The notes under the pieces were generated by a model that saw only the letters and a program-made list of their open reading frames with translations, did no database searches and had not been told where the DNA came from. Shown here piece by piece: positions 1 through 64,000 of a DNA stretch of 64,000 bases; position 1 is the stretch's first letter, and each line of letters starts with the position of its first letter. The stretch spans positions 1,056,001 through 1,120,000 of the forward strand of contig NZ_CP186926.1 in assembly GCF_049554935.1 (NCBI RefSeq), given 5' to 3'. This DNA is from Methanocaldococcus indicus. Its GTDB lineage: Archaea > AGJL01 > Methanococci > Methanococcales > Methanocaldococcaceae. A program made the translations under genes and the position numbers.

Positions 1-218
1 GCTAATTCTCTAAATGGGATATGAGGATATTTTTCACTAATATCTTTTGGAATCTTTTTAACTGCCTCTCCAATAACTTCTAAGCATCTAATAACTGCAT
101 ATTTTATTGCTTTGTTATTTATAAACTCCTCATAATCCATATCTTTTGTGAATTCAATTATATCATCCATGTAAGATAAAATATCATACAAAAATGCCTT
201 TGTATCTCTTTTTGGCAT
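1..218 (-). CDS. HEPN/DUF86 (HepT-like) ribonuclease toxin, runs off window edge
   Basis: Not in the ORF track. Manual translation from ATG at 218 gives MPKRDTKAFLYDILSYMDDIIEFTKDMDYEEF...AVIRCLEVIGEAVKKIP...YPHIPFRELA, typical of DUF86; directly downstream of an MNT gene. Confidence 0.88.
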   Translation of the reverse strand, partial: MPKRDTKAFLYDILSYMDDIIEFTKDMDYEEFINNKAIKYAVIRCLEVIGEAVKKIPKDISEKYPHIPFREL

Positions 219-229
219 TTAACCACCAG

Positions 230-526
230 TTAAATATAAATAAGGTCTTCTTCAATAGATTTTTTTACGTAAGGATTGTGAATAGAGTTTTTTGTAACTA
301 AATCAACTTTAACTCCTAATAACTCAGAAAGATAGTCCTCCAACTCTATCAACTTCAATAAACTTATTGGCTCATAGTAATCAATTAAAATATCAATATC
401 AGAAGTTTCTGTTTGCTCTCCTCTTGCATAACTACCAAATATAGCAATAGATTTAACCTTATATTTCTCCTTTAACTCCTTTTTGTGCTTTCTGAGGATT
501 TCTTTTATTTCTTTGAGAGTTTTCAT
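230..526 (-). CDS. Minimal nucleotidyltransferase (MNT/MntA antitoxin)
   Basis: 98 aa with FGSYARGE...SDIDIL (GS-x10-DxD) and VDLV motifs. Confidence 0.92.
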   Translation of the reverse strand: MKTLKEIKEILRKHKKELKEKYKVKSIAIFGSYARGEQTETSDIDILIDYYEPISLLKLIELEDYLSELLGVKVDLVTKNSIHNPYVKKSIEEDLIYI

Positions 527-546
527 AGTTTCACCAAAAAATAAGA

Positions 547-735
547 TTATTTTAAGAATATTTGCAATACCATAAATATGACAAGTAATAGAACTCCAAT
601 TAATAATGAATCAACTCCAGTATCATTTGAAACTAATGCTGATTTTATACCAAATAAAATTGATAATGCTCCAACTACTCCAATTAATGCTATTATTGCT
701 CTTATCATAATTTTCACCAATAATATTTTAACCAA
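547..735 (-). CDS. Small two-TM membrane protein, unknown function
   Basis: Two hydrophobic segments; overlaps the hsdM stop; true start may be the later MIRAII. Confidence 0.55.
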   Translation of the reverse strand: MVKILLVKIMIRAIIALIGVVGALSILFGIKSALVSNDTGVDSLLIGVLLLVIFMVLQIFLK

Positions 736-2434
736 TCTTATTAATCTCCTCTAAATAACTCTTAACAACTTCAAACTTATTCAAATACTCATTATGTAGT
801 TTATTCAACTCATTATATACTTCTTTTAAATCTATCTCTTCCCCTTCTTCAATAGGTGAAACATACAAAGAAACATTTAAGTTGTAGTCATTCTTTTTAA
901 TCTCCTCAATATCTACAACCTTACAAAATCCATCTACATCCTTAAACTTCTTATATGCCTTTGCTATTTTCTCAATATTTTCATCAGAGAGTTTATTTAA
1001 CCTTCTAATTTCTGGGTGATTGATGTATTCATTAGAGGCATTTATAAACAAGATTTTTCCTTTTCTTTCTTCTGATTTATTTTTATTTAGAACTAAAATA
1101 ATTCCAGGAGCTTGTGCATTGTAAAATATCTTCTCTGGTAATAAAATAACTGCATCAATTAAATCCTCATCTACAAACTTCTTTCTTATAGCTCTTTCTC
1201 TCCCTCCTCTAAATAAAGCTCCTGTATCTATAACTATTCCAGCTTTTTCCTGAGTGTAGTAATTTATTAGTTGAATCCAAGCCCAATCAGCTGAGTTCTT
1301 ATTTGGGAATCCATATTTATATATCTCTGAATGTTTTGGATTATTTTTTAATACATCCTCAGTATATCCATCTTGGTTCCATGGAGGATTTGCTACAACT
1401 TTATTGGCTTTATCTCTTTTTAGCTCTTTTAAAAAACTCTCAAACTTTGGATTTACTAAACTATCTCCAATGAATATTTTAGCATTTGATGGAGTAATGC
1501 CATGTAAGATTATGTTTAATTTAGCTAAAATTCCTGTAACTTCATTTCTTTCTTGTCCTACTAAAACAACATTGTTGTTGAATTTATACTGTTCTATTAA
1601 CATAGAAGCAGAACCACAGGCAGGGTCTAAAATAATATCTCCATCCTTAGGCTCAATAATATAAGCCAACAACTTATTAACCTCTTTGGGAGTATAAACT
1701 TCTCCCTCCTTAGCTTTTGTAGGTGCAAAGTAGTTTAAAATCCATTCATAAGCATCTCCTAAGATATCATAATCTACTGATGATAAATCTACTTTACTAA
1801 ATAAGTCAATAAGTTGCTGAACTATGTATTTATTTTCATTCTCAAATAGGGAAGGTAGTCCTGTTCTCCTAATTAATTCTTGTAATCCTTCTAATTTACC
1901 TCTATTTAGCTCAACAATTCTATTTAAGGCATTTATAAATTCTTCTGGAGAGTTTTTAACATTGTTCCAAGTATATAGTTTATTATTTTCAATATCATAA
2001 AGTTCTAAAACTTCCTCATTAGCTAAAATATAAACATCTTCATCATCCAAATCTTTATGCTCTTCTCTAAGTTTCTCCACAGTTTTAAGATAGATATCAC
2101 TTATAGCTTTATAGAAGAGAAATAGCAAAAGAACTTTGTAATCTACTTGAGTTCTAATTAAATCAGCTCCTTGCTTTAATAAGGAAATTAGCTTATCTTT
2201 TGTTAATCTATTTATTTTTTCCATTTTATCAACAATTCTATATATCTTCTTCCTTTTATCTTTACTATCTTGCTTTTTCTCTAAATATCCTGCATTTACT
2301 AACTTGGATAAAACTTCTGCCACATTTTCATACTTTACTTTAAGAACTTTTTCAGCATTTTCATAAGTAAATGGGAAGTATCCAAACTTTTCCTTTAATA
2401 TTTCATAGGCTTTTATGAATCTTGGCTCTAACAT
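728..2434 (-). CDS. hsdM: Type I restriction-modification N6-adenine methyltransferase with N-terminal wHTH-like extension
   Basis: ILGDAYE, GEVYTP, DPACGSA (SAM motif I), NPPW (motif IV), C-terminal NDYNLNVSLYV. Confidence 0.9.
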   Translation of the reverse strand: MLEPRFIKAYEILKEKFGYFPFTYENAEKVLKVKYENVAEVLSKLVNAGYLEKKQDSKDKRKKIYRIVDKMEKINRLTKDKLISLLKQGADLIRTQVDYKVLLLFLFYKAISDIYLKTVEKLREEHKDLDDEDVYILANEEVLELYDIENNKLYTWNNVKNSPEEFINALNRIVELNRGKLEGLQELIRRTGLPSLFENENKYIVQQLIDLFSKVDLSSVDYDILGDAYEWILNYFAPTKAKEGEVYTPKEVNKLLAYIIEPKDGDIILDPACGSASMLIEQYKFNNNVVLVGQERNEVTGILAKLNIILHGITPSNAKIFIGDSLVNPKFESFLKELKRDKANKVVANPPWNQDGYTEDVLKNNPKHSEIYKYGFPNKNSADWAWIQLINYYTQEKAGIVIDTGALFRGGRERAIRKKFVDEDLIDAVILLPEKIFYNAQAPGIILVLNKNKSEERKGKILFINASNEYINHPEIRRLNKLSDENIEKIAKAYKKFKDVDGFCKVVDIEEIKKNDYNLNVSLYVSPIEEGEEIDLKEVYNELNKLHNEYLNKFEVVKSYLEEINKIG

Positions 2435-2549
2435 TCTACCACCAAATAGATAGTTATTATTATATTATAACTATGTTTTTTTGTATATATACTTTATGTT
2501 TAAATAAATAGTTGTAAAAATAATACAATCTAAAAAATAAGGTGAATAT

Positions 2550-3386
2550 ATGTTAAAAAACTATGCTCTCAAAGTTTTAAATAAATCATTAGAACAAGAT
2601 ATAGGATTTTTTGATGTATCAACTGAAATTTTTGGAAATAAAGAAGGGAGAGCAATAATATTAGCTAAAGAAAAATGTGTTTTGTGTGGTATAGATTTTA
2701 TTAAAGAGTTTTTTGAGAGTTATAATCTAAAATGTAAAAAATTAGCTAATGATGGAGATTTAGTTTTTGGAGAGATTTTGGAAATAGAAGGAAAAATAAA
2801 GGATATTCTTCTTTTAGAGAGGACAGCTTTAAACTTTTTAATGCACCTTTCAGGAGTATCTACAAAAACATACAACATAATTCAAAAAGTTAGAGAAGTA
2901 AATAAAAATGTAAGAATTGCTGGGACAAGAAAGACTCTACCTCTTTTAGCACCTCTTCAAAAGTATGCTATATATATAGCTGGTGGAGATACTCACAGAT
3001 TTAGATTAGATGACTGTATAATGATTAAAGACAACCATATTAAAGCTTTTGGAATGAGAGATGCTATAAAAAAAGTTAGAGAAAAAGTAAGTTTTACAAA
3101 AAAGATAGAGGTAGAAGTAAATAATTTCACTGAATTAAAGATTGCATTAGAGGAAAAAGTAGATATTGTTATGTTGGATAACTTTAAACCAAAAGATGTA
3201 TGTAGAGCTTTAAATATAATAAATAACTTTTACAAAGAAACAAGTTATAGGCCAATAGTTGAAGTTAGTGGAGGAATAAATGAAGATAATATTTTAGAAT
3301 ATGCTAAATATAAAGTAGATGTTATTTCATTAGGTTGCTTAACTCACTCAGTTAAAGCTGTTGATATGAGCTTAGATATTGTGTAG
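2550..3386 (+). CDS. nadC: Quinolinate phosphoribosyltransferase
   Basis: TRKT, HRFRL, IKDNH, IEVEV, MLDNF, SGGI motifs. Confidence 0.96.
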   Translation: MLKNYALKVLNKSLEQDIGFFDVSTEIFGNKEGRAIILAKEKCVLCGIDFIKEFFESYNLKCKKLANDGDLVFGEILEIEGKIKDILLLERTALNFLMHLSGVSTKTYNIIQKVREVNKNVRIAGTRKTLPLLAPLQKYAIYIAGGDTHRFRLDDCIMIKDNHIKAFGMRDAIKKVREKVSFTKKIEVEVNNFTELKIALEEKVDIVMLDNFKPKDVCRALNIINNFYKETSYRPIVEVSGGINEDNILEYAKYKVDVISLGCLTHSVKAVDMSLDIV

Positions 3387-3392
3387 GAGGAT

Positions 3393-3989
3393 ATGATGGA
3401 GATAATAGAAACTCCTAAATATATCAAGGAAGAAATTCTTAAATATATAAATAATGAAACTGAAATTTTAGATGAGCTAAAATTTCTATGTAACTGTAAT
3501 AAGAAGTTTTATGAAATTAGAAAATTAACAGCAGAGATGAGGATGAAACTATACAAGCCAATTATTGAACTCCACTTATGTTTAGCTTTTAATGATTTAA
3601 ATGGACAACTTATAAGTATTGAAGATGATTCTCATGAATTTTCTAAAGAGTTGGATATGAACCTAAAAATTGATTATATGTTTTTATATAACAACAATAA
3701 GAAAGTGTTTATTAGCCATAGATTTTGGGATATAAAGAATCCAAATTCAAAAGAGCATTTTAAAATATTTCATATAAGAGCATCAGAACTAAGAGTTATA
3801 AATGAGACAAATATAGAAAATATATACTTTGTTCATTCTTATACTCATAACTATACTCAGTATCTTGCAACATCCATAATAAACATAAATAAATTAAGAA
3901 AATATTTAAATGACAAATTAAATATTATAAATAACCAAAAAGACCTTATATATGTAATTTGTGAGCCAGATTATATATTTCTATTTTAA
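3393..3989 (+). CDS. Hypothetical protein
   Basis: 198-aa ORF with SD-like GGAGG upstream; no family recognised. Confidence 0.6.
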   Translation: MMEIIETPKYIKEEILKYINNETEILDELKFLCNCNKKFYEIRKLTAEMRMKLYKPIIELHLCLAFNDLNGQLISIEDDSHEFSKELDMNLKIDYMFLYNNNKKVFISHRFWDIKNPNSKEHFKIFHIRASELRVINETNIENIYFVHSYTHNYTQYLATSIININKLRKYLNDKLNIINNQKDLIYVICEPDYIFLF

Positions 3990-4759
3990 TTTTGCTTTAA
4001 AGCTTTTATAACCTCTTCTTTTAGGATGTCATATATTTTCCTCTTATACTCTAAGAATTCAACACTTGTCCTATCTCTTGGTCTTGGTAAATCAATCTTT
4101 ACAATATCCTTTATTCTTCCAGGCCTTGCTGTTAGAACAACAACTCTATCAGAGAGATATATTGCCTCATCAATACTATGAGTTACAAAAAATACAGTTT
4201 TTTTATCTTTTTCCCAAATTTTTAATAGTTCATTTTGTAAAATTACTCTTGTTTGAGCATCTAAGGCAGCAAATGGTTCATCCATTAAAACAATTTCAGG
4301 ATTGTTTGCTAATGTCCTTGCTATTGCAACTCTTTGCTGCATTCCTCCACTAAGTTGCCAAGGATATGCATCTTCAAATCCTTCTAATCCAACCATTTTA
4401 ATAAACTTTTTAGCAATCTCAATTCTTTCATTTTTAGGAATTCCTTTAATCTCTAAACCAAAAGTCACATTTTTTAGGACAGTTCTCCAAGGCATTAATG
4501 TATATTGTTGAAAAACTACACCTCTATCTGCTCCAGGTCCTTTAACCTCTCTACCATCTAATAAAATCTTTCCCTCTGTTGGTTTGTCTAATCCTGCAAT
4601 AATCCTTAATAATGTTGTCTTTCCACAACCACTTGGACCCATAACTGTTAAAAATTCATTTTCATAAACATCCAAGTTTATATTTTCAAGAGCTTTAACC
4701 TTATTCCTATTGTATTCAAAAATCTTTGTAAGATTTTCAATCTTTAACTTTACATTCAT
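3986..4759 (-). CDS. ABC transporter ATP-binding subunit, nitrate/sulfonate/bicarbonate type
   Basis: GPSGCGKT, LSGGMQQR, LMDEPFAALD, VTHSIDEA, ARPGRI. Confidence 0.93.
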   Translation of the reverse strand: MNVKLKIENLTKIFEYNRNKVKALENINLDVYENEFLTVMGPSGCGKTTLLRIIAGLDKPTEGKILLDGREVKGPGADRGVVFQQYTLMPWRTVLKNVTFGLEIKGIPKNERIEIAKKFIKMVGLEGFEDAYPWQLSGGMQQRVAIARTLANNPEIVLMDEPFAALDAQTRVILQNELLKIWEKDKKTVFFVTHSIDEAIYLSDRVVVLTARPGRIKDIVKIDLPRPRDRTSVEFLEYKRKIYDILKEEVIKALKQN

Positions 4760-4861
4760 TTATTTCACTTTTTTAGTTTTTAAGTTTAATATTTCTAAAA
4801 TTTTGTATTGGAGTTATAAATATATAATATTGATTAATTTTTTTAACTAAAAATCTTTAGG

Positions 4862-5542
4862 GTGTTAATAATTATGGACTTGAAAGAGAAAGTAGCAAAA
4901 GAGGCATTAAAGTATATTAAAGATGGATATGTTGTGGGGTTAGGTAGTGGTTCAACAGCAGCAATATTTATTAGAGAACTTGCAAAAAAGATGGAAGAAG
5001 AAGATTTAAATGTTTTTGGAATTCCAACATCTTATGAAGCAAGATTTTTAGCTATTCAGTATGGTATTCCATTAGTTAGTTTAGATGAGTATGATATTGA
5101 TTTAGCTGTTGATGGTGCTGATGAAGTTGATAAAAATTTAAATTTAATTAAAGGAGGTGGAGGTTGCCACACATTGGAGAAGATTGTTGATTACAATGCA
5201 AAGAAGTTTATTGTTATTGTTGATGAGTCAAAATTAGTTAATAGTTTAGGAGAAAAGTTTCCTATTCCTGTTGAAGTTTTACCAGTAGCATATAGAACAG
5301 TTATGAAAGAACTTTCTAATTATGGAAATGCTGTTATTAGATTAGCTGAAAGAAAAAGAGGACCAATAATTACTGACAATGGAAACTTTATTATTGATTT
5401 GTATGCTAAAAATATAGATAATCCAAAAGAGTTGGAGAGAGAAATAAATACAATCCCAGGAGTTGTAGAAAATGGAATATTTACAAAAGTTGATGAGGTG
5501 TTAGTAGCAACTAAAAAAGAAGTAAAAAAGTTAAAGAAATAA
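4862..5542 (+). CDS. rpiA: Ribose-5-phosphate isomerase A (likely start ATG 4874)
   Basis: GLGSGST, DGADE, KGGGG, PGVVENGIF. Confidence 0.96.
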   Translation: MLIIMDLKEKVAKEALKYIKDGYVVGLGSGSTAAIFIRELAKKMEEEDLNVFGIPTSYEARFLAIQYGIPLVSLDEYDIDLAVDGADEVDKNLNLIKGGGGCHTLEKIVDYNAKKFIVIVDESKLVNSLGEKFPIPVEVLPVAYRTVMKELSNYGNAVIRLAERKRGPIITDNGNFIIDLYAKNIDNPKELEREINTIPGVVENGIFTKVDEVLVATKKEVKKLKK

Positions 5543-5723
5543 AAAGGTTAAAATAATAAATAATTAATTACTATTTTTAAATATTTATAAGAAATTTCCT
5601 AATTAACTTTTCCTGCTTATATCCTATATCATATTATCTTTATTAAGATTAAATTATAAATTATAAATAACATAAAAATTAAGTTATTATTAAAGATAAT
5701 ATAATATTTATGAGGTAAATATT

Positions 5724-6113
5724 ATGATAACAATATCTGAAAACTCCAAAGCTGAGGATTTAGTAGAATTAGCAAAAGCTATTCATTTTTTAGTTAATAA
5801 ACTTCCTGTAGCAATGAGAAGTAAGAACTATCCTGGTGTTAGAGTAGAAAAAGGAGATGTTGTAGATAAAAATTATGAAGGTTATGTTTTAAAAGTGGCT
5901 ATACAGATAGGAAGGACTATAAAAGCTACTCCAATAACTGGACCTTATAAAGGTTTGCCAGTTATAGTAACTCCTCTAAAAGATAAGGATAACAATATAG
6001 TTGGAGTTGTTGGTGTAGTAGATATAACTGCTGGAATATTTGATGATATACTAACATTAGCAAGACGTCCAGAACTTTATAAATTCCTACCAGATGATGC
6101 ATTTCCAAAATAA
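5724..6113 (+). CDS. DUF2111-like methanogen protein
   Basis: LPVAMRS...GVRVEKG...GPYKGLPVIV...GVVD pattern recalled for DUF2111. Confidence 0.65.
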   Translation: MITISENSKAEDLVELAKAIHFLVNKLPVAMRSKNYPGVRVEKGDVVDKNYEGYVLKVAIQIGRTIKATPITGPYKGLPVIVTPLKDKDNNIVGVVGVVDITAGIFDDILTLARRPELYKFLPDDAFPK

Positions 6114-6786
6114 ATATTTTTTGATGTTTATGGAAATAATAGTATTAAAAGAAATAGATAGCACCAATAATTATGCAAAAAAGTTAATTGACAAAAATAA
6201 GAACAATTTTGTTGTTTTAGCTAATAAACAAACTAATGGTAGAGGTAGATTAGATAGAAAATGGATATCTAATGAAGGAGGATTATATTTTAGTTTAGTT
6301 AAAGATTTTTCAGATATTTATCCTATTTTAACACCTTTAGCAATAGTTAAAACACTTAAACTATTCAATATAGATGCTAAAATAAAATTTCCAAATGACA
6401 TAACTATTAATAATAAAAAGCTATCAGGAATTTTAATTGAGAGTTATAAAGATAGAGTTATTATTGGAATAGGAATAAACTTCTATAATAAAGTTGAATT
6501 AGATACAGCAATATCAATATATGATTTAAATACATTTGTTGATAGATTAGAATTTTTATTTAAATTTTTGGAAATATTTAATAAATATTTAAAAAAAGAT
6601 AAAAACCAAATATTAGATGAATATAAAAAATATTCTTCCACTTTAAACCAAAAAGTTAAATTAATTTTGCCAAATAAAGTAGTTGAAGGTTTTGTTAGGG
6701 ATATAGATTTTGATGGAATTACTTTAAAAATAGGAGATAGAGAAGTTAAATATCCTACTGGGGAAGTAGTGCATTTAAGAATTTAG
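6094..6786 (+). CDS. birA: Biotin-protein ligase (likely start at MEIIVL, 6130)
   Basis: DSTNN, QTNGRGR, KFPND, KKLSGILIE. Confidence 0.93.
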   Translation: MMHFQNKYFLMFMEIIVLKEIDSTNNYAKKLIDKNKNNFVVLANKQTNGRGRLDRKWISNEGGLYFSLVKDFSDIYPILTPLAIVKTLKLFNIDAKIKFPNDITINNKKLSGILIESYKDRVIIGIGINFYNKVELDTAISIYDLNTFVDRLEFLFKFLEIFNKYLKKDKNQILDEYKKYSSTLNQKVKLILPNKVVEGFVRDIDFDGITLKIGDREVKYPTGEVVHLRI

Positions 6787-7277
6787 TTTAAAGGTTTTGA
6801 TATACAAAATTCACATAAAGAATATTTATTAAGTTGCTTATTTTTAACTGGACAGTAATAGATATTTCCTTTTTTTATGATTTTTAAACCTCCAGGAAAT
6901 ATTAAATATTCAGGATGGAAAGGTTTTTTGGCTATAAATCTTAAATATGGACAAATAATCTTAGAAAGTTTAATAAACTTCTCTTCTTCTTTTGTATTGT
7001 ATCTCCTAAAATTTTCAATCCTCTCAATTAATTTTCTATATAGATTTTCATCTATCTCATAATCCTCTATATCTTCTAAATTTAGTCTCTTTAATTCTTT
7101 AAAAGTATCTAAAAAGTATTTGAGCATAGCATTTATGTAGCTCTCCCTATACTTCTCAGGGAGATATTTAGCATCTTTTTCTAAGAAAACCTTTATATCT
7201 ATAATATCATATATTCCAAAATCTTTTGCCTCTTCTTTCAACTTTTTTAATAACTCCTTAGCTTTCACAACAACCAC
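6783..7277 (-). CDS. UPF0305/DUF2115 family protein
   Basis: PFHP...FPGG...YYCPVK...LCEFC motif. Confidence 0.75.
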   Translation of the reverse strand: MVVVKAKELLKKLKEEAKDFGIYDIIDIKVFLEKDAKYLPEKYRESYINAMLKYFLDTFKELKRLNLEDIEDYEIDENLYRKLIERIENFRRYNTKEEEKFIKLSKIICPYLRFIAKKPFHPEYLIFPGGLKIIKKGNIYYCPVKNKQLNKYSLCEFCISKPLN

Positions 7278-7831
7278 TCAATCATAAAGCATAATGCTGA
7301 AACTAACAAAGCCCCAACAACTAATTTTAGTCCAGATATTATAATGTTCTCATGAGATATTCTTCCAATATATATTCCTAATATAAACAACAACAATATA
7401 GTTATTAATATAGATATGTATAATGCTAATGTTATTTTAAATACAAAGAATGGTATTATTGGTAAGACAGAGCCAAAAGTTGTAGATACCCCATCAATAA
7501 TTCCACATACAATACATTCATTTATAGCTTTTTTATATAAAATTGATTTTTTTAAATATCCCTTATTTTTTAATAAACTTTTTTCTTTTTGTATTCTTTC
7601 TCTTTCTAATGATGCTCTTTCAGCTGTTAATGCTCCTAAAATATTTGATAAACCATTAGCTATTCCTCCACCTAAACCAGCAGATATAATGGTTGTTGCA
7701 TCTCCTGAAACACTTGCTCCTATAACTACTCCCAAAACAGATAAAGACCCATCTATTAAGCCTCTAACTATATACCTTACTGTTGATTCATTTTTTAAAA
7801 TATCTTTTATTTTAACCCGTATTCTTATCAC
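7265..7831 (-). CDS. VIT1/CCC1-like membrane protein (TIGR00267 type)
   Basis: RYIVRGLIDGSLSVLGVV, SNILGALTAERA, PIIPF; about 5 TM segments. Confidence 0.8.
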   Translation of the reverse strand: MIRIRVKIKDILKNESTVRYIVRGLIDGSLSVLGVVIGASVSGDATTIISAGLGGGIANGLSNILGALTAERASLERERIQKEKSLLKNKGYLKKSILYKKAINECIVCGIIDGVSTTFGSVLPIIPFFVFKITLALYISILITILLLFILGIYIGRISHENIIISGLKLVVGALLVSALCFMIEWLL

Positions 7832-8425
7832 CTACAATTTTAGTATATCTTTCAAATCATAACCTCTTAAAATTTTCTCTCTAATAACTTTTTCTTTATT
7901 TTTAATTTCAATAACTCTTTTTAATATTTTATCTAAGTCTTCTTTTTTTATTACCACCACTCCATTAATATCTCCTACTATTATATCTCCTGGATAAACT
8001 GTTATATTATCTATTTCAATTGGAATATTTATTTTTCCTCTATCTAATGGTTTTCCAGCTTTTGGATTAACACCTCTTGCAAATACAGGAAAATTTAATT
8101 TTTTTATATCTTCTAAGTCCCTAACATATCCATCTATAACAACTCCTTTCACACCTTTAACTTTACAGTTTAAAGTAGCCAATCCTCCAAAAACAGCCAA
8201 ATTTCCATGAACTTTAACAACTAAAACTTTATTTCTTGCATAAGAAATTGCTTTAACAACAGTTCCCCAATCTTTTTCATCTACTTCAACAGTAACAGCT
8301 TCTCCATACACAACTTTATCAATATCTATTATAGGTTTTAGATTCAAAGTATATGCCCCTGCATCAGATAGGTTTGGAGTAGATATATTTTTAAACATAA
8401 CTATCCACTGAAATATAGATACCAA
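7832..8425 (-). CDS. RraA/HMG aldolase family protein
   Basis: STPNLSDA, AVFGGL, VIDGYVRD, PGDIIVGDINGVV. Confidence 0.88.
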   Translation of the reverse strand: MVSIFQWIVMFKNISTPNLSDAGAYTLNLKPIIDIDKVVYGEAVTVEVDEKDWGTVVKAISYARNKVLVVKVHGNLAVFGGLATLNCKVKGVKGVVIDGYVRDLEDIKKLNFPVFARGVNPKAGKPLDRGKINIPIEIDNITVYPGDIIVGDINGVVVIKKEDLDKILKRVIEIKNKEKVIREKILRGYDLKDILKL

Positions 8426-9048
8426 CTAATTGGCTCTAAAAATCCTGCAATAGAGATGAATATAAATGCTAAAATAAAGAGTAGAAATAACTTATTTTTA
8501 GATAAAGATTTATTTACAACTGGATATATTTTGTTTGCTAACTCTACTCCCAAAACAATAGATATAGCAAAACCTAAGAATTCAAAAGTTCCATGTATTA
8601 ATACATATTTTAAAGCAGTAAATTTCAATTTATATCCAATAATCCCTGTTAAAGGATTTAAAACTGCTATAATAAAGAGAATTGTTAAATATTTCTCATA
8701 TCTTTTTTTATCTTCATTATCTTTTTTAGCTAAGTATGCAAATAATGCAAAAACAAAAATAATAACTAAACATCCAGTAAAATTAGATATTATATATGAT
8801 AAAGCGCAATCTAAATATGGGTTGTTAGTTGCTGATGATACAGTCATTGAAACTACTTCATACTTTGCTGTTCCAACTGTTTTAATTGTATCTAAAGTAA
8901 TTTCAATAGTTTTTTTAGATTTAAATAAATTTGATAAGTAATATATTAATTTTCCTAATGAAAAAGAGAATAAGAAACCTAACCAACACAATATATAAGT
9001 TAAAAAAATTTTTTTATATAATGGAAGATTTAAATATTTTTTAATCAT
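8401..9048 (-). CDS. Multi-pass membrane protein, SpoIIM/DUF95-like
   Basis: HGTFE motif, C-terminal AGFLE, several TM helices. Confidence 0.65.
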   Translation of the reverse strand: MIKKYLNLPLYKKIFLTYILCWLGFLFSFSLGKLIYYLSNLFKSKKTIEITLDTIKTVGTAKYEVVSMTVSSATNNPYLDCALSYIISNFTGCLVIIFVFALFAYLAKKDNEDKKRYEKYLTILFIIAVLNPLTGIIGYKLKFTALKYVLIHGTFEFLGFAISIVLGVELANKIYPVVNKSLSKNKLFLLFILAFIFISIAGFLEPISWYLYFSG

Positions 9049-9477
9049 TTACAACATCCTTATAGGTCTTATAGCCCCACAAGCCATACATTTTAACATG
9101 TGTATTCTACCTTCTTTAATAATCTTAGTATCTGGCTTACCACATTCTCTACAAATGACATACTCTCTTAAGAATGAGTTGATTCTATCTTTTAACAATT
9201 CAGGGCTAATTTTTCTTTGTAAAATTAATCTTCCACCTTCAACTGTTCCAGCACTACCAGTTTCTTTTAATAAATATTTAGCAAAGAAGTTCTCATCTCT
9301 ATTCATTGCTTTAGCAAGTTCTCTGAAATTTCTAATTATAGTTTTATTACCTTCAATAATTACCTCTATTGGAGGTAGCTCAAACCTATCTTTTTCAAAA
9401 ACATAATCAGGAATTTGTTCTCTTGCTCTTTTTAAAAGTGTTTTATAGTCATATAAATCAAGTTCATCAACTTTCAT
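9049..9477 (-). CDS. eif2b: Translation initiation factor aIF2 beta
   Basis: RFELP, GNKTIIRNF, zinc ribbon CRECGKPDT...CMACGA. Confidence 0.96.
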   Translation of the reverse strand: MKVDELDLYDYKTLLKRAREQIPDYVFEKDRFELPPIEVIIEGNKTIIRNFRELAKAMNRDENFFAKYLLKETGSAGTVEGGRLILQRKISPELLKDRINSFLREYVICRECGKPDTKIIKEGRIHMLKCMACGAIRPIRML

Positions 9478-9487
9478 ATCTCTTCAC

Positions 9488-9673
9488 TTATCTTATTCTT
9501 TTCTTATTAACTTTTTTATTTTGCCATGAGTATTTTCTCATTCTTGGGTTTGGATATCCACATGCTGCACATCTTTTTTTTCTTACATGATAAGCTCTTC
9601 TTCCACATCTTCTACATCTTATATGATAACTTCCTTTATTTCTTTTACCCATTGATGGTGTTCCTTTTGTCAT
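9488..9673 (-). CDS. rpl37e: 50S ribosomal protein L37e
   Basis: [13 protein letters not shown]...CRRCG...CAACGYP. Confidence 0.98.
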
Positions 9674-9814
9674 TTATTTCCCTCCTTATAAGTTATAAAT
9701 AATTTTTAATTTTACCAATTTGAGTAGTTAGAGAATAATAGGGATATAATGTATAAATAATGTATAAAAAGGTTTCATTAGTTATTATTAGTATCTTATA
9801 TAAAAAAGTTATAA

Positions 9815-10024
9815 TTAAGATTTTAATATAGTTTTTAAATACTGTATTGGAACATGAATTATATAACCTATAACTCCTAATAATGTTATTCCAAAAGCTG
9901 TTACTTTTGCAACTTGTATATATTCATCTTTTGTAGGTTTTTTTAAAACCAACCAAACTCTTTTACATTCTTCAATAAATTCTTTAAAATCTTCTATAAT
10001 TCTATATATTTCTGTTTTATCCAT
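9815..10024 (-). CDS. secE: Protein translocase subunit SecE (Sec61 gamma)
   Basis: RVWLVLKKPTKDEY plus one TM; downstream of ftsZ. Confidence 0.95.
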   Translation of the reverse strand: MDKTEIYRIIEDFKEFIEECKRVWLVLKKPTKDEYIQVAKVTAFGITLLGVIGYIIHVPIQYLKTILKS

Positions 10025-10033
10025 AAATATCCC

Positions 10034-11131
10034 TTAAATTTTTGGAATATTTAATTTTTCTCTAATTATTTTCTTTCTTTTTAATCCTGTTTCACTAAAT
10101 TCAACTCTTGATTGTACTCCTGTAACAACCAATAATACCCTAACTGTATCTTCCAATTTGTCATCTATTGTAGCCCCCCATATAATAGTAGCTTCTGGGT
10201 CTAGCCTTTCTGAGACTGTTCCAACAACTTCCTTAGCTTCCTCTAATGTTAAGTTTTCAGGACCCATTACATGGATTAGGGCTCCTTTAGCACCATCAAT
10301 ATCAACATCCAACAATGGAGATTTTAGAGCTTGGTTTATAGCTTCCTTAGCTCTTTTTTCTCCCTCTCCTTCCCCTATCCCAATCATTGCTAAGCCTCCA
10401 TCAGACATAACAGCTTTTACATCTGCAAAATCAACATTAATTAATCCATCTTTTGTTATTAACTCTACTAATCCTCTAACAGAGTTTATTAAAACTTCAT
10501 CAGCTACTTTGAAAGCTAATGTTAAAGGCATTTTAGGAACAATTTCAAATAACTTCTCATTTGGAATAACTACTAATGTGTCAGTATTTTGTCTTAACTT
10601 CTTTAAACCTTCCATTGCATTTCTCATTCTAACTTTTCCTTCCATTTCAAATGGTAAAGTAACAACTGCAACAGTTAAAGCACCTATTTTTTTAGCTATT
10701 TCAGCAACAACTGGAGCAGAACCTGTTCCAGTCCCTCCTCCTAATCCACATGTAATAAATACCATATCAGAATCTTGAATAGCTGCTTTAATCTCTTCTG
10801 CACTCTCCTTAGCTGCTTCTTCTCCAATTTTTGGATTTCCACCAGCTCCAAGCCCTCTTGTTAATTTTCTCCCAATAAGGATTTTTTTATCTGCTTTTGT
10901 TCTTATAAGTTGTTGAGCATCTGTGTTTATAGCAACTGTTTTAGCTCCTTCAATACCTTCTAAATATAATCTTGTTATTGTATTGTTCCCAGCACCTCCA
11001 CAACCTACAACAGTAATTCTTGCCCTTGTTTGTTGTAGGAACTCTAATAATATTTTGTCATCCTCAGATAATTCTATATCATCTTCTAATGGAACTTCTT
11101 CATCTTTTAAAACTTTCTCTAAAAATTTCAC
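10034..11131 (-). CDS. ftsZ: Cell division GTPase FtsZ (FtsZ1 type)
   Basis: [25 protein letters not shown]. Confidence 0.98.
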
Positions 11132-11325
11132 AACTATTCACCTTGACAGCAAATATTATGTTTTATTATAATTATTGTATATATATTACTTGTCACATTA
11201 ATATATTACCTTATATTACCTTTAAATTCTACTATGTGAATATAAATTCATATAAGGAGTATAAAAATGTATTGTTTTTTTAATAATTATTCCTCAAATT
11301 TAAAAATATTTTGTTGTGAGATATT

Positions 11326-12435
11326 ATGGCAAAAATTCCAAAATTACCAAAAAAACCAAGAGAAATAGCAAAACAGAAAATAATTGATTTAGCTAAACAG
11401 ATGTATAATGATTTAATGAGAGGTTTAAGACCAAAGATAAAGATGCCTATAAGAAGTTTATCTAATGCTATGTTTGATAAAGAGAAAGGTTCTTTCAAAT
11501 TAGTTGGAAAAGAAAAAGAGAGAACTCTAACAGTAAATCAAGCTAAAATCTTTGCTCAAACAACTAAAATGATGGAATTTGCTAAACAACTATTAGACAC
11601 TGATGACTTTTCTACTTTGAGAGAAGCATATTATGTTTCAAAAAACTGGGGAGAGGCAAGATTTGATGACCAACAAGCATCTAACAATGTAATAGAAGAT
11701 TTAGAAGCTGCATTAGGAGTTTTAAGAGAACATTTAGGTTTTATCCCAGAAGAGGATGGTTCTGCTGTTGTAGGTAATTTAAAGATTATTGAAGAAACTC
11801 CTGAAGGTGAGTTGGTAGTTGATTGTAGAAGATTAGGTAGTGGTGCATACAATATTCCAAATGATATAACTAAGCTAAACTTAGAAACTAATGCAGATTT
11901 TATATTAGCAATAGAGACAAGTGGTATGTTTGCAAGGTTAAATGCTGAGAGATTTTGGGATAAACATAACTGTATCCTTGTATCCTTAAAAGGGGTTCCA
12001 GCAAGAGCTACAAGAAGATTTATAAAGAGATTACATGAAGAATTTGATTTACCAGTCTATGTCTTTACTGATGGAGACCCTTATGGTTATTTAAATATAT
12101 ATAGAACTTTAAAGGTAGGTAGTGGGAAATCTATACATTTGGCTGATAAATTAGCTATTCCATCAGCAAGATTGATAGGTATAACTCCACAAGATATTAT
12201 AGATTACAACTTACCAACACATCCATTAAAAGAGCAGGACATTAAGAGAATAAAAGATGGATTAAAGAATGATGATTTTGTTAGAAACTTCCCAGAGTGG
12301 CAAAAAGCTTTAAAACAGATGTTAGATATGAAAGTGAGAGCAGAACAGCAATCTTTGGCTAAGTATGGTTTAAAGTATGTTGTTGATACATATCTTCCAG
12401 AGAAGTTAAAAGATGATAGCACATGGCTACCTTAA
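11326..12435 (+). CDS. top6A: DNA topoisomerase VI subunit A
   Basis: TLREAYY (catalytic Tyr), TOPRIM IETSG and DGDPYG, AEQQ. Confidence 0.97.
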   Translation: MAKIPKLPKKPREIAKQKIIDLAKQMYNDLMRGLRPKIKMPIRSLSNAMFDKEKGSFKLVGKEKERTLTVNQAKIFAQTTKMMEFAKQLLDTDDFSTLREAYYVSKNWGEARFDDQQASNNVIEDLEAALGVLREHLGFIPEEDGSAVVGNLKIIEETPEGELVVDCRRLGSGAYNIPNDITKLNLETNADFILAIETSGMFARLNAERFWDKHNCILVSLKGVPARATRRFIKRLHEEFDLPVYVFTDGDPYGYLNIYRTLKVGSGKSIHLADKLAIPSARLIGITPQDIIDYNLPTHPLKEQDIKRIKDGLKNDDFVRNFPEWQKALKQMLDMKVRAEQQSLAKYGLKYVVDTYLPEKLKDDSTWLP

Positions 12436-13194
12436 ACTTTCTCTTAATATAATTAATTTTTCTCTAATTTTGTGATTTCCTACTTTCCTTGCAATACTTA
12501 ATAAACTATCAAACTCATCATAGAACTTTTTTATCTTATTTTCCTCAACTCTATTAATTTTTAGGTTAATTAAAAAGAGGGATTCATAATCAAAAGATGA
12601 TTTGTTTCTTTTATTTTCTATATATTCTTTTAGCATTTCTAAACTTTCTAATAATAACCTTTTCTTTTCTAAAAATTCTTCAGAAATTTTTCTTTTCTTT
12701 CTACCTAATAAAAGTAGTTCTATCTCACTTTTTAATTCATAACTTCCAACTTTTAAAGCTAAATTCCCAATACTCCTCACTTCACTATAAAAATCTAAAA
12801 CTATTCCTCTATCTAATCTTAAAATCTTTAATGTTATTAAATTAAGAACATCTCTATCTAAATCATCTTTAAAAGGTTTTTTGTCAATATAGTTCTTTAA
12901 TAATTCTAAAACTTCAATTAATTTTTTTATTTTTTGTTTTTGACTCTGATTTAATCTTTTTTTGTCTCCATAAACAGCATAATTAATTTCTTTCCTTAGC
13001 TCATAACTTCCAAGATTTTTAGAAATCTCAACAATCTTCATTTTAATTGGCTCTATATCCTCCTCTAAAAGTTTCCCTTTTTCTAAATAGTCAATTAATT
13101 TTCTAATTATTACTCTCTCATCACTTCCAGGTTTTGCATAATTTTCTAATATCTCCAATATAAATATGAATCTTTCAGATATCTCTAACAACAT
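12427..13194 (-). CDS. Hypothetical helical protein with three internal ~85-aa repeats
   Basis: Recurring LExLxxYI...LI..KI...GSYEL/GNHKI units. Confidence 0.65.
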   Translation of the reverse strand: MLLEISERFIFILEILENYAKPGSDERVIIRKLIDYLEKGKLLEEDIEPIKMKIVEISKNLGSYELRKEINYAVYGDKKRLNQSQKQKIKKLIEVLELLKNYIDKKPFKDDLDRDVLNLITLKILRLDRGIVLDFYSEVRSIGNLALKVGSYELKSEIELLLLGRKKRKISEEFLEKKRLLLESLEMLKEYIENKRNKSSFDYESLFLINLKINRVEENKIKKFYDEFDSLLSIARKVGNHKIREKLIILRESLR

Positions 13195-13248
13195 ATTTAT
13201 TCACAGCATTTATTACTTTAATATTATCATTTTAAAGAGGTGATATTT

Positions 13249-14226
13249 TTGGGTGTTCCTATTGGTGAATACATTCCTAAAAAAATTATTGATTTTAAAG
13301 ATTTAAAAAATAAGTGGGTAGCAATAGATGGATTTAATGCAATATATCAATTTTTATCATCAATTAGATTGAAAGATGGCTCACCATTAAAAAATAAAAA
13401 AGGTGAGATAACATCTGCATATAATGGAATATTCTATAAAACCATAAATTTATTGGAAAAAGATATTTATCCAATTTGGGTGTTTGATGGAGAACATCCT
13501 GAATTAAAGAAAAAAACAAAAGAGCTAAGGGCAAAAGAAAAAGAAAAAGCTAAAGAGAAATTAGAGGAGGCCATAAAAAAAGGAAAAGATGAAGATATAT
13601 TAAAGTATGCTAAGAGAACATCTTCTGTTAATAACAAGATGATTGAAAACTGCAAATATCTACTAAAACTTATGGGCATTCCTTATGTGCAAGCACCATC
13701 AGAAGGAGAAGCACAGGCAAGTTATATGGCTAAAAAAGGAGATGTCTATGCAGTTGTGAGTCAAGATTATGATTCTCTTTTATATGGTGCCCCAAGAATT
13801 GTAAGAAATCTAACATCTACAGGAGAAAATTTGGAGTTGATAGAGTTAAATGAGGTCTTGGAAGATTTAAAATTAGATTTAGATAGTTTAATAGATTTAG
13901 CTATATTAATTGGAACTGATTACAATCCAAAAGGAGTTAAAGGAATAGGATTTAAGAGAGCTTATGAACTTGTAAGAAGTGGTGTAGCAAGAAAAATCTT
14001 AGAGAAGGAGGTTGAAAACTACTATGAAATAAAGAATTTATTTAAAAATCCTAAGGTAACTGATGACTACTCTTTAAGTTTAAAACTTCCTGATAAGGAA
14101 GGATTATATAAATTTTTAGTTGAAGAAAATGACTTCAATCCTGAAAGAGTAAAAAAGCATATTGATAAACTTTATAACATTATAAAATCAAAAACTAAGC
14201 AAAAAACATTAGATAGTTGGTTTTAG
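13249..14226 (+). CDS. fen: Flap endonuclease 1 (start TTG 13249 after GAGGTGA)
   Basis: GVPIG, DGFNAIYQFL, APSEGEAQA, GTDYN, C-terminal PIP box QKTLDSWF. Confidence 0.97.
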   Translation: MGVPIGEYIPKKIIDFKDLKNKWVAIDGFNAIYQFLSSIRLKDGSPLKNKKGEITSAYNGIFYKTINLLEKDIYPIWVFDGEHPELKKKTKELRAKEKEKAKEKLEEAIKKGKDEDILKYAKRTSSVNNKMIENCKYLLKLMGIPYVQAPSEGEAQASYMAKKGDVYAVVSQDYDSLLYGAPRIVRNLTSTGENLELIELNEVLEDLKLDLDSLIDLAILIGTDYNPKGVKGIGFKRAYELVRSGVARKILEKEVENYYEIKNLFKNPKVTDDYSLSLKLPDKEGLYKFLVEENDFNPERVKKHIDKLYNIIKSKTKQKTLDSWF

Positions 14227-14234
14227 GTGAGCAA

Positions 14235-15356
14235 ATGAACACTTATGGAGATATGTTTAGAGTAACAGTCTTTGGAGAAAGTCATGGAAAAGCTGTTGGT
14301 GCTGTTGTAGATGGTTGTCCTGCTAATTTACCACTAACTGAGGAAGATATTCAAAAGGAGTTAGATAGAAGAAAACCAGGACAATCTATATTTTCAACTC
14401 CAAGGAAAGAGGAGGATAAAGTTGAAATTTTATCTGGAATTTTTAATGATTTGACAACTGGAGCACCAATATGCTGTTTAGTATATAACAAAAATTTTAG
14501 GAGTAAAGATTATGAAGAGTTGAAAGATATTGTTAGGCCAGGACATGCAGATTTAACTTATAGATTGAAATATAAAAATTATGATTATAGAGGAGGAGGT
14601 AGAGCAAGTGGAAGGATAACTATTGGACATGTTATTGGTGGAGCAATTGCTAAGAAACTTTTATCCTACACCTACAACATAAAAATTGTAGGATATACTA
14701 TAAAAGTAGGAAATATAGAGGGAGATTTTAACTACTACAACAATCCTAAAATTTTTGAAAATGAGTGTAGTTTAGAAAATTTAATTGAGAATATAGAAAA
14801 AAATCCATTGAGATGTCCATCTATAAATTATAGAGACATGGAAGAGTATGTATTAAATGCTATGAAAGAAGGAGACAGTGTTGGAGGTGTTATAGAGATT
14901 GTTGTTTTAAATGTCCCTGTTGGTGTGGGGAATCCTATATTTAATAAATTAAATGGTGAGTTGGCAAGAGGATTAATGAGTATAAATGCAGTTAAAGGAG
15001 TTGAAATAGGTAGAGGTTTTAAATCTGCTGAAATGTTAGGTAGTGAGATGAATGATGAGCTATACTTTGAAGATGAAAAAATAAAATTTTACTCTAACAA
15101 TTCTGGTGGAATCTTGGGAGGAATATCAACAGGACAACCAATAGTGTTGAGAATTGCTATTAAACCTACACCATCTATAAGAAAAAAACAAAGAACAATA
15201 AATTTAAAAACTCTTGAAAATGTTGAACTCTCTGTAAAAGGAAGACATGACCCTATAATAGTTCCAAGAATAATTCCTGTTGCTGAGTCAATGGTAGCTA
15301 TAACATTAGCAGATTTAATGATTAAAGGTGGATTTATACACCCATGTAGGTTATAG
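14235..15356 (+). CDS. aroC: Chorismate synthase (start ATG 14235)
   Basis: FGESHG, RPGHAD, GGGRASGR, KPTPSI, GRHDP. Confidence 0.97.
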   Translation: MNTYGDMFRVTVFGESHGKAVGAVVDGCPANLPLTEEDIQKELDRRKPGQSIFSTPRKEEDKVEILSGIFNDLTTGAPICCLVYNKNFRSKDYEELKDIVRPGHADLTYRLKYKNYDYRGGGRASGRITIGHVIGGAIAKKLLSYTYNIKIVGYTIKVGNIEGDFNYYNNPKIFENECSLENLIENIEKNPLRCPSINYRDMEEYVLNAMKEGDSVGGVIEIVVLNVPVGVGNPIFNKLNGELARGLMSINAVKGVEIGRGFKSAEMLGSEMNDELYFEDEKIKFYSNNSGGILGGISTGQPIVLRIAIKPTPSIRKKQRTINLKTLENVELSVKGRHDPIIVPRIIPVAESMVAITLADLMIKGGFIHPCRL

Positions 15357-15358
15357 TT

Positions 15359-16102
15359 ATGATTCTATTAATGGGAGGCACAAAGGATAGTGTAATTATT
15401 GGAAATGGGATAAAGAGAGAGTTAAAAGATATTGATATTATTTATACATCTACAACAGATTATGGAGGAGAATTAGCTAAATCCTTTGCATCTAAAATAA
15501 TAACTAAACCATTAGATAAAGAAAAATTAAAAAAAGTAATTTTAAGTAATAATATAAAGATATTAATTGATGCAACTCATCCCTTTGCAATAAATGCCAG
15601 TAAAAATGCTATGGAAGTATGTGAAAAACTTAATGTTAAGTATATAAGATATGAAAGAAAAGAAGAGAAAATAAAAAACAAAAATATAACTTATGTTAAA
15701 GATTTTGAGGAAGCATTTGAAATAGCTAAAAAATTTAAGAAAGTTTTTTTTATGGCTGGAATTAAGAACTTAAAAAGGGCTGTTGAAGTTTTAGGAAATA
15801 AAGTGGTGGCAAGAGTTTTACCCATATCAGTTAGTGAGGCATTAAATTATCTTCCACAAAAAAATATTGTAGCAATGTATGGAACTTTCTCAAAAGAGTT
15901 GAATAAATACTTAATCTTAGATTATGGATGTGATGCAATAATAACAAAAGAGAGTGGAGAAACAGGAGGATTTAAAGAGAAAGTATTAGGTGCTTTAGAA
16001 GCTAATGCATATGTTATTGTTGTAGAGAGACCAAAATTAAACTATCCTAATGTCTTTAATAATGTAGATGAGCTTATTAACTATTTAAAAGAAAATTTAT
16101 AA
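15359..16102 (+). CDS. cbiJ: Cobalt-precorrin-6A reductase
   Basis: GGTKDS, IDATHPFA, RYER, TKESG, VERP. Confidence 0.93.
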   Translation: MILLMGGTKDSVIIGNGIKRELKDIDIIYTSTTDYGGELAKSFASKIITKPLDKEKLKKVILSNNIKILIDATHPFAINASKNAMEVCEKLNVKYIRYERKEEKIKNKNITYVKDFEEAFEIAKKFKKVFFMAGIKNLKRAVEVLGNKVVARVLPISVSEALNYLPQKNIVAMYGTFSKELNKYLILDYGCDAIITKESGETGGFKEKVLGALEANAYVIVVERPKLNYPNVFNNVDELINYLKENL

Positions 16103-16103
16103 T

Positions 16104-16562
16104 CTATTCTATTACATTTAAATATTTTAAAATCCTTACCCATATAAGATTTAGTATTAAAACTATTGGAAATAAAATAAAGCTGATAATATTATGGATT
16201 TCATTATAGTTTAACAAATTATGATATTGAATAATTAAAATAATCCTTATTACATTAAAAAATTCTATCATAATAATACCAAAAAGAGCATATATAATTT
16301 TATAAACAATTGAGACTTTTGGTGTAGCTAAAATAAATGCTAAAAAAAGGGAGATTTCAAAAGAACATGTGCATGCTGGGATTATAACAAAAGCTATATT
16401 TTTTGAAAATATAATGTTGTTATATAATCCTAAATTTAAAATTTTTGAAATAAGTAATGCCAAAAAAACAGATAGATAATTTTCCAAAAATAAGGTAAAA
16501 AATGAATATATTATAAAAAAATATAACAAAAAAAATAAAATATATTTTTTTTTATCATCCAT
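16104..16562 (-). CDS. artD: Archaeosortase D (exosortase/archaeosortase family)
   Basis: Hydrophobic 152 aa with catalytic-triad-like IIPACTC, NVIRI and EIHN; in an operon with a PIP-CTERM protein. Confidence 0.82.
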   Translation of the reverse strand: MDDKKKYILFFLLYFFIIYSFFTLFLENYLSVFLALLISKILNLGLYNNIIFSKNIAFVIIPACTCSFEISLFLAFILATPKVSIVYKIIYALFGIIMIEFFNVIRIILIIQYHNLLNYNEIHNIISFILFPIVLILNLIWVRILKYLNVIE

Positions 16563-16776
16563 TTATAATTGCCTCTTTTACTTTATTTACTATATCAACT
16601 ACTTTATTAAGCTTTACAGTATTTGAGACAATATTTTCATTTTGTGCTTTTGTTGATGAACTTTCAACTGTCTTTAAATAATAAAATCCTAAAATAGCTG
16701 CAACTGCTACAACAGCTGCCATTAATATAGCAAATTCCATAGTAATTTGTCCTCTATTTTTTAATAATACTTTCAT
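16555..16776 (-). CDS. Class III signal peptide (pilin-like) protein
   Basis: NRG/QITMEFAIL cleavage motif followed by a hydrophobic helix. Confidence 0.88.
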   Translation of the reverse strand: MKVLLKNRGQITMEFAILMAAVVAVAAILGFYYLKTVESSSTKAQNENIVSNTVKLNKVVDIVNKVKEAIING

Positions 16777-19775
16777 TTTACTCCCCTTATTATATATATT
16801 AAAGCTATACTTGTTGATAGTATTATTAATATTTTTACATATATAGGAACTGGAATACTTTTACTTTCTTGTACAATTGTAATAAACTTAGTAGTAGAAT
16901 CTCTATTATTATCATTATCAACAACAGTTAGAGTAACTATATAAGTTCCAGGTTTGTTATAAACATGTGTTATAATTGGATTAGTTGTAGTTATTTTGGT
17001 TCCATCTCCAAAATCCCATATATATTCTACTATCTTTCCATCAATATCATAAGAGCTTGAAGCGTCAAATGTTACATTTAATCCATTTATTGTGAAATTG
17101 AATTTTGCTATTGGAGGATAATTAGTATTACCTCTAACAAATATTGTCTTTGATATAGAAGACTTTACACCTAAATCATTCCAAACAGTTAAGGTAACTG
17201 TATAATATCCTATATTTTTGTATATGTGAGTAGGATTTTTTTCTGTGGATGTAGAACCATCTCCAAAGTCCCATATATATTTTACAATATTTCCTGGATT
17301 AGATGTTGAGTTATCATAAAAATTAACAACTTCATTAACTTTTGGATACAATGGTGAGTAAGTAAAATCTGCTTTTAGGTAATAAACTGTTATTGTTTTC
17401 TTTATAGTAGATGTTGCATTTAAGTTATCGACAACAGTTAGAGTAACTATATAAGTTCCAGGTTTGTTATAAACATGTGTTATAATTGGATTAGTTGTAG
17501 TTATTTTGGTTCCATCACCAAAGTCCCATATATATTCTACTATCTTTCCATCTGGGTCATAGGAACTTAATGCATTAAAGGTTATATTATCATTATAATT
17601 TGGATATATTGGAGTGTAAGTAAAATCTGCTTTTGGAGGAAGATTTATAACACTAAATTTTTCAGTGGTAGTACCAATAGCTCCAAATCCATCCCAAACT
17701 GTTAATATAGCAGTATAATTACCAATAGGGAATTTGTGATAAATTATTTTTAACTCATTTGATGAATAATTCCATACTATATCTCCAGAGGAATTATAGA
17801 CAGTTAAATTAAATCCGTATATTTTTGCAGGAGGTTCATCTGGAGAAATGATATAACCTGAACCATCTGATAATTCTCTATTTGCATCAGGGTCATAAGA
17901 GTTTAGAGGATTAAATACAACTGAATCTCTATAACTTGCAGGATTTGGGTATATATAAAGAACAGCAACTGGATTATGGTTGTTTATAACCTTAACTTGT
18001 CTTGGTAGGAAATAAACTTTAGGGTCATATCCTTCAATGTAGTAAATTCCTTCTCTATTGATTTTATATGTTAAATTTTCAAATGATGTAACATAACTTA
18101 CATATTTTTCGGCATATTGGCATATTAAACCTGAATAGCCAATATAATAAAGTTCATCTAATAGTATATTGTTCTTTGTGTAATCAAGTAGATAAATCTC
18201 TAAGTAACCACCAATATAATTTTTAGGATATTTATAAATAACATTGAATGGCTCTCCTACTTTAACAATTGTTGGATTGATCCATAGCATTGAGCTGATA
18301 ATTTTATTATTCTTTATGACAGGACCAAAACCTACAGAAACTATTCCATTTTCATCAATTATCATTACATGTGCTTGATAATCAACATCATTATTTGGAT
18401 ATATATGAGTTGGAGAATTATCTAATGAATAAGTTCCATCTCCAAAACTCCAGAATACAAGTACTGGCTTACTATAAGGATATTCATAGGAATACTTTAT
18501 TCCACCATTAGTTTCTTCTGCTTTAACTACAACATCATAGTGGGTTTTTTGCTTTAATTTAAGTTCAATTGGAGAGCTTATTACCTTTGACCATAACTCA
18601 ACAATTCTATTGTCTTTATCATAAGATTTAAAGAATGTATTTTCATTAATAGTTGTAGGAATAATTTTATAAGTTGTATCTCCTACATCACCAACAACTA
18701 AATAATCTAATGTAGCAGAGGATGCAATAGAGTAATCTCCCCACCTATCTACATCCATCCAACAAATTGGATAGATAAATGGGAATTTATAAACATGTTC
18801 TCTCCCATAATTTGAATTGTATAATTTATAAGATGTTTCACTTCCATCTCCAAAGAATAAGAATATTTTAGTATAGTCCTCAGCGTCTTTAGGTTTAATA
18901 TATATAGGTTCATTTACTCTATATGCCATAGCATATTCATCTTCAACATTTACAGCTCCACTTTCATTCATTACATAATTTTCATTTCTTATAGGTTCAA
19001 AATATCCACCTCTTGGTCTATTTACTTTAATCCCACTATCCAAATAACCAACCATCACTCTACCAAAATTATCAATAACCAACACTCTTGGGTAGTAAAT
19101 TCCTGGTTTAGTATATATATGAGTCGGTGATTTCTCAAAAGAGAAAGTTCCATCTCCAAAACACCAAACATTAAATATAATGTTTCTATTTATAGAATAG
19201 TTAAATTTTACAGAATCTCCTTCTACAATCTCTGTTTTATCTACATTAATATCTACAGGAGTGGTATCTACACTTAATCCTAAAAATTTTACATTTATTG
19301 GACTTTCAGAGTAGTATTTTATGATTACTGTGTTATTTGTTGAATTATATAGTACTTCCCAATTTGTTTTTGAATTTGAAGGGCTACCATTAAAGATATA
19401 TGTTGTATTATAAATATTTCCAATTATTATCCAATTGTATGTTAATGCCTTTGAATATCCAGTGTTGTTTAAATATCCGCACCATGCAACTGGGTAGGCA
19501 AATGGAAATGTATATGTATGATTGACTACTTTATTATCTCCATAATCTGTTTCTACTAAATCTCCAAAATCCCATTTTGTATATCCATTATTAATAATAT
19601 CTTGAGCTACTGAATTAGGAGCTAATGCCTCAAATATTATAGTATTATTTACTTCTCCTGTATAGTTAGAGATATTCATTGTATTGTTGTGTATTAAAAT
19701 AATATTTCCATTTACATTTATATACAAAAATAAAAATAATAAAAATATTAAACCATATGGTTTATGTGTTTTCAT
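16773..19775 (-). CDS. Multi-PKD-domain cell-surface protein with C-terminal PIP-CTERM-like sorting signal
   Basis: Signal peptide; repeated WDFGDG...PTHIY..PG.Y.V.LTV; C-terminus SIPVP + TM + RGVK. Confidence 0.9.
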   Translation of the reverse strand: MKTHKPYGLIFLLFLFLYINVNGNIILIHNNTMNISNYTGEVNNTIIFEALAPNSVAQDIINNGYTKWDFGDLVETDYGDNKVVNHTYTFPFAYPVAWCGYLNNTGYSKALTYNWIIIGNIYNTTYIFNGSPSNSKTNWEVLYNSTNNTVIIKYYSESPINVKFLGLSVDTTPVDINVDKTEIVEGDSVKFNYSINRNIIFNVWCFGDGTFSFEKSPTHIYTKPGIYYPRVLVIDNFGRVMVGYLDSGIKVNRPRGGYFEPIRNENYVMNESGAVNVEDEYAMAYRVNEPIYIKPKDAEDYTKIFLFFGDGSETSYKLYNSNYGREHVYKFPFIYPICWMDVDRWGDYSIASSATLDYLVVGDVGDTTYKIIPTTINENTFFKSYDKDNRIVELWSKVISSPIELKLKQKTHYDVVVKAEETNGGIKYSYEYPYSKPVLVFWSFGDGTYSLDNSPTHIYPNNDVDYQAHVMIIDENGIVSVGFGPVIKNNKIISSMLWINPTIVKVGEPFNVIYKYPKNYIGGYLEIYLLDYTKNNILLDELYYIGYSGLICQYAEKYVSYVTSFENLTYKINREGIYYIEGYDPKVYFLPRQVKVINNHNPVAVLYIYPNPASYRDSVVFNPLNSYDPDANRELSDGSGYIISPDEPPAKIYGFNLTVYNSSGDIVWNYSSNELKIIYHKFPIGNYTAILTVWDGFGAIGTTTEKFSVINLPPKADFTYTPIYPNYNDNITFNALSSYDPDGKIVEYIWDFGDGTKITTTNPIITHVYNKPGTYIVTLTVVDNLNATSTIKKTITVYYLKADFTYSPLYPKVNEVVNFYDNSTSNPGNIVKYIWDFGDGSTSTEKNPTHIYKNIGYYTVTLTVWNDLGVKSSISKTIFVRGNTNYPPIAKFNFTINGLNVTFDASSSYDIDGKIVEYIWDFGDGTKITTTNPIITHVYNKPGTYIVTLTVVDNDNNRDSTTKFITIVQESKSIPVPIYVKILIILSTSIALIYIIRGVK
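16921..17552. repeat. 122-bp near-identical direct repeat (16921-17042 and 17431-17552) encoding two PKD domain cores
   Basis: 120/122 identical by eye; both differences synonymous. Confidence 0.9.
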
Positions 19776-19808
19776 TACGTATCAACCTAAAATATTGTTA
19801 AGTTTTAA

Positions 19809-19965
19809 CCGTTTCCCATTTCCATAGCTTATCATTGCATTTAATAACTTCTCATACAAACCGACAGCTATGGGAATGGGTTGTCCTTAACCCATAACTT
19901 CATCGGGAACACCGTTCCCTCTGCTATAGGCTCATTGGACTTCGGGCTGAACGGAGACAGCCCCA
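19809..19965 (-). ncRNA. Putative TnpB omega/reRNA-like (sotRNA/HgcC-like) structured RNA
   Basis: Stems at 19944-49/19958-63, 19905-10/19914-19, 19876-82/19889-95 and a 14/15-bp stem 19815-29/19866-80, in a GC-rich patch of an AT-rich genome. Confidence 0.6.
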
Positions 19966-20074
19966 TGAATCTTTTTATCAAATTAAATACAGCTACTGCA
20001 TCTCTATCGGCATAAAACCCACAATCAAAGCAATACATTAGCCTCAAAGGCAGAGCCCTATCATCGGCTAACAT
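19809..20074 (-). mobile_element. tnpB remnant (IS200/IS605 or IS607 type): C-terminal zinc-ribbon fragment plus structured right end
   Basis: CFDCGFYADRDAVAVFNL matches the TnpB CxxCG-x3-DRD-x2-A-x-N terminus; GC-rich hairpin region follows. Confidence 0.78.
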
Positions 20075-20135
20075 ATATGTTTAAGAGTAATTTATATGTT
20101 ATTGTATGCTACGAAAACTAAGAAACTGTTTCGAA

Positions 20136-20193
20136 CCCTTCAGAGCTCATACGGTTCATCATAAAATCAGTTAAAACTAATCATCATCAGGGA
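20136..20193 (-). ncRNA. Box C/D methylation-guide sRNA (sR8-like)
   Basis: Minus strand: CC-CTGATGA(C)-TGATTAGTTTTAA-CTGA(D')-TTTT-ATGATGA(C')-ACCGTATGAGCT-CTGA(D)-AGGG; D guide resembles the recalled M. jannaschii sR8 sequence. Confidence 0.85.
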
Positions 20194-20199
20194 AAGATT

Positions 20200-21717
20200 A
20201 TGAGAGCTTTAATTTTAGATGGATATACTGATGAGCCAGCAGGTTTAGGAGTTCCTCCATATTTGGGAGTATATCCAAGATATGCTTATGGAGTTTTAGA
20301 TAAATTTAATGTTGAAACAGATTATACAACTATTGATAAATTTAGAGAAAAACCTTTAAATTTAGAAAGATATGATTTAATCATTTGCATATCTGGATTT
20401 CACACTCCTGGGAAGTATCTTTCTGCTAACCCAGCAACATTAAAAGAATTAGCATCAATAGTTTATAAATCTAATGCTATAAAAGTTTTAGGGGGTCCAG
20501 TAGCTACAAAATTTGGCTCTTCTTTTGTTGGAGGAGAGTTAAAAAAAGAAGAGAAATATAAAGAGATTTTTGATGTTGTTGTTGAAGGAGATTTAGAAGC
20601 TGTTTTATATGATTTATTAAATGAAAATTTAAATGTTGAGAAGGTAGATACTGAAAGATTTAGGAGTTATGAAGAATTGAGAGAATTTGCAATTAGAGGA
20701 GCTAAAATAGTAAAAAAACATCCACTATATCCTAATATAATTGTTGAATTGGAGAGTTATAGGGGTTGTGCAAGAGCAATAACAGGAGGATGCTCTTTTT
20801 GTGTTGAACCAAGAAGATTTAAATTGCCAGAATTTAGAGATGAAAGAGATATATATGAAGAAGCTAAAGCTCTCTCATTGGAAGGAATAAAATATTTTAG
20901 AGTTGGGAGACAGCCTTGTATATACAGCTATAAAGCTTTTGATATAGGAAAAGAAGAAGTTCCAAAGCCAAATGTTGATGCAATAGAAAAATTGTTTAAG
21001 TCATTATCATCTCTAAATCCAAAAGTTTTACATATAGATAATGTAAATCCTGCTGTTATAGCAAGATATAAAGAAGAGAGTATGGAAATAACTAAGATTT
21101 TGGTTAAATATTGCACATCTGGAAATGTTGCTGCCTTTGGTGTGGAAAGTTTTGATAAAAAGGTTATAAAAGCCAATAATTTAGGATTTGAGCCAGAGGA
21201 AATTTTAGAGGCAGTTAAAATTTTAAATGAAATTGGAGGAGAGAGAGGAGAAACAGGACTACCAAATTTACTCCCTGGAATCAATCTTCTATTTGGACTA
21301 AAAGGAGAGAGTAAAAGAACATTTAAAATAAACTATGAATATTTAAAGAAAATTTATGATGAGGGATATATGCTCAGAAGAATAAATATAAGGCAAGTAG
21401 TCCCATTTTATGGCACAGATATATGTGAGAAAGATATAAAAAAAGCTGAAAAAAGAAAAAAGTTATTTTTATGGTTTAAAGAGAAAATTAGAGAGGAAAT
21501 AGATAATAAAATGTTAAAAAGAGTTGTTCCAAAAGGAACAATATTAAAAGATGTATTAATTGAGAAAAAGGATAAAAATTTATATTTTGGTAGGCAGTTG
21601 GGCAGTTATCCAATTTTAGTGGGAATAAAAGGAAATGTAAATATTGGTGAATTTGTTGATGTTAAAGTTGTAGATTATGGTTATAGGTCTATAACAGGAG
21701 TTCCTATTAAAAATTAA
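20200..21717 (+). CDS. Radical SAM protein with B12-binding-like N-terminus and C-terminal TRAM domain
   Basis: YRGCARAITGGCSFC cluster motif; DGYTDEPAGLGVPPY N-terminus; TRAM-like C-terminus. Confidence 0.85.
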   Translation: MRALILDGYTDEPAGLGVPPYLGVYPRYAYGVLDKFNVETDYTTIDKFREKPLNLERYDLIICISGFHTPGKYLSANPATLKELASIVYKSNAIKVLGGPVATKFGSSFVGGELKKEEKYKEIFDVVVEGDLEAVLYDLLNENLNVEKVDTERFRSYEELREFAIRGAKIVKKHPLYPNIIVELESYRGCARAITGGCSFCVEPRRFKLPEFRDERDIYEEAKALSLEGIKYFRVGRQPCIYSYKAFDIGKEEVPKPNVDAIEKLFKSLSSLNPKVLHIDNVNPAVIARYKEESMEITKILVKYCTSGNVAAFGVESFDKKVIKANNLGFEPEEILEAVKILNEIGGERGETGLPNLLPGINLLFGLKGESKRTFKINYEYLKKIYDEGYMLRRINIRQVVPFYGTDICEKDIKKAEKRKKLFLWFKEKIREEIDNKMLKRVVPKGTILKDVLIEKKDKNLYFGRQLGSYPILVGIKGNVNIGEFVDVKVVDYGYRSITGVPIKN

Positions 21718-21740
21718 CTTTTTTAGAAGTTAATAAATGA

Positions 21741-22226
21741 ATTTTAATTCTGAAACGGTCTTATTTTAACGCAGGGAAAATATTAGAGAAGAGTATTTCC
21801 ATACCGGGACGGTCTTATTTTAACATTATTGAAAGAAAATTTTACAACTTATACCAGCTATTATTTCCATACCGGGACGGTCTTATTTTAACTATGACAC
21901 TCCTAAAATCCAACAAATCCTTATACACTCATTTCCATACCGGGACGGTCTTATTTTAACTTTAGTTTTTTTAATATCAACTGTCGGAGCAATTCCATTT
22001 CCATACCGGGACGGTCTTATTTTAACCAGATAGCTATACAACAGTAACATCAACAGGAACAATATTTCCATACCGGGACGGTCTTATTTTAACATAAAAA
22101 AATTCCAAGTAAGATTCAAAATATCAAGATATTTCCATACCGGGACGGTCTTATTTTAACGGGATGTTAAATCAGAATGCAATTATAAAAACACAAATTT
22201 CCATACCGGGACGGTCTTATTTTAAC
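21741..22226 (-). CRISPR. CRISPR array: 8 repeats of 30 bp (GTTAAAATAAGACCGTCCCGGTATGGAAAT on minus strand), 7 spacers
   Basis: Repeats start at 21741 (degenerate), 21795, 21863, 21931, 21997, 22064, 22131, 22197; spacers 24, 38, 38, 36, 37, 37, 36 nt. Confidence 0.98.
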
Positions 22227-22620
22227 AGGAAGCACATTTTAGACATAATAATATAACAACGTTCTCATATATAAGCTTTTTGGTACTAAAATTTTCGAAG
22301 GGTAGGTTTCCCTATTCATTTATATACCTTCGAACTTTTATAAAAATCTTTCTATTTCATATTAATCCAATAAAAATTTTTCATATCTAAAAACTAAACC
22401 AATCTATCTGGGATTTTCAAATATTAAAAGAAAAAACATAAAACTACAAAAAATCTCATTAAATTATATAATCAAAATATATAAAATATTCAAAATAACG
22501 ACCCCCTATGAATTTTCCTAAAAATCCTCTAAATTGAAAATATCCTTCTAAAATCAAATAAAATCAAAAAATAAAGATTTTTAGCGTGATAATTGTCATC
22601 TGAATATTTAAAATTATGGT
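22227..22620 (-). promoter_or_regulatory. CRISPR leader
   Basis: AT-rich non-coding region next to the intact terminal repeat; minus-strand AAAAGCTTATATA (BRE/TATA-like) about 40-50 nt from the first repeat; far boundary approximate. Confidence 0.8.
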
Positions 22621-22685
22621 TAGTAAGATATTAATAAAAGCAATTTTATTTTAAAAGTTTAACATTACACCAAAAAGGTGAAAAG

Positions 22686-23921
22686 TTGTTCTTAACATTA
22701 GATGATTTTGATTTTGAAGGGAAAAGGGTTGTTTTAAGAGTAGATATAAATTGTCCAATAAATCCAGAAAATGGAGAAATTTTGGATGATAAAAGAATTA
22801 GAGAAGTTAAGAAAACTATAAATGAGCTATCTAATTCTGGAGCAAGAGTGGTTATTTTAGCTCACCAAAGTAGGCCTGGAAAGAAAGATTTTGCTCCTTT
22901 GGAGGAGCATGCTAAAAAATTAAGTGAGATATTACATAAAGAAGTTAAATATTTGGATGAAATATTTAGTAAGAGAGTTATCAATGAAATAAAAAATATG
23001 GAAGATGGAGATATAATTCTCTTGGAGAATATAAGATTTTATTCAGAAGAAGTTTTAAAAGATTGGAAAAAGTGGGAGAAGATTACTCCAAAAAAACAAG
23101 CAGAAACATTATTAATTAAAAGGTTAGCTCCTCTCTTTGACTATTTTGTTAATGATGCATTTGCAGCTGCTCATAGAGCACAACCTTCATTAGTTGGATT
23201 CTCTTATTATATGCCTATGATTGCTGGTAGATTGATGGAGAAGGAGGTTAATGTTTTATCAAAGGTTGTAGAAAATCCTGATAGTCCTGCTGTATATGTC
23301 TTAGGAGGAGCTAAGGCAGATGACTCTATAAAAGTTATGAAGAATGTATTGGATAGAGTAGATTATATACTAACTGGTGGAATAGTAGCAAATATCTTTT
23401 TGATAGCTAAGGGCTACAACTTAGGTAAGAATTTAGAGATAATTAAAAACTTAGGATATGAGAGTTTAATAGAAGAAGCTAAGAATCTATTAGAAAAATA
23501 TGAAGAAAAAATATATACTCCTGTTGATGTGGCTTTAAATATTAATGGGGAGAGAGTAGAAAAAAAATTAAATGGAGATGTTGAAGAGCTAATAAATGAT
23601 ATTGGAGAGGAGACAATAAAGATATATAGTGAAATTATCAAAAAAGCTAAGACTATTGTTGCTAATGGACCTATGGGAGTATTTGAATTGGAGAACTTTG
23701 CTATTGGAACAATAAAAATTTTAGATGCTATTGCACACTCAAAAGGATTTAAGGTTATTGGAGGGGGACATATAGCAGCTGCAACTGAATTATTTGGATA
23801 TGCTGATAAGATAGACCATATATCTACTGGTGGAGGAGCTACTCTCTCATTCTTGTCTGGGGAAAAACTTCCAGTTATAGAAATGTTGAAAGAATCATAT
23901 TCAAAGTTTAAGCATCCATAA
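22686..23921 (+). CDS. pgk: Phosphoglycerate kinase
   Basis: [33 protein letters not shown]. Confidence 0.97.
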
Positions 23922-24126
23922 TTTTATTGAATATAAGTAAATCAAACTTAGAAACTTCTATTAACCCCAAAAATATAATTCTTTTTATACAACCATTTTC
24001 AATAGAGCAGTAGTAAAAGTAGTAGTCCTCTACAACAAAAATAGCACCATCATCTTTACAAAAGAGAATATGTATATTATCTTTCTCAAAAAATCTTTTT
24101 AAATAGGATAATATTTCGGGCGCCAT
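23908..24126 (-). CDS. Small hypothetical protein
   Basis: 72-aa ORF filling the gap between tiaS and pgk. Confidence 0.45.
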
Positions 24127-24169
24127 ATAATATAGATGGCATATTGTGTTTTGTATTGTTTTTAGGTGT

Positions 24170-25429
24170 TTAACTAATCAAGTCAATCAGTTGGATAGGT
24201 TTAGATAAGTGTCTCCTTGCAGATGGAGGAACTTCATAAAAACCAATTTTTATATTCCTCTCAACTATTATTTTTTTTACACTTTCCTTATTAAAAGAGC
24301 TTTTACATTTTTTACATTTAAATGTAGTTCTTCCTTTAGATTTTAGAGTTCCACCACATAAAGGACATTCTTTAATATATTCAAATTTTTCAGCCAATTT
24401 TAAAATCTTAATTTTCTCTATATTTATAGTTAAAGGTTTTTCTCTAACTGTTCCATAAACTGCTATATAGTCTCCAACTATCAACTCTCTAATTATGTCT
24501 CTAAACTTTTTAGTTGGTTCATAAGCTATACAATCTATCTCTCCTGTATCATCCTTTAATTTAAATTTCACATGCCCTCCTTCTAAGTTTTTTGGCTCCT
24601 CTGATAAATAGCCATATACAATAACTCCTGTGTTTGGATATATATCCTTAATTTTCATATATCTTAGATGAGCATCAGTTCCATGATTTGTTTTAAATAT
24701 TAAAAATCTCTCTGATTTTTCTCCTTTAACTAAAAAATGAGCATCTATTAAATATTTTATATCTATTCCTCTTATTCCATACAAAACTGGACATGGAGTA
24801 TTTGGAGTTATTAAAATTTTTTTATTCTCATAGTCATAGTTATCAAATGTGTATGGGAAAGTTTCTTTATCCATCTTTATAACACTATCCTCATCAATTA
24901 TCCTTTTTGTTCCCCATCTATCTCTATATCTATAAGCTATTAGTTCATAAGTATATGGTGGAGTTGATGATATAGCTCCTAAAGCTCCTATAATTCCTCT
25001 CCCTAATTTATATTTTATACTATATCCATTTACCAATTTAATGATTTTTTCAGCATAATCAACATCAACAATATTATATAAAACCTCTTTATAATAGTTC
25101 TTTAGAATCTCTCTATGGTTTTTATAGTTCTTATGCTCCAAAAATACAACTCCTGGATTTGTATTTTCATCTTCTAAATCTGAGTACTTCTCAACAAAGT
25201 CAATAACCAAATCTTTTATAAATTTAAAATCTTCTCTTTTGTAGTTTAAAATTCTTAAAGAAACTCCTCCATTACCTCTTGTTTTGTATTTAACAGAAGG
25301 ATTAAATCTAATTAGTTTTGGAATATCTAAAATAAATCCATTGTTTTTTAGTTCTTCATATAGAAGAGTAGCTAAGTATGTTGTGCATAATTTCCTTCTA
25401 CTGTCTGTATCATCTATTCCAATGAACAT
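24170..25429 (-). CDS. tiaS: tRNA(Ile2) agmatinylcytidine synthase
   Basis: [16 protein letters not shown] fold, zinc ribbon, RRHLSKP. Confidence 0.96.
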
Positions 25430-26334
25430 ACTTCCACCAATACTCTAAGAATATCTTTTAAATTCTCTTTTAAATCCCTTTTTTCAATCTTTTTAGTCTC
25501 AAAAACAACTCCTTTTCTTAAAATTCTATCATAAGTCGGGCAAATTGTAGTTAAAGATTTTTTATTATCTAATTTAATTTTTGAATTTATAATTTTAGAT
25601 AACTCTCTTGGATTATTACACTCAATAAAAATAGATAAACTCTCACTATTTTTAAAATAAGTATTTTTAATTCTCTTTTTTAAGAAGTTGTTAGATTTTA
25701 TATATAATCTATATGTCTTTTTAGCTTCTAACAATTCCTCTTTTAGTATGTTGAAGTAGTTTATAGTTTTGTATGTCTTATATATATCTAAAAACTCATC
25801 CTTTATTTTTTTAAATATCTCTTCTTTAATACCTAAGAAACCTCCATATTCACAATTTAAAATTTTTGGACTTCCAGTAGAACAAACAACTAAATCTCCA
25901 TATCCACAATCTCCTCCAATTTTGTTGGATATATCTTCAATAAATAAAATGTTATTTTCATCACATGCCTCTCTAATCTCTTTTAATGGATTCTCTGCAA
26001 GATATCCAGAGAGAGATGTTAAAATTAAGGCTTTATCTTTGTAGTTTATATTCTCTATTACTCCTAAATTAGTTTCTATTTTTTCAATATTTAAATTAAA
26101 GATTTTAGGATATTTTAAAAATCCTTTCCATCCTCCCATATCAGGAACTAATATTGTGTCATAAAATTTCTTAGCTATAAAAATAGATAAAAAAACACCT
26201 GCACTTCCAGAAGGTAAGAAAAATATTTTATATTCATTATTTAGTAGAGAGTTTATAATCTCTTTACAAATCTCTTCATCTCCCTCTTTATCAACTTTTG
26301 GAGCTCTTCTATGTCTTAAATATATAAAAATCAC
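25414..26334 (-). CDS. PLP-dependent (fold type I-like) protein of unknown function
   Basis: PSGSAG, IEDIS, STGSPK (candidate PLP Lys) followed by GGF. Confidence 0.65.
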
Positions 26335-26338
26335 CTTT

Positions 26339-27409
26339 TTATGGTTTTAAATAAAAGAGATGTGAAATGCATGAACAATCAGAACATCCAAATTTTTTAA
26401 TTGGTATTAAAATATCTCTTAGCTCTTGAGCAACTTCACACTCAACTTTTTTATTGGTTATATAGATTTCCTCAATTTTTCCATACTTTAAAAGATAGTC
26501 AATATGCCAATGTAATTTTTTATCATCTCTTAAATGTCTCCCAATTCTATTTTTTAAATTTATACTATTTCCAAAAGCAGAACCCACATAGAAATAATAT
26601 CCTTTTTTAAAAAATTCTTCATTATTACCAAATTTTATTTTTCTACCATTTTTTAGTTTTATTTTTAGTATATAGGTTCCTTTTTCTTTTGTAATATTAT
26701 TTTTACTAACTTTTTTGAAATTATATTTATCTAAAACTTCTTTTATCTTTGTTAATTTCTTATAGTAAGGACAGATTTCTTTAATCTCTTTAAAGCATTT
26801 ATCACATCTTGGCTTAACATTACATATCTCCCTACCAAATACAACTAATAAATTATTTATTTCCTTCCAATACTTTTTTGGTAATATTTTTCTTAGCTCT
26901 TTTTCAGTTTCTTCAGGTGTTTCAGTATCTACAAACTCCCATCTATTGCATATTCTATGGACATGAGTATCTACACAAATCCCATCTTTATTAAAAGCTA
27001 AGGTTAATACTAAATTAGCTGTTTTCCTACCAACACCTGGAAGTTTTAATAACTCTTCTAAATTGTCAGGAATTTCTCCATTGTATTTATCTTTTAAAGT
27101 TTTAGCAAGTTCTTTTAATTTTTTAGCTTTTACTTTATAAAATCCAGCTGGATAAATTAGATTAGAAAGCTCTTCTTCATCAATATTTATTAAATCATCA
27201 ACATCTTTAACTCTTTTAAACAATTTTTTACTAACCTCCTCTGTTACTTCATCTCTTGTCCTTGCACTTATAATAGTTGATACTAAAACTTTAAAAGGAC
27301 TATTTTCTTTTGAAATTTCTGTTACAACAGCATCTTTTTTTATCTTCTCTTTTAATATATCCAATAGTTTTGTATTTATATTACCACCTTCAAATATTTG
27401 AATTAACAT
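26339..27409 (-). CDS. nth: Endonuclease III (HhH-GPD) fused to a DUF123/GIY-YIG-like domain
   Basis: [17 protein letters not shown], Fe-S Cys cluster; C-terminal GTY..YVGSA..HWHIDYL..FGCSDC.C.SHL. Confidence 0.9.
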
Positions 27410-27469
27410 ATAAGAAGTATTATATAACTGTTTTGTATATATAATGATTATTGCTCAATAGTTATTACT

Positions 27470-28594
27470 TTGGTGATTACCTTGAAATTACCAACAACAA
27501 ATAAAAGATTACTATTTTCCAAAATTAAAACTTATGATGAGACACTACCATCTTTAAAGAGAGTTATTATTGAACCTGTTGGATTTCCAATTAAAGTAAG
27601 TAATAGCGAGAATGTTAAAGTTTCTGCTGAGAACTTAGATTTATTTAATATCTATGCGAGAGACCAATGGATTGGTGAGATTGTAAAGGAAGGGGATTAT
27701 TTATTTGATAATTCAATTATTCCTGACTATGCATTTAGAGTAATTTCCACATATCCAAAAGGAGGAGGACTAATAACGAGTGACACTTACTTTATACTAC
27801 AACAACCTAAAAAAATTATAAGAACACAATTTAAAAAAGCTAAGTTTGATGATATTATAGGACAGGAACATGCTAAAAAGAAATGTAAAATAATAATGAA
27901 GTATTTAGAGAATCCTAAACTATTTGGGGAGTGGGCTCCAAGAAATATATTGTTTTATGGACCTCCTGGAACTGGAAAGACATTAATGGCAAGGGCATTA
28001 GCAACAGAAACAGATTCCTCATTTATATTAATAAAAGCTCCTGAGTTGATAGGAGAACATGTAGGAGATTCATCTAAGATGATTAGAGAACTCTATAAAA
28101 AAGCTGAAGAATCTGCTCCATGTATTGTATTTATTGATGAGTTAGATGCAATAGGGTTGAGTAGAGAGTATCAATCTTTAAGGGGAGATGTCTCTGAGGT
28201 AGTAAATGCACTATTAACTGAATTGGATGGAATTAAAGAGCATGAGGGAGTAGTTACTATTGCAGCAACTAATAATCCTGCAATGTTAGATACAGCAATT
28301 AGAAGTAGATTTGAGGAAGAAATAGAATTTAAACTACCAAATGATGAAGAAAGATTAAAAATTATGGAGTTGTATGCAAAAACATTGCCATTACCAATTA
28401 AAGCAAATTTAAAAGAATTTGTAGAAAAAACTAAAGGATTTAGTGGTAGAGATATTAAAGAGAAGTTTTTAAAACCTGCTTTACACAAAGCAATTATTGA
28501 AGATAAGGAATTTATTGATAGAGAGGATTTACTATGGGCAATTAAAAATATTAAGAAAAATGTTAGAGAAGCTCCTCAACACCTCTATCTATAA
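27470..28594 (+). CDS. AAA+ ATPase (methanogen CDC48-like single-domain type)
   Basis: GPPGTGKT, FIDELDA, AATNNP...RSRF. Confidence 0.9.
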   Translation: MVITLKLPTTNKRLLFSKIKTYDETLPSLKRVIIEPVGFPIKVSNSENVKVSAENLDLFNIYARDQWIGEIVKEGDYLFDNSIIPDYAFRVISTYPKGGGLITSDTYFILQQPKKIIRTQFKKAKFDDIIGQEHAKKKCKIIMKYLENPKLFGEWAPRNILFYGPPGTGKTLMARALATETDSSFILIKAPELIGEHVGDSSKMIRELYKKAEESAPCIVFIDELDAIGLSREYQSLRGDVSEVVNALLTELDGIKEHEGVVTIAATNNPAMLDTAIRSRFEEEIEFKLPNDEERLKIMELYAKTLPLPIKANLKEFVEKTKGFSGRDIKEKFLKPALHKAIIEDKEFIDREDLLWAIKNIKKNVREAPQHLYL

Positions 28595-29225
28595 TATAAT
28601 CCTCAACTATCCACAACCTATCTTTATTTTTTCTATACAATATTAACAACTTGTATATTATTTCCTGATTATCTCTATTGAATATTTCTCTAATAACTAT
28701 ATCATAAATTTCAAAATCATCAACATCATTATTTATTAGTTCTTCAACTACTTTAATAAGTTCAGAGTCATCTAATTTTTTAATATTGTTCTTTAAAAAT
28801 GTTCTTAAAGTGTAGATGTTCTTTTTTTCTAACTTAGATAATTTAATTAAATTTTTAATTTTGTTAAATAATGAATCTACTTCAATAAATTCCTCCCATA
28901 AAAAATTATTTGTAATTATCTTTTCTAAGAGCTTAATGATATCTTCCTTTGATTGTTTCATAATATTATTAAATATTTCTTCCCCATCAATAAACATATT
29001 ATTTTTATATGCCAAATACAAAGCATATCCATGCTTACAGTTGTATTTATATGGGCAGGAGCATATACTCTCTAAGGTATCTAAGTTAAACTTTACTTTA
29101 TATATTTTAGAACCAACAACTTCTCCAAATAAATAATTTTTGTATTTTACACAATATCTAACTAAACCTAACTTAAAATATTGCTCTCCTCTTTTTTTGA
29201 CAAGTTCATCAAACATAATAATCAC
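28563..29225 (-). CDS. SWIM zinc finger protein
   Basis: RGEQY...CSCP...CKH. Confidence 0.85.
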   Translation of the reverse strand: MIIMFDELVKKRGEQYFKLGLVRYCVKYKNYLFGEVVGSKIYKVKFNLDTLESICSCPYKYNCKHGYALYLAYKNNMFIDGEEIFNNIMKQSKEDIIKLLEKIITNNFLWEEFIEVDSLFNKIKNLIKLSKLEKKNIYTLRTFLKNNIKKLDDSELIKVVEELINNDVDDFEIYDIVIREIFNRDNQEIIYKLLILYRKNKDRLWIVEDYIIDRGVEELL

Positions 29226-29321
29226 TAATAATATATAAATAAATTAATTTTAGAAAAGTATATATAGAAGTTTTACTAACATATATAAATAATTTTCGTA
29301 AATTATATAAAGGGGTTTATT

Positions 29322-29522
29322 TTGAAAATAAAAATACTACATAAAACTCCTAAAGGTTTTTTTATCGGTAGAGGATTTGTGAAGATAGGAACTGATGTTT
29401 TTTATAAACGTAAAAAAGTTGGGAAGGTTGTTGATATTTTTGGCCCAGTAAAAAATCCATATATTAAAATAAAACCATATAAAAAAGATATTGTTTTAGA
29501 TGTTGTCTATACTAATAAATAA
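29322..29522 (+). CDS. gar1: H/ACA RNP component Gar1
   Basis: [15 protein letters not shown]; conserved position upstream of tfb. Confidence 0.9.
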
Positions 29523-29538
29523 TTTTTTAGGGATTCCT

Positions 29539-30513
29539 ATGTCTAATTTAAAAGAAATCCAAAAAGAGTTAGAAAAAAAATTAGATAAAAAAGAAGAAAA
29601 AAAGGAAGAAGAAATAGTATGTCCTATTTGTGGTAGTAAAGAAGTTATAAAAGATTATGAAAGGGCTGAAATTGTTTGTTCTGTGTGTGGATGTGTAATT
29701 AAAGAGAACTTATTTGATGTTGGGCCAGAATGGAGAGCATTTGACCATGAACAAAAAATGAAAAGATGTAGAGTAGGAGCTCCTACAACACTAACAATTC
29801 ATGATAAAGGACTTTCAACAGTTATTGATTGGAAAGATAAAGATAGTTATGGAAAGGATATATCTGCAAATAAAAAAGCTCAATTATATAGATTAAGAAA
29901 ATGGCAAAGAAGAATTAGAGTATGTGATGCCTCTGAAAGAAACTTAGCATTTGCATTATCTGAGTTAGATAGAATAGCAGCTAAGTTAAATCTTCCTAAA
30001 CATGTTAAGGAACATGCTGCAAGAATATATAGAAATGCTGTTGAGAAGGGATTAATTAGAGGTAGAAGTATTGAAGGAGTTGTTACTGCTGCTATATATG
30101 CAGCATGTAGAATTTGTAGAGTTCCAAGAACTTTGGATGAGATTGCAGAAGTTTCAAGAGTAGAAAGAAAAGAGATAGGTAGAACATACAGATTCTTAGC
30201 AAGAGAATTGGGAATAAAATTAACCCCAACAAGTCCAATAGATTATGTTCCAAGATTTGCCTCAGCTCTTGGCTTACCAGGAGAAGTGGAAAGTAAAGCA
30301 ATACAAATTTTAGAAAAAGCAGCTGAAAAAGGATTAACAAGTGGTAGAGGGCCTACTGGAGTTGCAGCAGCTGCAATATATATAGCAAGTGTCTTATTAG
30401 GACATAGAAAAACACAGAGAGAAGTTGCAGAAGTTGCAGGTGTAACTGAGGTAACAATAAGAAATAGATATAAGGAATTAACTGAACATTTAGATATTGA
30501 TGTTACTCTATAA
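29539..30513 (+). CDS. tfb: Transcription initiation factor IIB, intein-free (likely start ATG 29539)
   Basis: Zinc ribbon CPICG...CSVCG, GPEWRAF, two cyclin repeats, [10 protein letters not shown]. Confidence 0.97.
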
Positions 30514-30522
30514 AGGGGGAAT

Positions 30523-32604
30523 ATGGGACTTTTAGATAAAATAGGAAGTAAAAAAAAATCTGAAAAATTGAGTATTATCAATAAACCATTAGGATTAAAA
30601 GATAGAGAAACCAAGATAGATAGATTTAAAGAAAAAAAGGAAGAAGTAATAATAGATAAATACAATGTCAATGTTGATGAGATAGAATTTGAGGTTATTA
30701 TAAAAAGATGTCATGGGGAAATGTTCTATTTAATTCCTGAAATTGAATATATTGAACAATCATTATCTCATATTTCAAAAGAAAATTTAAATATGTTAAA
30801 AATACAAATTGGAGAACTTGGTTTATTTGAATATGAGCAAATAAAAAATTATGTTATAGAGTTTTTAACAAGATATAATATAAAAGTTCCACATGTGGAA
30901 TCATTAGCAAAATTTATATATCTACAATCTGGAAGATTAGGACTTTTGGAAATTCCTATAAATGATGCTTTTTTAGAGGAAGTTATGGTTAATGGGTATA
31001 GTATTCCAGTTTTTGTTTTTCATAGAAAATTTCAAATGTGTGAATCAAATATTGTTTTAGATAGAAATGAAGTAAATAGAATTATTGAAAGTATCTCTAA
31101 CTTGGTAAATAGGCCTATTGACTCAAGAGTGCCAATGCTTGATGCATTCCTTCCAGATGGTAGTAGAGTTAATGCTACACTCCCAGATATTACATTAAAT
31201 GGAGCTACTCTAACTATAAGAAAATTCTCAAAAACACCATTAACAGTTATTGATTTAATAAAATATAGAACATTATCATTAGATACTGCAGCTTTTCTAT
31301 GGCAAGCAGTTGAGGGTTACTTTGGCTCTAAGCCAGCTAATACATTAATAGCTGGAGGAACAGGTTCAGGAAAAACTACTCTTCTAAATGTTTTATCAAT
31401 GTTTGCAATGTATAATGAAAGAATAATAACAATTGAGGATACACCTGAACTACAAATACCTCATAAGCATGTTATAAGAATGGTCACTCGTCCAGCAAGG
31501 CCTGGAATGCCTGAGTATGAGATTACTATGGATGATTTAATTAAAAATGCTCTAAGAATGAGGCCAGATAGAATATTTGTTGGAGAGGTTAGGGGGGAAG
31601 AGGCTCATTCTTTATTAGTTGCTATGAATACAGGACATGATGGTGCTTTAATTAAAGATGAACTAATATATCTATCAAATAATGAAACTATAAACATTGG
31701 AGAATTTGTAGATGAATTTTTTGAAGAAAATAAATCAAATATAATAAAGGAACACAATGGTTTTGAATGGATTGATATATCTGATGAAAATATCCATATA
31801 GAAAGTTTTAATAAAAACACTTTAAAGATTGAAGATAAATTAATATCAAGAGTTTGGAGAAAGAGATACATTGGAAAGATGTTGAATATAAAAACTGAAA
31901 GTGGTAAAGAAATAACTCTAACTCATGACCATCCTGTTTATATTTTAAAGAATAATATTATATTTGAAGTAAATGCTGAGATAGTAAAGATAGATGATTA
32001 TATAGCCATTCCAAAAGGGTTAGATATTAGTTGGGATAAAGTTGTAAGTGTTAAAGAAATTAATTATAATGGATATATTTATGACTTAACAGTTGAAGAT
32101 AACCATACTTATATAGCTGGGAAATCAGATGGTTTTATTGTCTCAAACTGTTCAGGAACATTACATGCAAATAGTGCAGATGAAGCAATCCTTAGATTGA
32201 CAAGTCCTCCAATGAATGTTCCAAAAATTATGCTAACAGCTTTAGATTTTATTATAAATATACAAAGAATTAGAAGAGGTGGAAAAACTTTAAGGAGAAT
32301 CTTAGGAATTGTTGAGGTTGTTAAAGGAGATAAACAAGATATAGCAAAAACTACACTGTATGAATATGATGGATTAAAAGATACATTAGTTAGAAAAGGA
32401 ATATGTATGTGGGAAGAAGAAGTATGTGAAATAGCTGGAATAAGTAGAGATGAACTACTAAAAGATAGAGAAAGAAGAAAGATAGTTTTAAAATATTTGG
32501 TTGATAAAGGTATAAATGAATTAGAAAAAGTTGGAGAATACATAAAAGAGTATCAAATTGACCCAGACAGTTTGGTTAATAAATTAGCAAATAAAATAAC
32601 TTAA
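30523..32604 (+). CDS. klbA: Type II/IV secretion (pilus assembly, CpaF/KlbA) ATPase containing an intein
   Basis: GGTGSGKTT, IEDTPE, LRMRPDR, GEVRG, MNTGHDG/[intein]/CSGTLHA. Confidence 0.93.
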   Translation: MGLLDKIGSKKKSEKLSIINKPLGLKDRETKIDRFKEKKEEVIIDKYNVNVDEIEFEVIIKRCHGEMFYLIPEIEYIEQSLSHISKENLNMLKIQIGELGLFEYEQIKNYVIEFLTRYNIKVPHVESLAKFIYLQSGRLGLLEIPINDAFLEEVMVNGYSIPVFVFHRKFQMCESNIVLDRNEVNRIIESISNLVNRPIDSRVPMLDAFLPDGSRVNATLPDITLNGATLTIRKFSKTPLTVIDLIKYRTLSLDTAAFLWQAVEGYFGSKPANTLIAGGTGSGKTTLLNVLSMFAMYNERIITIEDTPELQIPHKHVIRMVTRPARPGMPEYEITMDDLIKNALRMRPDRIFVGEVRGEEAHSLLVAMNTGHDGALIKDELIYLSNNETINIGEFVDEFFEENKSNIIKEHNGFEWIDISDENIHIESFNKNTLKIEDKLISRVWRKRYIGKMLNIKTESGKEITLTHDHPVYILKNNIIFEVNAEIVKIDDYIAIPKGLDISWDKVVSVKEINYNGYIYDLTVEDNHTYIAGKSDGFIVSNCSGTLHANSADEAILRLTSPPMNVPKIMLTALDFIINIQRIRRGGKTLRRILGIVEVVKGDKQDIAKTTLYEYDGLKDTLVRKGICMWEEEVCEIAGISRDELLKDRERRKIVLKYLVDKGINELEKVGEYIKEYQIDPDSLVNKLANKIT
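31645..32148 (+). other. KlbA mini-intein, 168 aa, Ala1 start, ends Ser-Asn before Cys+1
   Basis: ALIKDELIY start, block B TLTHDHP, block F YIYDLTV, block G IVSN/C; no endonuclease domain. Confidence 0.93.
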
Positions 32605-32614
32605 GGAATTTAAT

Positions 32615-33622
32615 ATGGCAATTAATGATTACATAATAAAATTAAAACTTTATTTGTATAAAAAAGGACTAATAACATTAGATACAGAAACTATAAACTA
32701 TTTGAAAAAGAAACAATTTAAAGAAGAATTAAAAAAAGAGCAACAAACTGAAGTAGTAACTTTTGAATATTATGAGGAATATGATGAAGGAATAGAAGAA
32801 ATTCTATATGAAACAATTCCTATCAATAATCTTATAAAATCATTTGTTGAAAAGCTTAAGAAAAATAGAAAATTATTCTCAGATAGATTGCTTAGATATG
32901 TTGGATACTCATCTGTAGAAGAATACTTTAGAAGAGTTTTTCTTTATGATATTATTTTTTCAATGTTTATATTTTTATTTTATCTACTTGGAGGTAACAT
33001 TTTAGAAGGAATTATATTTTCAATAATCTTCTTTACAATAATTCTAATATTAGGAATATTGTACCCAAGATTGAAGATAATAATGTTCAAAGGAGATATT
33101 AAGTTAGAGGTGCTTTTTTCATTGGTGTATATAGTTTCACTTATAAAATCTGGAGTATCTATTATGGAAATTATTAATAGGATTGCAAAATCTAAAGAAT
33201 TTGGAATTTTATCTTTTGAATTTGAAGATATAGTTAGAGAGATAAATATAGGATATACATTTGCAGAGGCTTTACAGAGAGCTATGGACAGAGCTGAACT
33301 ACCATTATTAAAAAAGTTGTATGAGCAGATATACATAGGATATAATAAAGGAAATTTAGATTTACTATTAGAGAAGTTTTATGAAGAAATTGTAAGAGAA
33401 TCCTTAGCAAAATTAGATACTTCTAAATTTATGATACAAAATTTAGGTAATTTGGCCTTTGGGACTGGGATAATTCTACCTTTTAGTGGTATGATAATAT
33501 CATCAATGATGGGTAATCAAGGACTTCCAGGGGTTATTAATACTATGGATTTGTTATTGGTAAAGATAGGGCCAATGCTAACATTAATATTTGGAATCTT
33601 GGTTAAAATGAAAATAGAGTGA
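32615..33622 (+). CDS. Type II secretion F / TadB-TadC-like platform protein
   Basis: TM segments plus SG.S..E..I...FG.LS.EF..IVREINIG; follows the ATPase. Confidence 0.85.
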   Translation: MAINDYIIKLKLYLYKKGLITLDTETINYLKKKQFKEELKKEQQTEVVTFEYYEEYDEGIEEILYETIPINNLIKSFVEKLKKNRKLFSDRLLRYVGYSSVEEYFRRVFLYDIIFSMFIFLFYLLGGNILEGIIFSIIFFTIILILGILYPRLKIIMFKGDIKLEVLFSLVYIVSLIKSGVSIMEIINRIAKSKEFGILSFEFEDIVREINIGYTFAEALQRAMDRAELPLLKKLYEQIYIGYNKGNLDLLLEKFYEEIVRESLAKLDTSKFMIQNLGNLAFGTGIILPFSGMIISSMMGNQGLPGVINTMDLLLVKIGPMLTLIFGILVKMKIE

Positions 33623-33629
33623 AACTATT

Positions 33630-34538
33630 ATGGAATTTAGAGAAATTTTAGAAATTTTGTATTATGTCTTAATAAAAAAGAATACTTTATTACTAAAGAA
33701 GTGTGGATATGACATTAAAGAAAAGCATTTTATCCTATTAGTGTTAATATCAATCATTTTTGGGGCTTTTTTTGGTTATTTCTTGTCTCTTAGTTTTAGA
33801 GGTATAGTATTGATGTGCATAATATATTTTTGCTTTGTAGTTTCATATCCAAAAATTATTTATGAGAATCTAATAGAAAAATTAGAAAAAAATATATCTA
33901 AAGCATTATATATTATGGTATTGTCTTTAGAATCTGGTAGGTCTATTAATGATGCATTAAAAGATGTTGTAAATAGTGATATAAAAGTGGTTAGTCCTAT
34001 ATTTAAAAAAATTCTCTTGTTAATGGAAAAACAAAAAATAAGATTTGAAGAAGCTATAACAATAGTATCCTCATTTTATGACTCTAAAGTTTTAAAGATG
34101 TTGTCAAGAATTATTATTGAAAATAGAAAGTCTGGAGGTAATTTATCAGAATCTTTGAGAATATTAGCTAAAACATTAGATGATTTTCATCTATTCAAAA
34201 GACAATTATTGAGTGTTACCGCAACTGGAATAGCTACTGGATTTGTTATGTTATGTCTTGTTGTCCCTGCTGTTAGTGGAATATTAGGAGGATATATTAT
34301 AGCTACATCCTCATTATTATCTCAAACTGGAAAGGCTCCACCAGTTAATCCAGAGGATTTAAAAAGAGCTATTGAGATTGTGCAAGTTGGAACTGCTATG
34401 TTAGGAGCTTTATTCTCTATCCCAATATTTGGATTAAAGATAGAAAGGATGTTTCAAGTTTCAGCTATAACTATGACATTGGGAGTAATAATATTCTACC
34501 TAATTGTGAAGTTTGTTCCAATGATGTTTAAAATGTAG
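33630..34538 (+). CDS. Type II secretion F / TadB-TadC-like platform protein
   Basis: LESGRSINDAL, SGGNLSESL; TM segments. Confidence 0.85.
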   Translation: MEFREILEILYYVLIKKNTLLLKKCGYDIKEKHFILLVLISIIFGAFFGYFLSLSFRGIVLMCIIYFCFVVSYPKIIYENLIEKLEKNISKALYIMVLSLESGRSINDALKDVVNSDIKVVSPIFKKILLLMEKQKIRFEEAITIVSSFYDSKVLKMLSRIIIENRKSGGNLSESLRILAKTLDDFHLFKRQLLSVTATGIATGFVMLCLVVPAVSGILGGYIIATSSLLSQTGKAPPVNPEDLKRAIEIVQVGTAMLGALFSIPIFGLKIERMFQVSAITMTLGVIIFYLIVKFVPMMFKM

Positions 34539-34548
34539 ATTTTAAAAA

Positions 34549-35061
34549 TTATTTTAAAAAACTATTTATTTCATCATTTAACTTAATAATTCTCAAAATA
34601 ACTTCTTTGTTTGCACCTCTCTTTTTAAACTTATCTACAACTTTATCAATCTCAACTCTTTTATCTCCAAAAATTAAATTATCTGCATGAGCAACAACTT
34701 TCTCCTCTATTGTAATAGGAATATAGTCCTTATATGGCAAACCAAACTTTAAAGCTTCTTTTTTGGTTAATCCTGCTCCTATATGTCTCTCTGCAATTAA
34801 TGCAATTCTTTCATCAAATCCCAACTCTCTTAAAATTTTAGCTCCAACAACTCCATGCTTTATAGAATGTGTTTCACTCCTTCCTATATCATGGAGTAAT
34901 CCTCCTAACTTAACTAATTCAGCATCTATTTTATATCCTCTACTTTTTATCATTAAAGAAAGTTCATAGGCATAATTTGAGACTGCTATACAGTGTTTAA
35001 CTACATCCTTAGGACATAGTTCTTCCAAAATTTTTAATGCTTTTAAATACATAATCATCAT
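34549..35061 (-). CDS. HD-domain (HDIG) phosphohydrolase
   Basis: HC..V, LLHDIGR, ERHIGAG, EEKVVAHADN. Confidence 0.9.
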   Translation of the reverse strand: MMIMYLKALKILEELCPKDVVKHCIAVSNYAYELSLMIKSRGYKIDAELVKLGGLLHDIGRSETHSIKHGVVGAKILRELGFDERIALIAERHIGAGLTKKEALKFGLPYKDYIPITIEEKVVAHADNLIFGDKRVEIDKVVDKFKKRGANKEVILRIIKLNDEINSFLK

Positions 35062-35621
35062 TGATTTAAATATTTATTTATTTTTAGTTCATCTTCTAAA
35101 AATTTAATTTGCTCTTCTAACTCCTTAATTATTCTTGAATTGTCAAAGCTATCTAACAAACCACCACATCCTGGACATACAAAATTTAAATCAACAGCTT
35201 CATCAAATGTAAATCTAATATTACACTTGGGACAGTAAAAGAAAATATTGTTTTTTTCATACTCTAATTTTTCTTTTAAATTGTTTATTAATTCTTTCAA
35301 TTTTTTCTTAGCTATGTAAGGTAGTTTTTCTAATGTAGGTTTCCATGTATAATAATACCAGTTTCTATCTTCTTCTTTCCATTTTTTGTAATCTACTAAT
35401 CTTGCATCATACAATTTATATAACAATTTTCTTAATGTATTTAATTTAATACCTAATGCCTTAGCTAATTCATCCTCTTTTGATTCTCCCTTCTCTAACA
35501 AAACCTCCACTAACTCTAAACCTTTCTCATCTCCATCAAAAATGTTATATAGAACTTCCTGAATTAGGGGGTCATTGAGCATTTCATAAATCTTGTTTTT
35601 ATCTAATTTCATACTCATCAC
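35058..35621 (-). CDS. tfe: Transcription factor E alpha
   Basis: wHTH LNTLRKLLYKL, WYYYTW, CPKC...FTFDEA...CPGCG. Confidence 0.95.
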   Translation of the reverse strand: MMSMKLDKNKIYEMLNDPLIQEVLYNIFDGDEKGLELVEVLLEKGESKEDELAKALGIKLNTLRKLLYKLYDARLVDYKKWKEEDRNWYYYTWKPTLEKLPYIAKKKLKELINNLKEKLEYEKNNIFFYCPKCNIRFTFDEAVDLNFVCPGCGGLLDSFDNSRIIKELEEQIKFLEDELKINKYLNQ

Positions 35622-36639
35622 ACTTTATCCTTTTTATTTCCTCTTTAATGTTTTTTTCTTTTATTATTGTAGTTATTGGATTATTTTTTTCAATTATTGC
35701 TCCATTTTTAGGAATATCATAAAATCCTTCTATATTTGGAACAAAATATCTACCTCTTTTTTTTGCAAAGATTATTCTTTTTATAACTCTATTTTTTGGT
35801 GTTATTTTTTTATTGAATAGTAGTGATTTTGCTAAATTGTTATTTGATGAGATTTCTATTGAGTCATAAGTTCCCAATATTCTTGGATTTACATCTATAA
35901 TTTTTACATCATCATCAATTAAAAAGTCAAAACCATTCATCCCTTTTAACTCAAAAATTTCAATTATATCTTCAAATATTCCAATTAATTTTTTAGGAAG
36001 TGAATAAGGCACAATATTTCCAGCATATATGCCATTAAATATAATTTGTTTGTTGAAGGTTATAAAATTATTGTTGATGAAATTTATACTGTATGAAGGA
36101 GATGAAATATACTCCTGAGCTAAAACTGGAAAAGAAAGATTGTATTTTCCTATATCTTTGTAGGATGATAGTTTAATTACCCCTTTACAATTGAAAGGTT
36201 TTATGACAATTTTTTTATATTCATCTAAAAATTTTTCCAATTGATGGATATTATTTATTTTTTTAAATTCAGGAATTGAGTAACCAAGGTTTTTGAGTTT
36301 TTTATATATGTAGTATTTATTTGATAACTTATATATAACTTTTGGACTATTTCCAACAATATTATTCCAATCAACTTTTTTGTAGTAGTGCTCAAAAACA
36401 CCAGAACATATAAAAATATAATCAACATCATCAACAAGTTCATTAGCTTTTTCAATAATTAATCTTTCATTATAGTTTTCCCAGAAATTTCCATGTTTCT
36501 CTTTATTAATAAAATAGTAGTTTTCATCTGCATTTAAATCTTCTGGAGAATAGTATGATACAGAAATAACATAAAAACCTAAAGTTTTTAAAGAATTAAC
36601 AACAGCTCTTGTATTTACTCCTAAAACTAATGCTTTCAT
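35599..36639 (-). CDS. ATP-grasp protein (methanopterin-associated type)
   Basis: NTRAV, IKP, QEYI, YAGN, GMNGFDF, DVNPR; adjacent to mptA. Confidence 0.85.
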   Translation of the reverse strand: MKALVLGVNTRAVVNSLKTLGFYVISVSYYSPEDLNADENYYFINKEKHGNFWENYNERLIIEKANELVDDVDYIFICSGVFEHYYKKVDWNNIVGNSPKVIYKLSNKYYIYKKLKNLGYSIPEFKKINNIHQLEKFLDEYKKIVIKPFNCKGVIKLSSYKDIGKYNLSFPVLAQEYISSPSYSINFINNNFITFNKQIIFNGIYAGNIVPYSLPKKLIGIFEDIIEIFELKGMNGFDFLIDDDVKIIDVNPRILGTYDSIEISSNNNLAKSLLFNKKITPKNRVIKRIIFAKKRGRYFVPNIEGFYDIPKNGAIIEKNNPITTIIKEKNIKEEIKRIKCDEYEIR

Positions 36640-37568
36640 AAAATTTCCTTCTTAAGTTCTTTTAGTGTAGTATTCTTCTCAGCAAATGCATCATGTCTAT
36701 GGATACTCTCTAAATTTACCTGTCTAATAAAAACCTTTGTATCATCTGGAAGGTAACTAAATTCTTTAACAATATGTTTAGCCATCTCCCTAACACAGTC
36801 CTCTACAAACTTTGGATTTCCATGACTTTTAATAACTACATAGGCCTCATCATCTCTCTTTAATAATCCATATATTTCAGAGCTCATAGATTTTTTAATT
36901 ATATCAATAATATCCTCAATTTTTACATTGTAACCTTCTGGAATCTCCAATATTACTTTTCCAATACCCCTTTGGTTATGTGTTGCAAAAACAACAGATT
37001 TTAAAATCTTATTAATATCTTCATCAGAAAATCCTTCTTCTTTTAGGTTTTTTATAGACAACTCTTTTATTAGATTTTGAGCACAAGGACAAGCAGTTAT
37101 CCCAACAACTTCTGCACCAACTATTTTAGTAATGCTTATTTCATCTCCCTTCTTTGTACCTCTTGCTCCTGCAATTATTTTATGTATTTCTTGAGAATAT
37201 TTTTTAGATACAGGGCTTTTTTCTTTAAGCATTAGCTCACTAACCATTAATACCTCTGCCTCTGTAGCATAGTCATGCTTTTTAAATAATCTTTTAACTA
37301 TCTCTTCACATATTGTTTCTGTTTCATAACATTCCATTTTTATAGCTTCATCTATAATCTCCTCTATAACCTCAGGATGTCTTGACATATGAATTCCTTT
37401 TTGTGTGGAAGGAAGATTAACAGAAACTTCAAAGGTAGATAATAAAATAATAGGTCTTTTTCCATTTCTTTTAATTCTAACAAGCTTTTTTAGATTTGTC
37501 ACTCCTACTCTTGTTAATGATACTTTTATATCTGGCTCTATATTTTGTATATCACATTTCCAGTTCAT
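36636..37568 (-). CDS. mptA: GTP cyclohydrolase MptA (type IV)
   Basis: KGIHMSR, TACPCA, THNQR, KFVED, ESIHRHDA. Confidence 0.94.
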   Translation of the reverse strand: MNWKCDIQNIEPDIKVSLTRVGVTNLKKLVRIKRNGKRPIILLSTFEVSVNLPSTQKGIHMSRHPEVIEEIIDEAIKMECYETETICEEIVKRLFKKHDYATEAEVLMVSELMLKEKSPVSKKYSQEIHKIIAGARGTKKGDEISITKIVGAEVVGITACPCAQNLIKELSIKNLKEEGFSDEDINKILKSVVFATHNQRGIGKVILEIPEGYNVKIEDIIDIIKKSMSSEIYGLLKRDDEAYVVIKSHGNPKFVEDCVREMAKHIVKEFSYLPDDTKVFIRQVNLESIHRHDAFAEKNTTLKELKKEIL

Positions 37569-37623
37569 AATCTCACAATAAAGATATTAAATAGGTAAGA
37601 CAAAGTTTTTACTTTTTATGTAG

Positions 37624-37657
37624 GGTATTAGTATTAGCATATAAAAATACTAATACC
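37624..37657. promoter_or_regulatory. Perfect 12-bp inverted repeat GGTATTAGTATT-N10-AATACTAATACC in the divergent mptA/gch3 promoter region
   Basis: Read directly from sequence; function inferred. Confidence 0.55.
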
Positions 37658-37714
37658 AATATCGTAAAGTTAATATTTTAATATTATATAGTTTAGTTTT
37701 AAAAGCATAAAACC

Positions 37715-38530
37715 ATGTATGAGGATAATATTATGATTCAAATAACACTAATTCAGATAGATAACTATGGACCTTGGACAGTAACACCAAAGCCAAGAAG
37801 AGAGAGTGATTTACAAATCTTACAAAGTAGGTTATATGCTGACTTAAATATGCTTTTTGGAGCACATAAAGGTTTAGTGTTCTATACAAGGTTTGATAAC
37901 TTAATTGCTATAACAAATGGAATTGATTTGATAACACACAAGAGAATTCAGGAAAGTATAAGGAATAGGTATCCATTTACAATAAGTATGGTTATAGCAA
38001 CTGCTGAAACTCCTTATGAAGCTCAAAAATTAGCCACAGAAACACTCCAAGAGTATGGAAGTGCTCAAGATGAGAATAGAAAAGAGATTTTAGATGTGGC
38101 TAATGAGCTTGTAGATGGTTATGTGCAACTTGCTCATATAGATATAAACAATATAACTGGGAATTATACTGATGTTGTTAGTGCTTATGAAACCTACTAT
38201 AATGTCAATAAAGTTAAATTACTTCTTATGGAAGAACTTTTAAAATACAAATCCTTACTTTTCTTTATTGGTGGAGATAACTTTATGTCTCCATGTAATG
38301 GCTTAGATGAGAATGATTTTTTAGAAATATTTAAAAAGATAGAAGATAAAACAAATATTCAATTAAAGGCAGGAGTAGGTATTGGAAAAACAGCAGAAGA
38401 TGCTTCAAATTTGGCAGATATAGGATTAGAGAAGATTAGAGGAAAACATGTAGATAAAAATGTATGTTTTTTAAAACAGGAAACTTTGGAAATAAATTCA
38501 ATCAAAAAAGGATTATTTAAAACATTTTAG
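37715..38530 (+). CDS. gch3: GTP cyclohydrolase III (likely start MIQIT)
   Basis: [26 protein letters not shown]. Confidence 0.94.
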
Positions 38531-38540
38531 GTTATTATGT

Positions 38541-39161
38541 ATGATACCTGTCTTACTATCTTTTAAAGATAAGAAAGTTGCTATTTTTGGTTGTGGAGAA
38601 GTAGGTAAAAGAAGAGCTCTAAAATTACTAAAAGATAATGCTAAAATAACAATTTATTCAAAAACTTTTGATAAAGATATAGAAAAGACTGATAAAATCA
38701 AAAAAATAAAGATAGATATAAATAAACTATCTGATGAGGAGTTAAGAGATATCATTAAAGAGTATGATTTTATTTTAGCATGTGCAAGTGAAGATATAAA
38801 CAAAAGGATTGTAAAAATTGCAAAAGAGTTAAATAAATATATTAATTCATCTAATATCTTAGATGATGTTAATTTTATTATTCCAGCATATACAGAAGTT
38901 GATGGGGTTATATTCTCTATATATACAGGAGGAAAGAGCCCATTATTGGCTAAAAATATAAGAATTTTAATTGAAAATTATTTAAAAGGATATGACTTAG
39001 ATTTTATATCAAGTTTTAGAAAATTTTTAATTGAAAATATTCCAAATCAGAAGGACAGAAAAAAAATTTTAAATCTACTATTTTCAAATGAAAACTTCAA
39101 AAAAGAGCTTTTAGAGTTAATTAATAAGTATATGGGAGAGAATGATAATTTTAAAAGCTGA
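38541..39161 (+). CDS. sirC: Precorrin-2 dehydrogenase
   Basis: FGCGEVGKRR, FIIPA, TGGKSP. Confidence 0.9.
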   Translation: MIPVLLSFKDKKVAIFGCGEVGKRRALKLLKDNAKITIYSKTFDKDIEKTDKIKKIKIDINKLSDEELRDIIKEYDFILACASEDINKRIVKIAKELNKYINSSNILDDVNFIIPAYTEVDGVIFSIYTGGKSPLLAKNIRILIENYLKGYDLDFISSFRKFLIENIPNQKDRKKILNLLFSNENFKKELLELINKYMGENDNFKS

Positions 39162-40233
39162 TTATAATAAGTATAATGTAAATGAGTTAGAAAAGTTAAG
39201 ATTGGATGAGGATGAATTTTATAAAAAGTGTAGAGGTGTTCTACTACAAACATGTAATAGAGTTGAAATAATATGTGAAAAATTAGAGGATATAAAAAAT
39301 ATAGATATGGATATTAACAAATTTGATATACTTTTAGATGATGAGGCAATTTATCATCTATTTAGGTTAGCCTCAGGTTTAGAGTCAATGATTGTTGGAG
39401 AGTATCAGATTTTAGGGCAATTGAAGGATGCATATTTAAAAGCTAAAAAACATAATGCAATATCTAAAAGGTTAGAAAAAATTATTTTAAAAGCTATTCA
39501 TACAGGACAGAGAGTTAGAAATGAGACAGATATAAGTAAAGGTTCTGTTTCTATTGGTTCAGCTGCTGTTGAATTGTTAGAGAAAATAACTACTCTAAAA
39601 GATAAGAATATTTTACTTATAGGAGCAGGAGAAATGGCTAAAACTGTTATAAAGGCATTGAAAGAAAGGCATATTAAGGCAATTATTGTTGCAAATAGAA
39701 CTTATGAGAAGGCTGTTGAGTTAGCTAAAGAACTAAATGGAATGGCTATAAAATTTGATAAATTAGAAGAGGCTTTAAGATATGCAGATATAGTTATATC
39801 AGCTACATCAGCTCCACATCCAATATTAACTAAAAAAAGATTAGAAAATGCAGGAGAAACAATAGTTGTGGATATAGCTATTCCAAGAGACACAACAGAT
39901 GATATTAAAGAGTTAAGTAATATAAAACTTTTTACAATAGATGATTTAAAATTAGTAGCTGAGGAAAATTTAAAAAAGAGAAAAAAAGAAATTCCTAAGG
40001 TTGAAGAAATTATTAAAGAGGAGATAAATAATTTAAATAATCAACTAAATAAATTAGAAGTTGAAGAGAAGATTAAAGAGCTTATAAAAAAGATAGAGGA
40101 TATTAGGGTTAGAGAAGTAAATAAAGCATTAAATTTAATGAAACACAAAAATCCTGAGGATGTTTTAAAGGACTTTTCTAAGGCATACACTAAAAAGATA
40201 ATCTGTGAGATAAAAAGATATTTTAATAAATAG
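39142..40233 (+). CDS. hemA: Glutamyl-tRNA reductase
   Basis: TCNRVE, SGLESMIVGE.QILGQ, IGAGEM, DIAIPRD. Confidence 0.96.
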   Translation: MIILKADYNKYNVNELEKLRLDEDEFYKKCRGVLLQTCNRVEIICEKLEDIKNIDMDINKFDILLDDEAIYHLFRLASGLESMIVGEYQILGQLKDAYLKAKKHNAISKRLEKIILKAIHTGQRVRNETDISKGSVSIGSAAVELLEKITTLKDKNILLIGAGEMAKTVIKALKERHIKAIIVANRTYEKAVELAKELNGMAIKFDKLEEALRYADIVISATSAPHPILTKKRLENAGETIVVDIAIPRDTTDDIKELSNIKLFTIDDLKLVAEENLKKRKKEIPKVEEIIKEEINNLNNQLNKLEVEEKIKELIKKIEDIRVREVNKALNLMKHKNPEDVLKDFSKAYTKKIICEIKRYFNK

Positions 40234-40269
40234 AATAAATAGTTTTTAATAAATAATTATGAGATATTT

Positions 40270-41193
40270 ATGAACAATAAATATATTTTAATAGTTTTTA
40301 GTGTTGTATCAATAATTAGTTTTATTGTAGGTTATTATATTGGAACATCTTCACAATATTATTCAGAAAATGAAATTATCCAATACTTTTTTAAGAATCC
40401 TAAACCATTCTCTGTTGAAGATGTATCTATGCCAGTTACATACTATGGAACTATAAAAGGAGAATATATTGGTTATCAAATAACACCACATAATGTAAAT
40501 GAAGAAGCAAGAGAATGTTTTTATAAATATTTCAAATTAAAAGATAAAAATTCAAAAGAAGCAGAAAAGTATTTAAAAAGAGGGTTATTTTTAACAGAAT
40601 ACTTAATATCTCAGGCAGATAAAGAAAAAGTTGAAGTTGATGGTAAAAATATAACATTTATTATTTGGAGGTATAATTTCCCATTTCCATTATATAATCT
40701 ATCTAAGGGATGGTCAGGAAGTTTATGTCAAGCAGGATGTTTAAAAACATTATATTTAGCTTATGAAGCTACTGGAGATAAAAGATATTTAAAATATGCA
40801 AATTTGGCTCTAAATGCTTTTAGAGTTCCTGTAAAGGATGGTGGTTTATTAAAAATTAGAATTTATGAAAATAAAAGTTATTATTGGTATCCAGAATATG
40901 CTTCTGAAAATCCTCCTTATGTATTGAATGGTTTTATTACAGCAACATTATGGATTGGTGAGTTTGGAAATAAAACCAAAAATAAATATGCCTTATATTT
41001 ATATAAGAAAGGATTAGAATCAATAAAGATATTTTTACCAATGTATGATGCAGGAGATTGGAGCTATTATGATGCATTAGGACACAAATGTAATGAACAT
41101 TATGAACATTTACAAAGGCTCCAAATGTTATGGCTTTATAAAATAACAGGAGATAAAATATTTCTAAAATATTATAAGAAGTGGAAAGATTAA
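40270..41193 (+). CDS. Membrane-anchored D-glucuronyl C5-epimerase C-terminal domain protein
   Basis: N-terminal TM; W.S...Q, WYPEY, VLNG, WSYYD, Y..L...Q motifs. Confidence 0.75.
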   Translation: MNNKYILIVFSVVSIISFIVGYYIGTSSQYYSENEIIQYFFKNPKPFSVEDVSMPVTYYGTIKGEYIGYQITPHNVNEEARECFYKYFKLKDKNSKEAEKYLKRGLFLTEYLISQADKEKVEVDGKNITFIIWRYNFPFPLYNLSKGWSGSLCQAGCLKTLYLAYEATGDKRYLKYANLALNAFRVPVKDGGLLKIRIYENKSYYWYPEYASENPPYVLNGFITATLWIGEFGNKTKNKYALYLYKKGLESIKIFLPMYDAGDWSYYDALGHKCNEHYEHLQRLQMLWLYKITGDKIFLKYYKKWKD

Positions 41194-41206
41194 AAGGTGT
41201 TTATTT

Positions 41207-41731
41207 ATGGAAATACTAAAAAAAGTGTTAAAACTTAGATTAGGAGATGATAAATTTAAAACACTAAGTAATCATGTAAAAAATTTAGATGATGCTTTAT
41301 TCTCTTATATTATAAAAAGATTAGAAATTTATGAAAGTATTGTTAATAAATATAAACCAAAAGTTAGACCTGCCTTAGACCCTTATGTCTCTTCTGAATT
41401 AGGAATTTACAGAAGATTGGATGATAAAGAAATTGGCGAATTTTTAGGATATCCTGAATGTTGCATTAATTCTTTTATAAATGGGAGGGTTGTTATTGAT
41501 GAAGAGCATATGAAAGAACTAAAAGAAATAAAAAACTGTCATGCAGTAGTTCTAACATCTGGATTTATTCCATGTTCTATAAAATGTCAGAGAGCAATTA
41601 AAAATAAGTTAATAGGCTATTTATCTTATGAAGATTTTGAAGTTATTTTAAAAGTTGAAGAAGAGCTTAAAAAGAATTTACCTCATTATCATTATGGATA
41701 TACAGAATATTATGAAAAATTTATAATATAA
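41207..41731 (+). CDS. DUF483 family protein
   Basis: GEFLGYPECCI, FIPCSIKC. Confidence 0.8.
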   Translation: MEILKKVLKLRLGDDKFKTLSNHVKNLDDALFSYIIKRLEIYESIVNKYKPKVRPALDPYVSSELGIYRRLDDKEIGEFLGYPECCINSFINGRVVIDEEHMKELKEIKNCHAVVLTSGFIPCSIKCQRAIKNKLIGYLSYEDFEVILKVEEELKKNLPHYHYGYTEYYEKFII

Positions 41732-41743
41732 AGTTGATGTCTT

Positions 41744-42958
41744 ATGGTTGAGCTATTATCTCCAGCTAATGATTTAACATGTTTAAAAACAGCTATTAAT
41801 TATGGAGCAGATGCTGTTTATTGTGGATTAAAAGAGTTTAGTATGAGAGCCAATGCTAAAAACTTTACAAGAGATGAGTTAAAAGAAGGAATAAAGTATG
41901 CTCATCTAAATAACAAAAAAGTATATTTATGCTTAAATACAGTAATCTATGAAAATGATTTAAAGAAAGTTGAAGAGATTTTAGATTTTGCAAATTCAGC
42001 TGAGGTAGATGCTGTTATAGTTAGTGATTTAGGGACTATGCAGTTAGCTAAAGAGTTTGGTTTTAGAATTCATGCAAGTGTTCAATGTAATATAACAAAT
42101 TCATTAACAGCTAAGTTCTATTCTAAATTTGCTAAAAGAGTTATATTATCAAGAGAATTGACCTTAAACCAAATAAAAGAAATTAGAAATAATTTAAAAA
42201 AAGATAAAATTGATTTAGAATTGGAAGGATTTGTTCATGGAGCTTTATGTGTTGCTATAAGTGGAAGATGCTTTTTAAGCTCTTATCTCTTTGGAAGACA
42301 TGCAAATTGTGGAGATTGCCTACAACCATGTAGAAGAAGATGGAAATTAATTAATGAGCATTTTGATGGAACCTATGAAGTTGTATGTGAGGGAAAATAT
42401 TTATTATCTCCAAAGGATTTATGTATGATTGAGCACATTCCTAAGTTAATGGAAGTTTTTGATTCTTTTAAAATTGAAGGTAGAGCAAAAAATGTAGATT
42501 ATGTTATGAGAACAACAAAAATTTATAGAGAAGCTATAAATAGTGTTTTAGATGGAACATATTATGAAAAATTAGATTACTTTAAAAAAGAGCTTCAAAA
42601 AATCTATAATAGAGAATATGATACAGGATTTTATTTCAGAGATGTAATTAAAGAGCATGATTTCCAATACAATATTGAAGGTAATGCCTCAAAATATAGA
42701 AAGATAGAGATTGGAAGAGTAGTTAATTTCTACAAAAAAATTAATGTTGCTGAAATTGAACTTTATGGTGATATAAAAGTTGGAGATACTATTTTAATAA
42801 TTGGAAAAACAACTGGATGTATTGAAGAAAAAATAAAAGAAATGCAAATAAATCATAAATTTGTTGATTATGCTAAAAAAGGAGACAGAGTAGGAATTAA
42901 ATTAAATCATTTAGTTAGAGAAGGAGATAGAGTATATTTATTGAAGAAAATTGTTTAA
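41744..42958 (+). CDS. Peptidase U32 family Fe-S protein (possible RNA hydroxylation)
   Basis: GADAVY, HASVQ, FVHGALC..SGRC, CLQPCR, KIEGR. Confidence 0.9.
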   Translation: MVELLSPANDLTCLKTAINYGADAVYCGLKEFSMRANAKNFTRDELKEGIKYAHLNNKKVYLCLNTVIYENDLKKVEEILDFANSAEVDAVIVSDLGTMQLAKEFGFRIHASVQCNITNSLTAKFYSKFAKRVILSRELTLNQIKEIRNNLKKDKIDLELEGFVHGALCVAISGRCFLSSYLFGRHANCGDCLQPCRRRWKLINEHFDGTYEVVCEGKYLLSPKDLCMIEHIPKLMEVFDSFKIEGRAKNVDYVMRTTKIYREAINSVLDGTYYEKLDYFKKELQKIYNREYDTGFYFRDVIKEHDFQYNIEGNASKYRKIEIGRVVNFYKKINVAEIELYGDIKVGDTILIIGKTTGCIEEKIKEMQINHKFVDYAKKGDRVGIKLNHLVREGDRVYLLKKIV

Positions 42959-43114
42959 AGATAAATATACAGTTAGCAATGATGATTTATTTGTTAAAAG
43001 GAGTTATCTTAATTTTTAAACTTATTGATGTAAGTTTAAAACCACAGAGTTTTTTAGTTTAGAATGCTATAAAGAAGATTCTATAGAAAATATCATTTAA
43101 TATTTATTTTACTT

Positions 43115-43150
43115 GTTCATAAAATATGAAATTTTATTCAAAATAGTAAA
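43115..43150 (+). promoter_or_regulatory. 36-bp box copy 1 (contains TTCATA-AAA-TATGAA) immediately upstream of TATA-like TTTATATT before phoA
   Basis: Identical to 46033-46068. Confidence 0.75.
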
Positions 43151-43202
43151 ATTTATATTCCTGATAATAGAAAAATATTATTTGTAAATTATTACATGTG
43201 AG

Positions 43203-44684
43203 GTGATTATTCCCATGAAAAAATTAGTATCCCTATTCTTGATAGTTGGAATATTATTTTCAGTAAGTATCTGTGGGTGTATAACAGAATCATCCCATAT
43301 AAAAGAAACTGAAAAAATTGAAGGCTCTAAATTGACATTATCTAAACCTAAAAATGATAATAAAAAAGTTAAAAATGTTATTTTGATGATAGGAGATGGA
43401 ATGGGAATTACTCAAACATATCTTGCTGAAAGATATAAAGAAGAGATTGAAAATGGACATCTTGTAATATTAACAAACTTTAAGACAAGAGGAACAATAA
43501 CTACTTACTCTTTAAGTTCTGAAGTTACTGATTCAGCCGCAGCTGGAACTGCACTTTTGTCAGGTTATAAAACTAACAACGGAATGATAAATATTCTGCC
43601 TAATGGTTCAATACCAAGAAAGACACTTGGAGAAATTGCAAAAGAAAAAGGAAAGTCTGTAGGTATTGTAACAACAACAAGGGTAACTCATGCTACTCCA
43701 GCATCAGTTTATGCCCATATAAAAGATAGAGAGGAAGAGGATAAAATTGCTGAACAGCTTTTAGAATTTGAGCCAGATGTTGTTCTTGGTGGAGGATTAG
43801 AGTACTTTATACCAAAAGATGAAAAAGGAAGTAAAAGAAAAGACAATAAGAATCTTATTGAAGAATTTAAAAAGAAGGGTTATACTATTGTTTATAATAA
43901 AGAAGAGTTAGAAAAAGTAAATCCAGAAAATACTAAGAAATTATTAGGATTGTTTTCTATGTCTCACATGGCTTATGAGATAGATAGGGAAAATATTCCT
44001 GAATATCAAAATCAACCATCATTGGCTGAAATGACTAAAAAAGCATTAGAAATATTAGATAAAAATCCAAATGGTTTCTTTTTAATGGTTGAAGGTGGAA
44101 GAATAGACCATGCTTGTCATGCTCATGATGCTAAATCAGAGATTATGGATACAATTGCGTTTGATGAAGCTGTTAAAGTAGCTCTTGATTATCAAAAGAA
44201 GCATCCAGATACATTAATTATTGTCACAGCAGACCATGAAACTGGAGGATTAAGTATAGGTAGAGGAACAGGATATTATGCAAATATAACAGCTTTAAAA
44301 CCTATTGATGCAAGTATTGGATTTATGAGCAAAGAAATCTTAAAAAATCCAAATAAAGAGTTTGTTTTAAATCTGATTAAAACCTATTGGCATATTAATT
44401 TAACTGATAAAGAGAAAGAGCTTTTATTTAAATATCCACTAACATCAAAGATAAACGATTCAAACCTTTTAAATAACTATCCAAAAATAAACCATTACGT
44501 ACATTGCTGGGCTGGTTTTGCTCTATCTGAAATTGAGAGTAGAAGAGCAAATATTGGATGGACTTCATTTGCACACACAGCAGTTCCTGTTCCAGTGTAT
44601 GCAAAAGGTCCTGGAGAAGAGATGTTTGAGGGCTTTTACGACAACACAGATATACCAAAGAAGATAGAGCAAATTTGGACATAA
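43203..44684 (+). CDS. phoA: Alkaline phosphatase, lipoprotein (likely start MKKLV)
   Basis: IGDGMG, DSAAAGTAL (catalytic Ser), THATPA, EGGRIDHACH, TADHETGG; lipobox-like ICGC. Confidence 0.95.
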   Translation: MIIPMKKLVSLFLIVGILFSVSICGCITESSHIKETEKIEGSKLTLSKPKNDNKKVKNVILMIGDGMGITQTYLAERYKEEIENGHLVILTNFKTRGTITTYSLSSEVTDSAAAGTALLSGYKTNNGMINILPNGSIPRKTLGEIAKEKGKSVGIVTTTRVTHATPASVYAHIKDREEEDKIAEQLLEFEPDVVLGGGLEYFIPKDEKGSKRKDNKNLIEEFKKKGYTIVYNKEELEKVNPENTKKLLGLFSMSHMAYEIDRENIPEYQNQPSLAEMTKKALEILDKNPNGFFLMVEGGRIDHACHAHDAKSEIMDTIAFDEAVKVALDYQKKHPDTLIIVTADHETGGLSIGRGTGYYANITALKPIDASIGFMSKEILKNPNKEFVLNLIKTYWHINLTDKEKELLFKYPLTSKINDSNLLNNYPKINHYVHCWAGFALSEIESRRANIGWTSFAHTAVPVPVYAKGPGEEMFEGFYDNTDIPKKIEQIWT

Positions 44685-44758
44685 ATACATATTATTTTTT
44701 AATAATCTTTATTTAATCTTTATTTTTATTATTATAATCTTTTAATTTTGGTGGTTAA

Positions 44759-44971
44759 ATGATTAAAGTTTTAAGAGTTGATGCATCAAATTTTAATAAA
44801 AATGTTGGTGATGTTGTAAAAAAAGGAGAAGTTATTGGATATTTAAAAAATCTACCAGTTGTTTCAGATATTAACGGAATAATTGACTGTATATACTTTG
44901 ATGAAGACAATCATGAATTGGAAATTGTTATTTTAAGTAGAAATGGTGAAAATAATGAAGGTAAATTCTAA
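44759..44971 (+). CDS. Small barrel-sandwich-hybrid (biotinyl/lipoyl-like) protein
   Basis: VGDVVKKGEVIG...VVSDINGII; lacks the canonical AMKM/DKA attachment motif. Confidence 0.55.
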   Translation: MIKVLRVDASNFNKNVGDVVKKGEVIGYLKNLPVVSDINGIIDCIYFDEDNHELEIVILSRNGENNEGKF

Positions 44972-46040
44972 AATAAAGCTTGAACTAATCTTTTTAACCT
45001 TAGTTACGATATTTTCAATTTTTATAATTCTTTACTCTCCACTTTATAAAAATACTAATGATTATTATTCAAAAAAAGGAGTAGTGATAAAAACAGAAGA
45101 TAATTTAGATTATAATGGAGTTGTTAAAATTGGTTTTCAAGATGTATGGGTTAAACTTTATGATAGTGGAAAAGTTTTAAAGTTTAGTAATGTTCTAAGA
45201 GGTAATTGGTTATTAGATAATTATTTTGAAAAAGGTGATAATGTTTTAGTTATATATAAAAAAGACACACCTATATATCTTACTTATGATAGGGTTGAGT
45301 ATTTTTTATATTTTATTTTAATGTTTTTAGGGTTAATTTTGATTATTGGGCAGTTTAGAGGTTTTAAAACTGCTATTTCTTTATTATTTACTGTGGTTAT
45401 GATATTCTACATTCTCCTTCCATTGATTATTAATGGATATAGTCCTATAACATTAACAATAACCATTATTGGGATTATAATATTTGTGTGCTTTTTTATC
45501 TTATGTGGATTTAACAAAAAGGTAGTATCTTCTTCACTTGGAACAATACTTGGAATTGTTGTTTCTGGATTGTTAGGTTATATTGGAATAAAGTTAATGA
45601 AACTACCACCTGGTGGATTTTCAGAATTTGTTCAGATGATTTTATTCACAGGATACTATATGGATTTTTATGGAATTTTAATTTCTTCAATCATTTTAGC
45701 ATCTCTTGGAGCTATTATGGATGTTGCCATTGATATATCCTCTGGATTGTATGAGATAAAAAGACATAAACCAGATATATCATTTAAAGAGCTTTTTGAA
45801 AGTGGGATGAATATTGGTAAGGATATAATGGGAACTATGGCAAATACTTTGATTTTAGTATATGTAGGCTCTTTAATAGCTCCTATTTTATATTTTATGA
45901 TTAAAGGAACTCCAATAGACATAATACTTAGCTATAATTTTATTGCATCAGAAATATTGGCAAGTTTATGTGGAAGTATTGGTATTGTATTAACAATTCC
46001 ATTAACTGCACTTATAGCTGCCTATCTATATAGTTCATAA
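44943..46040 (+). CDS. YibE/F family membrane protein
   Basis: LGAIMDVAIDI, SGMNIGKDIMGTMANTLILVYVG, GSIGIVLTIPLT. Confidence 0.9.
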   Translation: MVKIMKVNSKIKLELIFLTLVTIFSIFIILYSPLYKNTNDYYSKKGVVIKTEDNLDYNGVVKIGFQDVWVKLYDSGKVLKFSNVLRGNWLLDNYFEKGDNVLVIYKKDTPIYLTYDRVEYFLYFILMFLGLILIIGQFRGFKTAISLLFTVVMIFYILLPLIINGYSPITLTITIIGIIIFVCFFILCGFNKKVVSSSLGTILGIVVSGLLGYIGIKLMKLPPGGFSEFVQMILFTGYYMDFYGILISSIILASLGAIMDVAIDISSGLYEIKRHKPDISFKELFESGMNIGKDIMGTMANTLILVYVGSLIAPILYFMIKGTPIDIILSYNFIASEILASLCGSIGIVLTIPLTALIAAYLYSS

Positions 46041-46068
46041 AATATGAAATTTTATTCAAAATAGTAAA
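46033..46068 (+). promoter_or_regulatory. 36-bp box copy 2 immediately upstream of TATA-like TTTATATA before pstS
   Basis: Identical to 43115-43150; overlaps the YibE/F stop codon. Confidence 0.78.
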
Positions 46069-46138
46069 TTTTTTATATAAGTTTGAAGTTTATTAACTAA
46101 TGTCAGTCATTCATAAAAAATGACCTTTTGGTGATAGA

Positions 46139-47284
46139 TTGTTAAAAAAGTTCTTAGCAGTTCTATTAGCTTTGGCAATGATAGTTCCAATAATTAGCTT
46201 AGCAGGTTGTGTTGGAGGAGGTAATGAAAAGACAACAACTGTAAATACTAATGAAAAACCTAAAACCATTATTATAAGAACAGCAGGAGCTACATTTCCA
46301 ATGTATCAAATCCAAAAATGGATAGAAGACTATCAAAAAACTCATCCAAATGTTAAAATTGAATATGAAGGAGGAGGTTCAGGATACGGTCAAGAAGCAT
46401 TTTTAAAAGGATTAACTGATATTGGAAGAACAGACCCACCAGTTAAAGAAGATATGTGGAAAAAATTCTTACAAACAGGAGACCAACCTTTACAGTTTCC
46501 TGAAATTGTTGGAGCAGTTGTAGTTACATACAATATCCCAGAGATTGGAAATAAAACATTAAAATTAAGTAGAGATGTTTTAGCAGATATCTTTTTGGGT
46601 AAAATAGAATACTGGGATGATGAAAGAATCAAAAAATTAAACCCAGATATAGCTAATAAACTACCACACAAGAAGATAATAGTTGTTCATAGAAGTGATG
46701 CAAGTGGAACAACAGCCATATTTACAACATATTTAAGTTTAATAAGCAAAGAATGGGCAGAAAAAGTTGGAGCTGGAAAAATTGTTAATTGGCCAGTTGA
46801 TAAAATGGGGAGAGGTGTAGCTGGAAAGGGTAACCCTGGAGTAGTTGCGATAGTAAAATCAACACCATACTCAATAGCTTATACAGAGTTATCATATGCA
46901 ATTAAAAATAATTTACCAGTTGCAGCATTAGAAAATAAAGAAGGAAATTATGTTAAACCAACAGATGAAACTATAAAAGCTGCTGTTTCAGCAGTTAAGG
47001 CAAACATTCCAAATCCAACAGAAGGTTATAAGGAAGATTTAAAACAGATGTTAGATGCTCCTGGAAAAGATTCATATCCAATTGTTGCATTTACACACTT
47101 GTTAGTTTGGGAAAATAAAAATGGAAAGCATTATTCACCAGAAAAAGCTAAGGCTATAAAAGAGTTCTTAACTTGGGTTTTAACAGAAGGACAAAAACCT
47201 GAACATTTAGCTCCTGGATATGTAGGATTACCAAAAGATGTTGCTCAAATAGGATTGAATGCTGTTAATATGATTAAAGAATAA
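46139..47284 (+). CDS. pstS: Phosphate ABC transporter substrate-binding lipoprotein
   Basis: AGATFP, GGGSGYG, HRSDASGTT, YPI; lipobox LAGC. Confidence 0.95.
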   Translation: MLKKFLAVLLALAMIVPIISLAGCVGGGNEKTTTVNTNEKPKTIIIRTAGATFPMYQIQKWIEDYQKTHPNVKIEYEGGGSGYGQEAFLKGLTDIGRTDPPVKEDMWKKFLQTGDQPLQFPEIVGAVVVTYNIPEIGNKTLKLSRDVLADIFLGKIEYWDDERIKKLNPDIANKLPHKKIIVVHRSDASGTTAIFTTYLSLISKEWAEKVGAGKIVNWPVDKMGRGVAGKGNPGVVAIVKSTPYSIAYTELSYAIKNNLPVAALENKEGNYVKPTDETIKAAVSAVKANIPNPTEGYKEDLKQMLDAPGKDSYPIVAFTHLLVWENKNGKHYSPEKAKAIKEFLTWVLTEGQKPEHLAPGYVGLPKDVAQIGLNAVNMIKE

Positions 47285-47309
47285 TTTCTTTCTTTTTTTA
47301 CCTTTTTTG

Positions 47310-48012
47310 GAGAGTGTCAAGTTAAGCTTTTATTAATATATCGATAAAAAATAGTAAAATATGAAGCTCACGATAGAAGTCTTAAAGGAGAGAATCGAAG
47401 AGGAGAAGATTTTTAAAAGGAATAAGAAGTCGATAGAAGTTAAAATCTTAGCTGGGATTTTGTATTACCTTGGACTATCGTTGAGGAAAGTAAGTTTGTT
47501 TCTTTCCCAATTCGAAAGTATAAGCCATGAGTCGGTTAGGACTTATTATCACAAGATTAAAGAGGTTTTAAACGAACCTGAAAGAAAGGAAAGATACGCA
47601 ATTGCAATCGATGAGACCAAACTAAAGATTGGAAATGAAGTTATTTACGTATGGTCTGCTATTGATGTTGAATCGAAAGAGTGCTTGGGAGTTTATGTTT
47701 CTGAAACAAGAAACTACCTCGATACTATATTATTCGTTAAGAGCATATTAAAATTTTGCTCTAATAAGCCGAAGATTTTGGTCGATGGTGGAAGATGGTA
47801 TCCGTGGGCATTGCAAAGATTGGGTTTAGAATTTGAAAGAGTCAGATTCGGACTGAGAAATTGTGTAGAAAGCTTTTTCTCACTACTCAAACGAAGAACT
47901 AAAGCATTTTATAATAGGTTTCCTAATAACAGCAAATTCGATACAGTTGTTAGCTGGATTAAAAGTTTCATGATGTTCTACAATTGGTTGAAGTCGTTAA
48001 CTTGACAGTGTC
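47310..48012 (+). mobile_element. IS6-family insertion sequence, 703 bp (ISAMJ1/ISMja-like)
   Basis: 16-bp TIRs GAGAGTGTCAAGTTAA / TTAACTTGACAGTGTC (14/16); flanking direct repeat CCTTTTTTG at 47301-47309 and 48013-48021. Confidence 0.92.
47361..48005 (+). CDS. IS6-family DDE transposase
   Basis: [38 protein letters not shown]. Confidence 0.93.
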
Positions 48013-48089
48013 CCTTTTTTGAATAAAAATTTTTATATAACATTCTAAGATTTTATTATATATACTAAACTCTTTTTTAGGTTTTTATT

Positions 48090-49079
48090 ATGAGATACTT
48101 TAAAATCTTAAATAATGAGAGATATACTAAGTTTTTGATAGCTAAGAGTATAGAAGTTGAAGATTTTAAAGATTTAGATTTGGAAGAATTATTTAATTTA
48201 CATTCTAAATATTTGAAAATATTATATAAGAATTTAGATAAAGAAGATATTCAAATTGCTTCACCAAACTTATTAGATTTAAAGATAGAGATAGCTAATA
48301 GAATATTTAAGAATTGCTATTTTTGTGAGCATAGATGTTATGTGAATAGAGAAAAAGAGAAAGGATTTTGTAGAATAAGAAGAAGTTGCTATTCAACTGA
48401 GTTTTTGCATTATGGAGAGGAAGATATTTTAATTCCTTCTCATACAATATTTTTCTGTGGATGTAACTTTAAATGTGTATTTTGTCAAAATTGGGACATA
48501 TCTCAGGTTTATTTTGAGAATATTCCTCATAATTGTAAGATATACAATCCAAAAGAAATGGCTAAAATTATTGAAGTTAGAAGAGGTAGAAATGTAAATT
48601 TTGTTGGTGGTGAGCCAACACCTCACCTACATAAAATTTTAGAAACATTAAAATATATTAATATAAACATTCCAATTGTCTGGAATTCTAATTTTTATTT
48701 AACTCCTGAAGGTATTGAGCTATTAAAAGGTGTTGTTGATATCTATTTAACTGATTTTAAATTTGGAAATAATAAATGTGGTGAAAGATTATCAAAAGTG
48801 AAGAATTACTTTGATATATTAAAAAGAAATCATCTATTAATTAAGGATGAAGAGATAATAATAAGACATTTAGTTATGCCAAATCATTTAATTTGTTGCA
48901 CAAATGAAATCTTTAGATTTATCTCAAAAAATTTAAAAAATGCATTAGTTAATGTTATGTTCCAATATCGTCCTGAATATAAAGCTAAGTTTTATAGAGA
49001 TATAAGTAGAACTTTAACTTATGATAAGATGATATTAGCTTTGGAATTGGCTAAAAAATATAAATTAAATCTTATCTAA
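48090..49079 (+). CDS. Radical SAM protein, PflX/PFL-activase-like
   Basis: CYFCEHRC, HYGEE, GCNFKCVFCQNWDIS, GGEPTP, RHLVMP. Confidence 0.9.
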   Translation: MRYFKILNNERYTKFLIAKSIEVEDFKDLDLEELFNLHSKYLKILYKNLDKEDIQIASPNLLDLKIEIANRIFKNCYFCEHRCYVNREKEKGFCRIRRSCYSTEFLHYGEEDILIPSHTIFFCGCNFKCVFCQNWDISQVYFENIPHNCKIYNPKEMAKIIEVRRGRNVNFVGGEPTPHLHKILETLKYININIPIVWNSNFYLTPEGIELLKGVVDIYLTDFKFGNNKCGERLSKVKNYFDILKRNHLLIKDEEIIIRHLVMPNHLICCTNEIFRFISKNLKNALVNVMFQYRPEYKAKFYRDISRTLTYDKMILALELAKKYKLNLI

Positions 49080-50720
49080 ATCTAACTCAAAGACAGCAAC
49101 TGGAAACTCTATTTCAAAGTTAGTTATAACCTCTGGATGAATCTCCCCAAAGAATCCTATAACTTTATCATCTACAACAACTTTTCCACATCTACCTTTT
49201 ATAAAAGAAGGATGTTCATATCTCTCAATTTCATAATTTAATTTTAACTCTCTCAATAATCCTTCACAAATTGCCTTTATATCATTAACACTTGCCTCAT
49301 TATCTAAAATAGCTGCACAAATCTTTTTAATCTCTCTTACTCTATTCTCTTGTTCTAAATCAATTTCTACACAATCACCAATTTCAAATATTTTTAATGG
49401 AAAGGCTTTATGTTGATTTATTTTTAATGTTTCTAATATTTGTGGGAGTAGTGATTTTCTTAAAATTCTATGTTCAATACTTGCAGGCTTTAAAACTTCA
49501 ATATAGTTATTATCTTCTATATTCATATTTTTAAATAATATTTTGTCATTAGATAACATTAAGTTAATAACTTCATAAAAACCAAAACCAACCATAATAT
49601 CTCTAATATTATCCAGCTTTTTCTCAAATTTATCTAACTCACCTATTGTAGCTATTGGTGGATATTCTCCCTTAAATTTGTCATATCCATAAGATATTGC
49701 TACCTCCTCAGCTATATCTCTCTCTTCAAATATATCTACTCTATAGGGTGGAATATATACTCTTAATTTATCTCCTAAAAAATCTGCATCCATCTTAGCT
49801 CTTCTTAAATAATTTATAATTATTCCTGGTTGTAAATTTAACCCTAAAATTTTGTTTATATTTTTATAATCAACATCTAAACTATCATAATCTAATTTAG
49901 GATATACCTCTTTTTTATTTTCTTTATATATAACTTCAACACTGTGAATTTTTGCATATTTTCTCTCAGATAGAGCAGTTACTAAAATATTTAAAGTCTT
50001 TTCAACTGCATACTTGTCAGTCCCAGTTACATCAATTAATATATTTCTTGTCTTTTCTGTAACTCTTGTTAGTTCTCCATTTATTATTGGAGGAAGTGAG
50101 AGAACTTTCCCTTCCTTATCTACTATAACTGGAAATTTATCTTTTATTAAATGCCTATATTTAATACCTTTTTCATGCTTTTCTAAAATCTCTCTTGCAG
50201 ATAACTCCTCATCAAAACCTAATGGGACAAATCTTATATCCTCAACTTCTTTATAGTAAAATGGTGGTTGCACTTTATCAAAGTCATGAACACCAATAGC
50301 TACTTTTTTTCTATCTCTACCTAACACCCAGTGTAATTTTTCTTGTAAATTTATAATACTCTCTAAAACATACTCATCAATAATTATTCCTTTAATTAAT
50401 GCCATAGCTATATATGGCCTTGTTTTAACATCTTCAACATAAAGTTTTATATCACTCTTCTCTACATCATACTTAGTTAATCCTAAATCAACTCCTATAA
50501 ATCCTCTAAAACCTCTGGCTAAACCTTCAATACTTAAATAATCAGGCCTATTTGGATTTATTGAAAATTGAATAATTTTCTCTCCATCTTCTTCATAAAT
50601 ATCTTCTACCTCAACTCCCATTAAAGGAAACTTTTCTTCAATATATTTATCTGAGAGTGGCATATTCACCAATCTCTCTAAGTCATACTTCTTTATATTC
50701 ACTGTTGGCATGTTATACAC
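49065..50720 (-). CDS. pheT: Phenylalanyl-tRNA synthetase beta subunit
   Basis: NRPDYLS, QEKLH, IPPYRVDI...DIAEEVAI, GEIHPEV. Confidence 0.97.
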   Translation of the reverse strand: MYNMPTVNIKKYDLERLVNMPLSDKYIEEKFPLMGVEVEDIYEEDGEKIIQFSINPNRPDYLSIEGLARGFRGFIGVDLGLTKYDVEKSDIKLYVEDVKTRPYIAMALIKGIIIDEYVLESIINLQEKLHWVLGRDRKKVAIGVHDFDKVQPPFYYKEVEDIRFVPLGFDEELSAREILEKHEKGIKYRHLIKDKFPVIVDKEGKVLSLPPIINGELTRVTEKTRNILIDVTGTDKYAVEKTLNILVTALSERKYAKIHSVEVIYKENKKEVYPKLDYDSLDVDYKNINKILGLNLQPGIIINYLRRAKMDADFLGDKLRVYIPPYRVDIFEERDIAEEVAISYGYDKFKGEYPPIATIGELDKFEKKLDNIRDIMVGFGFYEVINLMLSNDKILFKNMNIEDNNYIEVLKPASIEHRILRKSLLPQILETLKINQHKAFPLKIFEIGDCVEIDLEQENRVREIKKICAAILDNEASVNDIKAICEGLLRELKLNYEIERYEHPSFIKGRCGKVVVDDKVIGFFGEIHPEVITNFEIEFPVAVFELDLDKI

Positions 50721-50869
50721 CTACTTTCATATATTTTAATCTATGCATTTTATGACCAAAAGTTATAAATACTTTATATTTAGTTTATAGAGCTAATAAA
50801 AATTAATGTTTTATATATAAGCTTTCTATTTTTAAAACACAATAATAATATATTTAAGGGTTGATAAAG

Positions 50870-51145
50870 ATGCCAGCACCAAGATATAGGTCAAGAAGTT
50901 ATAGAAGAGTCTATAGAAGAACACCAGGAGGAAGAATAGTTATACATTATGAAAGAAGAAAGCCTGATAAACCAAAATGTGCAGTTTGTGGAGCAGAATT
51001 GCATGGAGTTCCAAGAGGAAGACCTGTTGAGATTAGAAAATTACCAAAAACACAAAGAAGACCTGAAAGACCTTATGGAGGCTATTTATGCCCAAAATGT
51101 TTAAAAAGATTAATGATTGAAAAAGCCAGAAACTTTGGGAAATAA
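50870..51145 (+). CDS. rpl34e: 50S ribosomal protein L34e
   Basis: [17 protein letters not shown]. Confidence 0.97.
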
Positions 51146-51696
51146 TGATTATCACAATAGGAGGACTTCCTGGAACTGGAACTACAACTATTGCTAAAAA
51201 AATAGCTAAAACATTTAATTTAAGGTATGTTTGTGCAGGTTTAATTTTTAGAGAGATGGCAAAAGAAATGAATATGTCCTTAGAGGAGTTTAGTAAGTAT
51301 GCTGAAAAACATAAGGAAATAGATGAGGAAATAGATAGAAGACAGATAGAGTTAGCTAAAAAAGGAAATATAGTTTTAGAAGGTAGATTGGCAGCTTGGA
51401 TGCTTTTAAGGGAAGGTATAAAACCAGATTTATCTATTTGGTTTAAAACACCTATTGAAATAAGAGCAGAAAGAATAGCTAAAAGAGAAAATCAAAGTTT
51501 TGAAGAAGCTTTAGAAAAAATGAAGTTAAGAGAAGAAAGTGAAAAAAAAAGATACAAAGATATATATAATATAAATTTAGATGATTTATCTATCTATGAC
51601 TTGGTTATAGATACATCAAAATGGGATATTAGGGGAGTGTTTAATATTGTCTCTATGGCAATATTAAACCTCCCTCATTTAGAGGATGAATTGTGA
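51145..51696 (+). CDS. cmk: Cytidylate kinase (archaeal type)
   Basis: [21 protein letters not shown]. Confidence 0.95.
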
Positions 51697-51734
51697 TTCG
51701 CGAGAATCACAAGAACAAAAAATGAGGTGAGGTT
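51667..51734 (+). promoter_or_regulatory. Predicted mRNA hairpin sequestering the rpl14e Shine-Dalgarno sequence
   Basis: AACCTC/GAGGTT and CCTCATTT/AAATGAGG outer stems; inner TTGTGATTC-GCGA-GAATCACAA. Confidence 0.6.
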
Positions 51735-51977
51735 ATGGCAGCTATAGAAGTTGGTAGAGTTTGTATAAAAACATCAGGAAGAGAAGCAGGAAAAGTTTGT
51801 GTAATTGTTGATGTTATAGACAAAAACTTTGTATTAGTTGATGGAGAAGTTAAAAGAAGAAGATGCAATATAAAGCATTTAGAACCAACAGACAAAAAAG
51901 TAGATATTCAAAAAGGAGCTTCAACAGAAGAAGTAAAGTTAGCATTAGATGCAGCAGGATTATTAAATAAAGAATAA
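51735..51977 (+). CDS. rpl14e: 50S ribosomal protein L14e
   Basis: [24 protein letters not shown]. Confidence 0.97.
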
Positions 51978-51981
51978 AAAT

Positions 51982-52015
51982 AATTTTTTTATTTTTTTTT
52001 AAATTAAATTTTTTT
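51982..52015 (+). terminator. T-tract terminator-like sequence after rpl14e
   Basis: Consecutive T7, T9 and T7 runs. Confidence 0.5.
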
Positions 52016-52020
52016 GGTGA

Positions 52021-52890
<870 letters not shown>

Positions 52891-52991
52891 CTCATAAACA
52901 TATAAATACTATTTTTAATTATTTAATTAAGAATATAATAGTGGTGAATTTTTTACTAAATTTTATTTATATTAATTTATTAATTTGAATA

Positions 52992-53219
52992 TTGGTGTTA
53001 TTTATGGAAAATCTTTGGGCTAAGATTGGGGAAACTGCTGGGAAAGTTTATCATCTCTTAGAAAGTGGAGAAAAATGTCTAAGTGAAATAGAAAAGAGAT
53101 TAAAAGAAGAAGGTTACAATACAAATATAGTAAAAATGGCTATTGGGTGGTTAGCAAGGGAAGACAAAATTGAAATATTAAAGGATAATAAAAGATGGAT
53201 TATTAGATTAAAAAGGTAA
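52992..53219 (+). CDS. Small winged-helix protein (DUF2582-like)
   Basis: IGETAGKVY..L, MAIGWLAREDKI. Confidence 0.85.
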   Translation: MVLFMENLWAKIGETAGKVYHLLESGEKCLSEIEKRLKEEGYNTNIVKMAIGWLAREDKIEILKDNKRWIIRLKR

Positions 53220-53224
53220 TTGTT

Positions 53225-55012
53225 ATGATTGTAGGTAATTCCTCTCTATTGGCTAAGATAGATGATTATGGAGAAATTGAATATTTATTTTATCCGCATG
53301 TTGGTTATGAGTATCATAACTCAAATATTGGATTTGCAATATATTTGGATAATGTTATATGGTACTGGGATGATAGTTGGGAAATAAATCAAAAGTATTT
53401 AGATAATACAAATATACATCTTACTACTTATGAGAATGATAAATTATCAATATATTTATATGATTTTGTCCCACCTTCTCACAATGTTATTATTAGGAAA
53501 GTTATTCTAAAAAATAAGTTAGATGAAGATATTAAGTTAAAATTCTTCTCATATGAGAATATTAAGATTGGTGAGCATCCAAAACCATCAACAACCAAAT
53601 ATATAAATGGAAAAATAATCAAATATAATGAAGATTATATGTTTATAATTGGAGGGGATAAAAGACCAACATCTTTTCAATGTGGAAATAGATATGACAA
53701 AAAGTCAGCTTATATTGATATTGAAAATGGTATTCTTTCAGAAAATTCTGAAAGCTATGGAGAGCTTACAGACAGTGCATTATGTTGGGATATAAAAATA
53801 TCCAAAAATAAAAAATCTATATTAAAATTGTTTATTATGCCCAAAAAATATGATAAAGATATCTCCATCTATATAACTCAGCATAATATTCTAATTAATA
53901 ACTATAACACTATAAAAGAGCTCTCATTGAATTATTGGAAAAATTTAATAAATATTGAAGATTGGATTAGTGAAGAGTATAAGAATTATCTTAGTTTAGC
54001 AAAAAGGGCTATTCTTTTATTGAATATGTTATGTGACAAAAATGGAGGGATAATAGCAGCTCCAACAATCTTTCCAGATTATAGGTATGTTTGGGGAAGG
54101 GATGGAAGTTACATGGCTGTTGCTTTATCTTTGTATAGGCAAAAAGGTTTAGTAGAGAAGTTCTTTGAGTTTATGTTCAAAATTCAGAATGTTGATGGTT
54201 CTTGGTTACAGAACTATTTTGTTGATGGTTCTCCAAGATTAACAGCTTTACAAATTGACCAAGTTGGCTCTGTTTTGTGGGCTTTAAGAGTTTATTATAG
54301 AATATTTGGCAATAGAGAATTTATTGAGAAATATTGGAATAATATTAAAAAAGCAGGGGATTTTTTATCATCATCTATTTTAAAACAATGTTATGACTTA
54401 TGGGAGGAGAAATTTGGAGTATTTGCATATACTGTCTCTACTATTTATGGAGGATTAAGATGTGCATACAGTTTAAGTAAAGCTGTTGATAAGTTAGATG
54501 AAGTTAAACATTGGGAAAAATCTTTAAAATATATGAAAAAAGAAATTCCAAATATGTTTTATTCAAAAGAAGAAAGAAGATTTTTAAAATCAATAAATCC
54601 AGTTAATAAGGAAATAGACTCCTCTATTTTAGGGTTGGCATATCCATATGGGTTGGTAGATATAGATGATAAAAGAATGATAGAAACAGCTGAAACTATT
54701 GAAAGAGCTTTTAAATATAAAGTTGGAGGTATTGGAAGATATCCAGAGGATACATATTTTGGAGGAAATCCATGGTTAATAACAACATTATGGCTATCTC
54801 TCTATTATAGAAAATTAGGACAAATAACTAATGATGAAGTTTATACTGAAAAATCTAAAAAATTGTTTAATTGGGTTATAAAAAATATATACAATTTCCC
54901 AGAACAAATACATAAAGATTTAGGAATCCCAATATCAGCAGAACCATTGGGTTGGAGTATAGCTATGTTTTTAATATATCTTTATAAAAATGATGATGTG
55001 ATACTATGCTAA
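53225..55012 (+). CDS. Glucoamylase, GH15
   Basis: GIIAAP, YVWGRD, DLWEE, EQ...PLGWS. Confidence 0.92.
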   Translation: MIVGNSSLLAKIDDYGEIEYLFYPHVGYEYHNSNIGFAIYLDNVIWYWDDSWEINQKYLDNTNIHLTTYENDKLSIYLYDFVPPSHNVIIRKVILKNKLDEDIKLKFFSYENIKIGEHPKPSTTKYINGKIIKYNEDYMFIIGGDKRPTSFQCGNRYDKKSAYIDIENGILSENSESYGELTDSALCWDIKISKNKKSILKLFIMPKKYDKDISIYITQHNILINNYNTIKELSLNYWKNLINIEDWISEEYKNYLSLAKRAILLLNMLCDKNGGIIAAPTIFPDYRYVWGRDGSYMAVALSLYRQKGLVEKFFEFMFKIQNVDGSWLQNYFVDGSPRLTALQIDQVGSVLWALRVYYRIFGNREFIEKYWNNIKKAGDFLSSSILKQCYDLWEEKFGVFAYTVSTIYGGLRCAYSLSKAVDKLDEVKHWEKSLKYMKKEIPNMFYSKEERRFLKSINPVNKEIDSSILGLAYPYGLVDIDDKRMIETAETIERAFKYKVGGIGRYPEDTYFGGNPWLITTLWLSLYYRKLGQITNDEVYTEKSKKLFNWVIKNIYNFPEQIHKDLGIPISAEPLGWSIAMFLIYLYKNDDVILC

Positions 55013-56286
55013 TTACCTTCAATTTTGAAGTTTATCAGCCATACAGATTAAATAAAAAACTAAAAAATTCAAATAACTTAAAAGATAGATATTTTGATAA
55101 TAAACTAAATAAAGAGGTATTTAATAAAGTGGCAAATAACTGTTATATTCCTACAAATGAGCTTTTATTGGAGTTGATAGATGAACATAATTTTAAAGTG
55201 AATTTTTCTATCTCAGGAGTTTTTATTGAGCAAGCTATTGAGTATAATGATTATGTTTTAGATTTATTTGTTGATTTAGTTAAAACTGGAAATGTTGAGT
55301 TAATTGGAGAGACATACTATCACTCACTATCAAGTTTGTTAGAAGATGAAAGTGAATTTATAGAGAATATTGTAATGCATAGAGAAATATACAAAGAGAT
55401 TTTTAAATTTAAATCAAGAGTTTTTAGAAATACAGAGTTGATATATAACAACAGAATTGGAAAGATTGTTAAGGATTTAGGATTTGAGGCAATATTTACA
55501 GAAGGATTAGAGAGAATTTTAGAGTGGAGAAGTCCAAATTATCTTTATCAATCTCCTGATGGAATAAAAATACTTTTAAGAAATTATAGATTAAGTGATG
55601 ATATTGGTTTTAGATTTTCAGCTAAAAATTGGGAAGAGTATCCTTTAACAGCAGATAAATATGCTTATTGGCTGTCAGTAACTCCTGGAGAGGTAATAAA
55701 TATATATATGGATTATGAAACTTTTGGAGAACATCATTGGAAAGATACTGGAATCTTTGAATTTTTAAGGTATTTACCAATTGAAATAAATAAACATGAG
55801 AATTTAGAGGTTGTTAATGTTAGTGAAGCAATAGAAAGGTTGGAGCCAAAAGGAGAATATTTTGTTCATGAATTTTCAACAATTTCTTGGGCTGATTCTG
55901 AGAGAGATGTAAGTGCATGGCTTGGGAATAGAATGCAAATAATATCATTTGAAAAATTATGTAAAATTAGAGATATTGTTAAAGATAAAGATGAAGTTAG
56001 GAAGATTTATGGATATCTAACAACAAGTGACCACTTATATTATCAATCAACAAAAGGTTTTAGTGATGGAGAAGTTCATAACTATTTCAGTTATTTTGAT
56101 ACTCCATTTGATGCCTTTGCTACTTATTTAAATGTTCTTTATGATTTTGAGTATAAAATAAAAGATAGGGAAAGAGAAAATTATGATGATTCATATATGT
56201 ATAATATAGAAGATGAAAATATTTATGAAGAGTATAATGAAAATGATGATAATAATAACAATAGTGAGAATATTCTAATATTATAA
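55006..56286 (+). CDS. Alpha-amylase, GH57
   Basis: ETYYHSL, RNTEL, LSDDIGFRFS, DYETFGEH, SWAD. Confidence 0.92.
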   Translation: MLITFNFEVYQPYRLNKKLKNSNNLKDRYFDNKLNKEVFNKVANNCYIPTNELLLELIDEHNFKVNFSISGVFIEQAIEYNDYVLDLFVDLVKTGNVELIGETYYHSLSSLLEDESEFIENIVMHREIYKEIFKFKSRVFRNTELIYNNRIGKIVKDLGFEAIFTEGLERILEWRSPNYLYQSPDGIKILLRNYRLSDDIGFRFSAKNWEEYPLTADKYAYWLSVTPGEVINIYMDYETFGEHHWKDTGIFEFLRYLPIEINKHENLEVVNVSEAIERLEPKGEYFVHEFSTISWADSERDVSAWLGNRMQIISFEKLCKIRDIVKDKDEVRKIYGYLTTSDHLYYQSTKGFSDGEVHNYFSYFDTPFDAFATYLNVLYDFEYKIKDRERENYDDSYMYNIEDENIYEEYNENDDNNNNSENILIL

Positions 56287-56299
56287 TTTAGGTGAAATT

Positions 56300-57200
56300 A
56301 TGAAAAAATTAAGAAAAAAAGATATTAAGGTTCCTTTAACTGTCCCAGAAAGTGTTAAAAAAGAATATGTATCTAATTATTTAGAATTAACAAAAAAAAC
56401 TGGAAATGTTATGATTTTTGCAGGAGACCAAAAAATAGAACATTTGAATGATGACTTTTTTGGGGAAAATATTGCTAAGGAAGATGCTTCTCCAGAGCAT
56501 TTATTTAATATAGCAAGTAAAGGAAAGATTTGTGCCTTTGCTACACAACTTGGTTTAATAGCAAGATATGGTATGGATTATAGAAAAATTCCATATATAG
56601 TTAAAATCAACTCTAAAACTCATTTAGTTAAAAGTAGAGACCCAATTAGTAAAGGGTTAGTTAGTGTTAAAGATGTTGTTGAATTTAAAGAAAATTCTGG
56701 ATTGAATATTTTAGGAGTTGGTTATACTATCTATCCTGGTAGTGAGTATGAACATATAATGTTTGAGGAGGCATCAAAAATAATATTAGAGGCACATAAG
56801 CATGGACTAATTGCAATATTATGGAGTTATCCAAGAGGTAAGAATGTTAAAGATGAAAGAGACCCTCATATTATTGCAGGAGCTGCAGGAGTTGCTGTAT
56901 GTTTGGGAGCTGATTTTGTTAAAGTTAATTATCCAAAGTGTGAAAATCCAGCTGAAAGATTTAAAGAGACAGTTTTAGCAGCTGGAAGAACAGGAGTTTT
57001 ATGTGCAGGAGGTAAGTCAAGAGACCCAAAAGTATTTTTAAAAGATATTTGGGAGCAAATTAATATTAGTGGAGCAAGAGGTAATGCAACAGGAAGAAAT
57101 ATACACCAAAAACCTTTGGATTTAGCTATTAGAATGTGTAATGCTATATATGCTATAACAATTGAAGGAAAGAGTTATGAAGAAGCTTTAAAAATATACT

Positions 57201-57208
<8 letters not shown>
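56300..57208 (+). CDS. Class I (DhnA-type) aldolase, fructose-bisphosphate/DKFP synthase-like
   Basis: AGDQKIEH, YPRG, LGADFVKVNYP, AGG, GRNIHQ. Confidence 0.88.
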
Positions 57209-61683
<4,475 letters not shown>

Positions 61684-61800
61684 CAGAAAATAGTATTAAT
61701 ACAATAACATAAATTTTAAATGTAATAAAATTTATTATTATCCTTTTAATATCTTTCTTATCTTTCTTTATAATAATATTAAAAATTATTTGGTGATTTT

Positions 61801-62067
61801 ATGGCTATAAGAGTATCTGACATTATTGGAAAAGAAGTATATACTACAAAAGCTCTTTATGTTGGAAAGGTTTATGATGTTATGGTTGATTTAGATAAAG
61901 GAGCAATAAGTGGATTGGTATTAACAAATATATCAAGAGGTTGTTTAGCCAACTTAGTATCAGACCCTACAAAAAAAGTAGTTATTCCTTATTCATTAGT
62001 TTCAGCAATTGGAAACATAATACTAATAAAATCTCCAAGTGAAGCTAACTACAACTTTTTAAAATAA
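61801..62067 (+). CDS. PRC-barrel domain protein (CdpB-like)
   Basis: GKEVYT...VGKVYDV...[15 protein letters not shown]. Confidence 0.85.
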
Positions 62068-62087
62068 CTATTTTTTGGTGAAATAAA

Positions 62088-62858
62088 TTGTCCTTAAAAA
62101 TAGGGTTAGTTGGATGTGGTGCAGTTGGAAATTTTATAGTTAAGAAAATAAATGAAGGAATGATTAAAGCTAAGTTAATAGCTTTGTATGATAGAAACTA
62201 TGAAAAATCTCTTAAATTGGCAAAAATTTTAGATGTAAAAGCTTGTAAGAGTTTAGATGAGTTAGTTAAGGAAGATATTGATTTAGTTGTTGAAGCTGCA
62301 TCAATAAATGCTGTTGAAGAAGTTGTTAAAAAATCAATATTAAACAATAGAGATGTTCTTATATTGAGTGTTGGAGCATTTGCTGATAAAAATTTATTTT
62401 TAAATATTTGTAAGTTGCTAAAAAACTCCAATAATAGAGTATATATCCCTTCTGGGGCAGTTGCAGGTTTAGATGCTCTTAAAGTTATTAAATATTGTAA
62501 GAATAAAAGAGTTAAACTTAGAACTGTTAAATCACCTAAATCTCTTGGAGTAGATGTAAAAGAAGAAACTATATTATTTAGAGGAAATGCCTTAGATGCT
62601 ATAAAAAAATTCCCTGCTAATATAAATGTAGCTATTACTCTATCCTTAGCTGTTGGATATCCTATAGATGTAGAAATAGTTGCAAATCCAAATATAGATA
62701 AGAACAGACATGAAATTTATGTAGAAAGTGATATTAGCAATATAAAAATAATTTTAGAGAATAAACCATTAAAAGATAATCCTAAAACTTCTGCATTAGC
62801 TGCTTATTCAATTGTTAAGACAATAAATGAAATTCAAGAGAATATAAGAATAGTATGA
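62088..62858 (+). CDS. nadX: L-aspartate dehydrogenase
   Basis: GCGAVG, VEAAS, PSGAVAGLD, FPANINVA, NPKTSALA. Confidence 0.95.
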   Translation: MSLKIGLVGCGAVGNFIVKKINEGMIKAKLIALYDRNYEKSLKLAKILDVKACKSLDELVKEDIDLVVEAASINAVEEVVKKSILNNRDVLILSVGAFADKNLFLNICKLLKNSNNRVYIPSGAVAGLDALKVIKYCKNKRVKLRTVKSPKSLGVDVKEETILFRGNALDAIKKFPANINVAITLSLAVGYPIDVEIVANPNIDKNRHEIYVESDISNIKIILENKPLKDNPKTSALAAYSIVKTINEIQENIRIV

Positions 62859-63018
62859 ACTATCTATATATTTTTGTGTATTTTAGTTAGTTTTTAATAA
62901 AATTTATTAAACCATAACATATATAAAGAGAAAAGTTTTATTTAGATTAGACAATAAATTTTAGATTTAGTGTATAGTATAATTAAATATTTAAAAACAC
63001 AGAATTAGGTGGGAATTA

Positions 63019-63321
63019 ATGGTTCAAATGAGTGAAGGATTTAGAAGAAAAACAAGAAAAAAATTATCTAAAAAACCAAGAGAAAGAGGTCTATATCCTA
63101 TAACAAGAGCATTGAGAGAGTATAAAGAAGGAGAGTATGTAGCTATAAAAATAGACCCATCAGTTCATAAAGGAATGCCTCATCCAAGATATCATGGAAG
63201 AACTGGAGTTGTTGTAGGGAAACAAGGAAAAGCATTTTTAGTTAAAATAAGAGATGGAGGAAAGGAAAAAATATTAATTGCTTTCCCACAACATTTAAAG
63301 CCTGTTAATGTGGGACAATGA
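63019..63321 (+). CDS. rpl21e: 50S ribosomal protein L21e
   Basis: [19 protein letters not shown]. Confidence 0.97.
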
Positions 63322-63641
63322 TTGGAAAAAAAATATTAGAAGAAAAAATTATAACTATTTCTGAAGCATCTAAAATTATGGAAGAAAGAGCTAAATTAGG
63401 AGAATTATCTTATGAACAAGGTTGTGCATTAGATTACTTACAAAAACTTAAAAAATTATCTCCTGAAAAAGCAAGAGAATTAGTTAATGAGCTTATTAGT
63501 ATTGGTGTAGATAAAGAGACAGCTGTTAAAATAGCTGATATTCTTCCAGAGGACATGGATGATTTAAGAGCTATCTATTACAAAAGAGAACTACCTGAAA
63601 ATGTAGATGAAATATTAGAAACAGTTAAAAAATACATCTAA
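63318..63641 (+). CDS. rpoF: RNA polymerase subunit F (Rpo4)
   Basis: [19 protein letters not shown]; conserved rpl21e-rpoF-DUF655 order. Confidence 0.95.
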
Positions 63642-63690
63642 ATTTTTTTAGTATTGTATATTGATAGATTTAAGTAAAAGGTGGAATTTT

Positions 63691-64000
63691 ATGGTTACTA
63701 TTCATAATATCAAAAAAAAGAATAAGCCACAAAAATATGAAAAATATGCATGGATTTTAGATTATCTCCCTTATGGATATCATGGTAAAGGAGAACCAAT
63801 AGCCCAAGGATTGGGAGAAGAACAATTTTTATTAATGGAATTAAAACCAAAAGATGATGTATTTTTAGGAGAGAGGGTTTATATTGGAAAAGGTAAGAGA
63901 GATAAGATAGACCATGTTATAAAAATGATTAAATATGAAAATTTAACATCAACAGCTAAAACAGAACTTTTATATGTTGTTATGGATGCTGTCAAGCATC
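63691..64000 (+). CDS. DUF655 family RNA-binding protein, runs off window edge
   Basis: Manual translation ...YEKYAWILDYLPYG...PIAQGLGEEQFLLMEL...GERVYIGKGKRDKI. Confidence 0.88.
   Translation, partial: MVTIHNIKKKNKPQKYEKYAWILDYLPYGYHGKGEPIAQGLGEEQFLLMELKPKDDVFLGERVYIGKGKRDKIDHVIKMIKYENLTSTAKTELLYVVMDAVKH

Follow-up and report, generated by a model that had tools for sequence, protein, structure and literature searches.

Phosphate sensing and the phosphate response of archaea without PhoB and PhoR are poorly understood, and we know of no phosphate regulator that has been named in methanogens. In bacteria, the Pho box is composed of direct repeats with a periodicity of approximately 11 bp, which are bound by a response regulator of the OmpR family and lie at the -35 position of sigma-70 promoters. 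The minimal pst promoter (Ppst) of M. maripaludis, studied by Akinyemi et al. in 2021, is said to need a conserved AT-rich region in addition to the BRE and the TATA box.

Ppst is described as active under phosphate limitation (PMC9584954, PMC9081873, PMC11373211) and is in use as a promoter activated by phosphate limitation (PMC9584954, PMC9081873). The pst genes are reported to be the most strongly induced genes of M. maripaludis under this condition, and the set that rises there takes in pstS, phoU paralogues, the Na+/Pi symporter, a second PhoU-linked ABC system, and phoA (PMC2723118). [quoted passage not shown] Archaeal activators are stated typically to bind upstream of the BRE; the sites of EarA at the fla promoter and of Ptr2 of M. 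jannaschii lie immediately upstream of BRE/TATA and aid the recruitment of TFB or TBP, with EarA using four 6-bp sites and compensating for a weak BRE (PMC5512572).

Here we analyzed a 64,000-nt stretch of DNA from Methanocaldococcus indicus (the window), in which a sequence-only reading had proposed a candidate archaeal Pho box ahead of phoA and pstS. The locus shares with Ppst the archaeal order and the gene (pstS or the pst operon), and the reported AT-rich region would fit the box in position. Here, the module is defined as a palindrome plus a proximal element and is also found on a second gene, phoA. Like the H. salinarum pho boxes as described, it is a promoter element of phosphate ABC transporter genes; that organism belongs to another archaeal class, and the Methanococcales DNA examined here yielded no PhoU fusion with a DNA-binding part. 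The presence of a common cis-element before pstS and phoA recalls the PhoB/PhoP Pho box of bacteria, but here the repeat is inverted (6-3-6) and precedes the BRE/TATA of an archaeal promoter. This position is also that of the Ptr2/EarA/TFB-RF1 type of site, although, in contrast to EarA, a single 15-bp palindrome and a proximal element are combined with a BRE of middling quality and a TATA box that matches the consensus. As the M. maripaludis pst promoter and the Halobacterium pho boxes have already been reported, the box is not wholly new ground. Our literature search found no description of the palindrome; Akinyemi 2021, Hendrickson 2008, and Furtwangler 2010 may describe it.

Results

Identical boxes precede phoA and pstS

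The 36-nt box GTTCATAAAATATGAAATTTTATTCAAAATAGTAAA occurs twice in the window without mismatch, once before phoA and once before pstS (Table 1), and a search of the window allowing up to three mismatches found no further match. Two matches were obtained in none of 100 dinucleotide-preserving shuffles. The identical boxes that the sequence-only reading had described are thus borne out, as are the TATA-like element after each copy and the assignment of the two genes to PhoA and PstS, which profile matches confirmed. Extended without gaps, the repeat spans 44 nt at 95% identity and reaches into the TATA box; when an indel of 2 nt is allowed, TTTATAT is also common to both copies. The first 8 nt of copy 2 overlap the end of the YibE/F gene, including its stop codon (46038-40).

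The likely start of phoA is ATG 43215, with the ribosome-binding site GGTGAT at 43202-43207, and its transcription is predicted to begin approximately 22 to 27 nt downstream of the TATA box. The start codon of pstS is TTG, 3 nt after GGTGAT, as in its orthologues. In the window, pstS is monocistronic, without pstCAB after the gene.

Orthologous boxes differ at 3 to 9 of the 36 positions. The identity of the two window copies at all 36, species-variable positions included, and its continuation into the TATA box point to copying or gene conversion. The length of the identical stretch would then reflect copying or homogenization within this genome and not the width of a binding site.

Table 1. 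Features of the phoA-pstS region, in window positions
Feature	Position	Strand	Evidence or remark
Box copy 1, before phoA	43115..43150	+	Exact match to copy 2; column-for-column alignment with 10 pstS promoters
Perfect 15-bp palindrome TTCATA-AAA-TATGAA, putative dimer binding site, copy 1	43116..43130	.	PWM score 21.2, the maximum
Second conserved element TTC-N4-ATAG, extending to BRE position, copy 1	43137..43146	+	Promoter alignment
TATA box of phoA promoter, TTTATAT	43152..43158	+	Sequence inspection; comparison with M. jannaschii consensus
phoA, alkaline phosphatase, 489 aa	43215..44684	+	Pfam PF00245, E 8.5e-104; ORF 43203-44684
YibE/F gene, upstream neighbor of pstS	44943-46040		Profile scan of window ORFs
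Box copy 2, before pstS	46033..46068	+	Exact match to copy 1
Perfect palindrome, copy 2	46034..46048	.	Palindrome search and PWM
Second conserved element, copy 2	46055..46064	+	Promoter alignment
TATA box of pstS promoter, TTTATATA	46072..46079	+	Sequence inspection; promoter alignment
Weak palindrome-like third site, TTCATAAAAAATGAC, 13/15	46110..46124	.	PWM score 7.6
pstS, phosphate-binding protein, 381 aa	46139..47284	+	TIGR00975, E 1e-132
IS6 element, 17-nt terminal inverted repeats	47309-47325 and 47997-48013		Sequence unrelated to box

The box joins a palindrome and a proximal element to BRE/TATA

As had been proposed, both copies contain the palindrome TTCATA-N3-TATGAA. The exact sequence occurs only at these two places within the 64 kb, and 13 sites in total are found at up to two mismatches. 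From the start of the palindrome to that of the TATA box there are 36 nt at phoA and 38 nt at pstS; the spacing between box and TATA box at the window pstS is 2 nt greater than that in phoA and the nine orthologous promoters described below. At the 36-nt distance, the center of the palindrome would lie near -59.

Alignment of 11 promoters gave the order of the module: TTCAYA-W3-TATGAA, six variable bases, TTC-N4-ATAG running into the BRE position, and then TTTATATA. Invariant columns of the second element are T42, C44, A48, A50, G51, and A53 to A55. The TATA consensus quoted for M. jannaschii is TWTATATA (PMC5512572). The BRE region has a GAAAA core in the orthologues, which is also contained in the strong M. 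jannaschii BRE quoted in the same paper, and GTAAA in the window; the CC of that strong BRE is absent (PMC5512572).

The module is conserved before pstS in Methanococcales

From other genomes we compared pstS promoters only, in nine Methanococcales loci (L001, L003, L004, L008, L009, L010, L011, L012, and L015); a tenth, L006, begins inside pstS and was left out. M. jannaschii and M. maripaludis are not part of this set. Conservation before pstS orthologues, on which the original proposal had staked itself in advance, was found in all nine loci having upstream DNA, and the module lies directly upstream of BRE/TATA in all 10 pstS promoters, the window included. It is present across Methanocaldococcus- and Methanothermococcus-type genomes and persists in two loci of 43 to 44% G+C (L003 and L004). 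The palindrome is perfect in seven of the nine loci, and seven show the 36-nt distance between its start and that of the TATA box; L003 and L004 have one mismatch and, through a 1-nt insertion in the second element, a distance of 37 nt.

The mean pairwise identity among the 10 pstS promoters is 0.77 in the box, compared with 0.30 and 0.40 in the upstream flanks and 0.35 downstream of the TATA box. The upstream neighbor of pstS is YibE/F in the window, a PP-loop ATPase gene in L012 and L009, a Mur-ligase-like gene in L001, a divergent PEP synthase gene in L010, and an unknown ORF in L015. Because these neighbors differ, the conservation of the box is not due to coding. In L003, L004, and L008 the center of the palindrome is inverted (AAA versus TTT) while the half-sites are kept, as expected for symmetric recognition. 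Twelve palindromes with a PWM score of at least 19 were found in approximately 224 kb of Methanococcales DNA, all of them upstream of pstS or phoA. These comparisons support the view that selection has kept the box as a cis-element of pstS promoters, and we consider it highly probable that it is a conserved cis-regulatory element of phosphate-acquisition genes.

Other archaeal groups and candidate regulators

None of the 14 pst loci of the Thermococcales or Archaeoglobales type contained the module (0/14), and other conserved elements are found there. The candidate "archaeal Pho box" is conserved before pstS in Methanococcales (9/9) and does not extend across the archaea. ATAGAA/TTCTAT-like words were seen in pstS promoters of Thermococcales and Archaeoglobales.

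AbrB(SpoVT)-PhoU proteins, named "phosphate uptake regulator," are candidate archaeal DNA-binding phosphate regulators. We searched for them with an HMM built from 120 proteins in stop-to-stop ORFs of at least 50 aa from 24 loci and the window. A gene of this kind adjoins pst in eight of eight Archaeoglobales-type loci, where the palindrome is absent; it is divergent from pstS in L016 to L019, L020, and L021, and in L013 and L014 it closes the pst cluster on the 3' side, behind phoU. These eight loci gave the only matches. In contrast, the window and the 10 Methanococcales loci have no adjoining AbrB-PhoU gene and yielded no fusion, and none of the 120 listed of 209 relatives is named from Methanococcales. 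On the basis of the HMM search of the 10 pst loci and the 64-kb window, AbrB-PhoU was rejected as the Methanococcales factor, a verdict that covers these stretches and says nothing against the presence of the family elsewhere in the genomes.

That no PhoBR-type pair is visible, as the sequence-only reading had stated, agrees with our scan: no PhoB/PhoR pair is present among the scanned ORFs of the 64-kb window, a further difference from the bacterial system, or among those of the other Methanococcales DNA examined. Pfam and NCBIfam searches of the window and of the tested ORFs of L001, L009, L010, L012, and L015 revealed no dedicated transcription factor consistently near pst. A TrmB-like HTH gene lies near pst in L010 only.

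Mode of action of the proposed Pho box

Because the module is kept before pstS in related genera, the box is very probably the docking site of a protein by which these archaea turn on their phosphate-starvation genes. Its responsiveness to phosphate we infer from the identity of the genes and the M. maripaludis pst data. We envisage a dimeric or higher-order protein of two-fold symmetry, responsive to phosphate status, that would bind the palindrome approximately three helical turns upstream of the TATA center, would probably contact the proximal element too, and would control the assembly of TBP and TFB. The place of the main site, upstream of BRE/TATA, leads us to favor activation under phosphate limitation. 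In the window, an accessory alkaline phosphatase gene, phoA, likewise has the entire module in its promoter, as far as the TATA box, and so would share the control of pstS. That the conserved element acts mainly as an activator site is a view we hold with even confidence. The fuller reading, a Methanococcales-specific Pho box with a symmetric regulator, its module copied onto the accessory phoA and activation favored, stands likewise midway between belief and doubt.

The 15-bp palindrome holds a fixed place before pstS in different genera; it can serve directly as bait in DNA-affinity purification and supplies a matrix for whole-genome prediction of the regulon in Methanococcales. The exact copy on the accessory phoA would cleanly illustrate how a regulon grows when a promoter module is copied. 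The box would also explain the M. maripaludis pst promoter used for protein production and permit its rational tuning.

Alternatively, the same Pho box might be a repressor operator, with the palindrome, the BRE-proximal element, and, in this sub-lineage, the post-start site all occupied: at plentiful phosphate a multimer would wrap or loop the core promoter, and under limitation it would leave. We consider this possible but rather unlikely. In archaea, a promoter that depends on an activator usually has a weak BRE or a weak TATA box. The consensus TATA box TTTATATA and the GAAAA BRE core of the orthologues make the core promoter look intrinsically strong. No gap in conservation separates the palindrome from the TATA box, the BRE position included, and weak palindrome-like sites lie 35 to 38 nt past the TATA start in the window and L015. 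The activator-like position that the first reading had given the box was confirmed, whereas the activator role attached to it was not, since these three features fit a repressor equally well. In L001 and L009, moreover, the interval between pstB and an additional phoU-like gene holds a near-palindrome directly next to a TATA-like run, a position at odds with a simple upstream-activator rule. Against a repressor, the best-conserved and sole perfect site lies upstream of the BRE, the usual position for an activator, and the downstream site is weak (PWM score 7.6 versus 21.2) and missing at phoA and at 8 of the 10 pstS promoters. The M. maripaludis pst promoter is called "activated" under limitation in PMC9081873, a wording that does not discriminate between the two modes.

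The weak downstream site in the window had been described as a third copy of the palindrome, matching at 13 of 15 positions, within a GTCATT/AATGAC hairpin. The copy and the flanking GTCATT and AATGAC were found, and the site would fall within the part of pstS predicted to be transcribed first, at approximately +5 to +22. Its score ranks third among the 63,986 window positions, with 2.4 matches as good expected per 64 kb. The site lies 38 nt past the pstS TATA start, and the analogous L015 site (9973) lies 35 nt past. The hairpin found no support as an RNA structure: folding of the pstS leader gave a z score of -0.84 against shuffles, 35 of 200 shuffles were equally stable, and the hairpin is absent from the minimum-energy fold. 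The weak site is a possible auxiliary operator and, if the box is mainly an activator site, may add repression or looping in this sub-lineage.

Somewhat less likely than the repressor is the proposal that the palindrome is the operator of a phosphate-sensing factor that is neither PhoB nor an AbrB-PhoU fusion but of a type not known to be linked to phosphate in any organism, which would act as an activator near -59 and as a repressor or loop anchor near +12. In Methanococcales the regulon would have grown by copying of the module onto acquired genes such as phoA, and the ATAGAA/TTCTAT-like words would have diverged from an ancient euryarchaeal Pho box.

Other readings of the repeat

Recent duplication of a promoter, without any specific bearing on phosphate, would account for the identity of the copies at all 36 positions, species-variable ones included, and for its extension into the TATA box. 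Under this explanation, a generic strong-promoter upstream element at pstS, working through DNA shape, chromatin, or contact with basal factors, was copied to phoA. The phoA copy could indeed stem from a recent promoter duplication, its function being a predicted one. However, a generic element is expected at many promoters, whereas strong palindromes occur only at pstS and phoA in approximately 224 kb; the half-sites are retained although the center is inverted; and both genes that bear the box are classic phosphate-acquisition genes. We therefore regard both the meaningless duplication and the generic element as improbable.

The repeat is most unlikely to be a scar of recombination or to mark where a mobile element ends, such as a MITE or the terminal repeats of an IS6 element, despite an IS6-family transposase gene 77 nt downstream of pstS and a 23-nt stretch (48014-48036) with 83% complementarity to part of the box. 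This stretch is the T-rich old 3' flank of pstS. The inverted repeats of the IS6 element and its 7- to 8-nt target duplication are both unrelated to the box, on which ground an IS or MITE origin was rejected. Further, the copies are direct and not inverted, the box is at the orthologous place in nine other genomes, and no transposase gene is annotated in the surroundings of pstS in L012 or L015.

A function as RNA (leader structure, riboswitch, or small RNA) is equally hard to credit: GTCATT/AATGAC pairing is possible around the third copy, but both identical copies are upstream of TATA boxes and hence outside the phoA and pstS transcripts, and the reading was rejected by the leader folding described above and by an Rfam search of 42900-46300 (E up to 1), which gave one chance match inside phoA at 22.7 bits against a gathering score of 50.

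Among the weaker PWM matches in the Methanococcales loci, L009:1413 and L010:81 are within coding regions and were treated as chance. Another match, L009:11243, which has a counterpart in L010, is located at the start of pstC.

phoA and pstS carry identical 36-nt promoter boxes

The sequence-only reading had described an identical 36-bp box upstream of phoA (alkaline phosphatase) and pstS, each copy containing the palindrome TTCATA-N3-TATGAA and standing beside a TATA-like element. This description was borne out. The two copies of GTTCATAAAATATGAAATTTTATTCAAAATAGTAAA match without mismatch, nothing else in the window matches at 3 or fewer mismatches, and two matches of the 36-mer occurred in 0 of 100 dinucleotide-preserving shuffles. 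The ungapped repeat extends to 44 nt at 95% identity and takes in the TATA box if a 2-nt indel is allowed; further upstream and 3' of the TATA boxes, the copies are not related. At 2 or fewer mismatches, 13 sites in the window match the palindrome.

The start of phoA is probably ATG 43215, seven bases after GGTGAT; the TTG start of pstS lies 3 nt after GGTGAT, and its orthologues are arranged alike. Between the two genes are a 70-amino-acid open reading frame (ORF) without a family match and a gene for a YibE/F membrane protein, the stop codon of which lies within box copy 2. Downstream of pstS come an IS6-family element and a radical-SAM gene, with pstCAB not there. We rejected an origin of the box as an end of this element, as its 17-nt inverted ends (47309-47325 and 47997-48013, 88% complementary) and T-rich target duplication of 7-8 nt have no relation to the box. 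The element lies 24 nt past the stop codon of pstS, the original flank resuming at 48014, and is a simple insertion 3' of a gene that was solitary beforehand. An Rfam search returned nothing relevant.

Features of the window and of related pst loci (L numbers)
Feature	Locus	Position	Strand	Remark
Box copy 1, upstream of phoA	window	43115-43150	+	exact GTTCATAAAATATGAAATTTTATTCAAAATAGTAAA
Box copy 2, upstream of pstS	window	46033-46068	+	exact GTTCATAAAATATGAAATTTTATTCAAAATAGTAAA
Palindromes TTCATA-N3-TATGAA	window	43116-43130; 46034-46048		only exact sites in window
TATA box, phoA	window	43152-43158		TTTATAT
TATA box, pstS	window	46072-46079		TTTATATA
phoA, alkaline phosphatase ORF	window	43203-44684		PF00245, E 8.5e-104
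pstS	window	46139-47284		TIGR00975, E 1e-132
IS6-family element	window	47309-48013		transposase ORF 47361-48005
Near-palindrome between pstB and phoU-like gene	L001	14158-14172		one half-site changed
Near-palindrome between pstB and phoU-like gene	L009	13875-13889		one half-site changed
AbrB-PhoU gene	L016	8808-9767	-
AbrB-PhoU gene	L017	1095-2048	-
AbrB-PhoU gene	L018	21-977	-
AbrB-PhoU gene	L019	8786-9742	-
AbrB-PhoU gene	L020	1-800	-
AbrB-PhoU gene	L021	8905-9813	-
AbrB-PhoU gene	L014	14135-15097
AbrB-PhoU gene	L013	9587-9982
Alkaline-phosphatase fragment, short	L022	1846-2208
Xylose-isomerase-like TIM-barrel gene plus calcineurin-like phosphoesterase	L023	11200-12662
Xylose-isomerase-like TIM-barrel gene	L007	11083-11877

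The box is conserved upstream of pstS in Methanococcales

A PstS search of genome contigs gave 24 loci, 10 of Methanococcales type (L001, L003, L004, L006, L008 to L012, and L015), of which L006 begins inside pstS. The scan of related pstS genes that the earlier reading had called for found the motif, as part of a module of palindrome, second (BRE-proximal) element, and TATA box, in all nine loci with upstream DNA, two genomes with 43-44% G+C included. The palindrome is perfect in seven and has one mismatch each in L003 and L004. Relative to the window, the 36-mer differs at 3 positions (L001, L009, L015), 4 (L010, L012), 5 (L011), or 9 (L008). An alignment of 11 promoters has invariant columns TTCA-A and TATGAA in the palindrome, T..C, A.AG, and AAA in the second element, and 6 of 8 in the TATA box, the other two being nearly so. 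Palindrome and TATA starts are 36 nt apart in the window phoA promoter and seven loci, 37 nt in L003 and L004, where the second element holds one inserted nucleotide, and 38 nt in the window pstS copy. Mean pairwise identity among 10 pstS promoters is 0.77 in the box but falls to 0.30 and 0.40 in the two segments before it and to 0.35 over the 40 nt past the TATA box. The upstream neighbor varies (YibE/F, PP-loop ATPase, Mur-ligase-like, divergent PEP synthase, or an unknown ORF); therefore, conservation of the box is no by-product of coding sequence. The palindrome center is TTT rather than AAA in L003, L004, and L008 with unchanged half-sites, which is what two-fold symmetric recognition would predict.

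A symmetrized weight matrix built from 10 pstS palindrome sites scores both window copies at 21.2, its maximum. Across the Methanococcales DNA scanned (about 224 kb), every one of the 12 sites scoring at least 19 is in a region upstream of pstS or phoA. With strong sites limited to phosphate genes, the box is unlikely to be a generic promoter element. Among the 12, one (L010, 9496-9510) is a perfect palindrome additional to the main one of that locus and 200 nt upstream of it; the divergent PEP synthase gene (minus strand, 7125-9479) has its earliest potential start 17 nt away. Allowing one mismatch, the palindrome was found in 0 of 14 Thermococcales or Archaeoglobales-type loci, so that the proposed archaeal Pho box holds for Methanococcales-type pstS genes but not for these other groups. 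We regard the box as a real, conserved, lineage-specific Pho box and the putative site of a reader protein.

The module on phoA appears to be a copy

Orthologous boxes show 3 to 9 differences in 36 positions, whereas the two window copies do not differ at all. In the 11-promoter alignment, the spacer ATTTTA is found solely in the window copies, and GTAAA is common only to these and L015. That the copies share otherwise rare states, beyond the needs of binding, argues that the module was copied or homogenized within this genome. Relatives of PhoA are patchy: Methanocaldococcus-type records at 81%, 81%, and 77% identity, M. villosus at 71%, and an M. indicus protein at 64%, after which the next are bacterial at about 55%, e.g., Desulfomonile. 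The 64% match is probably a second alkaline phosphatase of the same genome, which would make two PhoA paralogues. We read phoA as an accessory gene and putative recipient of the pstS promoter module, a direction of copying that we infer.

Position of the palindrome and mode of regulation

The earlier reading had placed the box like an activator site. A symmetric DNA-binding protein would occupy the palindrome, whose center and that of the TATA box are about 32.5 bp apart, or roughly three helical turns (34.5 bp in the window pstS copy); if transcription starts 22-27 nt past the TATA box, as is usual, the palindrome would be near -59. According to excerpts of PMC5512572, activators in archaea typically contact DNA upstream of BRE, and repressors occupy the core promoter or DNA after it. 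The position of the palindrome upstream of BRE and TATA thus favors activation. In M. maripaludis, pst genes are the most strongly induced under phosphate limitation (PMC2723118, in part), and the pst promoter is an expression tool activated by that limitation (passages of PMC9584954, PMC9081873, and PMC11373211).

Several features argue against activation and for a repressor operator. The TATA box is consensus, the BRE of the orthologues has the GAAAA core (GTAAA in the window) but not the CC of a strong BRE quoted in the same excerpts of PMC5512572, conservation continues unbroken into the BRE position, the window and L015 have weak sites after the predicted start, and in L001 and L009 a near-palindrome abuts a TATA-like run that separates pstB from an additional phoU-like gene. 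For these reasons, we give activation an even chance and regard a repressor role as possible but less likely.

The additional gene in L001 and L009 matches phoU weakly, and the TATA-like run is too near its start codon to be its promoter; the near-palindrome may act as a control point inside the operon. Where pstC begins, a conserved stretch holds a palindrome-like word (L009 11243-11257, matrix score 12.6; matched in L010 at about 11455-11470). Long T-rich runs follow pstS in all loci examined, which suggests that transcription may partially terminate there.

The third 13/15 copy reported in the pstS leader is present at 46110-46124, among the 13 approximate sites. Its matrix score of 7.6 (main sites, 21.2) ranks third of 63,986 window positions. 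First-order Markov simulations give 2.4 such scores per 64 kb by chance, so the odds of one falling in a given 60-nt leader are about two in a thousand. An equally weak leader site (7.7), 35 nt after the TATA start (38 nt in the window), occurs in L015, the other genome of low G+C in which pstS is solitary; neither the phoA leader nor any of the remaining eight pstS promoters has one. The third copy is a possible auxiliary site of this sub-lineage. The hairpin of GTCATT and AATGAC claimed around it is not supported: this pairing is absent from the minimum-energy fold of the leader, and the leader is no more stably folded than its shuffled versions, 35 of 200 of which fold equally well (z -0.84).

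Candidate regulators and other archaea

As the sequence-only reading had noted, no PhoB/PhoR pair is visible among the window ORFs scanned, nor is a dedicated regulator; the sole transcription-factor-like gene in the scanned Methanococcales ORFs is one TrmB-like HTH gene in L010. Sites of the Lrp/AsnC family are also 5-3-5 palindromes with an A/T center, and Ptr2, an activator of M. jannaschii, belongs to this family. By analogy, an Lrp/AsnC-type protein would be a lead for the reader of the palindrome.

A fusion of an AbrB (MazE-type) domain with PhoU, named "phosphate uptake regulator" in database records, adjoins pst in 8 of 8 Archaeoglobales-type loci, either divergent from pstS (L016 to L021) or 3' of phoU at the end of the pst cluster (L013, L014). 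The intergenic regions it shares with pstS contain TATAGA/TCTATA-type repeats. Neither the Methanococcales loci nor the window yielded this fusion, and none of the matches listed (120 of 209) bears a Methanococcales name; it may be encoded elsewhere in these genomes. Excerpts of PMC6560208, which cites the original study, report that the two pst promoters of Halobacterium salinarum were experimentally shown to have pho boxes bound by "PhoU regulators."

Thermococcales pstS promoters (L002, L005, L007, L022, L023, L024) have their own conserved box against TATA, about 60 nt before pstS (ACTATATTCTATTGCGACAATCTTTATAT in L005), with TATAG-type words further upstream. It may be an analogous Pho box, perhaps distantly related. 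Thermococci pst operons also have additional phosphate-related genes between pstS and pstC (L022, L023, L007). In the window, a perfect 10-bp palindrome, TTCTATAGAA (43079-43088), precedes the phoA box by 28 nt and resembles TTCTAT/ATAGAA words in the pstS promoters of Archaeoglobales and Thermococcales; in DNA rich in A+T, it may have arisen by chance.

Relation to known promoters and genomic setting

A promoter box shared by phosphate-acquisition genes is a known kind of element. The M. maripaludis pst promoter was reportedly dissected by Akinyemi et al. in 2021, and phosphate-dependent regulation is said to require no more than BRE, TATA, and an AT-rich region that is conserved. If this region and the module are the same, the pstS part of the finding is already known in substance. 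Our literature search did not find descriptions of how the element is built (palindrome plus proximal element), of its conservation in Methanocaldococcus- and Methanothermococcus-type genomes alike, of its being absent in Thermococcales and Archaeoglobales, or of the exact copy on phoA, though further papers may contain them. The main value of the box is as a tool in the search for the methanogen phosphate regulator.

The order pstS-pstC-pstA-pstB-phoU occurs in L012 (Pfam annotation) and in L001, L009, and L010 (ORF layout); pstS is solitary, with no pstC, pstA, pstB, or phoU downstream, in the window and in L015 (10004-11167). The window (27.6% G+C) has ordinary Methanococcales housekeeping gene content. 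Its PstS is 88% identical to the Methanocaldococcus sp. FS406-22 and M. jannaschii proteins; the protein collection contains the window PhoA and has no 100% match to the window PstS. A FlaI/VirB11-type secretion ATPase gene at 30523-32604 is split by an intein with NCBIfam N- and C-terminal splicing regions (residues 377-545).
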